Source of the DNA: an uncultured delta proteobacterium
GTDB taxonomy: Bacteria > Desulfobacterota > Binatia > UBA9968
DNA: 64,000 nucleotides
Reading direction: 5' to 3'
NCBI GenBank assembly: GCA_963745835.1
Contig: CAVUZH010000003.1
Span: 736,001 to 800,000, forward strand
The translations under genes and the position numbers were made by a program. Under the pieces are notes generated by a model. That model was not told the DNA's origin. It searched no databases and worked only from the letters and a program-made list of their open reading frames with translations. Below, piece after piece: positions 1-64,000 of the stretch (positions are counted from its first letter, which is position 1; each line of letters opens with the position of its first letter).

Positions 1-1905
1 GAACCAGCCGCCAAAAATAAACGCGCATGCCACCAGCGCGAGAGAAAGCAAGTTCCACTCGAGAGTCATCGGCAGGCATGCTAAGACGGAGGGCGGCGGC
101 TGGTAGAGCGTTTGAAAAAGTCCACGACCGAAAACTCCCGAGTAGATCCTCGGCTGGCGGCTCGACAAGAAAGAGGAAAGATCGCCGTAAATCCTGCCGA
201 ACCAACGCGATTGACCAAGCACATTAAAGCGACTCGGATGTTTAAAGAACAGGAGAGTCTCGGCCTTGCCATAGCCGCGTTGCTGACTTAAGTAATCTCG
301 CACCGTATTACGGCGAAAATGCCAAACCAGCGCCGCTGGGCTGAAGCCGATCTTGTAGCCTTTGTTCTGAAGTCGCCAGCAAACATCCACATCATCGCCG
401 GCAGCGCGGAAGATCGGATCAAACCCTGAGATCGCTTCCAAAGCTTCCCGGCGGAATGCCATATTGCATCCCGGTATGTGTTCGGCTACCTCATCATCCA
501 AAAGCACATGGGCCGGCGCGCCGGGCGATAGGGCGACGCATGAGGCGATCATTGAATCGTCGGGCGGCGACAGATTCGGGCCGCCGACCGCGCCGAATTC
601 CGACGATTGAAAGCGGGCAACCAGATAGGTCAGCCAGTCTTCATCGGCCATACAATCAGCATCGGTGAAGGCAATGATATCACCTGTGGAAGCGCGGATA
701 CCGACGTTGCGCGCCTCACTCAGTCCTCTATTTTCCTGATTGATCAGATGAATGTAGTCGTAGCTCTCGGCGATTTTCTGGGTTCGATCCGTGGAGCCAT
801 CGTTCACCACAATAACTTCATAATTTCGGTAATTGAGTTTTTCTAACGAAGCGAGGCAGGCATCTATTGTGCGTTCCCCGTTGTACACGCATACAACTAC
901 AGAAACCTTGGGATAGCGGTTGAGATCCGCCGGAAGCGTATTAGCGTAGTACTTTTTTGCTTCCCAGTAAGCCGGTTTTGGTTGGCGGTTACGATCAACC
1001 AAACCGAAAGCCCAATCGTCAACCTGAAATCCCTCAGCGCCGGAATAGGCATGCCAGTCATCAGTCCATGAGAAGATCACGGTGCCCGCGACGCCGGTCT
1101 CGAAGCTTACGCGCAATTGCCAGGACATCGCTTGGGCCTGAAAGTCGAGCCCTTGGCTGACCGAGTCCATGCCAATCTCAGTCAGCACGAGCGGCCGATC
1201 ACCGGCTAAATTGTGGAGATGAAAAAGGTAACGACGGAAGTCTTGCTCGCGATGAAGGTAGACATTGAACGCCAAGAAGTCGGTAAAATCTATCTCCAGG
1301 TATTCAGTAGAAGGAAAATTCGCGTAACTAACGAATCGCTCCGGATCGCTTGCTTTCGCCGCTTTGAATAAGCTCCCGAGAAACGATCGGACTCGCCGTG
1401 CGCCGTGCCATCGCACAATGTCGGGGGGAATCTCATTTCCAATTAGATAGGCGAAGGTCGCAGGATGTCGCTTGCAAGCCTCAACACTGCCGACAATAGT
1501 TTTACGAACTTCAGACTGCGTGCGAGGTGAGTCAAGAAAAGATATATGCTGAGCCCATGGAATGCCGACGATCACTCTCAGGCCGCAGGCTGCCGCCATA
1601 TCGAGGAGCCAATCGGGCGGCGGCGTAAAGGTGCGGAAACAGTTGACTCCGAGTTTCCTCATCAATGTAAAATCCATCTCGACACGTGCTGCTTCTGGAA
1701 AAGGAACCCCTTGAAGTGAAGGAGCAAAAGGGCCGTAGGTAACTCCTTTCAAGAAAAACTTCTCATGATTGTTGAAGAAAAAACGTCCCTGCGCTGTGAT
1801 TTTTTCCGACGTGCTTAGCGGGGTAGAATCAAGCCGGCTCGATAGTGGTAGAGGTTCCAAGGTTTCAGGATAAGGTTTGAAAAGTTGCGGCAGCGGCATA
1901 TTCAC
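1..1905 (-). CDS. Glycosyltransferase family 2 protein with N-terminal clan GH-A (GH2-like) TIM-barrel domain; partial, 3' end runs off the window
   Basis: Not in the ORF track because there is no stop in the window. Hand translation from GTG 1905 / ATG 1899 (RBS AGGAG ~1914-1918) stays in one frame at every segment checked down to base 1: KGVTYGPF, YLIGNEIPPD (acid/base NE), VLTEIGMD (nucleophile-type E), then GT2 motifs VVNDGSTD, FTDAD, GDDVD, QQRGYG. Confidence 0.88.
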   Translation of the reverse strand, partial: MNMPLPQLFKPYPETLEPLPLSSRLDSTPLSTSEKITAQGRFFFNNHEKFFLKGVTYGPFAPSLQGVPFPEAARVEMDFTLMRKLGVNCFRTFTPPPDWLLDMAAACGLRVIVGIPWAQHISFLDSPRTQSEVRKTIVGSVEACKRHPATFAYLIGNEIPPDIVRWHGARRVRSFLGSLFKAAKASDPERFVSYANFPSTEYLEIDFTDFLAFNVYLHREQDFRRYLFHLHNLAGDRPLVLTEIGMDSVSQGLDFQAQAMSWQLRVSFETGVAGTVIFSWTDDWHAYSGAEGFQVDDWAFGLVDRNRQPKPAYWEAKKYYANTLPADLNRYPKVSVVVCVYNGERTIDACLASLEKLNYRNYEVIVVNDGSTDRTQKIAESYDYIHLINQENRGLSEARNVGIRASTGDIIAFTDADCMADEDWLTYLVARFQSSEFGAVGGPNLSPPDDSMIASCVALSPGAPAHVLLDDEVAEHIPGCNMAFRREALEAISGFDPIFRAAGDDVDVCWRLQNKGYKIGFSPAALVWHFRRNTVRDYLSQQRGYGKAETLLFFKHPSRFNVLGQSRWFGRIYGDLSSFLSSRQPRIYSGVFGRGLFQTLYQPPPSVLACLPMTLEWNLLSLALVACAFIFGGWF

Positions 1906-1990
1906 TGGTGCTTCTCCTATTGAAAAATAAAACCGCGTCAGAGAGACAGAATGGTGCGAAAACGCTATCCGGGTAGCAATGGTGGCGCAA

Positions 1991-2007
1991 CGCAACAATA
2001 ATGCCAG
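1991..2007 (-). promoter_or_regulatory. Putative sigma54 (-24/-12) promoter for the GH/GT2 gene
   Basis: Minus strand CTGGCATTATTGTTGCG matches YTGGCACG-N4-TTGCW with exact GG-N10-GC spacing, ~85 nt upstream of the start. Confidence 0.65.
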
Positions 2008-2602
2008 TAAAGTTCTGAAAACGATTTACTTTTATAAATAATGGTTTAACGGTGTCTAAATTACCTTGGAGCGCTCATTTGTCTCAAAGGCAGCACTTCA
2101 GTGCAGGTTTATCCTGCAGTGAGCGACTCTTTCCGACCAACTTTGCGCTGACGAATCAATCCCCACCGTTCCCCCTCTTTGATGATTAGACGTCGTCGAA
2201 CGTCAGAAACATTGGCTGTGCACTGATATAAAAAGGAATCGCACCACAAAGATCACCGATTGAACCCCAACCGTTGGGAAACAAACAAAGCAACTCCTGC
2301 GCGTCAGCTCAGGGCGACAGCGCCGGTGAATTTATGGTGAATACAGAATCTAAGAGCAATTCGTTAATAGGGGATTGGGTTTTCGTCCATCATCCGATAT
2401 GACCACTACCCAATGGTATGAATGACGATGCGAGTTTCGCTCGGAATGCGCCCGGTGACGGCCACTTTTATCTAATTCGTATCCCTTCTTAACTCAATCT
2501 GATAGTTATGCGGCCTATGAAAAATTGAATGCTTCGCAGGGTTGTTCTCGCCGCTCTAGCGTTTACAATTTCTCTGCAAGAAAGGGTGTGAGTATCCGCT
2601 TC

Positions 2603-2941
2603 ATGAAATGTCCAAAATGCCGTACTGAGACTATGAATGTATTTTCAGTAGAAGGGGTGGCCGTGGAGCGCTGCTCGTCCTGTAGCGGAATTTGGTTCGA
2701 TGCCCGGGAGCTCAGCCAGTTGCTCGAACAAGATGCTCGCCAGGTAGCCTCGCTGCGCCGCGGGCGCGATAACCAGCAGCTCGAGGGCAAGAGGGGCTTC
2801 TGCCCGCGCGATGGCTCAGAGCTTTTACGGGTTTACAGCAGTATCAATCAATCGGTAATTATCGACGCCTGCGCCGATTGCCGAGGCATCTGGCTCGATG
2901 GCGGCGAATTCGAAAAGCTTTTTTCCGCCCGCCAGCTGTAG
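2603..2941 (+). CDS. Tandem zf-TFIIB-type zinc-ribbon protein
   Basis: From ATG 2603: CPKC...[14 protein letters not shown] and CPRD...[14 protein letters not shown], two copies of the zinc-ribbon/GIWLDxGE motif. Confidence 0.8.
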
Positions 2942-2973
2942 TTCCCCCAACAGGTTCTGGCTTAGAGTTCATC

Positions 2974-3396
2974 ATGGCGGCGAACCAGGTCTCTTCTGAA
3001 AAACAGAAACTACTACAGCTTCGAATGCAGACCTTAGGCATCCGAGAACAGGACCTGGAGGAACAATTTGTTCGCTCGTCAGGAGCGGGCGGACAAAACG
3101 TTAACAAGGTATCTTCGTGCGTCGTTCTCCATCACCGGCCCACCGGTATTCGCGTTAAGTGCCAACAGGAGCGCTCGCAGGCGCTTAACCGTTTTCTTGC
3201 CCGCCGCATTCTGCTCGATAAAATCGAGGCAAAGCTCAAAGGAATCCAAGCCGCTGAAGATCAAAAGATCGCTAGAATCCGGCGGCAAAAAAGAAAGCGC
3301 TCACGCCGCGCCAAGCTCAAGCTGCTCGCGGATAAGCGCCACCTAGCGGAAAAGAAATCGCGCCGCGCCTCTGTCCGGCCTGATCAGCAAGATTAA
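2974..3396 (+). CDS. Peptidyl-tRNA hydrolase / release-factor-like ribosome rescue protein (ArfB/C12orf65-like)
   Basis: [14 protein letters not shown] (GGQ motif), RSQALNR, long basic C-terminal tail, no codon-recognition domain. Confidence 0.85.
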
Positions 3397-3433
3397 CAAT
3401 CTGGCGTCCCAATGCGTAAATTGGCGTAACGGG

Positions 3434-4648
3434 TTATAAACGCGCCGGGTTCGAGCCGAAGGCCACTTCGGGAAAATGCCTCTGCCGGTTGGTGTTGCTG
3501 TAGACGAGCGCGCCCGAGGCAAGCAGAATCAAAGCCATGACGGCCATAAAGCCGTCGTAGCTGCCGGTTCTATCAAAGACAATGCTGGCAAACATCGGGC
3601 CGCCGGCAGAGCCGATCTGGTGCACGATGAAGCTAAGCCCGAGAATCACTCCGGCAAGTCGGGGGCCGGCGATTTCATAGAACATCACGTTTTGCACGGC
3701 TACGGTGCCAAACGTCGGACCGATGGCCACAGCCACAAGAATGAAAAATACCGCCTCGTTGGCGACTTCAAACGATAAGAAAAACGTGCCGACCCCACGG
3801 ATAACGTAGCTAAGCGCAAGCATCCGGGCTCTGCCGTAGCGGTCGGAAAGCCAACCGAAGAGCAGCGCCGATGCGGCCGCTGCAGCGCCGAATACGCTGA
3901 CGGCGGCAGCGCCAGTGGCGCTGGTGAAACCTTTGCTTAATGCCAGCGCCACGAGGTGAGCTATCTGAAAGAAAGCCACTCCGCAGGAAAAACGCGCCGC
4001 GAACATCACCAGCATGGAGCGATTGCGCAAGTACGGGAGACACGCGCCCCAGCCCAGGCGGACCCGTTGGCTGCCTGCAGCCCGCGGCTCACGTGCGCCC
4101 AGCCATGCCAGCGGTAAGGCTAGTACCATGAGCAGGATCGCTGTCGATAACGCGCCGGCGCGCCAGCCAAAACGGTTGATCAAGAAATAGAGCGGCGCAG
4201 CGAAAAGGAGCGGGCTTAGAGGTGCCGAAGTTTGCAGCACGCTCACTGCCAGGCCGCGGCTCTTGGCCTCGTAATGCTGCGACACCAAGAGCGACGCGAT
4301 TGCCAGTCCGCACGCGCCCATGGCTAATCCCACCATGAGGCCGTAGGTGAGTGAAAGCTGCCACACATTTGATGACAAACTCATGCCGAAAAATCCCGCC
4401 GCCATGAGCAGGATGCCGCCGAGAATCACCCGTCGCGCACCGTAGTCGTCGGCGAGCTTGCCAAACAGAACCGCCCCGGCGCCCCAACCCAGCATGGCAA
4501 ACATATAAGGCAGCGTCACCATTGCCCGCGACCAGCCGAAATCCGCCTCCATGGGTCTAAGGAACAGGCTAAAGGAGCTCATGCCGATGGAAGTCATAGT
4601 GACGACAGCCGTGGAGAGCAGTAACACCGTGGTGCGGGAAATTTTCAT
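3434..4648 (-). CDS. MFS transporter
   Basis: ~12 hydrophobic segments; motif A copies GKLADDYGARR and GWLSDRYGRAR; start taken at ATG 4648. Confidence 0.88.
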   Translation of the reverse strand: MKISRTTVLLLSTAVVTMTSIGMSSFSLFLRPMEADFGWSRAMVTLPYMFAMLGWGAGAVLFGKLADDYGARRVILGGILLMAAGFFGMSLSSNVWQLSLTYGLMVGLAMGACGLAIASLLVSQHYEAKSRGLAVSVLQTSAPLSPLLFAAPLYFLINRFGWRAGALSTAILLMVLALPLAWLGAREPRAAGSQRVRLGWGACLPYLRNRSMLVMFAARFSCGVAFFQIAHLVALALSKGFTSATGAAAVSVFGAAAAASALLFGWLSDRYGRARMLALSYVIRGVGTFFLSFEVANEAVFFILVAVAIGPTFGTVAVQNVMFYEIAGPRLAGVILGLSFIVHQIGSAGGPMFASIVFDRTGSYDGFMAVMALILLASGALVYSNTNRQRHFPEVAFGSNPARL

Positions 4649-4806
4649 GGCAGCGAGGAGGCGTGTTATTTTTATGCCAGAGGATAGATGGAAGCTCAAA
4701 CACGTGGCGACGAATAGCCATTGGAATTTTAGCTGCCGATTGAATCAGCCGAGCTAATATCCAGTTTTCGATGGCTGAGTTGGCAAGCCTTTCCCATCTT
4801 CCGCGG

Positions 4807-6030
4807 TTATCGGCCGCGAGATCCCCGGTAGAGTTTCAGTGGCGCCAGTACTAGGCCGGCGACGATGAGAAAAACTCCCGCTAGAACGAACGAGAACTTG
4901 ATGCCAAATTCGCCGATCAAAAATCCGGTAACCATAGGTGTCGGAATCACAACTAGCTGGGTGACGAGGGTCATGAGCCCATAGGTCGATGCCTGAACGG
5001 CGGCGCCGGCGACATCCATTACCGCGGCGTTCATAATGTTGAAAAGCGTATAGAAAAATAGGCCGATGGCGATGATCACCAATGCCAGAGGAATGCCCGC
5101 GGGTACGATCGCCAGCAGCGCGAAGAACAAGCCCAACAAAAGGCATGAAGGGACGAGCACGGCTTTGCGGCCAAAGCGATCGGAGAGCAAACCCAACGCG
5201 GGCTGGGAAATCGTGCCGAGAGCATGCATCAAAGCGACGAAAACTCCCAGCGCGAAGGCTGAATAGTGCAGTTGTTCCTGTAAATAGATGGGCAGAAAGG
5301 TGAGAATCACCAAACGTCCCATCGAGAGCAAGCCCGTGGCTGCCGAAACGCCCAGGAAAGCTGGGTTGCCGATGACGGCCACTACCTCGCGGATTTGAGT
5401 TGATCTGTGGCGTGGACCGGAGTCGCCATCGACGAAAACTCCGGCGAGCGCGCGCCAGACCACCAGAGCGAACAAAAGGCCCGGTAATAATTGCAGACGC
5501 GCGACGGTTTGCCAGGAGAAACTCGCCAGCAAAGCGCCGACAAACAGGGGAGTAATCGTATCGCTGATGGTTGCTCCTGTGCCGTGAATCGAAAGCGCGG
5601 TGGCGCGATGTTCTGGAAAACGATTCGACAACGATGCAGCTGCAGTCGGATGCCACAGCGCCGTGCCTAAACCGATCAACCCCGAGCCAAGCAGCGCCCA
5701 GGCGAAGACGGGCGAACCCAGGAGAAAATAGGCAGCGGCCATCGCCACCAACGACAAGGCCAGCATCCTGGCGCGATGGCGTACCATCGAATCGGCGAGT
5801 AAGCCCACGGGAAGTTGGCCTAACCCCATGATCATCTGCTGCGCCGAGGTTAACGCGCCGACTTCCACATTAGTCAATCCGAGACCCGACTTGATCGAGG
5901 GCAAGATGACTGGAAAAAACTGTTGAAACCAATGGATGACAAAATGGCCGCCGGTAAGAATACCGAGGAGCCGTATGCGCTCGGCGCCAAGCGAGCGCAC
6001 TGAGGCGAGCATATGTCGGGCTACATTCAT
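4807..6030 (-). CDS. MFS transporter (Fsr-like)
   Basis: GHFVIHWFQQFFPVILP, ALWHP, GLLSDRFGRK; ~12 TM segments. Confidence 0.88.
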   Translation of the reverse strand: MNVARHMLASVRSLGAERIRLLGILTGGHFVIHWFQQFFPVILPSIKSGLGLTNVEVGALTSAQQMIMGLGQLPVGLLADSMVRHRARMLALSLVAMAAAYFLLGSPVFAWALLGSGLIGLGTALWHPTAAASLSNRFPEHRATALSIHGTGATISDTITPLFVGALLASFSWQTVARLQLLPGLLFALVVWRALAGVFVDGDSGPRHRSTQIREVVAVIGNPAFLGVSAATGLLSMGRLVILTFLPIYLQEQLHYSAFALGVFVALMHALGTISQPALGLLSDRFGRKAVLVPSCLLLGLFFALLAIVPAGIPLALVIIAIGLFFYTLFNIMNAAVMDVAGAAVQASTYGLMTLVTQLVVIPTPMVTGFLIGEFGIKFSFVLAGVFLIVAGLVLAPLKLYRGSRGR

Positions 6031-6349
6031 AGTTTAGTTTCTAGGGGATGTTTCGGGACATGAACAACTCAGCGGAGGACCAGTGTGCGCGAATTCTCTA
6101 CGATTAGCTCATGCGATAACCGGTTGGAAGGGATCGATGCTCTGCTTGACGCAAGTCACGCCTATCGCAAACACAATCGTCTAAACTTCATAACCTTGCT
6201 CGGTCCTACTTGTCAGCAAAACAAAACCTAATAAGCTGAAAGTGAGATCCGAAGCTGAAATTCTTTCTGCGCCTGGTAATCGAGTTAGACTTAAATGGTA
6301 TCGTTCACGCGCCGGAAAGTGACATTTTTAATTGTCAGGAGGAGCAAAC

Positions 6350-6553
6350 ATGGCGAAGTACGGTTCGAAGGCAAAAGAAAAAGTAAAGAAGGCGATGCAC
6401 GAGCGCAAGAGAGGAAAACTAAAGAGCGGACGGTCCGGAAAAAAAGTGACTAGCCGCAAACAGGCTATCGCCATCGGCCTTTCCGAAGCGCGCCGAGCCG
6501 GCGGCAAGGTGCCGCGGAAAAAATCATCGACCCGGAAGACGAAAAAGAAATAG
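6350..6553 (+). CDS. Small basic DUF6496-like protein
   Basis: RBS AGGAGGAG then MAKYGSKAKEKVKKAMHERKRGKLKSGRSGKKVTSRKQAIAIGLSEAR, the characteristic KQAIAIGLSEAR motif. Confidence 0.85.
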   Translation: MAKYGSKAKEKVKKAMHERKRGKLKSGRSGKKVTSRKQAIAIGLSEARRAGGKVPRKKSSTRKTKKK

Positions 6554-6591
6554 AGTCGGCCGGTCGAAACTCTCAGCAGCGGGCGAAGGCA

Positions 6592-8184
6592 TTATAACTT
6601 CCGCTCAACGAGCGGCGGCGGTGTCCACTGATACAGCCAGGTCTCGGTCAAGGGCTGCCCGCCCTGGCGCAGGTACAACCGGAGATCGATGGGCTCGGTG
6701 CTATCGTCAGTGGGTTTCAAGTCGAACATGGCGCGGTAGCCGTTGATCTCGGCCTGAGGCCGCGCTGATGCAATCTCAATTTCGCCACGCGAAGCGCTGA
6801 TCACCGGCTCCACTTGCGCTTCTTTGGAAAGCGCCGCGAGCTTGCCTCCGGTGAAATCCACAGCGAAGCGATAAGAGAAATATTTTCGCGGTTGACCGAC
6901 GACGCCGCCGATGCCTGTTCGAGTGGCGACAACTTGCGCGAGCGCAGGCGCAAACGGCATTGTCGAGCCCCAGTAGAGCCGGTAGCTGAACAGCAGCTCC
7001 TCTCCAGGTTGAGGTTGAGCGGCGGGATTCCAGTAGGCGACGATGTTGTCGAAGGTTTCATCCGGTGCTGGTAGCTCGGCCAACTGCACTGCGCCTGCGC
7101 CCCAACCGCTACCGGAAGCGTTTTTCGGTTCGACCCAGAGACTCGGGCGGCGCTCATAAAATACTGAATCATCCTGGTAGTGATCGAAGTTGCGATCGCG
7201 CTGCAACAGGCCGAAGCCGCGCGGGTTAGTGTCAAGGTAAGAGTTGACCCGAATTCCCGAGGGGTTCATCAATGGTCGCCAGATCCATTCGCCATTGCCG
7301 GTAAGCAGTGATAATCCGTCTGAGTCGTGAATTTCCGGACGCCAGTCGGTGGCCATGCGTCGATCGTTCTCGCCATGTTGGTACATGCTGGTTAACGGCG
7401 CGATGCCAATCCTCTCGATGGCTTTGCGCGGATAAAGGGCGGCATCGACATCCATGATCAAGGTTGGCCCGGGCCTAATCTCAAAGCGATAGGCGCCGGT
7501 CACGCTGTGAGAATCCATGAGCGCATAGACGGTTAATTGCTTAGAATTGTTTACCGGCCGTTGGAGCCAAAAGTCGGTGAAGCGCGGAAACTCTTCGCCC
7601 TTATCGAGCGCTGTGTCGACGGCAAGCCCGCGGGCAGAAATCCCGTACTGGCGATAGTCGCTGCCGACTGCGCGGAAGTAACTAGCGCCGAGAAAAGCTG
7701 CGACATCGGCGCGCCAATCGGTATGAAAATGCAATCGGAAGCCGGCAAAGCCGAGATCTCGCGGCAAGACGCCGGCGTCTACTCGAGCCCTGCGAAAATC
7801 AAACATCGCCGGATCGTAAAGTATCGCGCTTGCCTGATCATCGACAATTTCATGCATGCGCACCTGCTCTTTAAACATCGGGCCACGATGAAAGAATTCT
7901 ACCCGAAATGCGAGATTGTCTTTCAGCCATAGGGCTCTATGAGCGCCGAACCGAATCGCCTGATAGGCATTGTAATCAAGTTGAGTCAGCGGATGTGGCA
8001 GCACCTGGTCGGGTGCTTTGTAATCACTGGAGGCTATTCGCCGCGCGTGATTTTTAAGCCAGTCATAATTGAACTGCTGTGCTCGGGCCGGCAGCGCGCT
8101 TCCATGTAAGGGCCGCGCAGCAGGGATGGATAGGGGTGCTCCTGCCAGGATCAAGGCAGATTTAAGAAAATCACGTCGTCGCAT
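6592..8184 (-). CDS. opgD: Periplasmic glucan biosynthesis protein D (OpgD/MdoD, GH186), Tat-exported
   Basis: Tat signal MRRRDFLK from ATG 8184; FLGASYFRAVG, YGISARGLAVDT, RPEIHDSDGL, GFGLLQRDR, DETFDNIVAYW, TETWLYQW. Confidence 0.9.
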   Translation of the reverse strand: MRRRDFLKSALILAGAPLSIPAARPLHGSALPARAQQFNYDWLKNHARRIASSDYKAPDQVLPHPLTQLDYNAYQAIRFGAHRALWLKDNLAFRVEFFHRGPMFKEQVRMHEIVDDQASAILYDPAMFDFRRARVDAGVLPRDLGFAGFRLHFHTDWRADVAAFLGASYFRAVGSDYRQYGISARGLAVDTALDKGEEFPRFTDFWLQRPVNNSKQLTVYALMDSHSVTGAYRFEIRPGPTLIMDVDAALYPRKAIERIGIAPLTSMYQHGENDRRMATDWRPEIHDSDGLSLLTGNGEWIWRPLMNPSGIRVNSYLDTNPRGFGLLQRDRNFDHYQDDSVFYERRPSLWVEPKNASGSGWGAGAVQLAELPAPDETFDNIVAYWNPAAQPQPGEELLFSYRLYWGSTMPFAPALAQVVATRTGIGGVVGQPRKYFSYRFAVDFTGGKLAALSKEAQVEPVISASRGEIEIASARPQAEINGYRAMFDLKPTDDSTEPIDLRLYLRQGGQPLTETWLYQWTPPPLVERKL

Positions 8185-8386
8185 GGATTCTGTCGCGCAA
8201 GGCGGGCGAGAAGGTAATTCAGGCGAGACTAGCAATTCAAGCTTAGGTTTCAAGAGGATCGGCCCAAAAAAACTTCGGCGTGGTGCATGTATCACAGAAC
8301 CGATTCGACAAAGTGTTCGAACAAAATGTCGTGAGATGCGAAGCTGTCGGAATACATCAGGCTAATTACATGCGGAGGAGAGTGAA

Positions 8387-9400
8387 ATGAGAATCGTCAT
8401 CTTTGGGCCGAAACGTCGCTTGGGTGGGTTGGCGGGCGATTGTGTGATCGACCTCAATCGTGGATTTGCCAGGTATCTGCAGGAACGCGGCGATGGCAAC
8501 CCGAATGAACATGCTGCCGAGTGGCTGCCGCCGGATCTGAAATCCTTCATCGAGGGCGGTCCGCTTGCTCTGGAAAATGCCCAACAAGTGATCGACCACT
8601 TTAACGGCATCGGCTGCGAGGATGGTGGTGAGCTAGCGAACGTTGTTCACAGCTGCTCACGGGTGAAGCTTCACGCTCCATGGCCGGAGCGTCGCATCGC
8701 TTGCGTCGGCGGCAACTACGCCGCTCATCTTGTGGGAATGTGGGCCAACCGGCTCGGCAAGACCGACATCACGTTAGAAGAAGTTGCTCGTGAAGCAAAA
8801 AAAGCAGGGCAATGGGGTTTTTGGAAAGTGCTGGCAGAGATTGCCGGACCGGAAGATCGCATTCCTTTTCCCAAGCGCGTCACTTACTTCGACTACGAAG
8901 GTGAGGTGGCGGTTGTGATCGGCAAACGCGGCAAAAACATACCTGCCGATCAGGTGCGGCACTACATATGGGGCGTTACGTTGTTTCACGACTGGAGTAT
9001 CCGCGACGGCGGCGGAACAGAACGGGCAGTCAGCTATAATTTACAGAAAAACTTCGATGGCGCGGCATCGATGGGACCTTGCATCGTCGTCGGCGAAGTG
9101 GAGCCTCAGAATGTCGATGTCGAGACACGGATCAATGGGGCCGTGCGTCAGAGTTACAATACCAGAGAAATGATCTGGTCCTTTGGCGAGGTGTTGGAAT
9201 TTCTTTCCCAAGACTTCACCTTCGTGCCGGGCGATGTCATCGCCGGCGGTACTTCCGCCGGCACCGCTGCCGACCAATCGCGGCGATCCGAAGGCAAACG
9301 ACCACTCGATCTGTTTCTTAAGATCGGTGACGTCGTCGAGGTCTCGTCGCCGCAGATAGGCGCATTATCGAACCAGATCGTGATTAGTGAATCGGAATAG
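8387..9400 (+). CDS. Fumarylacetoacetate hydrolase family protein
   Basis: GGNYAAH, DYEGEVAVVIGK, KNFDGAASMGP, GDVIAGGT; RBS GGAGGAG. Confidence 0.88.
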   Translation: MRIVIFGPKRRLGGLAGDCVIDLNRGFARYLQERGDGNPNEHAAEWLPPDLKSFIEGGPLALENAQQVIDHFNGIGCEDGGELANVVHSCSRVKLHAPWPERRIACVGGNYAAHLVGMWANRLGKTDITLEEVAREAKKAGQWGFWKVLAEIAGPEDRIPFPKRVTYFDYEGEVAVVIGKRGKNIPADQVRHYIWGVTLFHDWSIRDGGGTERAVSYNLQKNFDGAASMGPCIVVGEVEPQNVDVETRINGAVRQSYNTREMIWSFGEVLEFLSQDFTFVPGDVIAGGTSAGTAADQSRRSEGKRPLDLFLKIGDVVEVSSPQIGALSNQIVISESE

Positions 9401-9833
9401 CCGCGCAAAAAGCAGAGACATGCAGATCCTGTCGACGGCGATGAAGAACTTACCCCACACGCTGTACGGCTATTCTGAAGTAGCACGACAGGAAACTCCT
9501 CAGGCTTTTGGCCGGAATTTTTTAATCCGGTAGTTTACAAGCGCTTTTAATTCGTCGTATCAATATGCGCGGATACTTTGAGCCGTCTGTTTTGTGTTGA
9601 AATCAGAACAAGCGGAGAGCTTGAATTCGCGAAAGTGAACAAGGTATCGGCGTTACGTTCCAACTAGATCCATCCCGTGCCTAAAAACCACGAACTGTGG
9701 TGCAAATTTTCTCGCTGGTCTTTCGAGCAACCGGGTCTTTTCATCTGAAGTCGTAGTCTTTGCTGCGGCTAAGAAGCATTCATAAATTAATTGCCTGCCG
9801 GAATGGAACTCGGCCCGTTCATCACTGCTATTC

Positions 9834-10049
9834 ACCCTAATCCGACAATAGTTGAGCGCAATAAGCAATGCGCGAGGACGGCGAGACTGGAAGCGGTGGG
9901 CAGGTGAGCATGCAGTTGCCTATAAGGCCCCGACGTAACCAAAACATCACCCTTAGGGGAATGTGGGGTGGCCTTTAAGGCACTGTTCCATTGCCCACGG
10001 CTGGAGGGCTCGCTGGCCTTGCGGGATTTGAATAATGTCGGATTCGGGT
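9834..10049 (+). ncRNA. Candidate structured RNA or palindromic element: ~216-nt nested rod-like hairpin
   Basis: Nested stems read by hand: 9834-9847/10036-10049 (13/14), 9871-9885/10009-10023 (14/15 with two G-U), 9892-9902/9992-10002 (10/11), 9912-9921/9978-9986, 9924-9929/9970-9975, plus apical ACAT/ATGT. G-U pairs favour the + strand. Confidence 0.5.
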
Positions 10050-10080
10050 TAACTATTAGCCGCACGCCGACCTCTGTCTA

Positions 10081-10097
10081 GTGGTACGAGCTTTGCT
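10081..10097 (+). promoter_or_regulatory. Putative sigma54 promoter of the DUF2231-Rieske gene
   Basis: GTGGTACGAGCTTTGCT, GG-N10-GC with TTGC, 43 nt upstream of ATG 10140 (RBS GGAGGAG). Confidence 0.65.
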
Positions 10098-10139
10098 GCC
10101 CTCGAGCTGCAAGCAATTGTGAATTAACCGGAGGAGACT

Positions 10140-11018
10140 ATGTCGACGAGCCTACCTGTCGAACTGATCGAGAAGCAGCGATGGTTGGAGCCTATTGCGG
10201 ATCAACTACAACCAACGATTGCAGCCGCCCTCGATGATGAAGGTTCCATCGGTCCAAAATATGCCAACATCCTGCATGGAACCTGGCTGGGACATCCGCT
10301 GCACGCGGTACTTACGGATGTGCCTATTGGCTCCTGGACAGCCGCCGCTGTGTTCGACCTGTTGGAACAAGCAAGTGGGAGCACGGCTATGGGCCGAAAA
10401 GCGGATGCCGCCATCACTATCGGTCTCGTCGGGGCAACGGCGGCGGCTGTCACCGGTTTGGCCGACTGGTCGAAAGTTGGCCGCGACCGGCCCCGGCGCA
10501 TCGGTCTTGCGCATGGCCTGCTGAACATAGCCGCGACTGCCTGCTATGTGACTTCGCTCTGCCTTCGACGAGTTCATTCCCGTCGAGCCGGACGCCAATT
10601 TGCAATGGCCGGTTTTATGATTTCAAACCTATCTGCATACCTAGGCGGACATCTGGTTTATGGCGAAAGGATCGGCGTCGACCATACCGCGGGTTTTTCG
10701 CCGCCGGAGGATTTCTTCCCGGTTCTTGCCGAATCGGAGCTGTCCGATAATGAGCTGCGCCGCGTTGATGCCGGTGGCATGCCAGTACTGCTTGTGCGTA
10801 GAGGAATGCGGATTTACGCGATCGCGGAAACGTGTTCGCACCGTGGCGGCCCTCTGTCCGAGGGCAAGCTCCAGGGTATGCTAGTCCAGTGTCCATGGCA
10901 TGGCTCGTGTTTCTCAGTCGAGAGCGGCAAAGTTGTTAACGGACCAGCGGTGCATCCTCAACCTGTGCTGGAGGTTCGCGTCCGTGAGGGTCAAATCGAA
11001 TTACGATCAAAGCGCTGA
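10140..11018 (+). CDS. DUF2231-like membrane domain fused to Rieske [2Fe-2S] ferredoxin
   Basis: LHGTWLGHPLHAVLTDVPIGSW and GGHLVY (DUF2231-like); CSHRGGPL...CPWHGSCF Rieske motif. Confidence 0.88.
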   Translation: MSTSLPVELIEKQRWLEPIADQLQPTIAAALDDEGSIGPKYANILHGTWLGHPLHAVLTDVPIGSWTAAAVFDLLEQASGSTAMGRKADAAITIGLVGATAAAVTGLADWSKVGRDRPRRIGLAHGLLNIAATACYVTSLCLRRVHSRRAGRQFAMAGFMISNLSAYLGGHLVYGERIGVDHTAGFSPPEDFFPVLAESELSDNELRRVDAGGMPVLLVRRGMRIYAIAETCSHRGGPLSEGKLQGMLVQCPWHGSCFSVESGKVVNGPAVHPQPVLEVRVREGQIELRSKR

Positions 11019-11121
11019 TCAGCCCAGGTGAGTTTTCGCGCTCACGTTTAGATCCGTTGGATTCTAAATGTCCCCGGCGCGGCAAGCAGTCCTGCCGTGG
11101 CAACACAGCTGAAGAGAGCCA

Positions 11122-11247
11122 CTAGGAAGCTGGTTGTTTATTCGTGCACTTGCTCTCATGCTGCTCCAGTTCTTCTCGCGAATCGAACTTCGTGCCGCAG
11201 ATAATACACTTGTATAAATCGTCTGGCCGTTCAGTTTCGCGTTCCAT
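11122..11247 (-). CDS. 41-aa zinc-finger microprotein (C2H2-fold, C2HC ligand set)
   Basis: Below the ORF-track cutoff. RBS AGGAG (11254-11258) 6 nt before ATG; MERETERPDDLYKCIICGTKFDSREELEQHESKCTNKQPAS* matches Y-x-C-x2-C-x3-F-x5-L-x2-H-x3-C. Confidence 0.75.
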   Translation of the reverse strand: MERETERPDDLYKCIICGTKFDSREELEQHESKCTNKQPAS

Positions 11248-11273
11248 ACGATACTCCTATAGCAAAGGCAGTT

Positions 11274-11290
11274 CGAAACTAACATGCCAG
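11274..11290 (-). promoter_or_regulatory. Possible variant sigma54 promoter for the zinc-finger microprotein
   Basis: Minus strand CTGGCATGTTAGTTTCG: good -24 TGGCA and correct spacing, but -12 is TTTC not TTGC; predicted TSS falls just upstream of the RBS. Confidence 0.35.
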
Positions 11291-11432
11291 CGTGTGCAAA
11301 GAGCTCTTTTCTCGCGCTACTGGCGATCCTTTCTATTTGCTTGAGACCAAAGATTGCGCTTGCTATCAACATTCCTACCGGTGACGAAGGCAGCGCGCGA
11401 TGCCGATAACGCCAATGAGTTGATCGAGAAGT

Positions 11433-11973
11433 TTACAAAAAAATGCTGATGTTTTTTGCTGCCAAATTGGCTTGATCCAGGATGATCTTTCGTCGAGCAA
11501 TCTTGAAGTTGTCGTCTGCCCTGCGCAGCAAGTCATGACGGGTGCCGACGAAGAGATCCTGGTCCTTCTCCATACGGGTTCGGTAGCATAAAAAATTCGA
11601 TTGAACTTCAATCTCTGAGCCGCTGTCCTTCTTGACCCGAATGTTGGAAACGAGGTGACGGGTTCGCGATGGCGGCATCTCGGCCCAGGCGTTTTTCGCG
11701 TAAACCCGCTCGACTCGCACCTTCAGCGCATTTTTAGTGTCGTTGAAGTAATAAGCCTCGCCGGGTTTCGATAGCTCGTCGTTCAAGTCCGCCGATCGTT
11801 CCAGAGGATTGTAACGGATCGGCATCCAGTAGTGCACGTCATCGGTTAGATAGATCGAGCCAGTCGCGCAACCGGCGATCGTCCAGCAACTCGGCCTCAT
11901 AGTAAAAAAAATCTTCGATCGAGTGGCGCAGGTCGTGGTCTGTTCTATACGCGCTCGGTGCCGGCGATTTCAT
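11433..11973 (-). CDS. Aromatic ring-hydroxylating dioxygenase beta subunit, apparent 1-nt insertion near 11850
   Basis: ATG 11973 gives MKSPAPSAYRTDHDLRHSIEDFFYYEAELLDDRRLRDWLDL; after one extra base the frame continues LTDDVHYWMP...WAEMPPSRTRHLVSN...ARRKIILDQ...KNISIFL. Span 541 nt = 3n+1. Confidence 0.85.
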
Positions 11974-13234
11974 TCCAGCTGTTTGCCTCCATCATTTTGG
12001 CCCAGTGCATGTACAGGTTCATCTGGTTGTTGTCGCTAAACCGGCTGGCCAGTCGGCCAGGTAAATCATTTTGGACAATTTCGTCACCGCCGCTCATCTG
12101 GTAATTGGCCGGATAGCGCCTGGCGATCAGGCTCTTGGCGGCGCCCGTAACCTGAATCCAGTTGTCCATATCATCCTGCTCGAAAATGCCGCTGGGACTG
12201 AAGCGGTATTGCGAAACAAAACGCATCACATCCTTGGTTTTGGGAGACGCCGCTTTATCGACGATGGCCCAACTCCAGATCTCCATCTTGTCGGGACCGC
12301 GCGGCTGCCACACACGGATCGTACGCGTAAGCCAGTGGACAGAAAAATTGGGGAAAACTGTACCGGCCGAAGGAGAAATCTGCCGCGCCCGAACCGTACC
12401 GAGTCGCTGCTCGATCTCGCTGGCGTGCTCTTTCATGTAATTGAGTAAATCTTCGTCCGGTTGCGCGAACCACGGGCCGGCATCATCCGGTGGCGTCAGC
12501 CAAGAAACAAGAATGTGACCGTTACCGCAGGCAATCTGGCAGCCTTTGTTCCATTTGCGGGTCGAGCTCGATGTCGTGTCGACGCCGAGTTCTCGGGCGG
12601 AACCGTGAGTATATGAAATATGATAACCATCACCGCCGAAATTTTCTGCAGCGGTTTTCCAGTTGGCATCAACAATCCAGCGATGCGGTCCACTGACTTC
12701 GGTGCCACCCTCGCGGCGATCCAATAAAATATCCAGGTACCAGGCCATGTCGCCTAAATAGTCGAGCAACGGTGGCGCCGCCGGATCGAACGTGGCGAAG
12801 ATCAGACCTTTATAACTGCTTAGTTGAGCCACGGGAACGAGACCCCACTGCTCGCGGTCGAGCCCGGGAAAGGCATCCGGCATCGGCACAATCGCCAGTT
12901 TGCCTTCGCTGCTATAGGTCCAGCCGTGATAGGAGCAGGTAAACACTTTGGCGTTGCCGCGATCGGCGCGGCACACGCGATTGCCGCGATGTCGGCAAAC
13001 ATTCAGATAAGCGTGCATCTGCCGGTTCAAGTCGCGCCACAGGATAACCGGCTCTTCGCCCATGTAGGCGGTAACAAAATCGCCGGGATAGGGGATCTCG
13101 CATTCATGGCCAAGATAAAGCCAGCAGCGCGCAAAAATCCGTTCGCGCTCCACTTGGTAAATCTCTCGATCGGCAAAGATGCGCCGGTCGATAAGACCGC
13201 CTTCGGGATCGATTAGAGATTTGATTTCCACCAT
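11945..13234 (-). CDS. Aromatic ring-hydroxylating (Rieske) dioxygenase alpha subunit
   Basis: Rieske CRHRG...CSYHGW; mononuclear Fe motif NWKTAAENFGGDGYHISYTH; FEQDDMDNW; ATG 13234 with RBS AGGAGG. Confidence 0.93.
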   Translation of the reverse strand: MVEIKSLIDPEGGLIDRRIFADREIYQVERERIFARCWLYLGHECEIPYPGDFVTAYMGEEPVILWRDLNRQMHAYLNVCRHRGNRVCRADRGNAKVFTCSYHGWTYSSEGKLAIVPMPDAFPGLDREQWGLVPVAQLSSYKGLIFATFDPAAPPLLDYLGDMAWYLDILLDRREGGTEVSGPHRWIVDANWKTAAENFGGDGYHISYTHGSARELGVDTTSSSTRKWNKGCQIACGNGHILVSWLTPPDDAGPWFAQPDEDLLNYMKEHASEIEQRLGTVRARQISPSAGTVFPNFSVHWLTRTIRVWQPRGPDKMEIWSWAIVDKAASPKTKDVMRFVSQYRFSPSGIFEQDDMDNWIQVTGAAKSLIARRYPANYQMSGGDEIVQNDLPGRLASRFSDNNQMNLYMHWAKMMEANSWNEIAGTERV

Positions 13235-13512
13235 CGTGCCTCCTGGCCTTTCAGCGCCTCGCCTTGGTGATAGTAGGACCGTCAACCACTGTCAAGGTTA
13301 TGCTCCGGCTTCGTGCGCGAGGCTGTCGAGCTTCCATAGCATGGTGCGGCTAGTACTCGTCCTTCGAAGATCGAGCTCTGACCCGGAATTTTCGAACCGT
13401 TGAACGTTGAACTAACTTCCAAGATCTTGAGACCCGCATCGATCGGGTGTAAGACACACGAGATTATCCCCGAAGCCGGATACATTGAATTACGATTGGA
13501 GGAAGATCGAGC

Positions 13513-14019
13513 ATGACTGCTGAGGCCGAGTACGCGGCTGTTCCGATAACCGTGACCGTCAACGGAGTGAAGCATGAGACCGTGGTCGAGCCACGAACCT
13601 TGCTGGTTTATTTTCTGCGCGAACAACTGGGATTGACCGGAACGCATGTGGGTTGCGATACCAGCCAGTGCGGCGCCTGCACGATCCACCTTGACGATCG
13701 AGCAGTAAAATCCTGCACGATTTTGGCGGTCCAGGCCAATGGCAAAAGGATTACTACCATCGAGGGACTGGCGCAGGACGATGATTTTCATCCGGTGCAG
13801 CAGGGTTTTCGCGAGAAGCATGGCCTGCAGTGCGGTTACTGCACGCCTGGCATGATCATGACCGCCGCTGATTTGCTCCGCACCAACGCTAATCCAAGCG
13901 AGGAAGAGATCAAGCACGCTCTGGAAGGAAATCTGTGCCGCTGCACGGGCTACGTCAACATCGTCGAGTCGGTAAAATGGGCCGCAGAGAAGATCGGAGA
14001 CAAGAATGTTTCCCGCTAA
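13513..14019 (+). CDS. coxS: CoxS-like 2x[2Fe-2S] small subunit of a molybdenum hydroxylase
   Basis: [28 protein letters not shown]. Confidence 0.9.
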
Positions 14020-14872
14020 CTTTGGCTACGTTGCGCCACGGTCGCTAGACGAAGCGCTGCAGTTGTTAAAGCAGCACGGTGAAGATGCCAAACTGCTGGC
14101 CGGCGGCCACAGTTTATTGCCGGCGATGAAGCTGCGACTGGCTTCACCGCGGACCTTGATAGATCTGGGGACGGTGCCCGGTCTCAGTGGCGTGCGTTTA
14201 GAAGGTAATAGGTTGGTGATCGGCGCTTTGACGGTGCATGCGGATGTCGGCTCATCCGATCTCGTGCGCAAACATTTTCCGGGATTGGTCGATGCCGCCT
14301 CAGTGATCGGCGACGTGCAGGTGCGCAACCGTGGGACGATTGGCGGCAGCGTCGCTCATGCCGATCCGGCGGCCGATTTTCCGGTAATTTTAACCGCTCT
14401 CGATGCCTCCTTCGTATTGAACTCGAGCGGTGGCAATCGGACAGTCGCGGCGGACGAATTTTTCACCGATTATTTCACCACGGCGATGGCGCCCGGCGAA
14501 ATACTTACGGAGATCCTGGTACCGTTGCCGCCTGCCGGCAGCGGCACCGCCTATCACAAGCTGGCGCATCCGGCTTCGGGATACGTGGTCGTCAGCGCTG
14601 GCGCGATGATTACGCGCCAGCAATCCGGCTCGTGCGCATCGGCGCGCATCGTCATCGGCGGTTTAGGCAGCGGTCCCATTCGAGCAGTCGCCAGCGAGAA
14701 GGAATTGCAAGGCAAGGTCCTCAATCCACAAAACATCGCCGCCGCGGCGGCTAAAGCGGCCGAAGGCGCCGACCCGGATGACGACATCTACGCCAGCGCC
14801 GAGTATAAAAGGCATATGGCAACGGTGCTGGCGCGCCGAGCGATAGAAGCCGCAATCCAACGAGCCGCTTAA
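14006..14872 (+). CDS. coxM: CoxM-like FAD-binding medium subunit
   Basis: [46 protein letters not shown]. Confidence 0.9.
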
Positions 14873-14881
14873 AAACAAAGC

Positions 14882-14980
14882 CGTGTTCGTGCTCGTATCG
14901 TGTTCAGAAGACAAGACGCGGAAGATCATAATAGTTCTTCTTTGATTCTCAGACGAACACGAATCACTATCACGAGCACG
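14882..14980. repeat. REP-like imperfect palindrome between coxM-like and coxL-like genes
   Basis: CGTGCTCGT (14888-14896) / ACGAGCACG (14972-14980), nested TCGTGTTC / GAACACGA, inner GAAGA / TCTTC. Confidence 0.55.
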
Positions 14981-15006
14981 TTATTTCTTTTGACGAGGTT
15001 GAACTC

Positions 15007-17320
15007 ATGACAACTGAACACAACAGCGATGGTTTGATCGGCGCTTCGATTCGACGGGTAGAAGATCCTCTGCTGATTAGCGGCAAAGGTTGTTACGTCG
15101 ACGACATCAACCTGCCGGGCATGTTGCACATGATGGTGCTGCGCAGCGCCTATCCCCATGCAAAGATAGTTTCGATTGATACCGACACGGCGAGATCCAT
15201 GAAAGGGGTCGTCGCCGTGGTAACCGGACCGGAACTGCCGGAACGCTTGAACATCAATGCTCAGGTGATGTTTCCGGGTCAGAAGATTCCGCCGCATCCG
15301 GTGCTGGCGCGCGGTGCCGTGCACGCTCCGGGGACGCCGGTCGCTGCGGTGGTCGCCGAAAGTCGCGCGATTGCTCAGGACGCGTGCAATGCCATCGAAG
15401 TGGAATACCAAGCCTTGCCATCGATACAGAACGCCGAAGATGCGCTCAGGCCAGGCGCGCCTCTCGCTCGTGAAGAGTTGGACAGCAATATCTGTTACAC
15501 GGCGGTGAAAAAAGGCGGCGATGTCGATAAGGCGTTTGCCCAAGCAGAGCATATCGTTCGCATGCACATCGTCAGCCCGCGACAGGTTGCTCTGGCCATC
15601 GAGCCGCGCGGCGTCGCAGCCAATCCTGATCCGATGGGCAAGAGCCTGACAGTCTGGCTTTCCACCCAAGGCCCGCACCGGGCGCGCGCCGATCTCGCTA
15701 GTACCCTCGGCATTCCGGAAAACAAAATCCGCTTGATCGCGCCCGATGTGGGCGGTGGATTCGGCAGCAAAGGGCCGCTTTATCGCGAAGACGTTTTGAC
15801 TAGTTACCTGGCGCTAAAGTTGCGCCGTCCGGTCAAATGGGTGGCCACCCGCAGCGATGATTTTGTCACGACGATTCAGGGCCGCGACCAGGCGATGACG
15901 TCCGAGTTGGCGCTCAAGAAAGACGGCACGATGTTGGGACTTGAAGGTTCGCGTGGTCGCCAATCTCGGTGGCTATCTGCAATCGAGCACGGCCGGGCCG
16001 CCGCAGCGGATGATGGCGATGGCGCCGGGCTGTTATCAGATTAGAGACTGCCATGTCGAAGTCGTCGGTGTGTTTACCAACACGGTTCCGACCGGTCCAT
16101 ATCGTGGCGCCGGCCGGCCCGAGTCGGTGTTGAACATCGAGCGGCTGATCGACAAGGCGGCCAAGGATCTCGGCATTGATCGGCTGGAAATCCGCCGGAA
16201 AAATTTTATTCGACCCGAACAGTTTCCCTATAAGACGGCAGTCGGCATGGAGTACGACTCGGGCGATTATTTCAAATCGCTCGACGAGGCAATCAAAATT
16301 TCCAACTACAAAGATCTCCTGCGCCAGCGCGATGAGCGGCGCGCGCGCGGCGAAATCGTCGGCGTCGGCGTTTCTACTTTTGTCGAACCCAGCGGCGGCG
16401 CCGGCTTTGAAAGCGGCACGGTGCGCGTCGAGCGTACCGGCGAGATCACCGTGCTTACGGGATCGAGCTCCCACGGCCAAGGACACGAAACGGTATGGGC
16501 ACAAATTGCCGCGGAAATGTTAAAAACGGATATGGAGCACGTAACCGTGCTGCACGGCGACACCTACGTATCGCAGCAGGGCACCGGAACATTTGGCAGC
16601 CGCAGCGCGGTGGTGGGCGGTGGCGCTTTAGCGACCGCGGCCCAGCGTGTGATAGAAAAGGCCAAGCGCATCGCCGCCCATCTGGTTGAAGCATCTGCCG
16701 AAGACGTGGTTCAGGCTGACGGCGGATTTTCCGTCGCCGGTGTTCCCGAAAAGAAAGTCACCTGGCGCCAGATCGCCGCGGCGGCCTATAGCGGGAAAAT
16801 TCCGCCGGGCATGGAGAACGGTCTCCAGGAAACCTGCTTTTTTGATCCCAGGCGTGAGGCGTGGGGCTATGGCGCCCATGTTTGTGTGGTCAGCATCAAC
16901 CGCGAAACCGGCGAGCCCAAGATCGAGAAACTCGTGCTTGTCGATGATTGCGGCGTGCTGATTAATCCGATGATCGTCGAAGGACAGATTCACGGAGGCG
17001 TGGCGCAGGGACTCGGTGAAGCGCTGCGCGAGCAAATGGTCTACAGCGAAGACGGCCAAGTGCTCACCGGCACATTGATGAATTATGCGGTTATGCGCGC
17101 TACCGATATGCCGCCGCTAACCCTCGGCGAAACCGTCACGCCCAATCCGTTTCACCCGTTAGGCGTCAAGGGAGTCGGTGAAGCCGGCACCAACGGCGCG
17201 CCGCCGGCGGTGGCCAATGCGGTGATGGATGCGCTGGCGCCGCTAGGCATCGATCATATCGATATGCCTTACACTGCGCCAAAGCTCTGGCAAGCGATTC
17301 GCCACGCGGGTGGAACTTAA
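15007..17320 (+). CDS. coxL: CoxL-like (form II / xanthine dehydrogenase family) molybdopterin large subunit, apparent 1-nt insertion near 15940
   Basis: ORFs 15007-16044 and 15941-17320 join (MLG|LKVRVVANLG) on removing one base; span 2314 = 3n+1; GGGFGSKG, PYRGAGRPE, HGQGHET, GTFGSRS, GVKGVGEAG. Confidence 0.88.
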
Positions 17321-17794
17321 AAACCGTGATCGTGGCGGGGCTCGTGTCCGTGGAAGAACTACGACCGCATGCGGCGCGCTTTCTCCTGGTGCAAAGCCCG
17401 CTCAAATCCTGGTCGTCGAAGCGAAAAACGTCGTCAGGAAAATAAAAGTTTTCTTCGGGCGAGTTTGTTGGAATGGATTCTCCTTTCCAACTTTCAATCA
17501 CTGCGGGTTTGATTACTCGGAGCTTGCTGCGTGCTAGTTCACTAAAGATCCTTGTCACGAGATTTGCCCGTTTTAGTTAACACGCGCACGTGCTTTATCA
17601 TCTCCACATATGCTTGATTCCACTGGAGCCTGCTTTCCCCACCTGCGGAACAAAATCTCGCTATAAAGAACCCTCGTGTCGGCACACCGGCGAGTTGAAT
17701 GGCCTTTTATATTGGCCGTTGACAAATATCCTTAACCGTAATTGAATCCATCCCGTTTTCGAGATACGGCTTTGCTCTTGAGTGAGGAGATCAT

Positions 17795-18871
17795 ATGACG
17801 GAAAGAGAATCGATCTTTAGGTCTGTGGCACGGCTTCTGGTAATTGCCGTGTCGTTGCATTTGTCTGTGTTAGCAGCCGAGGTGTTTGCCCAGGCTTCGT
17901 TCTTTCAGGGGAAGACGATCACGATCGTTCAAGGCAGGGATCCGGGTGGTTCGGGAGATCTTCGAGTCAGAGCTTTGGTGCCGTTCTTGGAAAAGTACAT
18001 TCCGGGTAACCCCAAAATCGTTATGGAGTTCATGCCCGGCGGCGGCAGCCGTAAAGCGGCCAACTATCTTTTTCGTACGGCCAAGCCGGACGGATTGACC
18101 ATGGGCAATCTCAGCGGCGGTATGGTCTCGCTTGCCGTACTCGGCGAGTCCGGCATTCTCTACGACCTCGATAAATTTTATTACCTGGGTTCTCCTTACA
18201 GCACTTATCACGCTGTCTTGGTGAGCCGAAAAGAGGCGGGCCTGGACACGATCGAAAAGCTTCGCGCTACTCCCGGGCTCAAACTCGGCGCGCAGTCGGT
18301 GGGCTTCTCGACCTTTCTGGAAGCGCGAGTGTTCGCCTATATACTCGGACTCAAAGATACCAGCTTCATTGCCGGCTACTCCGGAGTCGAGCTCGATCCG
18401 GCGCTATTGCGCGGTGAGATCGACCTGCGCTCCAACGGCGCGGACACCATCGTGCAAAGAAATAAAGACTGGTTGAAAGGCGGAGTGGTTAATTTCCATG
18501 CGATCACCGAAACCCCCAAAGGTGAAAAGCATCCGGCTTTCCCGAGCCTGCCTGAGATCGAAACGTTTGCAAAAAGCCCTCTCGACCGCAAAATCATCGC
18601 CATGCAGCGCGCCTTTAGAGTGACCGGGACGCCGTTTGTTCTGCCGCCGGGGACGCCTAAAGATCGCGTGCAAACTCTTCAGGATGCATTTCGCAAGACT
18701 TACAAAGATCCGGAGTTTGCGAAGCATTATCAGAAACTCACCAGCGATGAGCCGAGTCCACTGATGCCCGAGGATCACGAAAAAGCGATTCGAGATGTGC
18801 CGCGGGATCGGGAAGCCGTGGAAGTTTTTAAGCGGCTCGCCAATGCGGTTGCGCTGCCACCACGCCGCTAG
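17795..18871 (+). CDS. tctC: Tripartite tricarboxylate transporter substrate-binding protein (TctC/Bug-like)
   Basis: Signal peptide, FFQGKTITIVQGRDPGGSGD, IPGNP, MPGGG...AANY...PDGLT, PPGTPKDRV. Confidence 0.82.
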   Translation: MTERESIFRSVARLLVIAVSLHLSVLAAEVFAQASFFQGKTITIVQGRDPGGSGDLRVRALVPFLEKYIPGNPKIVMEFMPGGGSRKAANYLFRTAKPDGLTMGNLSGGMVSLAVLGESGILYDLDKFYYLGSPYSTYHAVLVSRKEAGLDTIEKLRATPGLKLGAQSVGFSTFLEARVFAYILGLKDTSFIAGYSGVELDPALLRGEIDLRSNGADTIVQRNKDWLKGGVVNFHAITETPKGEKHPAFPSLPEIETFAKSPLDRKIIAMQRAFRVTGTPFVLPPGTPKDRVQTLQDAFRKTYKDPEFAKHYQKLTSDEPSPLMPEDHEKAIRDVPRDREAVEVFKRLANAVALPPRR

Positions 18872-18900
18872 ACTCCGCGCATTCAATTCTGGGAGAAGCA

Positions 18901-19968
18901 ATGATGAGCAGTCGAGTTGTCAAAACGGCCGGTAGAATCATAACCTTCCTCGCCGGATTGCAGATGTTTGCCGGCGCCGGGTTGGCACAAGCACCGTTTT
19001 ACCAAGGCAAAACCATTACGATGATCGTCAGCACAGCGCCGGGCGGGACAGGCGATCTGCGGGTTAAAGCCATGACTCCGGTGCTACGCAAGCATATCCC
19101 GGGTAATCCAGCCATCGCGATGGAGTACATGGACGGTGGCGGCGGTCGAAAAGCCGCTAACTATCTGTTTAGAAACAGCCGCCCTGATGGCCTCACCGTC
19201 GGCGCCCTGAGCGGCGGTATCGTGTCCCTGGAGATCATGCGCGAAAGCGGCGTCATGTATGATCTCGACAAATTTATTTATCTTGGCGCTCCCGAAAGCG
19301 GCGGCCACTACATCATCTATACAAGAAAAGAGCTGGGCTTGAGCAGCATAGAGAAGCTGCGGGCAGGCTCGGGCCTGCGCATCGGCGCGCAATCCGTGGG
19401 ACATGTTTCCTATGTGGCCGGGAGGCTATTCGCTTATTTCCTCGGTCTGAAAGATCCCAAATTCATCGCCGGTTACTCGGCGCCCGAAGTTGACGCGGCT
19501 CTTCTCCGTGGAGAATTAGACGCGAGAGCCAATCTCACCACATCGATGTTGCGCCGCAATCCTGAGTGGGTTGAAAAGAGTTTGATGGATTTCCATTCGA
19601 TCATGGAGGTGCCGTTGGGGGCGAAACATCCGCGTTTTCCGACTGTGCCCGAGATCGAGACCTTCGCCAAATCGGAGCAAGAAAAGAAAGTCCTCGCTGT
19701 CTGGCGAGTCTTCAGGCTGGTGGGTTCTCCTTACATGCTGCCACCAGCAACGCCCAAGGACAAAGTCGATATTCTTCAGGACGCGATGCGCAAAACTCTC
19801 AAGGACGCTGAGTTCCATCGCGAATACAAGAAGCTGGTCGGCGATGACGTCGATCCGTTGATGCCGGAGGAGTTGAGCAAGGCGATTCGAGAGATTCCGC
19901 GGGATCCCGAAGTCATCGAGATGCTCAGAACCCTATCCGGCGCTGGTCCTCTTCCACCGCGTAGTTGA
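18901..19968 (+). CDS. tctC: Second TctC/Bug-like substrate-binding protein (tandem paralog)
   Basis: FYQGKTITMIVSTAPGGTGD, HIPGNP, PDGLT, PPATPKDKV; co-linear with the preceding ORF. Confidence 0.82.
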   Translation: MMSSRVVKTAGRIITFLAGLQMFAGAGLAQAPFYQGKTITMIVSTAPGGTGDLRVKAMTPVLRKHIPGNPAIAMEYMDGGGGRKAANYLFRNSRPDGLTVGALSGGIVSLEIMRESGVMYDLDKFIYLGAPESGGHYIIYTRKELGLSSIEKLRAGSGLRIGAQSVGHVSYVAGRLFAYFLGLKDPKFIAGYSAPEVDAALLRGELDARANLTTSMLRRNPEWVEKSLMDFHSIMEVPLGAKHPRFPTVPEIETFAKSEQEKKVLAVWRVFRLVGSPYMLPPATPKDKVDILQDAMRKTLKDAEFHREYKKLVGDDVDPLMPEELSKAIREIPRDPEVIEMLRTLSGAGPLPPRS

Positions 19969-19998
19969 TCGGAAACAAGCAAGACGGGGAAACTGCCA

Positions 19999-21498
19999 AT
20001 GGAGATGTCACTGCTCGACGCCGCTATCAAAGGCCTGACGAACATCCTTCATCTTAAAGTTTTCCTCGCCATGATGGTGGGCGTCGGCATCGGCACTTTT
20101 ACCGCGGTGGCGCCACAGGGTCTCGGCATGCCGTTGGTGTACGCGATCCTATTGCCTGTGGTCGTGCGCTGGGAGCCGGTAACCGGCATGGCGCTGCTCA
20201 TCGGAGCGAGCTCCGTGAGCGCGATCTGCGCCGCGTACTTGCCGATTCTATTCGGCATACCCGGCGGTTCAGGCTCTCAAGCGACCGTGCTGGACGGCTA
20301 TCCGATGGGCAAACGCGGCGAAGGGCGGCGCGCCTTAGGCGCCTCTTTTATGGCCGGAGGGATGGGCTGTCTGGTGGGAACTTTTACACTGGCGCTGGCA
20401 ATCCCTGCGGCGCAACCTTTGATCTATCTGATGGGAGCGCCGGAGTTGTTTGTGGTGGTGTTGTGGGGGCTCAGCATGGTCGCAGTCCTGGCCGGCCGGC
20501 GTCCGATTAAGGGACTTATCGCGGCGGTATTTGGCTTGCTGATCGCGACCGTGGGCCAACAGGGGCAGAGCGGTATCATGCGTTTTGTCTTCGACCAGCC
20601 TTATCTCCTCGATGGAATTCCCTTGAGCATCATCGCGCTGGCGCTATTCGGTATTCCCTCGGCGCTGGATCTGGCGTTGACCAAAATCGGCGTAGAGCAA
20701 CAACCCGCGCCTTTAAAGGGCAGCCTGCTTGACGGGGTCAAAGACACTCTGCGCGAGTGGTGGCTGGTGTTGCGCTGCAGCTTTATCGGCGTCTGGGTCG
20801 GTATCGTTCCCGGCATCGGCTCGCAGGTAGTCGATTGGCTTGCCTACGGCCATGCGGCGCAAACCAGCAAGGACGCAAAAAATTTCGGCAAAGGCGATGT
20901 GCGCGGCGTGATCGCGCCGGAGAGCGCCAATGACGCCAAGGACGGCGGCGATCTGGTGACAACCTTGCTGCTGGGATTTCCTCAGGGAGTGGTCACCGCG
21001 TTATTCATAGTCGCGCTATTGGCGTGGGGATATCTACCCGGTCCTGAGATGGTTAAAAAGAACCTCGACATCGTCTATAGCGTGGTCTGGATTCAGGGCA
21101 TCTCCGGCGTGATCGGAACCTTGGTCGGCTTTGTTTTAGCGGCGCAACTGGCCAAACTCGCCGAGGTGCGTTACTCGGTCATGGTGCCGATCATTTTCAT
21201 ATTTGTTCTGATGGGCGCCTTCAGTGTCAACCGTGATCCGATCGATTTGCTTGTGGTCGTGGTGTTCGGAATCATCGGTTATCTGATGAGGCGATTCGGT
21301 TATCCCAGGCCGGCAATGATTCTAGGCCTAGTACTGGGTGGTCTCATGGAGACTTATCTATATCGATCGATGGCGAGCTATGGATTTAGCTGGCTCGCCA
21401 GGCCCTCGGTGATCGTGCTGCTGAGCTTGGCAGCCATCTCTTTTCTTCTGACCATGCGGGCGAGACTGAAGAACTCGCCCAAAGCTCAGGCAGCATAG
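19999..21498 (+). CDS. tctA: Tripartite tricarboxylate transporter large permease TctA
   Basis: ILFGIPGG, DGYPM, GRRALG, GVIAPESANDA, ILGLVLG; highly hydrophobic 499 aa. Confidence 0.9.
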   Translation: MEMSLLDAAIKGLTNILHLKVFLAMMVGVGIGTFTAVAPQGLGMPLVYAILLPVVVRWEPVTGMALLIGASSVSAICAAYLPILFGIPGGSGSQATVLDGYPMGKRGEGRRALGASFMAGGMGCLVGTFTLALAIPAAQPLIYLMGAPELFVVVLWGLSMVAVLAGRRPIKGLIAAVFGLLIATVGQQGQSGIMRFVFDQPYLLDGIPLSIIALALFGIPSALDLALTKIGVEQQPAPLKGSLLDGVKDTLREWWLVLRCSFIGVWVGIVPGIGSQVVDWLAYGHAAQTSKDAKNFGKGDVRGVIAPESANDAKDGGDLVTTLLLGFPQGVVTALFIVALLAWGYLPGPEMVKKNLDIVYSVVWIQGISGVIGTLVGFVLAAQLAKLAEVRYSVMVPIIFIFVLMGAFSVNRDPIDLLVVVVFGIIGYLMRRFGYPRPAMILGLVLGGLMETYLYRSMASYGFSWLARPSVIVLLSLAAISFLLTMRARLKNSPKAQAA

Positions 21499-21521
21499 GC
21501 GATGCTCAGCGCGGTCCGATC

Positions 21522-21995
21522 ATGAATAACCTATTCACCTATTTTTTATTTTTCATTTTTCTGGCCGCCACAGTGGCGGGTTGGAGCTGGCCCTACATTG
21601 CCAAGTTGATGCCGGTGTATGTTGCCGCGATTCCCGGTTTGATTTTGGTCGTGGCACAGCTTGCGCGTGACGCTTTCGGCAAGGCACCCGCTGCCGAAAC
21701 CGGTGGCGGCTCAATCGATATGGATGAAGTTTATACCGCCCAGCTCGAAAGCAACGTCGAAGTCCGGCGCACCTTGCTCTTCTTTGCCTGGTTCATCGGT
21801 GGGGCACTGGGCATTTGGTTACTGGGGATTGTCATTGCTCTCCCCGTGCTGGTTCTGCTCTATACTCTCATCGAGGGCAAAGAGAGCTGGACTACTTCGT
21901 TGGTGATGACCGCGTGCACCTTTTTACTGATCTGGGGACTCTTCGAATACATGCTGGAAACACGCTGGCCCGCCGGATTGCTGTTCGGCTATTGA
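21522..21995 (+). CDS. tctB: Tripartite tricarboxylate transporter small permease TctB
   Basis: 4-5 TM segments, C-terminal WPAGLL, directly after tctA. Confidence 0.78.
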   Translation: MNNLFTYFLFFIFLAATVAGWSWPYIAKLMPVYVAAIPGLILVVAQLARDAFGKAPAAETGGGSIDMDEVYTAQLESNVEVRRTLLFFAWFIGGALGIWLLGIVIALPVLVLLYTLIEGKESWTTSLVMTACTFLLIWGLFEYMLETRWPAGLLFGY

Positions 21996-22143
21996 CCTCA
22001 CGAACTCTCGAACCTTGCCGTCGTCAACATTTCGTCTGGGCGCGCCCGCCACATATTGGCATCTGCCCATGACCCCTTTACCCATATCTGCGGATCATGT
22101 TAGGTATCGGGGAATAGCTTACAGCGCGACAAGGATAAACAGA

Positions 22144-22878
22144 ATGCAGATCATCGAAAAGGAATTTACCACCAAGGAGCACGGCATCGCCGGTTTCCTG
22201 TCTCATCCCGAACGCAAAACGCCGGGCCCCGCATTGCTTTTGATTCATCCCAAGGGTGGAATGACCGACTACATCAAAATCGAATCACGCAAGTACGCCA
22301 GGCTGGGTTACAGCACGTTTGCTATTAACGTTTTCGAGCAACTCGGCTACCCTGCGGCAACCCACATTGAAACCGGATCACAGATTCAAGCCAAGACCGC
22401 CGATCCCGAATTCACCCGGGTGCTCACCGAGGGCTGGCGCTTTTTGCTTTCGCAGCCGCACGTGAATAAGCAACGAGTAGCGGTGTGCGGTTACTGTATG
22501 GGCGGGCGCATCGCGATTCATTTCGTTGCCGCAACGCCCGAGGTGCGCGCGTTTGTCGGTTACTATCCGACGGTGCGTGACGAACCGACGTCGGCCTTAC
22601 GGCCGGTTCATCCTTCGGAGGCGGTGGGCAAGATTCGTTGCCCGTCAATCGTTTTGTACGGCGCCGACGATGTCACCACGGTTGTGCCGGTGCAGGAAAA
22701 GATGTGGCAGGCATTTAAAAACAACGGTCAGCCCTTGGAGTGGCATTTCTTTCCATTCGGCGGGCACGGTTACGTCGATCCGGGCGCGGTCGGTTATCAC
22801 GCCCACGCCGCTGAGCTGTCGTGGCCGCTGGTGGTGGATTTCATGGAGCGCCAACTTCAGTGGGGCGATGCGGCGTAA
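22144..22878 (+). CDS. Dienelactone hydrolase family protein
   Basis: Nucleophile motif GYCMGG, GADD, GHGY; start at ATG 22144. Confidence 0.85.
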   Translation: MQIIEKEFTTKEHGIAGFLSHPERKTPGPALLLIHPKGGMTDYIKIESRKYARLGYSTFAINVFEQLGYPAATHIETGSQIQAKTADPEFTRVLTEGWRFLLSQPHVNKQRVAVCGYCMGGRIAIHFVAATPEVRAFVGYYPTVRDEPTSALRPVHPSEAVGKIRCPSIVLYGADDVTTVVPVQEKMWQAFKNNGQPLEWHFFPFGGHGYVDPGAVGYHAHAAELSWPLVVDFMERQLQWGDAA

Positions 22879-22940
22879 AGGCGATTTATCAGTCTGTATA
22901 AGTAAATTTAAGCTTCTTAGTAACATTTTGGAGGTGCGCA

Positions 22941-23360
22941 GTGGAAAAGATTAGCAAACCGACTGTCGTCGATACCGAGAAACAAGCTCAATGGGGACGC
23001 GTGACCGGCCGCAATTACATCCGCCCGACGCAGACGGATCGCGCCCATATTGCGCTCAACTGTTACGAGCCGGGAGCGAACGACGAGATGCATTGCCATC
23101 CAGGATCGGATCATACGTTCTTGGTAATCGAAGGCGAGTGCACCATGAAAGGGCTAAACGAGGGCGAAGAATACAAGCTCACCCAGCACCAGGCGGTGCA
23201 TGTGCCGGCGGGTTATTTTTACCAGCTCAACAACACCGGTTCCGGGCGGCTGATTCTTTATCAGGTTAGCACCGAACCCAATCCTAAGCCCAAGATTGGC
23301 AAGGTGCTGTACGGCATCGATACCAGCTTGAAAGAACATCTGCTCGAACCGATCGGCTAA
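22941..23360 (+). CDS. Cupin domain protein
   Basis: MHCHPGSDHTFLVIEG and VHVPAGYFY cupin motifs; RBS GGAGG before GTG. Confidence 0.8.
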   Translation: MEKISKPTVVDTEKQAQWGRVTGRNYIRPTQTDRAHIALNCYEPGANDEMHCHPGSDHTFLVIEGECTMKGLNEGEEYKLTQHQAVHVPAGYFYQLNNTGSGRLILYQVSTEPNPKPKIGKVLYGIDTSLKEHLLEPIG

Positions 23361-23373
23361 TGCGGAGGAAGAG

Positions 23374-23625
23374 ATGACGTTCGAACAGGTACTACAGTGG
23401 TGTCGTGACAATGGAGCCGATGCCAGAGGAATCTACCGGGCAAGGGACTTCTGGATCCGCCGCTCCGATCGTCTGCCCGATGATTTGCCGGCAATCGGCG
23501 CGCTCTTTCATTGGGATGTGCGGTTGAGCGAAACGCAATTAGCCGTCAGCCCGTCCGATATGGAGCGCATGGTGAACGGTAAGATGACTCTCGAACAATT
23601 CAAAGCCACTCACCGTCGCGGTTGA
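23374..23625 (+). CDS. Hypothetical protein
   Basis: RBS GGAGG, operon position, followed by a terminator; no motif recognised. Confidence 0.6.
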   Translation: MTFEQVLQWCRDNGADARGIYRARDFWIRRSDRLPDDLPAIGALFHWDVRLSETQLAVSPSDMERMVNGKMTLEQFKATHRRG

Positions 23626-23666
23626 TTCTCTCAGCTAGCCAACAAGACACGGTGAGCAATTCACAT

Positions 23667-23698
23667 AAAGCCGCAGCAAGATCCTGCTGCGGCTTTTT
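23667..23698 (+). terminator. Rho-independent terminator
   Basis: AAAGCCGCAGCA-agatcc-TGCTGCGGCTTT perfect 12-bp stem ending in a T run. Confidence 0.8.
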
Positions 23699-23816
23699 AC
23701 TTGAGCTCACGAGAGTGCGGCGACAGATTGGCTCGATTGGAGCCAGAGGTGGATGACTGAAGAGCAAGCGCAACTATCGTCATCTTTGGATATACTTTCA
23801 GTCTGCCTTCATCGCG

Positions 23817-23846
23817 TTGACACCTCCGCGGTGCGCACAATACAGT
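23817..23846 (+). promoter_or_regulatory. Possible sigma70 promoter of the grdE/grdB-like pair
   Basis: TTGACA-N18-TACAGT, 28 nt upstream of ATG 23875, downstream of the terminator. Confidence 0.4.
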
Positions 23847-23874
23847 CGATATATCGGTAGAAAGCTAAGTTGTT

Positions 23875-25157
23875 ATGGAGCTAACCCTCGCGATTCATCC
23901 GATCACGGCAATTCGCTTCGGTCATTCGACCGGCTTGGACGGAACCTTGCTGGATGTCGCTGCCGAACAGTTGCAAGCACTGCTCCTTGAAGACCAAACC
24001 TTGACCGCGGTGGATTTAGAGATCGCTTGTCCTGGAGAGAGCTGCAGGGCCGGTCCGGTTTTCGATATCATCGAACCGCGTGCCAAGGCCCCGGATTCGA
24101 GTCCTGATTTTCCCGGTATTCTTGGACCGCCGCATACGGCAGGGTTCGGTACAACCCACGTGCTCGAGGGCGCCGCGGTAACAGTGCTGAGGGAAAAATC
24201 TGCCGGAGACTCGCGCGGCGCCATCGGCTATGTCTTGGAGATGAGCGGAGAACCGGCGGCAGGATCCAAGTACAGCTCGTTGCAACATCTGATTATCACG
24301 CCGCATACTCAGCCGGCTCTGGCCGATCATGCCCGGCAAAAAGCCTATCGGCTGGCCGGACTCAAGGCCGCTGTGTATCTCGCGCGCGCTGGATTCGATC
24401 ATGTGCCTAGGTCACGCGCGACGTTTGGGAGTGTCGATCCATCCGCTACAGCACGCGACGGAGTGCCCCGCCTCGCCTATGTCGGACAGATATTTTCGCG
24501 TCAGAGAAAGCCGGTGCTGGACGAGCAGATTCTTTACGGTCTCGGTACCGATGGCATGCTGCCGGTCACACTTCACCCCGACGAATGGCTCGACGGCGCA
24601 GTAGTGCCGTCGTATCACACCTCTCTCGGCGGTGCGGAGACCTATTTCTATCAGAACCATCCGGTCATCACCGAGCTTTACCGGCGCCATGATCAAGGCG
24701 AGCTTAATTTCGTCGGCACGGTGGCAACGATTGCATCGGCTGACAACTTTGATCGCGAGCGCAATTGCCGGTTCGCTGCAAACCTCGTGCGAACGGTTTT
24801 AAAAGCAGATGCGGCGGTACTGACCAAATTTGGCGGCGGCGTTCCTCATACGGATCTATCGGAAACGGCACGTTTGCTGGAAGGAATGGGCATCAAAACC
24901 GCCGTGCAGGTCACCGATCTGGCGCGCGACCGCAGGGTGGAGTCGGCGCTGCTGTTTAATTTTCCGGAAGTCAACGCGATCGTGTGCATCGGCGGCAACA
25001 GCACGCGCTGGAAGGTGCCGCGTGCCGAGCGGGTCATCGCCGCATCACCGGAGTTGAAGGAAGCTGCTCGGCGGAGATCTTGGAACTGGAATCGCTGAAC
25101 GTCGTCGGCATCGCCAATCAGCAGGGAGGATCGCGGCTCCGTGCAATGGTTTATTAA
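23875..25157 (+). CDS. grdE: Glycine/sarcosine/betaine reductase component B alpha/beta subunit (GrdE/GrdG/GrdI-like), apparent frameshift near 25060-25080
   Basis: PGESCRAGPVFDIIEPRAK, FPG, GTTHVLEG, RLAGLKAAVYLA, LHPDEWLDGAVV, TYFYQNHPVITELY; a family-like C-terminus LELESLNVVGIANQQGGSRLRAMVY* lies in another frame ending TAA 25155-25157. Confidence 0.82.
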
Positions 25158-25303
25158 CAGGCTGGTGAAAAAGCCTCATATGCTTCGTTGCGCTTGCTCG
25201 ACTCGCTTCAACGTACTGAAGCGTACGCCTCAGCTCATCGAGCTTCGCGGGCCTTGCCTCTGAGTCTTTTTGACCAGCTGTGATCAGGGTTTTTCAGAGA
25301 CTG
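25158..25303. mobile_element. MITE/REP-like palindromic element inserted between grdE-like and grdB-like genes
   Basis: Terminal inverted repeats CAGGCTGGTGAAAAAG (25158-25173) / CTTTTTGACCAGCTG (25266-25280), a second degenerate right end GTTTTTCAGAGACTG (25289-25303), internal stems GCTCGA/TCGAGC and CGTAC/GTACG; no coding capacity. Confidence 0.65.
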
Positions 25304-25350
25304 GTACCTATTGGACGTTTTGAACTGACTTGCTTAACAGGAGACCAAGG

Positions 25351-26634
25351 ATGCGAATCGTACATTACCTAAATCAATTCTTCGCGGGAGTCGGCGGTGA
25401 AGAGAAGGCCGGCATGCCGCTCGAAACTCGGGAAGGCGCCGTCGGCCCCGGAAAACTATTCGCACAGCAGATTGGCGGCGACGCAAAGGTGGTGCTGACT
25501 CTGGTATGCGGCGACAATTACGCGGTCGAGAACCAGGATCAGATGATCGCGGTCGCTGTTCAGAAAATTCGCGAAGCCGACGCCGATCTGTTAATCGCCG
25601 GGCCGTGCTTCCAAGCAGGCCGCTACGGCATGGCCGCGGGCGCGCTCTGTTCCGCGGTACAGTCGCAGTTGAACATTCCTGTGCTAGCAGCGATGAGCGA
25701 AGAAAATCCCGGCACCGATCTTTATAGAGAGCTGATGTACATCGTCGACTCGGGCTCCAACGCGGCCAAAATGCGCGAGGCTGTACGAAAGATGGCCGCT
25801 CTGTCACGCAAACTGATCGATAATCAGCCGATTGGCTTGCCCAAAGAGGAAAACTATTTCTCCCGGGGCTTGATTCGAGACCGATTTGTCGAGAAGACGG
25901 CGGGCCAGCGGCTAGTCGATATGGTTCTAGCGAAAGTCAAAGGGGAGGCTTTCGAATCGGAAATGGCGCCGACGACATTTACGCCTGTGCCCATGCCGCC
26001 CGGAGTTAAAGATCTTAAGCGCGCAAAGTTGCTACTGATTACCGACGGTGGGTTAGTCCCCAAGGGCAATCCGGACAGTATCCAAGGCTCGGCTGCTACC
26101 CGCTGGGGATCGTATAAAATCGACGGTTGTGACGATCTCAAAGGCGAAGATTACGAGATATCGCACGGCGGCTACGATCCGCAGTTTGTCTGCCAGGACC
26201 CGGATCGTCTCGTCCCGCTTGATGTCATGCGCGAGCTGGAAAAATCCGGCGCCATCGGCGAGCTGTACGAAGAATTTCTTTCGACTTCGGGTTTGTCCAA
26301 TCCGCTGTCGAATACGCGGCGCATGGGGCGTGAGATGGCCGATAAGGCGAAGCGGCTCGGCATCGATGCGGTGATATTAACCTCGACTTGAGGCACGAGC
26401 ACTCGCAGCGGTGCTGCGATCACCACCGAGTTGGAAAAGGCTGGAATTCCAACCGTGCAGATCACTTCGGCGATGCCGATTGCCAAGATGGTAGGCTCCA
26501 ATCGGCTGGTGCTAGGAAACGGTATCGTCCACGTAGTCGGGGATGCCAAGCTTTCTGCCGAGCAAGAAAAGGAAGTGCGCCGGCAACTGGTTCAAAAGGC
26601 ACTCAACGCGCTCGAGGCAGACAAACCAGAATAA
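25351..26634 (+). CDS. grdB: Selenoprotein: glycine/sarcosine/betaine reductase component B selenocysteine subunit (GrdB/GrdF/GrdH-like), 427 aa, Sec at codon 347
   Basis: MRIVHYLNQFFAGVGGEEKA, CGDNY, AGPCFQAGRYG, GGLVPKGNPD, HGGYD, DPDRLVPLD; in-frame TGA 26389-26391 in VILTST-U-GTSTRSGA continues in frame into track ORF 26431-26634 (EKAGIPTV...VGSNR...GIVHVVGD). Confidence 0.9.
26403..26419 (+). promoter_or_regulatory. Putative bacterial SECIS element
   Basis: Perfect stem TCGCAGC / GCTGCGA with GGT apical loop beginning 18 nt after the UGA, fitting the general bacterial SECIS pattern (G-containing apical loop shortly 3' of UGA). Confidence 0.72.
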
Positions 26635-26772
26635 TGTTTGCAAATGATGGAACGTTGGTGGGGTATGTAGCAGTGCGTTTGGTGTGAAAGCGGGCGAAGC
26701 CTGCCGATCGCCGAGGTTGCCCGGCGAGGCCTTCCGATCGGTTCTAGTAGCAACGCGACCAAAGTCTTGACG

Positions 26773-27813
26773 TTATCTCCACAATTGATCGAAGAATCCT
26801 GACCTTTTCACCTCTTCGACGTAGCGATTGTCGTAATACGCGGTCAGCGGCGTAGCCGATGCCATTTGCGGATCGGCGAGATTGCTCTGCACCATCTGCT
26901 TGACCATACCGCGCAACGCCGCCTCGGGGACCATGCCTTCCTTGGCATAATTTTCGGTCGCGAAGCGATACGATTGTTCCACCATATCGGCGTCACTCAT
27001 GGGCATCCACTTACTCATCACCTTTTTGGTGTATTCCCTGTCCGTCTGGATGATTTTTATCGCCTCCGCCGTGCCCTTGATTGTCTTAATCACGGTGTCA
27101 TTATTTTTTTCGGCAACCGACCGGCGCGCGACGATACCGTTAGTGATAAACGGGGTGAGCTTCGCGAGATCGCTTGGTGAAGCGATCTCATGGTAACCCT
27201 GCTTCTTAAGCTGAAAGTTATACGGCGGTGAGAACACCGCACCGTCCACCGAGCCGCGGCTCAAACCCGCGAAGGCTTCCGGCTGACCGCCCATTTGGAG
27301 AATCGTTACATTCTTGATGCCATAACCATCGATCAAGGTTTGCAGGGCAAAATGCGTCACGGTGCCGAGGCGGCTTACACCGATTTTCTTGCCTGCTATG
27401 TCTTCTGGTTTTTTGATTTCGGATTTCACCATGATCGACTGTGTAAAACGTGGCACCATCGCAGTAATCTGGATGATATCTCCGCCCTTTAGGATATTCG
27501 ATATCACCGCGGGTCCGCCCGATCCGGCCACATCCGCCGCGCCTGATAACATGGCGTTGAACAGCGCCGAAGAGGCGCCGATAAACACCGGGTCAAAGTC
27601 AATTCCGTGTTTCTCAAAAATGCGCGCGTCCTTGGCGACAAACCACGGAAGACAATTGAGACCGATGGGCGAGAATGGAAAAGGAACTTTCTTGAGAGCC
27701 TGCGCCTGGAGCGGAGTGGCGCAAAGCAATGTGGCGACTAGAAAGAAGACAGCGGGTTTGAGACCGGCCCTCAAAAACAAGTAAAAAGACGGAAAATCAG
27801 ACGAGTGTTGCAT
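26773..27813 (-). CDS. ABC transporter substrate-binding protein (NMT1/SsuA-like)
   Basis: Signal peptide, PWFVAKDARIFEKHGID, GKKIGVSRLGTVT, GSVDGAVFSPP; RBS GGAGG. Confidence 0.85.
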   Translation of the reverse strand: MQHSSDFPSFYLFLRAGLKPAVFFLVATLLCATPLQAQALKKVPFPFSPIGLNCLPWFVAKDARIFEKHGIDFDPVFIGASSALFNAMLSGAADVAGSGGPAVISNILKGGDIIQITAMVPRFTQSIMVKSEIKKPEDIAGKKIGVSRLGTVTHFALQTLIDGYGIKNVTILQMGGQPEAFAGLSRGSVDGAVFSPPYNFQLKKQGYHEIASPSDLAKLTPFITNGIVARRSVAEKNNDTVIKTIKGTAEAIKIIQTDREYTKKVMSKWMPMSDADMVEQSYRFATENYAKEGMVPEAALRGMVKQMVQSNLADPQMASATPLTAYYDNRYVEEVKRSGFFDQLWR

Positions 27814-27907
27814 CTCGGATCCTCCTCTCTTCGTGACGGTTGCTGGTCTAGTACATTCGGCTCGCCACTGTCAATGCTCCCGCGCGATTACGATAGCCCA
27901 AGATCTC

Positions 27908-27938
27908 TCACGGAGTTTATCCTGAGTCTCTTCGAAGG
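27908..27938. repeat. Degenerate REP-like short repeat remnant
   Basis: Minus strand CCTTCGAAGAGACTCAGGATAAACTCCGTG resembles, from memory, a CTTCG...CTCAGGAxAAAC intergenic repeat of deltaproteobacteria-like genomes; single copy here. Confidence 0.3.
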
Positions 27939-28078
27939 CGGGGAATCTCTCCGACGTGAGAATTCGTGACCAATACAAATGAAGAAGCACGCGATACCAG
28001 GATGGGTGTCCGTCTTGAAACAGGTTGCACGTTTGGAAGGCTTTCACTGTTTGAACTAATCTACTGCTGAGTCGCGAC

Positions 28079-29110
28079 TCAGTTTCCCAACACTTTTTTC
28101 AATCGTTCGATGACCTCCGGCCGCTGGGACATCATTTCCTTGGCCAAAGTTTCCATCTCTTCGCCGGAAGTGTACTCGGCATCGAGCTTCTTGCTTTTCA
28201 CTTCCTCCATGAACGCATTGTCTTTCAACGTCTTGTGGAAAGCCTCGCGGAGGATCCTAACATGTTCGAGACGCACGCCGGGCGGGCCCATGTAGGGACG
28301 TTGAAAGATCTCCGAGGCGGTTACGATTAGGGCTAATCGTCGGCCGATGTCGGGTGTCTTATACTTGTCCATTAACTCATTGAGGGTCGGTACGTCCAGC
28401 AACCGGTTATCTCTATTTTGGCCCAATTGGATGATGGCCCGCACAAAGTTTGTTTTTCTCCAGGTATGAAACGGTTCTCGGCCGAAGAATGCCGTGACGC
28501 TGAACGCGCGGCACTGTAGCTCGCCGCGCTCGACCGCCAAGTCGATCTCATTGCCGCCTTTATATCCCGTGACGATGTTAAACTTGGCGCTGATGGTTTC
28601 GTCCAACAGTCTGGGCACCAGATACCCTGTCGTCCCGGTACCGGTTGCGCCGCACTTGGGCGGTTCTTTGGCACTGCGCACATCTTCCATAGTTTTGAAC
28701 GGCGCATCGGTGCGCATATAAAGCACATCGGTCGTGCGCGAGGCATTACCGATCCAAGCAAATTTGGCCCAATCGAATTTGATTTCCGTTCTGCCAATGA
28801 GCTGGTCAATGTAGAGATTGGGGTTGGGCGCGAGCAACGTTAAACCGTCAGGTTTGGCGACGCCGTAAACGAAATTCGCCGCGACAATATGTCCCGCACC
28901 CGGCATGTTCTGCACCAAAATACTCGGATTACCGGGAATGTTTTTTCCCATATGCGTTGCGATCATGCGTGCGTAAATGTCGAACAGATCGCCGGCCTGG
29001 CTACCGGTGATTATCGTAATCGTCTTGCCCTGATAATAGGGCGTCTGCGCGGCAGTACGGCTGCTCGTCGCGACGACAATTACAAACAAGAAAAGAATTG
29101 CTCTTCGCAT
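28079..29110 (-). CDS. Orphan TctC/Bug-like substrate-binding protein
   Basis: YYQGKTITIITGSQAG, IPGNP, NMPGAG, KPDGLT, GYKGG, ERGE; start at ATG 29110. Confidence 0.82.
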   Translation of the reverse strand: MRRAILFLFVIVVATSSRTAAQTPYYQGKTITIITGSQAGDLFDIYARMIATHMGKNIPGNPSILVQNMPGAGHIVAANFVYGVAKPDGLTLLAPNPNLYIDQLIGRTEIKFDWAKFAWIGNASRTTDVLYMRTDAPFKTMEDVRSAKEPPKCGATGTGTTGYLVPRLLDETISAKFNIVTGYKGGNEIDLAVERGELQCRAFSVTAFFGREPFHTWRKTNFVRAIIQLGQNRDNRLLDVPTLNELMDKYKTPDIGRRLALIVTASEIFQRPYMGPPGVRLEHVRILREAFHKTLKDNAFMEEVKSKKLDAEYTSGEEMETLAKEMMSQRPEVIERLKKVLGN

Positions 29111-29185
29111 TTGTGACCCTTCAATCCGATGTGCTGTGACCGAACTCCCCACAATGAACCGCATGGATAATTATATAGAAACTTT

Positions 29186-30331
29186 CTATCCCCGCCCCTC
29201 AAACAACTCACCGGCACGCACGGTCCACCTCGCCGCGATACGCCGCCTGTGCAGTTTCTCGGCGCCCACGGAATCGCGCAACATGACGGGATCGTCGAGA
29301 ATCTGCAGCACGGCGATGTCCGCTTCGCGGCCGACCTGTAGGCTACCGAGTCGATCTTGCCAGCCGACCGCTCGGGCTGGGTTGCTCGTGCAAGCGGCGA
29401 TAATCTGATCCAAACTCAATCCCAACGCTAAAAACTTTGTCATCACGGTCGGCAAATCACCGACGACTCCGAACCCCGGCTGCTTCAACCGACCGTGCAA
29501 ATCGGAGCTGATGATGTCTGGCAGTAAACCATCGGCCATCGCGCGGCGGACCAGATCGAAATCGAAATGGCCGCCGGCATGGCCGACGTCGAAGATGACG
29601 CCGCGCTCGTGAGCCTTCCGGACGCTATCGAGAAGCCGGGCGTTTTTATCCATGATGGAAGGTTGTTTTGGCGTGTAGCAGTGCGTGACAATGTCGCCGG
29701 CGCGCAGCGTATCGACGATCTCTTCCATAGAAATCGCTGTGTCGCCGACGTGCACCATTACCGGCGCGCGGCACTCTTCTCCCGCCTTAACAGCGAGCCG
29801 TAACACCTCTCGGCTGTTCTCTCCGACGGCTTTCTTGTGCATGCGCACTTTGATGCCCACGCCGACGTCGCGATTTTCCGCGACAATCTGTGCCGCGCCT
29901 TCTGGATCGGCGAAGTATATATTCTCTAATTCACCTGGATCGTTCAGCACGCCATGCTGCGCCATTGCGACAAATGCGAGCATGCGAGTACGGGATTGCT
30001 CATAGACCAGTTTGCGAAACCCCAGGAAATTAGTCGGTCCCGAAGAACCGGCATCCATCGTCGTTGTTACGCCGCTGGCCAGGCAAATCGGATCGGCATT
30101 AAAGCCATAAGGATTTACTCCCCAATAACTGTGCACGTGAAAATCGATCAGGCCCGGCGTGATGATGCACCCCTCGACGTTCAGCGCTTTCCTGGCGTTC
30201 ACGGCAGGGATGTTTGACCGGATGGCGGCAATCCGATCGGCGGTGATACCGATGTCCAACTTCTGATTAATGCCGACGCTAGGATCTATGACGGTGCCGC
30301 CGGTGAGCAGGAGATCGAAGATATCACTCAT
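29186..30331 (-). CDS. Amidohydrolase/deacetylase family metallohydrolase (dihydroorotase-like fold)
   Basis: PGLIDFHVH, GVTTTMDAGSSG, GIKVR, GDIVTHCY, DVGHAG, ISSDLH. Confidence 0.88.
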   Translation of the reverse strand: MSDIFDLLLTGGTVIDPSVGINQKLDIGITADRIAAIRSNIPAVNARKALNVEGCIITPGLIDFHVHSYWGVNPYGFNADPICLASGVTTTMDAGSSGPTNFLGFRKLVYEQSRTRMLAFVAMAQHGVLNDPGELENIYFADPEGAAQIVAENRDVGVGIKVRMHKKAVGENSREVLRLAVKAGEECRAPVMVHVGDTAISMEEIVDTLRAGDIVTHCYTPKQPSIMDKNARLLDSVRKAHERGVIFDVGHAGGHFDFDLVRRAMADGLLPDIISSDLHGRLKQPGFGVVGDLPTVMTKFLALGLSLDQIIAACTSNPARAVGWQDRLGSLQVGREADIAVLQILDDPVMLRDSVGAEKLHRRRIAARWTVRAGELFEGRG

Positions 30332-30473
30332 GAGAAGGCTGGATTCGGAAGCTTCGATGCCGCATCACCCGATTCCTTGCATCGCTAATTGCACCCGATG
30401 CGAACACGACCTGCGGTTCTCTCGTGCCTATCAAATCGACTGGCACGGCCTCAAACGTACAAGGGTTACCAGG

Positions 30474-31493
30474 TTAAAGAGCGTAGAGGGCACGTGGATT
30501 GTCGCCGAGAATTTTATCAATAACCTGGGCGCCGATCTTTCCCTGATTCCGCAACTTGCGCAAAGCTTCAATCTCGCTGGCGTTGTCGGCATGGCCATAA
30601 TCGGTGCCGATGACGAGATTATTTTCGCCGGCATAGGCGAGGATGTACTCGAGATCGTCGTCGGTTTGGCAGGTGACATAAACCCGGTGATCCTCCAGGA
30701 CTTGAGAGTCAAGCTGTTTGCCGCGGCGCTGGTATCGCCGCGCCAAATCATGGATCGCATAAGGGATCCATTGCGCGCTGACTTCGACAATGGCAATCCG
30801 CAATTTCGGAAACTTTTCCGGGATCCCCTCGACCAAAAGGGAGTGAAATGCGCCGACCACAGCGAGCTTGAATTTGCAGAAGCCCGGCTCGTCGAGAAAG
30901 AAGTCGTACGAGTCGATACTGCCGTTGGCCGAATGAACGCAAATCGGCAGATCAAGTTTGCTCGCCTCGTCATATAGCGGAAAAAAATAGGAATCGCTCA
31001 AGCGGCGGTCTGCTTCCAAGCCTCTTAGATAAACCCCGCACGCGCCGCGCTCCTTGCCAAATTTCAACTCCTCGGCGATGCGATCCATGTTGAGTAGTGG
31101 CGGGACCACGACCCAGCGAAAGCGTTCAGTCGCTTTTCCAACAATATCGGCCATCCAGCGGTTATAGCTACGGCAAAGCGCGAGATCGACTTCGGGCCGC
31201 CGAGCGGTCGGGAAGATAAAAATCGTAGGATAGATCACCTGGAGATCGATATTCAGCTCATCCATGTGAGCGATCCGGATGGTCAGATCGCTCATATCGC
31301 GCGCGGCTTCGGGCAAACTCTTTTCGACGTTGCTGCGCGGCATCAGCCGGCCATCAATCAACCAATAGTCGACGGATGGATCACCGTCAGTAGCGCCAAC
31401 GATTCGTGGTTTAAAACGGCGCTCGGATTCGAGCATATGATCCCAGGTCGATTCGTTCTCGATGACGTGAGCATCCGCATCAATCACCGCCAT
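30474..31493 (-). CDS. Amidohydrolase_2 family protein
   Basis: IDADAHVIE, YNRWMAD, LPICVH, FPKLRIAIVE, IGTDYGHAD. Confidence 0.87.
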   Translation of the reverse strand: MAVIDADAHVIENESTWDHMLESERRFKPRIVGATDGDPSVDYWLIDGRLMPRSNVEKSLPEAARDMSDLTIRIAHMDELNIDLQVIYPTIFIFPTARRPEVDLALCRSYNRWMADIVGKATERFRWVVVPPLLNMDRIAEELKFGKERGACGVYLRGLEADRRLSDSYFFPLYDEASKLDLPICVHSANGSIDSYDFFLDEPGFCKFKLAVVGAFHSLLVEGIPEKFPKLRIAIVEVSAQWIPYAIHDLARRYQRRGKQLDSQVLEDHRVYVTCQTDDDLEYILAYAGENNLVIGTDYGHADNASEIEALRKLRNQGKIGAQVIDKILGDNPRALYAL

Positions 31494-31596
31494 TGTTTAC
31501 TCCTTACCAAGCCAGCAGCTTTACTTTTGATTCAAAAGGCACAAATTGGAAATTGTTACGTAAAACCAGAGATGCAGTCATGATATTTAAGTTCGA

Positions 31597-32337
31597 TCAG
31601 CCTTCTCTAATAGTTTCTTTCACCAGCTTGCCATTGTCGTAGGCGAAGCAACCACCGCTGTGTTCCATCGACAGCTCCGCGGCGAGAACAAATCCTTCTC
31701 CTAGAATTTCGGGACCGGGCAGGCGCTTGAATGCCTCTTCCGGAGCATCCTCGGTCACAATCGGCACCCGCGGTGAAAAGGTCACGACGCAGATGTTGGA
31801 ACTTCTGACCTCTTCGGCAACATAGCGACTGAAGGTTCGAATGCCATCTTTGGTCACCATGTAAGCGCAGGCTCCGGCCGGAGTGATTCCACCGCCACCG
31901 TAGAGATTGATGATGTGGCCCGTCCGTCTTTTCTCCATGTGGGGGATCACATGTTTGGTGCCGTTAAATGTGCCGTTCAGGTTGGTCTGAATAACCCGAT
32001 CCCAAAAATCCTTGGGCATTTCGCTGATGCGCTGCCAGCGCGGAATGCCCCAAGCGAAATGGGGCACGATGGCGGCGTTGTTGACGTGCACGTCGACCTG
32101 ACCAAAATGGCCGACGACCTGATCTATCATGCGTTTGACGCTCTCTTCGTCGCGCACGTCCACGCCTATCCCGAGGGTTTGGGCGAGCCGAGCAAGTTCG
32201 GTCGCAGTCTTTCGAGCTGTTTCTTCGTTGATGTCGGCGATCACCACCTTTGCCTTGTGCTGTGCAAAAGTGGTCGCTGCATGGCGGCCAATCCCCTGCG
32301 CGCCGCCGGTTACGATAACTACTTTTCCTTCGAGCAT
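31597..32337 (-). CDS. Short-chain dehydrogenase/reductase
   Basis: TGGAQGIG, NNAAI, YMVTK (YxxxK). Confidence 0.9.
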   Translation of the reverse strand: MLEGKVVIVTGGAQGIGRHAATTFAQHKAKVVIADINEETARKTATELARLAQTLGIGVDVRDEESVKRMIDQVVGHFGQVDVHVNNAAIVPHFAWGIPRWQRISEMPKDFWDRVIQTNLNGTFNGTKHVIPHMEKRRTGHIINLYGGGGITPAGACAYMVTKDGIRTFSRYVAEEVRSSNICVVTFSPRVPIVTEDAPEEAFKRLPGPEILGEGFVLAAELSMEHSGGCFAYDNGKLVKETIREG

Positions 32338-32715
32338 GGTGAACCTCCTGAGACGTTTTCTAACGCGGCAACCGAGCGTTTGCTAGATCAGTCCTCAACT
32401 GTTTCGCTCGATGCCCGAATGAACCGAGGGCCGCATCGAATGTTTCTAATTAAAGTATTTGATCGGCCAGTTTACTGTCAATCAGCATACATCACATTTG
32501 CGATTCCGTTGACAAGGTGGCGGCTAAGTTGTTCGCAATTAGCGCAAAGCGAGGTGCAGCCGAGTGGCCAGTGGTGTGAGAAACGTGCTGCGCGATGCAA
32601 GCGGCAGGATCTGAGACGAATCGAGTCGATTCTGCCGGAGGTCGGAAGAAAAAGAAAATAGATGGGGTCGGCTACGGGTCACCGTTGAGGCTGGTCAAAC
32701 CAGCCGTGTCGGGAC

Positions 32716-34986
32716 TTAGGCGCCTGGGTTATTAGATCCGACAAGCGTGTTTGTGGTTTGATCCTTGAGCAAGTAATAGATTCTTTCCGCAGTGAGCGGC
32801 AGCTCGAACAGGCGAATCCCCACGGCATCGGCAATGGCGTTGGCGATGGCGGCCGGCGGGCCGTTGTTGGCAAATTCGCCGATAGGCTTGGCATTCATCG
32901 GCCCGACCCCGCCGTCGGAGTGCACTAAAACGGTTTTGAGCATTGGAATGTCGGCGATAGTAGGAAGCTTGTAGTCTCCCAAATTGTTGTTGACGATCCT
33001 GCCATCATTCATGATCAACTCTTCCATGATGCCCTGTCCAATACCCATTATCGTCGCACCATCGATTTGCCCTTGATGAGTCAACGGATTGATGATCGTG
33101 CCGACATCGTGAGCGGTTATCATCCGCTGGATCCGCACCACACCCGTCGCGGGATCGACTTCGACCTCGGCGACTTGCGCGCAGATGTAACTCACTTCGT
33201 CGGGATAGGGGTAGTCTTCATAAACTGTAACCTGCAGAGGATCCTTGGCTTGTGAAACCAGCCGTCGCATTGTCAGCTGCTGGTTTGGATCGTGACCTAG
33301 CCAGAACTTGCCGTTGCGGAACTCAATTTCGTCTGGCCGGCACTCCAAGGTACGCGCGGCGAACTCGAGGAGCCGCTCGCGCAATTCTCGACAGGCCTTC
33401 GACACAGCGTTTCCGGCCACGTAGGTCACGCGGCTGGCTCTGACGCCACTGTCGCGCGGCGCCGTGTCGGTATCGCCGATTACAACCCGCACCGCTTCAA
33501 CCGGGACATTCATCTGCTCGGCTACGAGTTGCCGCAAGATCGTATGAGTCCCCGAACCTTGATCGATGGTCGGGCTTAACACGACGAAAGATCCATCGGC
33601 CTCTGCGCTTAGAACAAGACCTGTGTCCCCGCCGCTGATATGCCGTGCCGAAAGCGAGATGCCGCGGCCGACATGGGCGCGAGGTTTTGAATTTTGCCAT
33701 TTAGCCGCTTTCAATGCGCCCTCTAGCACCTCACGAAATCGAACGTCGTGCAACCGATGACCGACCGCATCTTCTTCGCCTTCTGCGAGCAAATTTTTTA
33801 GCCGAAACTCCGCCGGATCGATACCAAGCTCTGCCGCGATCAGATCGGTATGGGATTCAAGAGCAAATGCCATCGCCACCGCGCCTGGGCTCCGATAGTA
33901 TCCGCCCGGCACAGTGTTGGTGTAGATCTGCAAAAATTCGAAATGGGAGTTTTCCACCCGGTAGGGAACGCCGACGTAGTGCCAGGTGGCCAGCGATGAG
34001 TTGGCTTTAAGCCCGCCGTAAGCGCCACCGGTATGGATCGCCCTCAAGGAACGGCCAACGATGCGACCGTCGCGGTTCACGCCGCTTCGTATGGTTATTA
34101 TGGTCGGATGCGCTGGATTGCCGGCCGACAATTCCTCAGCGTAATTCATGACGATTTTTACCGGCTGCGAAGATTTTTGAGCTAGAAAGTAGGCGATTGG
34201 CAGGTCGATTGCGTCTCCTTTGCCGCCGAATTCGCCACCAACATTGACCACATTGACGCAAATGCGCTCTTCCGAAATATCCAAGGCTTTGGCCATCTGG
34301 CTGCGAACCCCGAACGGATTTTTGGCCGAGACCCATACTTGGATACGATCATCGATGTCAATGCTGACGATCGCCGCGTGAGGCTCGAGATAGCCTTGAT
34401 GCCGAGCTGGTATCCTAAAGGTATGCTCTAGAACTACGTCTGCTTGATCCATCGCCTGCTCGACGTCTCCCTTACGCCATGCCAGCCGGGTTAAGCCGTT
34501 GGGCAGATCTGAAGCTAACAGTTCTTTGGGCGCGCCATCGTAGGCTGCGACATCTTCGTGTAGGCGCGGCGCATCCGGCTGCATCGCCTCCAAAGGATCA
34601 AATACAGCGGGCAATGTCTGGTAGTCTACTTCGATGAGACTTAGAGCTTCTTCGGCCGCATCTATCGATTCAGCCGCCACGGCAGCAACGCGGTCGCCAA
34701 TAAAGCGGACTTTGTCCCAACAAAGGACGGGCATGTCGCGAATCTGTTTGCCGATCAAGCAATCTTTGACGTCCGCGCCGGTGATGACGGCTTTTAATCC
34801 CTTAACTCGATGGGCTTTGCTTGTATCGATGCGCACTATCCGGGCATGGGGATAGGGGCTGCGCAAAATCTTTCCCCAGAGCAGTCCCGGTAGATGCACG
34901 TCCGCTGTATAGAGAGTCCGCCCGCTAACCTTAGCGCCACCCTCGTCACGTGTGACGGCTTCTCCGATTATCTTGAAGTCTTCCAT
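32716..34986 (-). CDS. Xanthine dehydrogenase family molybdopterin-binding subunit (stand-alone)
   Basis: LRSPYPHA, GGEFGGKG, YYRSPG, DQGSG, GQIDG, KPIGE; no adjacent small or medium subunit genes. Confidence 0.9.
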   Translation of the reverse strand: MEDFKIIGEAVTRDEGGAKVSGRTLYTADVHLPGLLWGKILRSPYPHARIVRIDTSKAHRVKGLKAVITGADVKDCLIGKQIRDMPVLCWDKVRFIGDRVAAVAAESIDAAEEALSLIEVDYQTLPAVFDPLEAMQPDAPRLHEDVAAYDGAPKELLASDLPNGLTRLAWRKGDVEQAMDQADVVLEHTFRIPARHQGYLEPHAAIVSIDIDDRIQVWVSAKNPFGVRSQMAKALDISEERICVNVVNVGGEFGGKGDAIDLPIAYFLAQKSSQPVKIVMNYAEELSAGNPAHPTIITIRSGVNRDGRIVGRSLRAIHTGGAYGGLKANSSLATWHYVGVPYRVENSHFEFLQIYTNTVPGGYYRSPGAVAMAFALESHTDLIAAELGIDPAEFRLKNLLAEGEEDAVGHRLHDVRFREVLEGALKAAKWQNSKPRAHVGRGISLSARHISGGDTGLVLSAEADGSFVVLSPTIDQGSGTHTILRQLVAEQMNVPVEAVRVVIGDTDTAPRDSGVRASRVTYVAGNAVSKACRELRERLLEFAARTLECRPDEIEFRNGKFWLGHDPNQQLTMRRLVSQAKDPLQVTVYEDYPYPDEVSYICAQVAEVEVDPATGVVRIQRMITAHDVGTIINPLTHQGQIDGATIMGIGQGIMEELIMNDGRIVNNNLGDYKLPTIADIPMLKTVLVHSDGGVGPMNAKPIGEFANNGPPAAIANAIADAVGIRLFELPLTAERIYYLLKDQTTNTLVGSNNPGA

Positions 34987-35154
34987 GTGAAAGCCTGCAT
35001 TTCCATGCCGTTTATTCTCGTGTCGTAAACCCGAGCGATGGTCCTCGAGAGGTTAGCGAACGTCACTTGATGGTTTGAACCGTCCAGAACTGTTTAATGG
35101 GCTCGGACGGAACCCAGCATCGCTTGTCGAGATGCCAGTTGCTATACTGCTGAC

Positions 35155-35598
35155 ATGGACTGGAAGGAGAATCTGATCGAAAGCCGGGCGCAGATCCGGC
35201 AATTGATTATGAAGACCCGCCGCATCGCCGTTCTGGGTATCAAGACAGAAGCGCAGGCGGGTCAACCATCGGTGTACGTGCCGCAGTATCTGCTTCGATC
35301 CGGCTTCGAGATTATTCCGGTTCCGGTCTATTACCCCGAGGTCACAGAGATCCTTGGGATCACGGTCTATCGGCGCCTGGTTGACGTTCCCGGGGAAATC
35401 GATCTTGTCGATGTCTTTAGACGACCGCAGGATATCGATGGCCACATAGACGATATTCTGTCCAAGAACCCGAAAGCCGTGTGGTTTCAATCCGGTATTC
35501 GCAACGAGCCAGCCGCCGAAACGTTGGCTCGGGCGGGCATTCAGGTCGTGCAGGATCGCTGTTTGATGGTCGAACATCGCTCGATAGCGGCTAGATGA
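35155..35598 (+). CDS. CoA-binding protein (YccU-like)
   Basis: RIAVLG, IDLVDVFRR, AVWFQSGIRN, VVQDRCLMVEH. Confidence 0.88.
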   Translation: MDWKENLIESRAQIRQLIMKTRRIAVLGIKTEAQAGQPSVYVPQYLLRSGFEIIPVPVYYPEVTEILGITVYRRLVDVPGEIDLVDVFRRPQDIDGHIDDILSKNPKAVWFQSGIRNEPAAETLARAGIQVVQDRCLMVEHRSIAAR

Positions 35599-35605
35599 CC
35601 TAACT

Positions 35606-36742
35606 TTATCGTCCGGCTTTGAGTTGCTTCATAAACCAATCAGCAATGTAGGTGCGTCGATCGAAACGCTTTTCACCATGGCCGACCCCATCCAGCATTG
35701 AGCGATCCGGCGAATTGATAGCCATCTCATAGAGCTTAAGCGCGCCCCGTGGATCCATCACGCGATCATCATGGCTGTAGCCGACCAGCAGGGGGCATTC
35801 GATTCTATTAGCCCGACCTTCCAGAGTGAATTCCTTTATCCTCTCTCTTGCTTGGGGTAAATCTTTGGCGCCGATCAGCCATCGCAAACGATCTTGGATC
35901 GGCGGGTAGTAATCGAAAATATCATGGATTAGATCATAGGCGCCGCTCCATACGGCGACCGCCTTGATGCGCTTTTCCGCAGTAGCGCAGCGGGGACCGG
36001 AATAGCCGCCCATGCTCGACCCGTGCAGGCCAATGCGATCGGCGTCCACGTCAGGGCGAGTAACCAGGTAGTCGATGACCGCTTTCGCCACGCGTTCGGA
36101 ATCCGGCGGCGCATAGAGTTTTCTCTCCCGCAGCGCGCCCCCGTGGCCCGGTCCATCGACATCGATGAAATGCATGCCGCGGCGCACGTACTGACCGGCG
36201 CCGCCGTCTTCGCCTCTCAAGAGAATGCCGTCGGCGCCGCCGTAGTTGTAAACCGCCGGCAAGCGAGCTCCCGCTCTGCCGCGGCCAGGGAAAAAAAGCG
36301 TCTCGAGGAGGTGCCCCTCATACGGGATCTTCACGCGTTCAAAAGGGGCGGGCACAAGGCTCCATGCCTTGTCGAAAGTTTCCTGAAGCTTGCCGTAGGT
36401 AGGGAGCATTCGAGAATCGGTGTCCGGCAGATAGACGAGCGCCCGACGGTAAAAATCCGCAGCACGCAAGTAAAACTCGTGCGCAGTGACATTGCGCTGT
36501 TGAGCAACGAATCCCGCGGCAAGCTCTTCGTTCTTGGCCGCCATCGCGCTCCATTCTGAATACCAGCTTTGGAGATTGTACGGCTTGACGGTCCGAGCAA
36601 CCCGGCGAATGTCTGGGTCCGGGTGATTGGCTGAAATCTCCATGCGCACTTCCAGCTGTCCACCACCCGGTAGGCCGCTAGCCGGAAACAACGCTCGTTC
36701 CGCAGCATCCTTATCTAAAACATCGCCGCCCTGATCGGCCAT
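35606..36742 (-). CDS. Alpha/beta hydrolase (2,6-dihydroxypseudooxynicotine hydrolase / FrsA-like)
   Basis: ERVKIPYEG, GGAD, DGPGHG, GSSMGGY nucleophile elbow, C-terminal GH. Confidence 0.82.
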   Translation of the reverse strand: MADQGGDVLDKDAAERALFPASGLPGGGQLEVRMEISANHPDPDIRRVARTVKPYNLQSWYSEWSAMAAKNEELAAGFVAQQRNVTAHEFYLRAADFYRRALVYLPDTDSRMLPTYGKLQETFDKAWSLVPAPFERVKIPYEGHLLETLFFPGRGRAGARLPAVYNYGGADGILLRGEDGGAGQYVRRGMHFIDVDGPGHGGALRERKLYAPPDSERVAKAVIDYLVTRPDVDADRIGLHGSSMGGYSGPRCATAEKRIKAVAVWSGAYDLIHDIFDYYPPIQDRLRWLIGAKDLPQARERIKEFTLEGRANRIECPLLVGYSHDDRVMDPRGALKLYEMAINSPDRSMLDGVGHGEKRFDRRTYIADWFMKQLKAGR

Positions 36743-36987
36743 AAGTTACCTCCGTCATTTAAATCGGTACCGGCTTGGATTGTCTTGCCCCAGACCGGCC
36801 TAAAATTCAACGGCACAGCCGGCGAGTGAGGAAATTCTTGACGTGGTGGGATCTATCTAACGCGAATCTCGCGATCCATTTGCACCAGCGCCAGTGCGAA
36901 ATGGTGATTGCTGTTGTCAGTTTCGAACGCGAAGCTAAAAGCGTAATCAGAGACTATAAAGTTCGGCGGTCTGATTTCGGGTTGCCA

Positions 36988-37758
36988 TTAGGTGCCGCAA
37001 TGCAGACGCCTGCAGGCTAAAACGAAAGACGAAAGAATCCTTCGCTGGACAGCCACACTCCGCGCCAGGACTTCAGGATGCCACTGCAGTCCAAGAACAA
37101 ACGAGTGCTTCTTGCTTTCGATGCCTTCGATTAGCCCATCCGGCGCGGTGGCATTGACGGCGAGATCTTTTCCTAACTTGCGGATCGCCTGATGGTGGGT
37201 CGTGTTGACGTTCAGTGTTTGTCGGCCGCAGATTTTGTACAATAGAGTGTCGCGCGCCACTTCGACTACATGGCCGTATCTATCGCTGCGCGCCTCCTGC
37301 TGATGCTTTTGCGCGGCGGGAAGCTGCGTCGCTATGTCCTGGTAAAGCGATCCTCCAAGGGCGACATTGATCGCTTGTGCGCCGCCGCAGATCCCAAGCA
37401 TCGGCAGATCTCGGTCAAGTCCAAAGGCGATGGATTCCAATTCGGTAAAGGTTCTTTGAGAGTTGATCTTGCCGAGCTTGCCGATGGGCTGCTCGCCATA
37501 ATAAGCGGGATCAATATCAAAACCGCCGCCGCTAATGAGCAGCCCGTCGATGCGCCTCAATAGATGGCGAATCTGAGTTCGCGATCGCGAATGCGGAATA
37601 ATGATCGGCAGGCCGCCGGCGTTTTCTATGGCATCACAGTAGCGGCTCGCTAAAGAATACAGTCCTTCTCGGTTGGTTCTGGACCCGGTTTGTTCGCAGT
37701 CCGAGGAATCGGCGGTGATGCCGATTACCGGAAGGCGGCTCGTTCGCGCCTGGCTCAT
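36988..37758 (-). CDS. Gamma-glutamyl-gamma-aminobutyrate hydrolase family (peptidase C26, PuuD-like)
   Basis: DGLLISGG, LGICGGAQ, NTTHHQA, GLQWHPE. Confidence 0.88.
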   Translation of the reverse strand: MSQARTSRLPVIGITADSSDCEQTGSRTNREGLYSLASRYCDAIENAGGLPIIIPHSRSRTQIRHLLRRIDGLLISGGGFDIDPAYYGEQPIGKLGKINSQRTFTELESIAFGLDRDLPMLGICGGAQAINVALGGSLYQDIATQLPAAQKHQQEARSDRYGHVVEVARDTLLYKICGRQTLNVNTTHHQAIRKLGKDLAVNATAPDGLIEGIESKKHSFVLGLQWHPEVLARSVAVQRRILSSFVLACRRLHCGT

Positions 37759-39803
37759 TGATCCTGGGTGTATAAAGTTTTGTAGATTCGGTGATTGCGA
37801 AGAACCAGTTTAACGTATTGGCGCGTTTCGAGGTACGGAATTCGTTCGACGAATTCTTCAATATCATCCGTAACGATATCCTTTTCCCAGCGGTCTACGG
37901 CGGCTTCGCCGGCATTGTAGGCGGCTATCGCTTTAAACCAGTTATTTGAATAGCGCCGCATTAAGTTTTTCAAATAGTGAGTTCCAAGGACGACATTGAG
38001 CTCAGGGTCAAAAAGTTTTTCATTTGACGGAGGCTGTAGCCCGAGTTGTTTTGCTATGCGGGTGGCGGTCGTCGACAGCAACTGCATGAGCCCGAGAGCT
38101 GCGGCCGAAGACCGGGCGCGGGTGTCGAAAAGGCTTTCCTGCCGAATCAGCGCCACCACGAGATAGGGATCGAGCTCCGCTTCCCGCGCTTTGTTTTGGA
38201 TTGTTTCCCAGTAAGCCAACGGATAACGATGGAACAGGCGCTCGCCGGCGGATCCGGGAAGCTGCTGAGCGAGCGCCACGCTGCGAGCGAAGGCGTGACT
38301 GCTCATGTACTCATTGATCAGCAGCAGACGAAGGGGAGGATGCTGCGGGGCAATCCGGTTTACCTCGTCTAACTCGCTTACTGCGAGCGCGTGAAGTTTG
38401 AGATTGGCCAATTCGCGCGACCGGGCTAAATGAAACGCAGCCTCTGGATAAGGTCGCAGATCGAAATCGCTCGGCGCTGCCGGTTTAAGCGGCCTGCTCT
38501 GCGATGTCGCAATTCCAGCTTTAGCCAATGCTTGCGCCGCCAGAGCCTGATAGTAGGATTCTAATCCTTGATTGAAAATTTGCTGGTACAGACGGTTGGC
38601 TGTGTCATGCGCCCCCAGCTGGTGGGATGTTTTTGCCTGCCAATAGAGAGCGGCAGTCCTGTACCTTTCTTCTCTAGCGTTGCTCGCGAGCGATTTGAAG
38701 GTTCCATTTGCCTCCGCCAACTGGCCGCCGCGATAGTGCAGCCAAGCCAGACGCCAGATTGCATCGTCGCGTACTTGGCTGTTGGGAAACTTCTTAGGCA
38801 AAGAGCGGTATAAAGGAATTGCCTCATTGCTCTTGCCTTGAGACTCCAGGATATCGGCGGCGGCAAACTGGGCTCGGTCGGCTTCGGGCCCCTCCGGATG
38901 TGCTTTGATCAAACGTGTGAAATATTCAAGAGCTTGGCTGTTGTCATTGCGGTTCCACAGAATGTTGCCGATTCGATAGAGGGCAACGGCCGCTTCCGGC
39001 CTGTCGGGAAAATTGCGGGCGATTTCCTCCAGAAGAGGCATCGCCTCGTTTCTCTTGCGGATCGAGAGATAAAGATCCGCGAGCTTGGTCAGATTTTGCA
39101 GCCGTAGCATCGGGCCGAGATCTTGATTGAGCAGCTTCTTATAGAGCGCTTCGGCCGCGGTATGCTCTCTCTCCCGAGCCAGCTGATCGGCTTCATCCGA
39201 AACCGCAGTGACTGTGTTGAGGCCAAATGTTTCGGGATATTTTTCCCGCAAGCGTGCGACTTCTCGGCGCGCTGCGGCGCTCCATCGTGAGCGCGGCGCA
39301 CTCGTTCGCTGTTCCTGGAACAGCGAATGGGCCCGGGAGACATCTCCCTGGATTTCATGCGACTGTGCCTCGATGTAGAGCGCTTCTTCCGCAATCTCCG
39401 GTTTCAGGTTCTTTTCAGTCCGCAAGGAACGCAGCGAAGCAATAGCTTGGGGATAATTCTTTTCAGCAATGTCGATCTTGATCGCTTGCAACTGAGCGCG
39501 AGCGAACCAAATACTTTGGGGATACTCCTGGCGCAGCCGGATCAGAAGATCCCGTGATGACTGCCAATCGGATTCTTCAAAAGCGATGACTGCTAAATAA
39601 TAGAGCGCATAATCTGCCAGCGGATAGGGTGCGTTTAAGCTTTGCTGGAAAAACTCCTTTGCTTGAGAGGTCAAGCCGCTCGAATAGAAGGAGTATGCGC
39701 TATCAAAACTCTGGCGAGGATCGGGTTCTTGCGAGAGAACAGTCGAGGGATGGGCGCAAAGTGTCCCAAGGAAAAGTACCGCTGCAATAGCTCTGTTGGA
39801 CAT
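37755..39803 (-). CDS. Soluble lytic transglycosylase with TPR repeats (Slt70-like)
   Basis: Signal peptide from ATG 39803, TPR-like helices, SLT motifs IRQES, GLMQL, AYNAG, ETRQYV. Confidence 0.9.
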   Translation of the reverse strand: MSNRAIAAVLFLGTLCAHPSTVLSQEPDPRQSFDSAYSFYSSGLTSQAKEFFQQSLNAPYPLADYALYYLAVIAFEESDWQSSRDLLIRLRQEYPQSIWFARAQLQAIKIDIAEKNYPQAIASLRSLRTEKNLKPEIAEEALYIEAQSHEIQGDVSRAHSLFQEQRTSAPRSRWSAAARREVARLREKYPETFGLNTVTAVSDEADQLAREREHTAAEALYKKLLNQDLGPMLRLQNLTKLADLYLSIRKRNEAMPLLEEIARNFPDRPEAAVALYRIGNILWNRNDNSQALEYFTRLIKAHPEGPEADRAQFAAADILESQGKSNEAIPLYRSLPKKFPNSQVRDDAIWRLAWLHYRGGQLAEANGTFKSLASNAREERYRTAALYWQAKTSHQLGAHDTANRLYQQIFNQGLESYYQALAAQALAKAGIATSQSRPLKPAAPSDFDLRPYPEAAFHLARSRELANLKLHALAVSELDEVNRIAPQHPPLRLLLINEYMSSHAFARSVALAQQLPGSAGERLFHRYPLAYWETIQNKAREAELDPYLVVALIRQESLFDTRARSSAAALGLMQLLSTTATRIAKQLGLQPPSNEKLFDPELNVVLGTHYLKNLMRRYSNNWFKAIAAYNAGEAAVDRWEKDIVTDDIEEFVERIPYLETRQYVKLVLRNHRIYKTLYTQDQ

Positions 39804-39996
39804 CTGGTAAAGTTTAACCAAGGTAGTGGGGGGATTCAACGATTTTCTGTTAAGTCGCAGGCCCGCTGCTACCGGCGATCATCTTAGTGTTGTCTTTTGT
39901 TTGGATGAAAGCTAAGGTTTTTGATGGTCTCGGCTTGGAAGGATGGTCCCGAGAGAGCCCGCATCGCGACCAGATCGAGCAGCGAAGGAGAGTCGT

Positions 39997-40428
39997 TTGA
40001 AGATTGAGGGAAACTATACGTTCGATGCTCCGAGAGACCGGGTTTGGCAGGTTCTGCTCGACCCAACGGTGATGGCGCAATGCATGCCCGGCTGCGAGGC
40101 GCTCAACGAGGTCGGTCCCGATCAGTATGAAGCGACCATGAAGGTCGGTGTCGCCGCGGTTAAGGGCACCTACAAGGGTAAGGTAGCGATTAAGGACAAA
40201 CAACCTCCTTCTCATTACGTTTTGAGCGGATCCGGCTCCGGCGGTCCGGGTTTTATGCAGGGCGATGTTGCCATTGATCTGGAAGAGAGCAACGGAAAAA
40301 CCATTCTTAAGTACAGCACCGATGCTCAAGTGGGCGGCTTAATCGCTAGTATCGGCCAACGAATGTTGGGTGGGGTGGCTAAGATGATGGTGGATCAGTT
40401 TTTCAAAAAAATGGAAACCTTCATGTGA
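39997..40428 (+). CDS. coxG: CoxG-like SRPBCC protein
   Basis: TTG start after AAGGAG; VWQVLLDP...CMPGC, VGGLIASIGQRM...FF. Confidence 0.85.
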   Translation: MKIEGNYTFDAPRDRVWQVLLDPTVMAQCMPGCEALNEVGPDQYEATMKVGVAAVKGTYKGKVAIKDKQPPSHYVLSGSGSGGPGFMQGDVAIDLEESNGKTILKYSTDAQVGGLIASIGQRMLGGVAKMMVDQFFKKMETFM

Positions 40429-40475
40429 AGGCAGAGCCTCTTTCGGGCCGCAAAATCTCAAGTCCGAATTAAGTA

Positions 40476-41354
40476 ATGACAACCCGCCCGCCTCTGGTGA
40501 GCGTCGTCATCCCGACTTACAACCGTTGGCCGATGATCGCTGAAGCCGTCCAGTCGGTTTTGGCTCAGACGTTTAACGCCTTCGAACTCATCATCGTTGA
40601 TGATGGATCGACTGATAACACCGCTCGCTTACTGAGCTCATGCGATTGCCGTTTAAAAGTAGTTTCTCAGCCGCGGGCCGGCGTTGCCGCCGCGCGTAAT
40701 GCCGGTGTGGCGATGTCGCGGGGGAAATATATTGCATTCCTCGATTCCGATGATCTTTGGTCGCCTGCGAAGCTAGAGATTCAAGCTGATTTCATGGGAC
40801 GAAATTCTGGCGTGCACATCTGCCAGACCGAGGAGATCTGGATTCGCCAAGGGGTCAGAGTTAATCCCAAATCAAGGCACCGAAAGCCGACCGGAGATAT
40901 TTTTCAGCGCTGTCTGGAACTTTGTTTGGTCAGTCCATCCGCGGTTATGATGACGAAAGAGCTGTTCTATTGGGCAGGCGGGTTCGACGAATCGTTTCCT
41001 GTGTGTGAGGACTATGATCTCTGGCTCCGTATCGCGGTTGGTCATCCCGTTTTTCTGATCGATCGCCCGCTGGTTACCAAGCGAGGCGGGCACGCTGATC
41101 AACTGTCACGTTCTCTTTGGGGCATGGACCGGTTCCGAGCGCTGGCCATCGTCAAGCTGCTGCGCGCCGGCCTTGGTGGCGAAAAAAGACAATGGGCCCT
41201 GGACTCACTCCGGCAGAAGACATCGATACTTGCTGCCGGTGCGGCAAAAAGGGGCAAGCTCGACGAAGCCCGAAAATTCGAAGCGTTACTGGCTGAATTT
41301 TTACAAGGAGCCGGGAATGACGGCACAAGCCATTCAGGAATATGCGCTGAGTAA
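40476..41354 (+). CDS. Glycosyltransferase family 2 protein
   Basis: VSVVIPTYNR, VDDGSTD, FLDSDD, EDYDLWLR, GGHADQLS. Confidence 0.9.
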   Translation: MTTRPPLVSVVIPTYNRWPMIAEAVQSVLAQTFNAFELIIVDDGSTDNTARLLSSCDCRLKVVSQPRAGVAAARNAGVAMSRGKYIAFLDSDDLWSPAKLEIQADFMGRNSGVHICQTEEIWIRQGVRVNPKSRHRKPTGDIFQRCLELCLVSPSAVMMTKELFYWAGGFDESFPVCEDYDLWLRIAVGHPVFLIDRPLVTKRGGHADQLSRSLWGMDRFRALAIVKLLRAGLGGEKRQWALDSLRQKTSILAAGAAKRGKLDEARKFEALLAEFLQGAGNDGTSHSGICAE

Positions 41355-41889
41355 AGGATTTCATCCGCACGTAAAACAGCGATGGCTTAGCTGGGATGCG
41401 AATGATGGGGCCGCGCTGCTTGAGGTCGCGCTCAGTTTGAAAGCAGGGGAAAATCATCTACGTGACCTGATGGATTGGCTGGAGGAAATTGCGCTTCGAG
41501 ACGGCATCGGGATCGGCGAACTTTTGCAGAGTAAGACAATCAGTGACATAAGAACGGACCCGCGCTTGGGACGCGCCGATCGACTCAAGCGCATCAAGGA
41601 TCAGATCAGACGAATGCGGTTCCCACGTTTGAGCCAAATCGAGGATTCAGTTCAATCAAAGATTCGTCAGCTCAAGCTGCCGTCCGCTGTCAGGGTATCG
41701 GTTCCGGCGGGACTCGAGGGTGGGGATCTGCAGGTTGAATTTACCGCGGTAAGTCCTGCTGAATTTAAGAATATTCTAGCAAAGCTCGGCGCGGCGGCAG
41801 AAAGCGAAAGCTTGGCGGAAATCTTTATGCTCTTAAACGGCTCGGCAAATGGCGAACCCGGCGCAGCGCCCAGATCATCAGCATGCTGA
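41317..41889 (+). CDS. Hypothetical helical protein coupled to the SPL-like gene
   Basis: RBS AAGGAG, ATG 41317; overlaps both neighbours; RRMRFPRL and LEG motifs, no catalytic motif seen. Confidence 0.7.
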   Translation: MTAQAIQEYALSKGFHPHVKQRWLSWDANDGAALLEVALSLKAGENHLRDLMDWLEEIALRDGIGIGELLQSKTISDIRTDPRLGRADRLKRIKDQIRRMRFPRLSQIEDSVQSKIRQLKLPSAVRVSVPAGLEGGDLQVEFTAVSPAEFKNILAKLGAAAESESLAEIFMLLNGSANGEPGAAPRSSAC

Positions 41890-42977
41890 AATTCGAGCCG
41901 GAGGAAATTCTGATCGAGCGAGATTGCGAAAGCACGGCGATGGTGCGTCGTCTGAAAGCTGCGCTCCCGCAGACTCCTCTAAAAGTCGTTGACCATGGCC
42001 GAGAGCAAGTCACATTTGCGGCACCTCCGGCAGCCGATTTCGGCGCGGCAAAGAAGCGTCTTTACATTGCCAAGCACAAAGGAGACTTCTTAAAGAAATG
42101 CCCCGGCAGCGATGGCCAGGTCTGCTGCAACTATTTCGTTATCAATTTCGCCAGTAATTGTCCGATGGATTGCAGCTACTGCTACTTGCAAGAATATTTG
42201 GCGCACAATCCGGCGCTGAAAGTCTTCGCCAATGTCGATGATTTACTGGCTGAGGTAGACGAGCTGCTCAACAAGCACAGGCGCAACTTCTTTCGTATCG
42301 GAACCGGTGAGATTACCGACAGTTTGATACTAGATCCCTATATCGGATTTACGCGCGAGGTCGTGCCATTTTTCGCCGAACAACCGAACGCCTTGCTCGA
42401 GCTCAAAACCAAAAGCGACTGCGTGGAGGATCTATTGAATTTGGATCCAAAGGAGCGCGTGGTGGTTTCTTGGTCAATCAATCCACAGACGGTAATTGAC
42501 GACGAGGAGCACGGCACCGCATCACTGCTCGAGCGCCTGCAAGCGGCACGTCTCTGCCAGAATGCTGGGTATCGCCTCGGGTTCCATTTCGATCCGATGA
42601 TCGAGTACCCGGATTGGGATAAAGATTATGAAAAACTAGTCGAGCAACTGTTCGCGACCGTTGATTGGCGGCGCGTCTCATGGCTGAGTCTTGGAGTCCT
42701 GCGCAATACACCAGGGCTGAAGCGGGCCATGAGAGAGAGACTGCCCCGGACTCGTCTGCTTGCCGCAGAGCAAGTGCCCAATCCTGACGGCAAGCTGCGC
42801 TACCTCCAACCGCTACGCATCGAGATGTACCGCAAGATGCTCGGCTGGATCCGCCGCAGCGCGCCGACGGTCAAAGTCTACCTCTGCATGGAATCGAAAC
42901 ACGTCTGGCAAGAGGTTTTTGGTTACGCGCCGAGCTGCGAGAAAGAGTTGGGCGCGCAACTGGATCCGCGTGTATAA
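41883..42977 (+). CDS. Spore photoproduct lyase-like radical SAM protein
   Basis: CPMDCSYC (CxxxCxxC), upstream KCPG...CCNY, RIGTGEITDS, ELKTKS, GFHFDP, YLCME. Confidence 0.85.
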   Translation: MLKFEPEEILIERDCESTAMVRRLKAALPQTPLKVVDHGREQVTFAAPPAADFGAAKKRLYIAKHKGDFLKKCPGSDGQVCCNYFVINFASNCPMDCSYCYLQEYLAHNPALKVFANVDDLLAEVDELLNKHRRNFFRIGTGEITDSLILDPYIGFTREVVPFFAEQPNALLELKTKSDCVEDLLNLDPKERVVVSWSINPQTVIDDEEHGTASLLERLQAARLCQNAGYRLGFHFDPMIEYPDWDKDYEKLVEQLFATVDWRRVSWLSLGVLRNTPGLKRAMRERLPRTRLLAAEQVPNPDGKLRYLQPLRIEMYRKMLGWIRRSAPTVKVYLCMESKHVWQEVFGYAPSCEKELGAQLDPRV

Positions 42978-42986
42978 TTCTGTCTC

Positions 42987-43787
42987 ATGACCAACCGGGA
43001 CGATGCCATAGGCGTGTTCGACTCAGGGATCGGCGGGCTCACGGTACTGCAAAAATTAATCGAGATCCTGCCCAGTGAAAACACCGTTTATCTTGGGGAC
43101 ACCGCGAGAGCTCCTTACGGCACGAAGTCGGTTGAAACGGTGGTTCGCTATTCCTTTGAAAATACCGAATTCTTAATTGAGAAGGGCGTGAAGCTTGTGG
43201 TAGTTGCCTGCAATACCTCGACGGCTCTGGCTTTAGAATCCTTGCGGGGAAACGTGAACGTTCCTCTAGTCGGCGTGATCGAGCCCGGCGTTCGTAAAGC
43301 GCTTCAGATCACCAAAAACAAAAAGATCGGTGTCATTGGAACGGAAGCGACTATCCAAAGCGGCGCGTATACTAAAGCGCTGAAAACGCACTCTGGAGAT
43401 ATTGAAGTCTACAGCCGTGCCTGTCCTTTGTTCGTTCCCTTGGTCGAAGAGGGCTGGATCGACAACGGCGTCGCATCAATGACCGTTGAAGCATATCTCG
43501 GAAGCTTGAAACAAAGCGGCATCGATACCCTGATATTGGGATGCACCCATTACCCATTGCTGAAAAAGGCTATCCGGAATTATATGGGAAGTGCTGTACA
43601 GCTGGTCGATTCCGCGGAAGAAATTGCCAGGGACGTAGGAACGGCACTTGAGAAGCAATCCCTTGCCCGTAGAGAAGGCATCGGCAATCACAGCTTTTTC
43701 GTCACAGATGCGCCCGATCGATTCATCAAAGTCGGCGGACGATTTCTCGGAGAGAAAGTCGAGTCCGCGGTGCGTATCGAGCGCTGA
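42987..43787 (+). CDS. murI: Glutamate racemase
   Basis: IGVFDSGIGGLTV, PYGTKS, ACNTS, LGCTHYP. Confidence 0.96.
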   Translation: MTNRDDAIGVFDSGIGGLTVLQKLIEILPSENTVYLGDTARAPYGTKSVETVVRYSFENTEFLIEKGVKLVVVACNTSTALALESLRGNVNVPLVGVIEPGVRKALQITKNKKIGVIGTEATIQSGAYTKALKTHSGDIEVYSRACPLFVPLVEEGWIDNGVASMTVEAYLGSLKQSGIDTLILGCTHYPLLKKAIRNYMGSAVQLVDSAEEIARDVGTALEKQSLARREGIGNHSFFVTDAPDRFIKVGGRFLGEKVESAVRIER

Positions 43788-43888
43788 TTGAGTTCGTTTT
43801 GTTTTATGCGCGAATCTTGTAAGCTATTAACCAGCTAATTCCCTGCGCAAGCACCGCTCCGGTCCATCTTTGAGGGTAGAGTCTTAAC

Positions 43889-46800
43889 ATGTTGAACCTA
43901 ATCAAAAAGATAGTTGGCACTAAGAACGACCGGGAAGTTAAACGGATTCGTCCTTACGTCGACAAAATTAATAGCTTCGAGGCGCAATTCCAAAGCCTTA
44001 GAGATGACGATTTGGTGGCCAAGACTGAGGATTTCAAAAAGCGCATTTGCCTGGCAACAGCGCAGCTGAGGGCCGACTTGGAAGAAGCTCGGGCGCAAAC
44101 ACTGAATGCCGACAGCGAACAGCGCGAAGAACTCAAAAGCCGGGTTGAAGAGCTGGACAAAGAGTTACGCGAGGCCGAGGCGGCGGTTCTCGAAGAAATT
44201 TTACCGGAAGCGTTTGCCGCCGTGCGTGAAGCGTCGCGGCGGACGATCGGCCTGCGACACTTCGATGTTCAACTGATCGGCGGCACCGTACTTCACGAGG
44301 GCAAAATAGCCGAAATGAAAACCGGTGAGGGAAAGACGCTGGTGGCAACTTCGGCGTTATATCTGAACGCTCTTACCGGAAGGGGTGTTCATCTAATTAC
44401 TGTCAACGATTATTTGGCTCGCCGTGACGTGCAGTGGATGGGGCCGATCTTCCATCAGCTTGGCGTCTCGGTCGCTTCCATCGTTCATGATGCGAGCTTT
44501 CGCTTTGATCCGACTTTCTTAACCAAGGACTACCGTTTTCTCAATTTACGCCCCATCACTCGGCAGGAGGCTTACCTGGCCGATATTACCTATGGCACGA
44601 ATAACGAGTTTGGCTTCGATTACCTGCGCGACAATATGAAATTTTCGCTCGAAGAATATGTCCAACGCGAGCTAAACTACGCGGTAGTGGATGAAGTCGA
44701 TAACATTTTGATCGATGAGGCGAGAACCCCGTTGATCATCTCCGGTCCGGCAGAGGAGTCAACGGATAAATACTACGTTATCGATCGGATTATTCCTAAG
44801 TTGCAGCGCGGCGCCGTGATTCAAGGCGATCCAACCCAAGAAAAACGGGCGGCTATCGAAGCTCAAGGCGACTATACGGTCGACGAAAAAAGTCGGTCTG
44901 TGACCTTGACCGAAACCGGGGTTGCGAAAGTCGAACGGCTATTGGGAGTCCATAATCTTTATGACCCGCGGCAGATTGACACTTTGCATCATGTGCAGCA
45001 GGCGCTCAAGGCGCACGCGATTTTCAAGCGCGATGTTGATTATGTCGTCAAAGATGGCGAGGTCATTATTGTTGACGAGTTTACCGGACGGTTGATGCCC
45101 GGCCGGCGCTGGTCCGATGGATTGCATCAGGCGGTGGAAGCAAAAGAACGGGTCCACATACGAGAAGAAAATCAGACCCTGGCGACGATCACGATTCAGA
45201 ACTATTTCCGCATGTATAAGAAGCTCGCCGGTATGACTGGAACGGCAGATACCGAAGCACCTGAGTTCAAAAAGATTTACAAATTGGATGTCGTAGTGAT
45301 TCCGACCCACCGAAATATGGTTCGGAACGATCTTGCGGATGTAGTATATCGCTCAGACCAAGAAAAATACGACGCAGTCGTTCAAGAGATAGAAGAGCGT
45401 TACAAGAAGGGGCAACCAAATCTCGTTGGCACGACGTCGGTGGCAAAATCCGAGCGTTTATCTCGCATGCTGAAGAAGAAGGGAATTAAGCACAACGTTC
45501 TAAACGCCGTCAATCACGAAGCCGAGGCGACGATCATCGCCCAGGCAGGAAGATATGCGGCGGTGACGATTGCGACCAACATGGCTGGTCGTGGCACCGA
45601 CATTCTGCTTGGCGGAAATCCGGAGTTTCTAGCGCGGTCCGATATGGAGAATGAGTGGATCAACCGTGCGGCAAAGTTGCCGATTCAGGGAGCGGGGCGC
45701 TACGAAGATGCATTAAGAGAGTTGCGCGAGAGGTATGAGGACGAGGTTCGTAAAGCCGAAGCACAATATTTCAAACAGGGTGAACTCTTTCAGCAACAGC
45801 GCAGCGATGCCCTGAAGCGTACAACCGAGCTTCAGAAGGAGATTCGAGAAACCTCACCATTTCGTGAAACCCGCCTTCGCTTCGAAGATCTTTCCGCCAC
45901 AGAACTTATTGATGTGCTTCACGGAGGAAGAACAATCCCAAACAGCTATTTTCAATCGAAAGAAGAGTTGGAAACCGCTCTTCTGCAAAACTTTAACGGG
46001 AACACCTCCGAAGCCTACGATGCGTTCGAAGAGGCGCGACAGGAGTTCAGCGAGTTTCTTCAACGCTGGCAGCAAACAGCCGGGGAGCGGCCGGCTTTGG
46101 CGGAAGTTTTGGACGAGAAACGTCGAAACTATGAACAGCGCGTCGCCGATTTTGAATTCGAGGTTGCTCTTGCTGTGTTATCTACAGGCGAGCATGGCAA
46201 CATTGTAACCGAGTATAAAAAGACCCACGACGATTTCGAAACCGCCGAATTACGCTGCGAAGAGGTTCGGCAGCCGTATGAACAGGCCATCCAACGCGCG
46301 CAGAACGACTACGAATTAAAGCGGCAAGAGTACTTGCGTATGGTTGACGAAATCCGCGAACAGCTGGATAAAGCTCCGGATGAATATCGCCAACGGTTCA
46401 ATGAGGTTCTTGAAAACTATAAGACGACGTGCGCGGAGGAACGTGAGAAGGTGATTGAGGCAGGTGGCCTCCACATTCTCGGTACCGAGCGTCACGAGAG
46501 CAGGCGCATCGATAATCAGCTGCGTGGACGCGCTGGTCGCCAAGGCGATCCGGGCTCGTCACGTTTTTATCTGTCTCTTGAGGACGATTTGATGCGCATT
46601 TTCGGCGCAGACCGAATCCAGGGAATTATGAGCCGGCTGGGAATGGAGGATGGCGAACCGATTGAGCACGGGCTCGTGACTCGGGCAATTGAGAATGCTC
46701 AAAAGAAGGTCGAGGCGCACAACTTCGATATCCGTAAACATCTGTTGGAATATGATGACGTTCTGAATAAACAGCGCGAGGTTATCTATAGCCAGAGACG

Positions 46801-47488
46801 GGAAGTGCTGAAGGGGGAAACTCTTAAGGAAGACGTGCTGGAGATGGCCCACGGAATCGCCGAAGAGACAGTGGCACGTTATACCGACAAGGATAGTCAT
46901 CCTTCGGATTGGGACTGGGCAGGTCTCAATGAGGGGTTCCATCATAATTTCAACCTGTCGTTCATGGTCAACACGGATGAGCAGGAAAGCCTGGCTGTGG
47001 ATCCGTTAGTCGAACTGGCCACAGAGCGGGTGAGCCGGGCTTACGAAGATAAGGAGGCGCGCTTCAGCGCGCCCATGCTCAGGCAGCTCGAAAAGATCAT
47101 CATGCTTCAAACCATTGACACACTTTGGAAAGACCACCTTCTAAATATGGATCATCTTAAAGAGGGTATTGGGCTGCGCGGCTATGGTCAGAAGAATCCG
47201 CTTCAGGAATATCAGAAGGAAGGTTTCGCCCTGTTTGAAGATATGGTGCATCGTATCCAAGAGGATGTCGTGCAGAAGCTGTTTACAGTAGAGATCGCGC
47301 GCGAAAGCACTGCTTCGATAGCCGATCTGGAAGGCCAACAACGAGCTCAGCAGGTTATGCTAAGCCATGGGTCTGAAAGTATCGAAGCGGAACGGCCCTT
47401 AGCTAAACGACACAGTGATAAAATCGGAAGAAACGATCCATGCCCGTGCGGCAGTGGCCGAAAGTACAAGCGTTGTTGCGGTAAATGA
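43889..47488 (+). CDS. secA: Preprotein translocase ATPase SecA (1199 aa, with large insertions)
   Basis: [86 protein letters not shown]. Confidence 0.97.
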
Positions 47489-47573
47489 CCCGTATTCTAT
47501 GACATCGGCATGTAAGGCGTCAGCGCTTCGGAAGGAATTCTAATATCTTTAGTGTGGGCTTGCGATTATTAGT

Positions 47574-48953
47574 TCAGTGCGCCGTAAATATAGCGGTTGG
47601 TTCACGTGCCTCCTCGTAATCTGAAACCGCACGGCGCCTATTGCCCGCCCCAAGTTTAATAATATTATCTGTAAAAGCGTTTAAGTCCTTAGTGGCATTC
47701 CTTGTATCGATCACTAACCGTGCTCCCGCAACAACTGTTTTAAAATCATAGTCGCTGTGGTCGGTCAGGATGATAACGCAGTCTTGCTGGGCGATTAAAT
47801 CTGACGATAACTGCGTTGAGTTTATTGTATTTTTACCCAAGCGAAGAGTTGGAACATAGGGATCGTTATAGATAAGGTTAGCTCCCTTGTCGCTGAGCAT
47901 GCGCATCACATCCAGAGCTGGAGACTCCCTGCAATCACTGACGTTCTTTTTATAGGCAACGCCTAGAACTAAAATCTTGGCGTTGCGTATGCTCTTTGCC
48001 GCCTGGTTTAGGCCGTCCGCGACCAAGCTGGTTACTACCGCCGGCATCATTCCATTAATTTCTGAAGCCAATTCAATGAACCGTGCTTGGAAGTTTAACG
48101 CCTTGAGTTTCCAAGCAAGGTAATGGGGATCAATCGGAATGCAGTGTCCGCCTAAGCCAGGACCCGGGTAAAAGGGTATAAAGCCGAAAGGTTTTGTCGC
48201 GGCTGCATCAATGACCTCGTAAACATCCACTCCCAGTAAATCGCACATCTGCGCCATCTCGTTGACCATACCGATATTGACGCTGCGAAAGGTATTCTCC
48301 AGAAGCTTCACCATCTCTGCGCATTTGGTGCTGGTGACCGGAAAAACCTTCTCAATAAACTGGGAATAGAAGAGGTGGGCGATCTCGGTACATTCCGGCG
48401 TAATGCCGCCAACGATCTTCGGCGTATTGCGGGTTGTGTACGCCGTATTTCCTGGATCAATGCGCTCGGGGGAAAAAGCCAAATAGAAATCCGCCCCAAC
48501 CTTGAGTCCGGAGCCGCTTAACTCGGGAAGAATCAGCTCCTCCGTGGTGCCCGGATAAGTGGTACTTTCAAGCACGATCAACTGCCCATTATGTAAATAT
48601 TTCCGAATCTCTTCCGTGGCGGCCAAAATAAACGAGATGTCAGGATCGCGACTTTTGCTAAGAGGTGTCGGAACGCAAATGCTCACGCTGTCGGCTCTGG
48701 CTAAGCTACTAAAGTCTGACGTAGGAAAGAAACGCTGGGAGCTAATGGCGGCGGAAATGATTTGATCATCGACATCGCGAATGTAGGACGTGCCTTCTTT
48801 AAGAGCAGCGATCTTTTTGCGGTCAAGATCAATTCCTATGACATCGAAGCCAGCTGCAACCATTTCCATTGCCAGCGGCAACCCGACGTAACCCAATCCG
48901 ATCACGGCTGCAGTCGCTTTGCGGCTCTCGATTAGCTTTCTGATTGTATTCAA
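47574..48953 (-). CDS. UDP-N-acetylhexosamine 6-dehydrogenase (WbpA-like nucleotide-sugar dehydrogenase)
   Basis: GLGYVGLP, CVPTP, ESTTYPGTT, SPERIDPGN, GPGLGGHCIPIDP, D-RESP; TTG start overlaps the upstream TGA. Confidence 0.92.
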   Translation of the reverse strand: MNTIRKLIESRKATAAVIGLGYVGLPLAMEMVAAGFDVIGIDLDRKKIAALKEGTSYIRDVDDQIISAAISSQRFFPTSDFSSLARADSVSICVPTPLSKSRDPDISFILAATEEIRKYLHNGQLIVLESTTYPGTTEELILPELSGSGLKVGADFYLAFSPERIDPGNTAYTTRNTPKIVGGITPECTEIAHLFYSQFIEKVFPVTSTKCAEMVKLLENTFRSVNIGMVNEMAQMCDLLGVDVYEVIDAAATKPFGFIPFYPGPGLGGHCIPIDPHYLAWKLKALNFQARFIELASEINGMMPAVVTSLVADGLNQAAKSIRNAKILVLGVAYKKNVSDCRESPALDVMRMLSDKGANLIYNDPYVPTLRLGKNTINSTQLSSDLIAQQDCVIILTDHSDYDFKTVVAGARLVIDTRNATKDLNAFTDNIIKLGAGNRRRAVSDYEEAREPTAIFTAH

Positions 48954-49654
48954 GTGAGAACGCCTTCCGTGCTTTTTACGTGTTGTTTTTCGACGGAACG
49001 AATCGCCTTAAACTCCTGTATCTTGATATTGTAGCGGTCGATTAATTCATAGAGATTGACCCGACTAATCCCCAAGTCTTTCGCGGCGCGACTGACAATT
49101 CCATTATTTCTCGAGAGAGCCTTTTTAATGAAATCAGCTTCAATAGCTTTCTTTGCGAACTTTAGATTTATACCATCCGGAATACGACCAGCAAAGCTAA
49201 ACTCTGTCGGTTTAAGCACATGGGGAATATTTAAGCTGTTTTCCTGTAGGCATGTTTCCTGTAGCCTTTGCTGCAAGTGCTGCATGTGAAAGGCTCGTCG
49301 GACGATGAGTTTAATTTCGTCCAGGCGGATTGGTTTGGAACAATAATCGAACGCTCCCAACCGTACGGCCTCCAACGCGCTGCTCTCCTCCTTGCTTGCC
49401 GTGATCACGACTACTCGCGTCGAAGGGGCACGCTTAAGAAACTGCTCAAGAAGTCGCAACCCAGTGACATCGTCTGGATTCTCCTTATTCAAGGACAATT
49501 CCAAAGTAACCACTGCTGGCTTCTTATCCGCGAAGATTTGTCTCGCTTCCTCTTCCTTTGTAGCGGTGAAGATCTCATAGTCAAACTCCAATGCCGGACT
49601 TATTTGGGCAAGAACATCCTCCTCCTCATCGACTATGAGTATTCTAGGTTTCAC
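48950..49654 (-). CDS. Atypical response regulator: PrsR-like receiver (Asp->Glu) fused to Fis-type HTH, no AAA+ domain
   Basis: ILIVDEE...PAVVTLELSL...VVVIT...GAFDYCSKP, short linker, then NLKFAKKAIEADFIKKAL...SRAAKDLGISRVNLY; only 234 aa. Confidence 0.8.
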   Translation of the reverse strand: MKPRILIVDEEEDVLAQISPALEFDYEIFTATKEEEARQIFADKKPAVVTLELSLNKENPDDVTGLRLLEQFLKRAPSTRVVVITASKEESSALEAVRLGAFDYCSKPIRLDEIKLIVRRAFHMQHLQQRLQETCLQENSLNIPHVLKPTEFSFAGRIPDGINLKFAKKAIEADFIKKALSRNNGIVSRAAKDLGISRVNLYELIDRYNIKIQEFKAIRSVEKQHVKSTEGVLT

Positions 49655-49975
49655 GCTTTCGTTCCTTTCCGACGCTTCTGATAGCGGTGTTGATGTTTTT
49701 TCTGAATTCAGAGTTTGTACCCGTAGCTATGTCGAGTGATCCGAAACAGCTTCGCAATGAAGCGGTTGTAAGTGCTCGAGTCTGTATCTCGATCTCATTC
49801 CCAGCAATTTGCACGATCGAAGTTGGTGGCGTTCAGGAAGCGGTCGTCACGTTTTTCATGTTTCCGATTAACAGAAGATGCAGATCGAACCGGAGCGCGA
49901 TGAAAATTTACATAACGGCTACTTCGCAGTACAACAAATTCATGACCTGACATTGAGATCAACGCGGTTAGCAGG

Positions 49976-49992
49976 AGCAAAGTTGATACCGC
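49976..49992 (-). promoter_or_regulatory. Putative sigma54 promoter for the atypical regulator / dehydrogenase operon
   Basis: Minus strand GCGGTATCAACTTTGCT, GG-N10-GC with TTTGCT; ~320 nt upstream of the start. Confidence 0.45.
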
Positions 49993-50239
49993 TGAGATCT
50001 TACCGAAAGCCGGTTAATTAGACTCTACGGATTAAAATCTCGCGGGCAATTGTGTCTAGATAACAACTATCCAGCCGTTTTGGAGGCAGTAGTGGCCATA
50101 CTTCTTTCTGTCGGCAGCATGGTTCACTCACCGAAGTTTGGGCCGCACACAAATCTAAGAGATTTCATGAAATATAATAGTTAAATACCTAAGGTACGGC
50201 TACTTTAACTTATTATGTCCGGCGGGATGATGTCTATGC

Positions 50240-50262
50240 AACTGTAAGAGTTTTTGACAGTT
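50240..50262. promoter_or_regulatory. Palindromic TGT-N11-ACA site, candidate enhancer-binding-protein operator
   Basis: AACTGT-AAGAGTTTTTG-ACAGTT in the divergent AT-rich intergenic region. Confidence 0.45.
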
Positions 50263-50361
50263 TGGCTTGCTTATCTAGCCTCAGTATGGCAAAAGTAGGG
50301 TTCATTTTGGTTATCGCTCTTTTGATCACTTCTTCTTCGTATAAACCGTGTAGCGGCAACT

Positions 50362-51447
50362 ATGGATTATAAAAGCTTGGCGTGGTCGCCGGCTTCGGAT
50401 CCGCGTTCTGCGCATCCGAGTCTTAACTCGGTCATCGACTCACCGCCCTATCTACTCTACCGCAGTGATACGGCATTTAAGCCATTGTACGTTTCTCTAA
50501 ACTCAGCAGCTCTCTTGGGCGTAGCTAATGAAAATTTTCTCGGGAATGCAGGCATATGGGAACAAATCATTCCTAAATGCGACCAGAAAAAAGTCTTTGA
50601 TAAGTTCAAGGAGCTAGACTGTTCAGCTGAGATTTCTTTTCTACATCGGATACTCGACGGGTTTGGGGTACCGACCTGGGTTTCACATCGAGTGACCAGG
50701 GTGGTCGATAATGGAGCGCCTAGCCTGTACGGATTTATAGCGCCGATCGCCTGTAACGATTTTTTTCGCTTGTTGGAGCCGTCAACGATCTCCAGTTTTA
50801 TTCATAAGTTGGGAAATCATTTTCAACTACTCAACTTGGCATTTAACTCAATCCGAAAAGGTGGTGCTGACGCGGATGATCTGAATATTCTTCAAGAGGC
50901 GTTGGATAAGTCGATAATTTTGACCCGGGCGTTTTCCGAATACACTCAAGAACCAGCCTGGGTGCCGGCGTTCGAATTCCGGGAAATCATCGATGCCGCA
51001 GTCAACAATTCAAGTTCAGCTTTTATCCATTCCGAGGTTGAAGTTCAGCGCGACTGTGACCCACGTCTGGAACGATTAAACATCTCGGGAGACCCTTATC
51101 TTCTGGAATTAGCGGTTCGGGCACTTTTCGAGAATGCCATCGAAGCAACAAATAAACGCGGCAAAATCAAACTCGAAGTATCGGTGCACTCTCTCGGCGG
51201 TATGCCGGCTGGATTGAGACTGCTTGTGAGTGATAATGGAATCGGGATAGCCGCGAGTAATCTAGCCAAGGTGATGCTTCCTTTCTTTAGCACGAAAACG
51301 GATCACGTCGGTCTGGGGCTTTGTATGGCATCTAGATTCATCGAAATGCATGGCGGTAATCTAAAAATCAAAAGCTCAATGGAAAAAGGAACGGATGTAT
51401 TGGTTTTTTTACCGTTGAAAGGGAATGTTCAGGATGCTTGTCGCTAA
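50362..51447 (+). CDS. Cytoplasmic sensor histidine kinase (PAS-like + HisKA-like + HATPase)
   Basis: H-box FIHKLGNHFQLL, N-box FENAIEA, DNGIGI, PFFSTK, GLGL, MHGG; no TM segment. Confidence 0.85.
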   Translation: MDYKSLAWSPASDPRSAHPSLNSVIDSPPYLLYRSDTAFKPLYVSLNSAALLGVANENFLGNAGIWEQIIPKCDQKKVFDKFKELDCSAEISFLHRILDGFGVPTWVSHRVTRVVDNGAPSLYGFIAPIACNDFFRLLEPSTISSFIHKLGNHFQLLNLAFNSIRKGGADADDLNILQEALDKSIILTRAFSEYTQEPAWVPAFEFREIIDAAVNNSSSAFIHSEVEVQRDCDPRLERLNISGDPYLLELAVRALFENAIEATNKRGKIKLEVSVHSLGGMPAGLRLLVSDNGIGIAASNLAKVMLPFFSTKTDHVGLGLCMASRFIEMHGGNLKIKSSMEKGTDVLVFLPLKGNVQDACR

Positions 51448-51488
51448 TTTTGGAAATGGGCTGAATCTTACAAATGCTGAGATGTCCT

Positions 51489-52874
51489 ATGTATAGCGTG
51501 CTTATCGTTGAAGATCACGACCGTCTGCGAGAGCAGCTAGGGCAATTCTATGAGCAAGAAGGGTATAAAGTAACGACCGCGGCTTGCGGTGAGGAGGGAT
51601 TGCAGAAACTAACGCAAGAAAAATTTGTCCTTGTGGTTTCGGACGTTAAGATGCCGGGAATCGACGGCTTTCAGTTGGCACGCCACGTCCGGGAAAGATA
51701 CCCGGATACAGATGTCATTCTGACGACCGCGTTCGGCAATATCAAACAAGCTGTGGAGGCGATGAAAATAGGCGCAAGTGATTACATTACCAAGCCCTTT
51801 CAGCCTGAAGTCATTCGTCATGTTAGCGAAAAACTGATTGAACGGAGACGCCTTCTGGAAGAGGTGAAGCAGTTGCGCCAGCGAATCAATGAAGAGCATC
51901 AACTTGAGAATATCTTGAGCAAGAGCCCGAAAATGCTCAAGGTTTTTGACCTAATACGCTCGCTAGCCGAAACCGATTCGGGGGTTATGATAACCGGGGA
52001 AACGGGAACCGGTAAGGAGCTGGTTGCGCGCGCAATCCACAATTTAAGCCGGCGTAAGGACAAACAATTTGTTCCGATCAACTGCGGCGCTTTTCCGGAG
52101 ACACTGCTTGAGAGTGAGTTGTTCGGGTATGAAAGGGGCGCCTTCACGGGCGCCGTCCAAAGTCGCGCAGGCAAGATCGAATCCGCAGACAAAGGAACGC
52201 TTTTTTTGGATGAGATAGAAGCGATGGCGGCGCCGATGCAAGTTAAGCTTCTACGAGTGCTTCAACAGCGTGAAGTAGAGCGGCTAGGAGGTAATCGAAG
52301 ATCGAAGATCGATATGCGGGTAATTGCGGCAGCGAACGTGGATTTAACGCTGTGTTTGGCACGGGGAACTCTGCGAGAGGATTTCTACTATCGAATTAAC
52401 GTGATACCGATCCAACTTCCGCCACTACGAGAGCGTCTGGAAGATTTGCCGTTACTGATCGACCATATATTGAGCCGTCACCCCGTCGCTAAAGAAAAAA
52501 ATGTTAAACAACTGACGCCGCAAGTACTGGATCAGATGCTGGGCTACAACTGGCCAGGAAACATACGCGAGCTCGAGAATATTCTTGAGCGCGCTATAGT
52601 CAAATGTCGCGGCGAAATCATTGATATCGTCGATTTGCCGGCGGCACCTCAACGGGTGGTTGATTCCTACCATGCAAAAAATGGTGATAGAGAAGTATCC
52701 TTGAGGCAATGGCTCTCCAGCAGCGAGAAAGAATACCTCCGCAGTCTCTTGATTAAGTACAAAGGTAGTATTTCGTCTACAGCCAAGGAGGCAAAGGTCG
52801 ACAACAAAACGCTGTACCGAAAAATGCGACGCCACGGACTGCACAAGGAATCATTTAAGGATCTTGCTTTTTAA
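51489..52874 (+). CDS. Sigma54-dependent NtrC-family response regulator
   Basis: Receiver VSDVKMP, Walker A GETGTGKE, ESELFGYERGAFTGA, FLDEI, WPGNIRELEN, C-terminal HTH. Confidence 0.95.
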   Translation: MYSVLIVEDHDRLREQLGQFYEQEGYKVTTAACGEEGLQKLTQEKFVLVVSDVKMPGIDGFQLARHVRERYPDTDVILTTAFGNIKQAVEAMKIGASDYITKPFQPEVIRHVSEKLIERRRLLEEVKQLRQRINEEHQLENILSKSPKMLKVFDLIRSLAETDSGVMITGETGTGKELVARAIHNLSRRKDKQFVPINCGAFPETLLESELFGYERGAFTGAVQSRAGKIESADKGTLFLDEIEAMAAPMQVKLLRVLQQREVERLGGNRRSKIDMRVIAAANVDLTLCLARGTLREDFYYRINVIPIQLPPLRERLEDLPLLIDHILSRHPVAKEKNVKQLTPQVLDQMLGYNWPGNIRELENILERAIVKCRGEIIDIVDLPAAPQRVVDSYHAKNGDREVSLRQWLSSSEKEYLRSLLIKYKGSISSTAKEAKVDNKTLYRKMRRHGLHKESFKDLAF

Positions 52875-53269
52875 AGCCGCTAAAACCGTCCCTTTGTCTC
52901 TTAGTTATTTCCCCCCGCACCTTAAACCGCGATAGACTAGTATAGCGAGTGCAAGTTCTTCCAGCACGGCGAGTCTTCTCGGATTCAAGCACTTTCTTCC
53001 TCCTAGAACCGGTTGTAACGCACAAAACATACCTGAAAACACCCGAACCATCTTAGTTATCTTCACCTTCGGGCGGATTTGCCTTTCCGTCGGGCCTTAT
53101 CACCAAACCGGGTCTCAAGAGAGTAGCATCGGTTTATGTGGTTCGAGCACCGAACGTCCGATCCAGCTCATACAAAGCGGCTGTTAAAACAATTGGTTAG
53201 TTCGTACGACGTGAGTTTATTTCCAACGCTTTTGTAAAAGACATTTATCATCGGCTTGGCAGTTCAGTC

Positions 53270-53286
53270 GTGGCACTCGCCTTGCT
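53270..53286 (+). promoter_or_regulatory. Sigma54 promoter heading the antiterminator-EPS operon
   Basis: GTGGCACTCGCCTTGCT, near-perfect match to YTGGCACG-N4-TTGCW. Confidence 0.75.
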
Positions 53287-53299
53287 GAACTGGGTGAGC

Positions 53300-53851
53300 A
53301 TGAGTTCATTACAGAGCGGGAATCGGCAATGGTTTGTTGTTTACAGCAAACCTCAAAAGGAAGACTACGCCCAAGTTCACCTAAAACAAAAAGGGGTCGA
53401 AGTGTTTTATCCTCGGTTGTCATTGCCGAGGTCTTCGCAAAAGCGCAAGTTGGTGATTCCACTTTTTCCCAGTTATCTTTTCGTTCGAATCGATCTTTGG
53501 AGTCAATATTATGCAGTCCTTTGGGCGCCGGGCGTGAAGAACTTTGTCAGCTTTAACGACACGCCGGCGCCTTTAGAGGGTGGGATCGCAGAGTATTTAC
53601 TTCAGGGCGCAAATTCTGAAGGAATCATAGAGGCTCATTGCAACTTAAAGGTCGGACAAGAGGTTCAAATACGGGGTGGATCTTTCGACGGTCTTGTCGG
53701 TTTACTGCAAAATGTGCCCGACGCAAGAGGTCGTGTTAAAGTTCTAATGCGACTGTTAAATCGAGAGATCAAAGTGGAAGTTCCAGTTCATTCAGTCGCC
53801 GCTTCGTGGGTTCCGCATGAACGTCATCTCGAAGCAATTATCAGTCATTAG
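53300..53851 (+). CDS. Specialised NusG paralog (RfaH/UpxY/LoaP-like antiterminator)
   Basis: WFVVYSKPQKE, PLFPSYLFV (NGN domain), GQEVQIRGGSFDGLVG (KOW); heads a polysaccharide operon. Confidence 0.9.
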   Translation: MSSLQSGNRQWFVVYSKPQKEDYAQVHLKQKGVEVFYPRLSLPRSSQKRKLVIPLFPSYLFVRIDLWSQYYAVLWAPGVKNFVSFNDTPAPLEGGIAEYLLQGANSEGIIEAHCNLKVGQEVQIRGGSFDGLVGLLQNVPDARGRVKVLMRLLNREIKVEVPVHSVAASWVPHERHLEAIISH

Positions 53852-54173
53852 GTAAGTGTCGCCAGTGTTGCATTCTCGTTAGCATTAGGTGTACGCACCG
53901 AAGCAAGCTTCCCCTTTCGCTAAGCGTAGAACGAAAAGGTTCCACGCATATGAGACGTAAAAACAGGGATTGCGTTGCACTCAGAAGGGGACGCAATCGG
54001 CCTTACTCGGCGGAGCTATGTTGACCGGCTCCCAAGAGTGTCTACTACTTCAGCACCTATTTTCGCGCTCATCTCAACTCTTTCCTGATACGAATTGTAC
54101 TTTCTACAAGGCAACCGTGAAGACATCCGCTGAGCGCGTGCGGTCTTCTCGCAAAATGCGCACAGGAGTCACT

Positions 54174-55232
54174 ATGATTCATGTCTGTTGGAAAAGAAGG
54201 TCCCTAACCGTGTTCCTTGCGCTTGTGTTAGGGGGGTGCGGCACGGTATCGCAAAATCCGCCGATGAACCGCACCGAAACATCTGCCGCGATACCCAGTT
54301 CATCTACCTTCGCGGCGGACATCAATCGCAGTATCGCGGCGGCGGCAATGCTTCAAAGCTCGGCAGCGTCGACCGATTATCGAATAGGTCCCGAGGATTT
54401 GCTCGAAATCACGTTGTTCAATATCCCGGAAGCAGCCGGAATGGACCGGCAAGTCACGCCCCGAACTGTGACGGTTCGGGTGACACAGCGAGGGCAAATC
54501 TCACTACCTCTGCTTGGCGAAGTAGATGCTAAAGGAGTAACTGTCTCGGAGCTAGAAAAGAGACTGCGGGAGGGATTTGACAGGTATATTTACAATCCGC
54601 AGGTCGGTATTTTGATCAGAGAGTTTCGACAGAAGGTCTCAATTATAGGGGCCGTTCAAAAGCCCGGTGTCGTTGAGCTGACCGGCCCAAAATCTGTGAT
54701 CGAAGTCCTGGCTATGGCTGGAGGCGTTTCCGAAAAAGCTGGCAGTCAAGTTCATATCTATCGCGGCCATGGTACTGAGCGGGAGACTCACGTCATAGAT
54801 CTTGCCATCTTGGCGAATGGAACCGGTTTGATCAATGCAAGCAATGCCGGAATGATAAACATGCCGGTTACCGCCGGTGACATGATCAACGTACCGGAGA
54901 GCGGAATGTATTTTGTCGATGGCGCAGTACGCAAACCGGGTTCATATCCACTTGGTCGACAATATTCTCTCACGCAGGCTCTTGCCAGTGCGGGTGGTAT
55001 AGATACTGAGTTGTATTCGAGCGAAATATCGATTTTCCGGCGCAAAGGTCCGGGGCAAGTTGAAACCTTGGCCTTTAATCTGGACAACATAATGGCCGGA
55101 ACAGCAACTGATCCTCCGATCCAGCCTGATGACGTAATCATGTTGCCGATCAGCACCGCCAAGTTCTTTGTCAAACGTTTCGTCGGAACATTGGTTGGAG
55201 GAATTTCAATCGGTTCATTCCTCGGTATGTGA
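54174..55232 (+). CDS. wza: Polysaccharide export lipoprotein (Wza/OPX family)
   Basis: RBS AGGAG, lipobox VLGGC, DYRIGPEDLLEI, GQISLPLLGEV, SLBB repeats GAVQKPG / GAVRKPG. Confidence 0.88.
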   Translation: MIHVCWKRRSLTVFLALVLGGCGTVSQNPPMNRTETSAAIPSSSTFAADINRSIAAAAMLQSSAASTDYRIGPEDLLEITLFNIPEAAGMDRQVTPRTVTVRVTQRGQISLPLLGEVDAKGVTVSELEKRLREGFDRYIYNPQVGILIREFRQKVSIIGAVQKPGVVELTGPKSVIEVLAMAGGVSEKAGSQVHIYRGHGTERETHVIDLAILANGTGLINASNAGMINMPVTAGDMINVPESGMYFVDGAVRKPGSYPLGRQYSLTQALASAGGIDTELYSSEISIFRRKGPGQVETLAFNLDNIMAGTATDPPIQPDDVIMLPISTAKFFVKRFVGTLVGGISIGSFLGM

Positions 55233-55255
55233 ACAGCATAGTTTAAGGGAACAAA

Positions 55256-58093
55256 ATGAACGATCTTTCTTCATGGCGGACTCGTGGGGTTCCGCAAAAC
55301 GAGCAGCCTGAGCCGAAGTATTTTTCGCGACGCGAGCCGGAAGAGGTCCCTCTTTCCCATTACTGGAATATCCTAGTTAAACGCCGCAACATCATCGTTC
55401 CTATCTTTTTAGTAATAGTGTTAGCCGGGTCTTATTTCGCTTTATCAGCGACAAAGCTCTATAGGGCGAGTGCGACGATCAAAATCGAGCCGCAGAACCC
55501 ACAAGTAACGGGTATTAATGAATTACAGCCGCTAGACTGGCGCGGCGAATATGATTACTACCAAACGCAATTCGCCCTTTTGTCAAGCAGGCCACTGGCA
55601 GCGAGGGTCATCATTGAGTTGGGTCTCGACTCAAATAGGACTTTCAGAGATGCTCAAGTCGTCAGCCCCAATCCGATCGACCATGTCAAAGCTTGGATCT
55701 CTCGCGCTTTGGGATTTGTCTCCTATTATTTGTCTCCGCTTTTCAAATCTGAGTCGGACGGAAAAGGATCTCAGCTGGCGAATAGAAGCAGTAGCCAGGT
55801 CAAACTCGAGCCTGAGTTGAGCCTTTCGCCTGGTCTGATTAGCCGCTATTTAGGCTTTATCAACATCGAACCGGTCAAGAAAACGCGTTTAGTTAGGGTT
55901 CATTTTACAACGCCCGATCGGGCTTTGTCACAGGCACTTGCCAATGCTCATGTCGAAAATTTTATGCGGATGAGCCTGGAGGGCCGGTTCAGCCTCACCA
56001 GAGAAGCACGCGATTTCCTGGAGGAGAAAAAGAGTGAGCTCCGGCGAAGGTTGGAGAAAGCCGAAATGGCGCTTAACAATTTTCGCCGCTCTCACGGTGT
56101 GGTCTCAGTAGAGAAAGGGGAGAACATCGTCGTAGATAGGTTGGTTGACTTTAACAAGCAGCTCACCGCGGCAAGGGCACAGCGGATCGAGGCTGAATCC
56201 CTGTATCGTACGGTCGAAAACCGCAACAATCAGGAACTTGCTGAAGTAATGAAACAAGGATTGGTCCAGCACCTCAAGGGCAACGTCGCTACACTGGAGG
56301 CTGAAAAGGCCCGGGTGGGTACGGTTTTCCGACCAGATCACCCCCGAATCCAAGAGCTGAATCAGCAGATTGCCGCTGCGCGTCAAGCGTTCGATGACGA
56401 AATTGCTCAGGCGGTCCGTGGAATTAAGTCAGCCTACTCAGCAGCGCTTGCTAAAGAACGCGGTCTAGAAGCCGAGGCCGATAAACAGCAGCACGCCGCT
56501 CTCAGGTTGCGGGAATTGGGTGTTGATTACACACTTCTTCAGGAAGAAGTGAATGCGAACCGATCGTTGTATGAGAGTGTGCTAAAACGCCTAAGTGAAA
56601 CCAACGTTGCCAGTGACCTTGCCGTCTCTAACATGCAAATTGCCGAAAGAGCGGCTATGCCGCGGGGTTCGTCGGGACCCGATGTCGGTATGTATTTATT
56701 GGCTAGTATGGTTTCGGGTCTGTTTCTCGGAATAGGTGCGGCCTTCCTGCGTGAATTCGCTGATTCCGGAATCGCTACGCCTGACGTAGTCTGGCGGTCC
56801 GTTGGTCTCGGTACGCTTGGAGTCATTCCTGAGTTGAAGGGCCGGGGAATGTCTGCTGGCCGGCTCATCGATCGCGTTTACTCCCGCCAGAAAGAAGCTT
56901 CCAAGCTGTTACCGCCACCACGTTCGGCAGCGAAGGACCTGGTTCTTAATCAAAGCTCGCTTTCGATTGTCAGCGAGTCTTACCGGACGATTCGGACCTC
57001 ATTACTTCTGTCGCAGCCCGAGAAGCCTCCGCGGGTAATCCTACTTACCAGTCCTTCGCCTGGTGAGGGCAAGACGGTCACAAGTTTGAATCTCGCCATC
57101 GCTTTGGCTGAGGACGGTTATTCGGTTGTATTGGTCGATGCCGACATGCGGAAGGGGTGTTGTCATGAACGTTTGGGATTAGGGAGGAACGGGGGCCTTT
57201 CGAATGTTCTCAGCGGTGGCCTGTTACTGCGAGACGCCCTACAGCAGACGTCCGTCGAGCGGTTAGCTTTATTGTCGCGCGGCATCCCGCCACCGAATCC
57301 GACGGAGCTTCTAGGATCCCGCAAGATGAAGGAAGTGTTGACTGAGCTGCGGCAACGTTATGATTTCATCATTATCGACTCACCTCCGGTGATCGCGATC
57401 AGCGACGCATCGATCTTGTCGGTTATAGCGGAGGGAGTGCTCCTGGTGCTGAATGCTCAGACCACTTCCATCCCCTATGCACAAAAGGCGGTGGAGCGTC
57501 TCGACGTCATCCGTGCTCATCTTCTCGGTGTGATTCTCAATGCGGTAAATCTCGATGATCCGCATTATTCCTATTACCAGAGTTACAAAGCGTATTACAC
57601 CAATGGGATCGGGAGTGATGCCGGTGTTGATATCAATGGCCACGCAAGCGTCTATGTGCAGAGCGAGAAATCAATAGAGACTAGTCAGCGGCTGGCAAGC
57701 ATGGAGGAAGAAATCGACGTCGGGAGATTGAAGAACGTAAATGGAAACGGTGCCCGGAGTTCCAAGTCTCCTAGACCGAGTTTCGAACCCGCCGTAGAAG
57801 AGCCTTTTGTGACAGCCGATAAGCCGCTGACGGGCTTATCATTGAACCAAGCACAAGCCGCCGGTCCATTAACCAATTGCACTCTGAATCGAGTCATTGA
57901 AGCGCTCAGCGACGCCATCGGCCCAATTGCTCCGATCATTGTTCAGGAGCACATCGCCGCGCTCGGTGAGTCGCGGTATGGCTTTCCAGAACACCGGATC
58001 GATGAGCTGGTGAAATCGCTTCAAGCGGCAATTACAGATGGCGAACTGCAGTCGTTTTCAAAAAACTTAGTCGGAAAAGATTCTCTCTCTTAA
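55256..58093 (+). CDS. wzc: Polysaccharide co-polymerase / tyrosine autokinase (Wzc/GumC) with C-terminal extension
   Basis: Two TM segments, coiled coil, SESYRTIRT, Walker A SPGEGKT, DADMR, IIDSPP, Tyr cluster HYSYYQSYKAYY. Confidence 0.92.
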   Translation: MNDLSSWRTRGVPQNEQPEPKYFSRREPEEVPLSHYWNILVKRRNIIVPIFLVIVLAGSYFALSATKLYRASATIKIEPQNPQVTGINELQPLDWRGEYDYYQTQFALLSSRPLAARVIIELGLDSNRTFRDAQVVSPNPIDHVKAWISRALGFVSYYLSPLFKSESDGKGSQLANRSSSQVKLEPELSLSPGLISRYLGFINIEPVKKTRLVRVHFTTPDRALSQALANAHVENFMRMSLEGRFSLTREARDFLEEKKSELRRRLEKAEMALNNFRRSHGVVSVEKGENIVVDRLVDFNKQLTAARAQRIEAESLYRTVENRNNQELAEVMKQGLVQHLKGNVATLEAEKARVGTVFRPDHPRIQELNQQIAAARQAFDDEIAQAVRGIKSAYSAALAKERGLEAEADKQQHAALRLRELGVDYTLLQEEVNANRSLYESVLKRLSETNVASDLAVSNMQIAERAAMPRGSSGPDVGMYLLASMVSGLFLGIGAAFLREFADSGIATPDVVWRSVGLGTLGVIPELKGRGMSAGRLIDRVYSRQKEASKLLPPPRSAAKDLVLNQSSLSIVSESYRTIRTSLLLSQPEKPPRVILLTSPSPGEGKTVTSLNLAIALAEDGYSVVLVDADMRKGCCHERLGLGRNGGLSNVLSGGLLLRDALQQTSVERLALLSRGIPPPNPTELLGSRKMKEVLTELRQRYDFIIIDSPPVIAISDASILSVIAEGVLLVLNAQTTSIPYAQKAVERLDVIRAHLLGVILNAVNLDDPHYSYYQSYKAYYTNGIGSDAGVDINGHASVYVQSEKSIETSQRLASMEEEIDVGRLKNVNGNGARSSKSPRPSFEPAVEEPFVTADKPLTGLSLNQAQAAGPLTNCTLNRVIEALSDAIGPIAPIIVQEHIAALGESRYGFPEHRIDELVKSLQAAITDGELQSFSKNLVGKDSLS

Positions 58094-58307
58094 CTGGTCG
58101 AAGTTTCGCTTTCCACAATTTCCTAAACCTGTGTGGTTCAGCGCCTTGAGCTCTAGGCGGCATGATTGCTCTCCAGTCGCAGACGCGCGAAGCAAAACTC
58201 CGGAACAAACTCTCACCTGAAGTACAGATAAAGTTGATCGGCTAAGTCTCGCCGGCTAAGTCTAACCCCTTAGCCGGAGTGTGGCACCCCGCCGTATAGC
58301 TCTCAAT

Positions 58308-58874
58308 ATGTCACCCACTTTCCGGCGTAGCGTCCTCCAAAGAGCAGTAAAAATTACGGATCTTACGGCCGTTACTGCCGTTTTTTTTATCGCCTTCGCA
58401 ATTGCCTCAGACTCTCTCACTTTGCTCAGTTTTGCCGAGCTCTTAGCCATACGAATTAAATTATCTAATCTGCTTTATTTTGCCGGCTATATTGGGGTTT
58501 GCGCGGTAACGTTTGCCAGCTGCGGCCTTTACGTGTCGCACAGGCTTTCTCGGTTGGGCCGGCATCTCCGTGAGATATTAATCGGGGTAACTTTCATCAC
58601 TACAGTGCTGCTGCTTTTAAGGCAGCCATTGGAGTTTACTTTCGCCAGCAACTATTTCTTAGTTGTCTTTTGGTTACTCAATACCGCCGCTCTCACATTG
58701 CCCCGCATGATAGGTTATCAACTGCTTCGTCGTGCACGTGCACACGGAAGAAATTTGCGGCGAATTGTCATTGTAGGAGAAGGATCAAATGGTAGGGCTC
58801 TAGCGAAACGCCTCGAAAACGAAGTCACACTTGGTTACAAAGTCGTGCAGATCATTGATGCAATGGAGCGTTAG
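58308..58874 (+). CDS. N-terminal membrane part of a WcaJ/WbaP-like priming glycosyltransferase
   Basis: Four TM segments then RAHGRNLRRIVIVGEG...LGYKVV; start uncertain (GTG 58281 or ATG 58308). Confidence 0.72.
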   Translation: MSPTFRRSVLQRAVKITDLTAVTAVFFIAFAIASDSLTLLSFAELLAIRIKLSNLLYFAGYIGVCAVTFASCGLYVSHRLSRLGRHLREILIGVTFITTVLLLLRQPLEFTFASNYFLVVFWLLNTAALTLPRMIGYQLLRRARAHGRNLRRIVIVGEGSNGRALAKRLENEVTLGYKVVQIIDAMER

Positions 58875-58876
58875 CG

Positions 58877-59728
58877 ATGAATGAAACGCAAGTCGTCGAA
58901 GAACTCAACTCAGTGATTGCTGATCAGGCTGTTGACGAAGTGCTTGTGGCGCTTCCGATAGACAAATACGGATCTCTGGTGGAAACCATCGTGCGCCAAT
59001 GTGAAGTGCAAGGCGTCATCGTCCGGGTTCAGACCGGAATGACTAACTTGCACGTTGGAAAGGCATACGTGGATGAGTTACAGGGCGTCCCGGTGATGAC
59101 CATCCAGTCCGGACCGCTGGACAGTTGGCAGCTGGTTGCAAAGAGGGTGATCGATCTTTTAGGAAGTGCGACTCTCCTGTTTGCCTTGGCACCATTCCTA
59201 ATTTTCGTTGCGATACTTATCCGCTTTGATTCGCCCGGGCCGGTGTTCTTTACGCAAGAGAGAGTTGGATTGAATAAGAGGCGCTTTCGAATTTTAAAAT
59301 TTCGAACCATGACGGATGGCTCCGATCAGCAGCAGGGCAGCTTGGAACATCTCAATGAAGCAGAAGGCCCTGTCTTCAAAATTAGGAACGATCCTCGTGT
59401 GACCCCATTGGGTCGATTTTTGCGGCGATTTAGCATCGATGAATTGCCCCAGCTCATCAATGTACTGAAGGGCGATATGAGCCTAGTCGGTCCACGACCC
59501 CTGCCAATTCGGGATGTCAATCGCATCGATCATCAGTGGCACAAGCGTCGGTTTAGCATAAAACCAGGGATCACATGTCTATGGCAAGTGAATGGCCGAA
59601 GCAACATTGGCTTTAATGATTGGGTGCGAATGGATCTGGATTACATCGACAAATGGTCCCTCGCGCTGGACCTTTTGATACTCATGAAAACTATCCCGGC
59701 AGTCTTCCGAGGGCCAGGAGCCTACTAG
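58877..59728 (+). CDS. Undecaprenyl-phosphate sugar phosphotransferase catalytic part (WcaJ-like)
   Basis: VDEVLVALP, KRVIDL, KFRTM, DPRVTPLGRFLRRFSIDELPQLINVLKGDMSLVGPRP, KPGIT. Confidence 0.92.
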   Translation: MNETQVVEELNSVIADQAVDEVLVALPIDKYGSLVETIVRQCEVQGVIVRVQTGMTNLHVGKAYVDELQGVPVMTIQSGPLDSWQLVAKRVIDLLGSATLLFALAPFLIFVAILIRFDSPGPVFFTQERVGLNKRRFRILKFRTMTDGSDQQQGSLEHLNEAEGPVFKIRNDPRVTPLGRFLRRFSIDELPQLINVLKGDMSLVGPRPLPIRDVNRIDHQWHKRRFSIKPGITCLWQVNGRSNIGFNDWVRMDLDYIDKWSLALDLLILMKTIPAVFRGPGAY

Positions 59729-59781
59729 TTATTCTATGTGCACCTGCCCACATCTAAGCCTTTGATAATCCCGAGAATTCT

Positions 59782-61455
59782 GTGAGGAGAAACCTAAGGG
59801 CGCTGGGCGCTAAACAGTACGATGTTCTGGTTGTGGGTGGCGGGATCTACGGAATCAGCATTGCCAGAGATGCGGCACTGAGAGGACTGACTGTTGCGCT
59901 TGTAGAAAAGGAGGATTTCGGACACGCGACTTCCAGCAATCATCATAAAATAATCCATGGCGGGTTTCGTTACCTTCAACATTGCGATCTGAGGCGAATG
60001 CGTGAATCGATTCGGGAGAGAAGCGTCCTATTGCGTATAGCTCCTCATTTGGTAAGACCTCTACCCTTTCTTATTCCCACCTCGAGACATCCCTTACAAG
60101 GAAAGCTGCTGATGTCGGCGGCATTCAAGCTCAACGATTTGATTAGCTTCGATCGTAATCGAAATCTAAAAGCCGGGAACAAAATATCGGCCGGGCGCAT
60201 GATATCCAAAGACGAGTGCCTCCGTCTTTGCCCTGTTTTGAATCAAAGAATGATGACCGGAGGCGGGCTATTTTTCGATGCGCAAGTTCAGAACCCGTCT
60301 CGGCTCAACCTCGCGGTTCTTCTCTCCGCGGTTAAGTCGGGAGCTGTGGCGGCGAATTACGTGAGGGTAAACCAGTTTCTGCGGGAAGGAAACAATGTCA
60401 TCGGTGTACGTGCTAGTGACGTCCTTAGTGGACATTCTTTTTCAGTTCGAGCGCGGCTCGTGGTCAACTGTGCGGGCCCTTGGGCCGGTCAAGTCCTTGA
60501 AGACCTCGGCGCCTCAGTAAAGCCACTGCTGACCAGCATGTGCAAGGCGTTCGTACTTGTAACTCGACACCTAGGTAGTGAAGTTGCGGTGGGTGTTCCG
60601 AGCCGTTTCGAATACCGAGACGGTGATGCGGTAATCCAAAAAGGGTATCGCTATTTCTTTATCACACCGTGGCGAAACACTTCTCTGGTAGGCACGTTCC
60701 AAAGCCCCTATCGAGGCTCTCCAGAATCCCTCACGGTCACTGAACCCGAAATCCAGAGTGCAATTGATGAGATAAATGCGGCTCTTCCCGGGGCGGGATT
60801 AACCAGAGCGGACGTGATTTCGACTCTCAAGGGATTAGTGCCGGCCTCTGAGTCAAGCTCCGAGGGGCAAGATGTTCAATTGAAAAAGCAGCACGAAATC
60901 TATGATCACGCCTCCGAAGATGGAATCAATGGTTTGGTGTCGGTTCTAGGTGTGAAGTATACGACTGCCAGGAGCGTCGCCGAAAAGACCGTCAATCTCG
61001 TTTGTAAAAAGCTCGGGAGAGAGACACTGAGATCTGGAACCGCGGAAAAGCCGGTTCATGGTGGAGAGATCGGTTCTTTCGATGAGTTTTTAACCAGTGC
61101 CCTCGACGCCAAACCGGCACATATCGCTGCAGAGACCATGTGCCATTTGGTGCAAACCTACGGCAGTAGTTACGAAGATATCCTTCGCTATTGCGATACT
61201 GACTCGCGCTGGTCTCGAGGAATAACGGCGGAATCGCCCAGTATCACTGCGCAGGTGGTGCACGGAGTCCGCGCCGAGATGGCCCAAAAATTGGCTGACG
61301 TCATTTTCCGCCGCACAGATCTAGGAACCGCCGGCGATCCCGGTCACGAAGCTGTTTCTACCTGCGCCGAAATCATGGCGCCGGAGCTAGGTTGGGACCG
61401 CAAGCGAATCTCTCAGGAATTAAGCGAGGTCGATTCGCAGTTTGGGAGGAACTAA
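59782..61455 (+). CDS. FAD-dependent glycerol-3-phosphate dehydrogenase/oxidase family protein
   Basis: VVGGGIYG, TSSNHHKIIHGGFRYL, APHLV, NCAGPW, GVKYTTAR, DVIFRRT. Confidence 0.88.
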   Translation: MRRNLRALGAKQYDVLVVGGGIYGISIARDAALRGLTVALVEKEDFGHATSSNHHKIIHGGFRYLQHCDLRRMRESIRERSVLLRIAPHLVRPLPFLIPTSRHPLQGKLLMSAAFKLNDLISFDRNRNLKAGNKISAGRMISKDECLRLCPVLNQRMMTGGGLFFDAQVQNPSRLNLAVLLSAVKSGAVAANYVRVNQFLREGNNVIGVRASDVLSGHSFSVRARLVVNCAGPWAGQVLEDLGASVKPLLTSMCKAFVLVTRHLGSEVAVGVPSRFEYRDGDAVIQKGYRYFFITPWRNTSLVGTFQSPYRGSPESLTVTEPEIQSAIDEINAALPGAGLTRADVISTLKGLVPASESSSEGQDVQLKKQHEIYDHASEDGINGLVSVLGVKYTTARSVAEKTVNLVCKKLGRETLRSGTAEKPVHGGEIGSFDEFLTSALDAKPAHIAAETMCHLVQTYGSSYEDILRYCDTDSRWSRGITAESPSITAQVVHGVRAEMAQKLADVIFRRTDLGTAGDPGHEAVSTCAEIMAPELGWDRKRISQELSEVDSQFGRN

Positions 61456-61457
61456 GT

Positions 61458-62796
61458 ATGGGGGAATCGCAGCCGCGCAGCCAACGAATTTTAATGATAG
61501 CTCCAACCCCGTTTTTCGCCGACCGCGGTTGTCACGTTCGTATCCTGGGCGAAGCGAAAGCTCTGATCGCTTTAGGCCACCAAGTCGTGTTGTGCACTTA
61601 TTTTCTGGGTAGGGACGTTGAGGGAATTCCGACGGAACGGACCGTCATGATTCCGTGGTACAACAAGTTGTCCGCCGGTCCGTCATGGCACAAATTCTAC
61701 ATCGACGTCTTATTGTTATCAAAAGTTCTGCGCGCGTGCCGGAACTTCCGCCCCGACATTATTCATGCGCATCTCCACGAAGGGATCTTGATCGGCAAAA
61801 TCGCGAGTTTGATCTTTCGCGTTCCCTTAGTCGCGGATCTTCAGGGTAGTCTCACGGATGAGCTCCTCGCTCACAAGTTCCTACCGAATATCAAGCCGGC
61901 TATAAGATTCGTGAGCTGGATCGAAAGAAAGATCAACCGGATGCCTGCGCATTTGATCGTCAGCTCGACGCATACGGCCCAGGCATGCGTCAACCTATAT
62001 GGGATTGCCGCAGACCGGGTGACCTCAGTGATGGACGGCGTGGATCTTGATATGTACCGGCCGCTCGAGAGGGATATTTCACTGCAGACATCATTGGGAA
62101 TCGTCAGAATGAAAGGTGAAAATGAATAACAAGGTTGTGATCTTCGTCGGAGTGCTGACGGAGTACCAGGGCGTCGATCTCTTGCTCGAGGCAATTCCCC
62201 ACGTTGTGCAAAAAGTTCAGCATGTGAAATTCGTGATCATCGGTTATCCGAACGAGCAACTCTACCGGCAGAAGGCGCGGGAACTGGGCGTTGAACCGTG
62301 GACGCATTTTACCGGAAAAATCTCCTATGAAGAAGTGCCCCGGTACCTCTCTTTAGCCGACGTCGCTGTGTCGCCAAAGATCTCGATGACCGAAGCCAAT
62401 TTGAAGCTCTTTAATTACATGGCAATGGGCCTGCCAACTGTGGTTTTCGATACGCCGGTCAATCGTGAAATTTTAGGGCATGTCGGAGTCTACGCAAAAA
62501 TGGGTGACGTCCTTTCATTGGCCGAAGCGCTGATTGGCGTTCTCCTGAATCAAGAGCGGTCGGCTCAACTCGCTGAGCTTAGCCGGAGAAAGGCGACTGA
62601 TGAGCATTCATGGTCAATAGTCGGCCGCCGTTTGGCTGAGATTTATAACTCCATTCAAAAACAACCCAATGGTTTGGCAAAGGAGCAACAGGATGGAAAA
62701 CGCGAATATCTTGGTGACGGGCGGGGCCGGTTTTATGGGCTCCCATTTGGCAAGTCGGTTACTCGATCGGGGCCACGCCGTCACGGTTCTAGATGA
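61458..62796 (+). CDS. Glycosyltransferase family 4, apparent frameshift near 62110
   Basis: N-half ILMIAPTPFFADRGCHVRI...DIIHAHLHEG (ORF to 62129); C-half VVIFVGVLTEYQGVD...NLKLFNYMAMGLP (62116-62796) in the +1 frame. Confidence 0.8.
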
Positions 62797-63724
62797 CTTG
62801 AGCGGAGGATTCGTAGAGAACGTAGATCCTCGCGCTCGGTTTGTTCGGGGAAGCATCACCGACCACAAACTGGTCGACGCGATATTTTCGGAGTCGGGTA
62901 TTCAGTATGTTTTTCATTTGGCAGCCTATGCTGCCGAAGGACTCAGCCATTTCATAAAAAAATTCAACTACGAAAACAACTTGATCGGCAGCGTCAATCT
63001 GATTAACGCCGCGATTAATCACGGCGTGAAATGTTTTGTGTTCACCTCGTCGATCGCCGTTTATGGCAAAAATCAAGTTCCGATGACTGAGGAAATGGTC
63101 CCTATGCCGGAGGATCCGTACGGCATCGCGAAGCTCGCGGTTGAGCAAGAACTGCGTGTGAGTCAGGAGATGTTCGGGCTCGATTATGTTATTTTTCGCC
63201 CGCACAATGTTTATGGGGAACGGCAGAACATCGGAGACCGTTATCGCAATGTGGTTGGAATTTTTATGAATCAGATCATGCAACGTCGACCGATGACGGT
63301 ATTCGGTGACGGTGAACAGAGCAGAGCGTTCACCTACGTCAGCGACGTCGTTCGCGTCATTGCGGACTCGCCTTTTAATGCCAAAGCCCGAAACCAGATT
63401 TTCAATGTGGGCGCCGATACTCCTTACACGGTAAACGAGTTAGCTGAAAAAGTCGCAACCGCTATGGGAGTACCGGTTAACATCATGTATCTGGATCCCC
63501 GCAGCGAGGTCAAGCATGCTTTTTCGAGCCACGAACGGATGCGCGATGTGTTTGCTTATGCGTCTACGGTGTCCTTGGAGGAAGGCTTGGAAAGGATGGC
63601 TCAGTGGGCCTGGGGCGCGGGCGCCAAGCAAAGCAAGCGGTTCAGTGGAGTGGAGGTTACGAAGAACATGCCAAAAAGCTGGCTGGAAGAGTTTTCGCCT
63701 GAATCTGGAGAGATACGACAATGA
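62693..63724 (+). CDS. NAD-dependent epimerase/dehydratase (UDP-glucose 4-epimerase-like)
   Basis: [35 protein letters not shown]. Confidence 0.92.
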
Positions 63725-64000
63725 AAGTGTTGGTTACAGGCGGAACCGGTTTCACCGGCAGCCATTTGGTGAAGCGCTTGTTGGATAGGGGCCGAAAAGT
63801 TGTGGTTGTCGACAATAAAAAGGGCCTTTTCTATCAAGAGCTCGAAAAACGGGGCGCGAAAATCGAACTGGGCAGTGTCACTGATCGAGTTCTGATGGAA
63901 AATCTGGTACGCGACTGCGAGGTGGTGTATCACATAGCCGCAGCTTTTCGTCAACTGAATGTGCCGAACCAATATTATTGGGACGTCAACGTAGAGGGCA
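63721..64000 (+). CDS. NAD-dependent epimerase/dehydratase, partial (runs off the window)
   Basis: ATG 63721 overlapping the upstream TGA: [21 protein letters not shown]...VYHIAAAFR...VNVEG. Confidence 0.88.

Follow-up and report, generated by a model that had tools for sequence, protein, structure and literature searches.

A selenocysteine-encoding GrdE/GrdB-like gene pair from Binatia as probable client module of an uncharacterised glycine-reductase system that lacks GrdD

The two genes described here are real and conserved, and encode a subunit pair that contains selenium and is akin to the glycine reductase found in anaerobes. The pair is probably not a lone enzyme but a client module in an uncharacterised form of this system that has no GrdD. 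It probably serves as a "protein B" for one particular substrate, the common parts of the glycine-reductase-type system being encoded elsewhere in the genome. This differs from the original prediction, made from the window alone (the whole stretch of 64,000 nucleotides that was analysed, C3:736001-800000), in which the pair was taken for an orphan, stand-alone enzyme.

The source genome (G000) comprises 7.28 Mb on 25 contigs and is 97.1% complete and 9.3% contaminated. The nearest loci with a name belong to Candidatus Binatia and to unclassified Deltaproteobacteria, from which the host is taken to be a member of Binatia. Metagenome runs containing at least half of the sequence words of the stretch come, where the source is named, from soil, rhizosphere and a winery. 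The features of the locus are collected in Table 1.

Table 1. Features of the grdE-grdB-like locus (positions within the window).
Feature	Position	Strand	Basis
Hairpin of terminator type with a stem of 9 bp and a loop of 6 nt before a T run; closes the upstream cupin unit	23670..23699	+	sequence, fold
Candidate sigma-70-type promoter of the grdE-grdB pair	23817..23846	+	10/12 matches; chance-level in scan
grdE-like gene, protein B alpha subunit	23875..25157	+	PF09338 profile, alignments; 426 aa in orthologues; frameshifted in assembly
Two single extra bases shifting the grdE-like frame	25063..25080	+	both left out in contigs of two studies
Palindromic dispersed repeat, ~125 bp, in the grdE-grdB spacer; outside the enzyme system	25158..25283	.	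genome search, fold
Sec-grdB-like gene, 427 aa, motif S-T-U-G-T-S-T-R-S (UxxSxxS)	25351..26634	+	profiles, alignment
UGA read as selenocysteine, U347	26389..26391	+	TGA conserved in 80/80 loci; dN/dS
SECIS-like hairpin, 6-bp stem, 3-nt loop, codons 352-356	26404..26418	+	frozen four-fold sites, alignment

The downstream gene is matched over its full length by PF07355 (440 bits against a cut-off of 22) and TIGR01918 (469 bits against 65), and by all criteria applied its product is a member of the glycine-reductase-type selenoprotein B family. The ORF that starts at 23875 matches PF09338 (E 4e-74), and a PF09338 alpha partner lies directly upstream of the GrdB-like gene in 76 of 80 related loci, the other 4 of which start no more than 255 bases from a contig end. 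UGA 347 codes for selenocysteine. It is the sole in-frame TGA of the window's GrdB-like ORF and is present at this codon in all related loci. For the 5 pairs compared, dN/dS downstream of it ranges over 0.03-0.09, similar to the part before it. Only 4 of 119 four-fold sites are frozen (at least 90%), all of them within the hairpin that lies 15 bases past the UGA; the stem letters of this hairpin are swapped on both sides in the Cys-bearing paralogue L104. The genome search for sel genes found selA, selB and selD above cut-off on contig C22 and a tRNA-Sec on C13. The UGA readthrough in a GrdB-like gene that had been proposed from the window is thus borne out by the codon and the TIGR01918 match.

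In the assembly the frame of the grdE-like gene is broken: translated with table 11 the ORF gives 407 aa with a stop at 25098, and the conserved C-terminus runs on in another frame to 25157. We read this frameshift, with high confidence, as an assembly error because contigs from two studies are without the extra bases, orthologues are intact, and similar indels are found in two other genes. Runs X1 and X7 each have a contig in which the bases at 25063 and 25080 are both missing, and their removal from the 1283 nt leaves 426 codons and a stop; 55 of 69 orthologues are likewise 426 aa long. Single-base indels also break two other genes, CoxL in the window and PlsX on C24, as assembly noise would give. 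Alternatively, the frameshift might be genuine and the window copy a decaying duplicate, the work being done by a paralogue 85 kb upstream on C3. The broken frame, the repeat inserted into the spacer and the presence of that paralogue pair (C3:673743-676337, 68% identical; C3:672053-676337 with its DUF255 gene) would fit such decay, and the X1 contig without the two bases is from a near strain, with 10 other differences in 242 bases. Decay is nevertheless very improbable, given the indels in the other genes, the intact orthologues of the same genus, a dN/dS below 0.1 for the B gene, and three relatives (G004, G005 and G023) that likewise hold two copies.

The pair had been described as a two-gene unit behind a terminator and a possible promoter. 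The terminator-like hairpin folds (-21.7 kcal/mol for 23661-23705), though it is absent from the scanner output. The promoter candidate is at chance level, with 1 site seen in the scan against 1.9 expected, yet TTGACA and a similar downstream hexamer occur upstream of 8/8 of the closest orthologues printed, and are unclear in 3 more distant ones. The palindromic repeat (~125 bp, fold -48 kcal/mol) has 95 genome matches of at least 90 bp; among 69 orthologous loci, just 2 have it in this spacer. In RNA run X15 a 258-base contig lies on grdB with 12 differences; it stems from a relative, possibly from DNA, and gives no evidence of expression.

Profile searches agree with the earlier description of the surroundings as oxygenase, hydrolase and TTT transporter genes: the neighbours in the window are a cupin, a dienelactone hydrolase, TctA/B/C, amidohydrolases and a molybdopterin oxidoreductase. 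An NMT1-type binding protein with a weak OpuAC match below cut-off adjoins the pair. Recurrent neighbours, each in 9-13 of the 80 loci, are a CDO-like cupin, a CmcJ/NvfI oxidoreductase, an amidohydrolase, a dienelactone hydrolase, a Rieske oxygenase and CoxSML. The neighbour genes were considered as a clue to the substrate and rejected, being restricted to related genomes and indicating no single compound.

The window itself gave no match to GrdA, GrdC, GrdD, TrxA or TrxB at E<=0.01, as had been noted for these 64 kb. A grdA with one TGA is found at C3:1192467-1192907, ~430 kb from the pair on the same contig, together with a grdC (515 bits against a cut-off of 450), a third GrdB-like gene and three GrdE-like genes. 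The CxxU motif of GrdA is present in 32/32 rows, and thioredoxin homologues are encoded in the genome (5 strong TrxB-like and 3 TrxA-like matches). A search of 41 genomes from the order gave GrdB matches in 33, and grdA plus grdC were found in 31 of these 33 against 1 of the 8 GrdB-negative genomes; as the genomes are kin and not independent, the significance of these counts is overstated. In one relative (G022) 20 full-length TGA-bearing GrdB paralogues are accompanied by 2 grdA and 1 grdC, a hub-and-client layout, and in Cloacibacillus porcorum eight grdB genes feed a common A and C according to PMC10838667.

These findings bear on the possibility that the pair acts alone in the manner of D-proline reductase, with E and B cleaving the substrate, a dithiol (perhaps a DUF255 protein) re-reducing them, and GrdA and GrdC unneeded. 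The neighbourhoods of the homologues offer some ground for it: grdA and grdC are absent from 76 of 80 GTDB loci in the DNA fetched, although many of these loci are short contigs, and the pair has its own conserved promoter. Two GrdB-positive genomes, G001 (84% complete) and G032 (95% complete), gave no grdA or grdC match, and PrdA/PrdB provide a precedent (PMC11229817). We regard independent action as unlikely. In five genomes (G010, G018, G019, G029 and the single-contig G025) the window's clade is the sole full-length GrdB, and grdA and grdC are retained. In the 4 remaining loci, one a Dehalococcoidia-labelled record, grdC and grdA adjoin the pair in the order grdC-grdA-grdE-grdB. Moreover, the B protein is a full 427-aa GrdB by its TIGR01918 score and reaches 84 bits with the PrdB model against a cut-off of 300, and both resolving cysteines are gone. 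The orphan status originally proposed is therefore not supported: a Sec-encoding grdA and grdC are on the same contig, nearly all GrdB-positive relatives have both, and thioredoxin homologues are present. What had been named beforehand as evidence against that proposal was found in half, in that A, C and thioredoxin are in the genome, whereas grdD is absent and the pair is not nested inside the reference reductases. At the level of the genome, of the supposed lack of a grdA/C/D set only the lack of grdD stands.

The search of the G000 genome for GrdD returned PlsX matches only, and the C-terminal cysteine motif of GrdD was not found in six frames. No grdD exceeded the cut-off in any of the 41 relatives, including single-contig genomes with grdA and grdC (G025, G026, G028, G037 and G038). 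Among 201 genomes of the class, none had grdD at E<=1e-20 and 21 had grdC; nor was grdD found in 5 carriers recorded as Chloroflexota, Nitrospinota or Acidimicrobiales. The same model recovered grdD in 3/3 positive-control records. No recurrent gene family that might substitute for GrdD adjoins grdC and grdA in 21 grdA loci, except in small kin groups. GrdC-GrdD fusion proteins occur in other genomes; therefore, the two normally act together. Canonical GrdD carries the acetyl thioester on its C-terminal cysteine. PMC10298544 places the acetyl thioester on protein C and describes the activation step as unresolved. In GrdC, Cys260 is invariant in 46/46 rows and aligns with the catalytic cysteine of FabH (best E 7.7e-5; ~50-90 positions aligned); it is not specific to the loss of GrdD because it is equally invariant in three GrdD-bearing references. 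A His in place of Gln in GrdC was tried as a marker of GrdD loss and rejected: His is present in 43/43 rows of the Binatia order and Gln in 3/3 references, but His also occurs in 2 GrdC-GrdD fusions, out of the 50 representatives (of 150) in which the motif can be seen.

In the absence of GrdD, the FabH-type cysteine of GrdC would most likely hold the acetyl group and pass it to CoA, or else acetate would be released. Transfer to CoA, giving acetyl-CoA, is quite possible, if short of an even chance. Acetate kinase and PlsX are present in the genome, and an acetyl-phosphate route via another enzyme may exist; a phosphotransacetylase-type match was not found in the genome with the one query used.

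The substrate of the pair is probably not one of the known ones. A fast maximum-likelihood analysis of 106 B proteins (midpoint-rooted, with SH-aLRT as the sole support measure; FarB and PrdB left out) places the window protein in a UxxSxxS clade of 88 rows, SH-aLRT 98, separate from the 6 reference rows, of which two are annotated GrdF, one is annotated GrdH, and three unannotated ones were assigned to glycine or betaine by grouping and context. Both cysteine positions downstream of the selenocysteine are Ser in 80/80 loci, always with an AGY codon, one base from TGY; the references have Cys at both (UxxCxxC, 6/6). The scores stay below the equivalog cut-offs for GrdB (429 against 602 bits), GrdF (481 against 800) and GrdG (189 against 780), the GrdE-like protein having been scored in its frameshifted 407-aa form. 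In the tree, the pair's B protein falls outside the glycine, sarcosine and betaine references. With five COX1-family matches in the genome, this agrees with the earlier view of a selenoenzyme with probably another substrate in a probably aerobic host.

The alignments also agree that hallmark cysteines are gone from both subunits. In the window copy the alpha subunit has no cysteine where pyruvoyl cleavage would occur, nor is there one in the segments of 62 of 64 orthologues read (in 2 a cysteine is one position away; 5 more were unparsed). A basic [FY]-S-R-Q-R insert is found in 68/69 orthologues, and 67/69 have K-[FY]-G-G-G where 6/6 references have E-E-G-[YF]-G. The missing pyruvoyl cysteine would mean that no Schiff base is needed, and therefore that the substrate is not glycine or sarcosine. 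The insert and the K-[FY]-G-G-G motif hint, weakly, at an anionic or neutral leaving group over the betaine cation, a tentative suggestion. The predicted folds have a pLDDT of 73 for B and 68 for E, and the putative active-site loops of the E model are below 50, so that the models leave the active site poorly defined and lend the charge argument no support. A sequence search of solved structures gave no match for B or E at E<0.1; with the predicted models, Foldseek gave generic alpha/beta matches only (TM ~0.2) and a wide structural search none.

Two known chemistries have to be weighed here. The pair might be a divergent glycine-betaine or sulfonium reductase with an uncleaved alpha subunit as in GrdI, yielding trimethylamine and a C2 unit. 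GrdI is likewise unprocessed (PMC10838667), close homologues are often named "betaine reductase" in databases, and the adjoining NMT1-type protein would be in keeping with such a role. We nonetheless hold this to be rather improbable, as the GrdH model gives 438 bits against a cut-off of 775, the window protein falls outside the two-row betaine-type clade, the acidic motif of GrdI is replaced, and the recurrent neighbour families identified include no BCCT/betaine transporter. A FarBE-like haloacetate reductase that detoxifies fluoro- or chloroacetate would have the same two losses in its favour, since PMC10838667 describes FarB without CxxC and FarE without processing cysteines. This reading appears less probable still: the FarE model scores 137 bits (407-aa form) against 675, below the score of the GrdG model, no radical-SAM or oxalate/formate-antiporter gene is among the recurrent neighbour families identified, and the cysteine losses may be convergent.

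For the pair as a substrate-specific protein B, a course of reaction can be proposed from what is known of the family. The U347 selenolate would attack the CH2 of X-CH2-COO-, releasing X and forming a carboxymethyl-selenoether; the carboxymethyl group would move on to the Sec of GrdA, protein C would convert the carboxymethyl-selenoether to an acetyl thioester, and thioredoxin would re-reduce GrdA. For the known enzymes, Sec attack giving the carboxymethyl-selenoether, conversion by protein C to the acetyl thioester and electrons from thioredoxin are described in PMC10298544 and PMC3091704. We suggest that a carboxymethyl-X-cleaving protein B feeds a common GrdD-less A/C module, perhaps leading straight to acetyl-CoA. 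Candidate types of substrate would be a thioether dicarboxylate, a haloacetate, sulfoacetate or an aminopolycarboxylate. In an aerobe, the system might serve to scavenge carbon or to detoxify, rather than for substrate-level ATP synthesis.

The reductant may involve a further protein. A gene for a DUF255 protein of ~500 aa with an invariant WCxxC is found in 40 of the 80 loci; it adjoins the paralogue pair of the source genome, and no DUF255 gene is next to the window's pair. An orthologue is present in 24 of 33 GrdB-positive and 0 of 8 GrdB-negative genomes, whereas an ordinary, longer DUF255 protein occurs in both groups. This thioredoxin-domain protein is a candidate for the dithiol partner replacing the lost CxxC.

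Taken together, it is conceivable, if on the unlikely side, that aerobic soil Binatia rebuilt glycine reductase as an oxygen-tolerant catabolic platform, in which a genome may hold as many as 20 Sec B modules poor in cysteine, together with one GrdA, a FabH-like GrdC that by itself leads to acetyl-CoA with neither GrdD nor acetyl phosphate involved, and a DUF255 dithiol for the UxxSxxS clade. Each B module would then have a substrate of its own, with a C-S, C-N, C-O or C-halogen bond, from which it strips the carboxymethyl group. If true, this would be new C2-assimilation chemistry and the first function for a DUF255 subfamily, and would revise which protein C subunit forms the acetyl thioester.

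Descriptions of glycine-reductase chemistry present it as an anaerobic process linked to acetyl phosphate, and a conserved GrdD-less form in soil bacteria equipped with oxidases amounts to a natural experiment. It bears on how protein C makes the acetyl thioester from the carboxymethyl-selenoether, a question that PMC10298544 leaves open. In a preprint (10.1101/2022.07.06.499078) GrdB is taken to work only in anaerobic settings, and grdH homologues are reported from ocean proteobacteria in PMC9321204. A literature search that covered mainly papers outside the subscription journals, without supplements, found none on the UxxSxxS clade or on the loss of GrdD. Should the substrates be haloacetates, thioether acids or aminopolycarboxylates, abundant soil lineages would possess a reductive pathway for degrading them, the genes of which currently bear no more than a glycine or betaine reductase annotation.

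In comparison with known systems, distant B modules on a common A and C, the loss of CxxC and the loss of the pyruvoyl cysteine have been published for FarBE, and hence are not new in kind; what is unusual is the lack of grdD beside a GrdC that retains its FabH-type cysteine, a UxxSxxS clade of its own and the link to DUF255 at half of the loci. With GrdF/GrdG of Peptoclostridium acidaminophilum DSM 3953 and with GrdH and its alpha subunit of Enterococcus gilvus, the pair has in common the two-subunit B complex, the order of alpha before Sec-beta, and the S-T-U-G motif. Identity to the sarcosine, glycine and betaine protein B references is 40-46% for B and 30-32% for E, and P. acidaminophilum also encodes B modules away from C genes. 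Unlike these references, the pair carries UxxSxxS instead of UxxCxxC, its pyruvoyl segment is free of cysteine, the acidic EEG is replaced and the clade is a separate one. The sarcosine, glycine and betaine systems work with GrdA, GrdC, GrdD and TrxAB, whereas here grdD was not found, the loci are without trx and the host has haem-copper oxidases.

FarB/FarE of Cloacibacillus porcorum MFA1 resemble the pair in being without CxxC and processing cysteines and in being one of several B paralogues, and are likewise encoded apart from grdA and grdC, of which they are proposed to be users (PMC10838667). Unlike FarB/FarE, the pair lies far below the FarE cut-off and has other neighbours, and the far host is an anaerobe that is reported to gain energy via acetyl phosphate. 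D-proline reductase, PrdA/PrdB, is a Sec enzyme of the same superfamily, and with it catalysis independent of A and C exists; according to PMC11229817, however, PrdA depends on a cysteine-derived pyruvoyl group. PrdB has ~240 aa against the 427 aa of the window protein, which stays far below the PrdB cut-off. Finally, the GrdC encoded in trans can be compared with FabH (KAS III), with the catalytic cysteine of which its Cys260 is aligned; the same cysteine is present in canonical GrdC.

Within the order, GrdA and GrdC occur as three distinct sequence types (loci L001 and L039-L069), two of which are found inside the window's own genus, suggesting that this hub module of shared parts may have been replaced while the clade of the window's GrdB-like protein stayed. 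The grdE-grdB-grdE-grdC-grdA cluster of the window's own genome (G000) is interrupted by a transposase-like element, which is lacking at the corresponding place in a related genome (G006, locus L110). Natural GrdC-GrdD fusion proteins also occur among the 50%-identity representatives (P0128, P0130, P0136, P0140, P0184, P0236).

In a sister subclade of the pair, recurrent neighbours are a cysteine-dioxygenase-like cupin (10 of 80 loci) and a CmcJ/NvfI oxidoreductase (11/80), which would fit a thiol product, although the loci concerned are kin.

A single relative (G022; 99% complete, 9% contamination) carries 20 full-length GrdB paralogues with TGA, and at locus L112 solute-binding-protein genes alternate with several grdE-grdB pairs. 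The motifs vary, with UxxCxxS, UxxSxxC and UxxSxxS. In G000 itself, a short PrdB-like gene has no GrdE-like neighbour and carries a TGA in frame, within a U-x-x-C motif; it probably encodes a further selenoprotein. A TGA also lies in frame within selD.

Coordinates of neighbouring and additional features
Feature	Location	Remark
CoxL-type molybdopterin subunit	window 15007-17320	split by frameshift near 15941-15945
83-aa ORF	window 23374-23625	follows cupin gene
Palindromic repeat	window 25158-25283	
Palindromic repeat	G000:C3:1194625-1194750	
Palindromic repeat	G000:C22	around selA/selB
Transposase-like element	G000:C3:1197671-1199089	
Short PrdB-like gene	G000:C13:879209-880030	
selD	G000:C22:69235-70161	
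Cupin and CmcJ/NvfI neighbours	L232:6629-7267, L169:5239-6072	

Elsewhere in the window, the CoxL-type subunit is unbroken (772 aa) in one same-genus genome. The 83-aa ORF, without Pfam or NCBIfam matches, is conserved in position in a relative (G007). The 125-bp palindromic repeat, with 95 matches of at least 90 bp across the genome, frequently sits between genes of one operon, and its depth in metagenome contigs shows that it is common in soil relatives.
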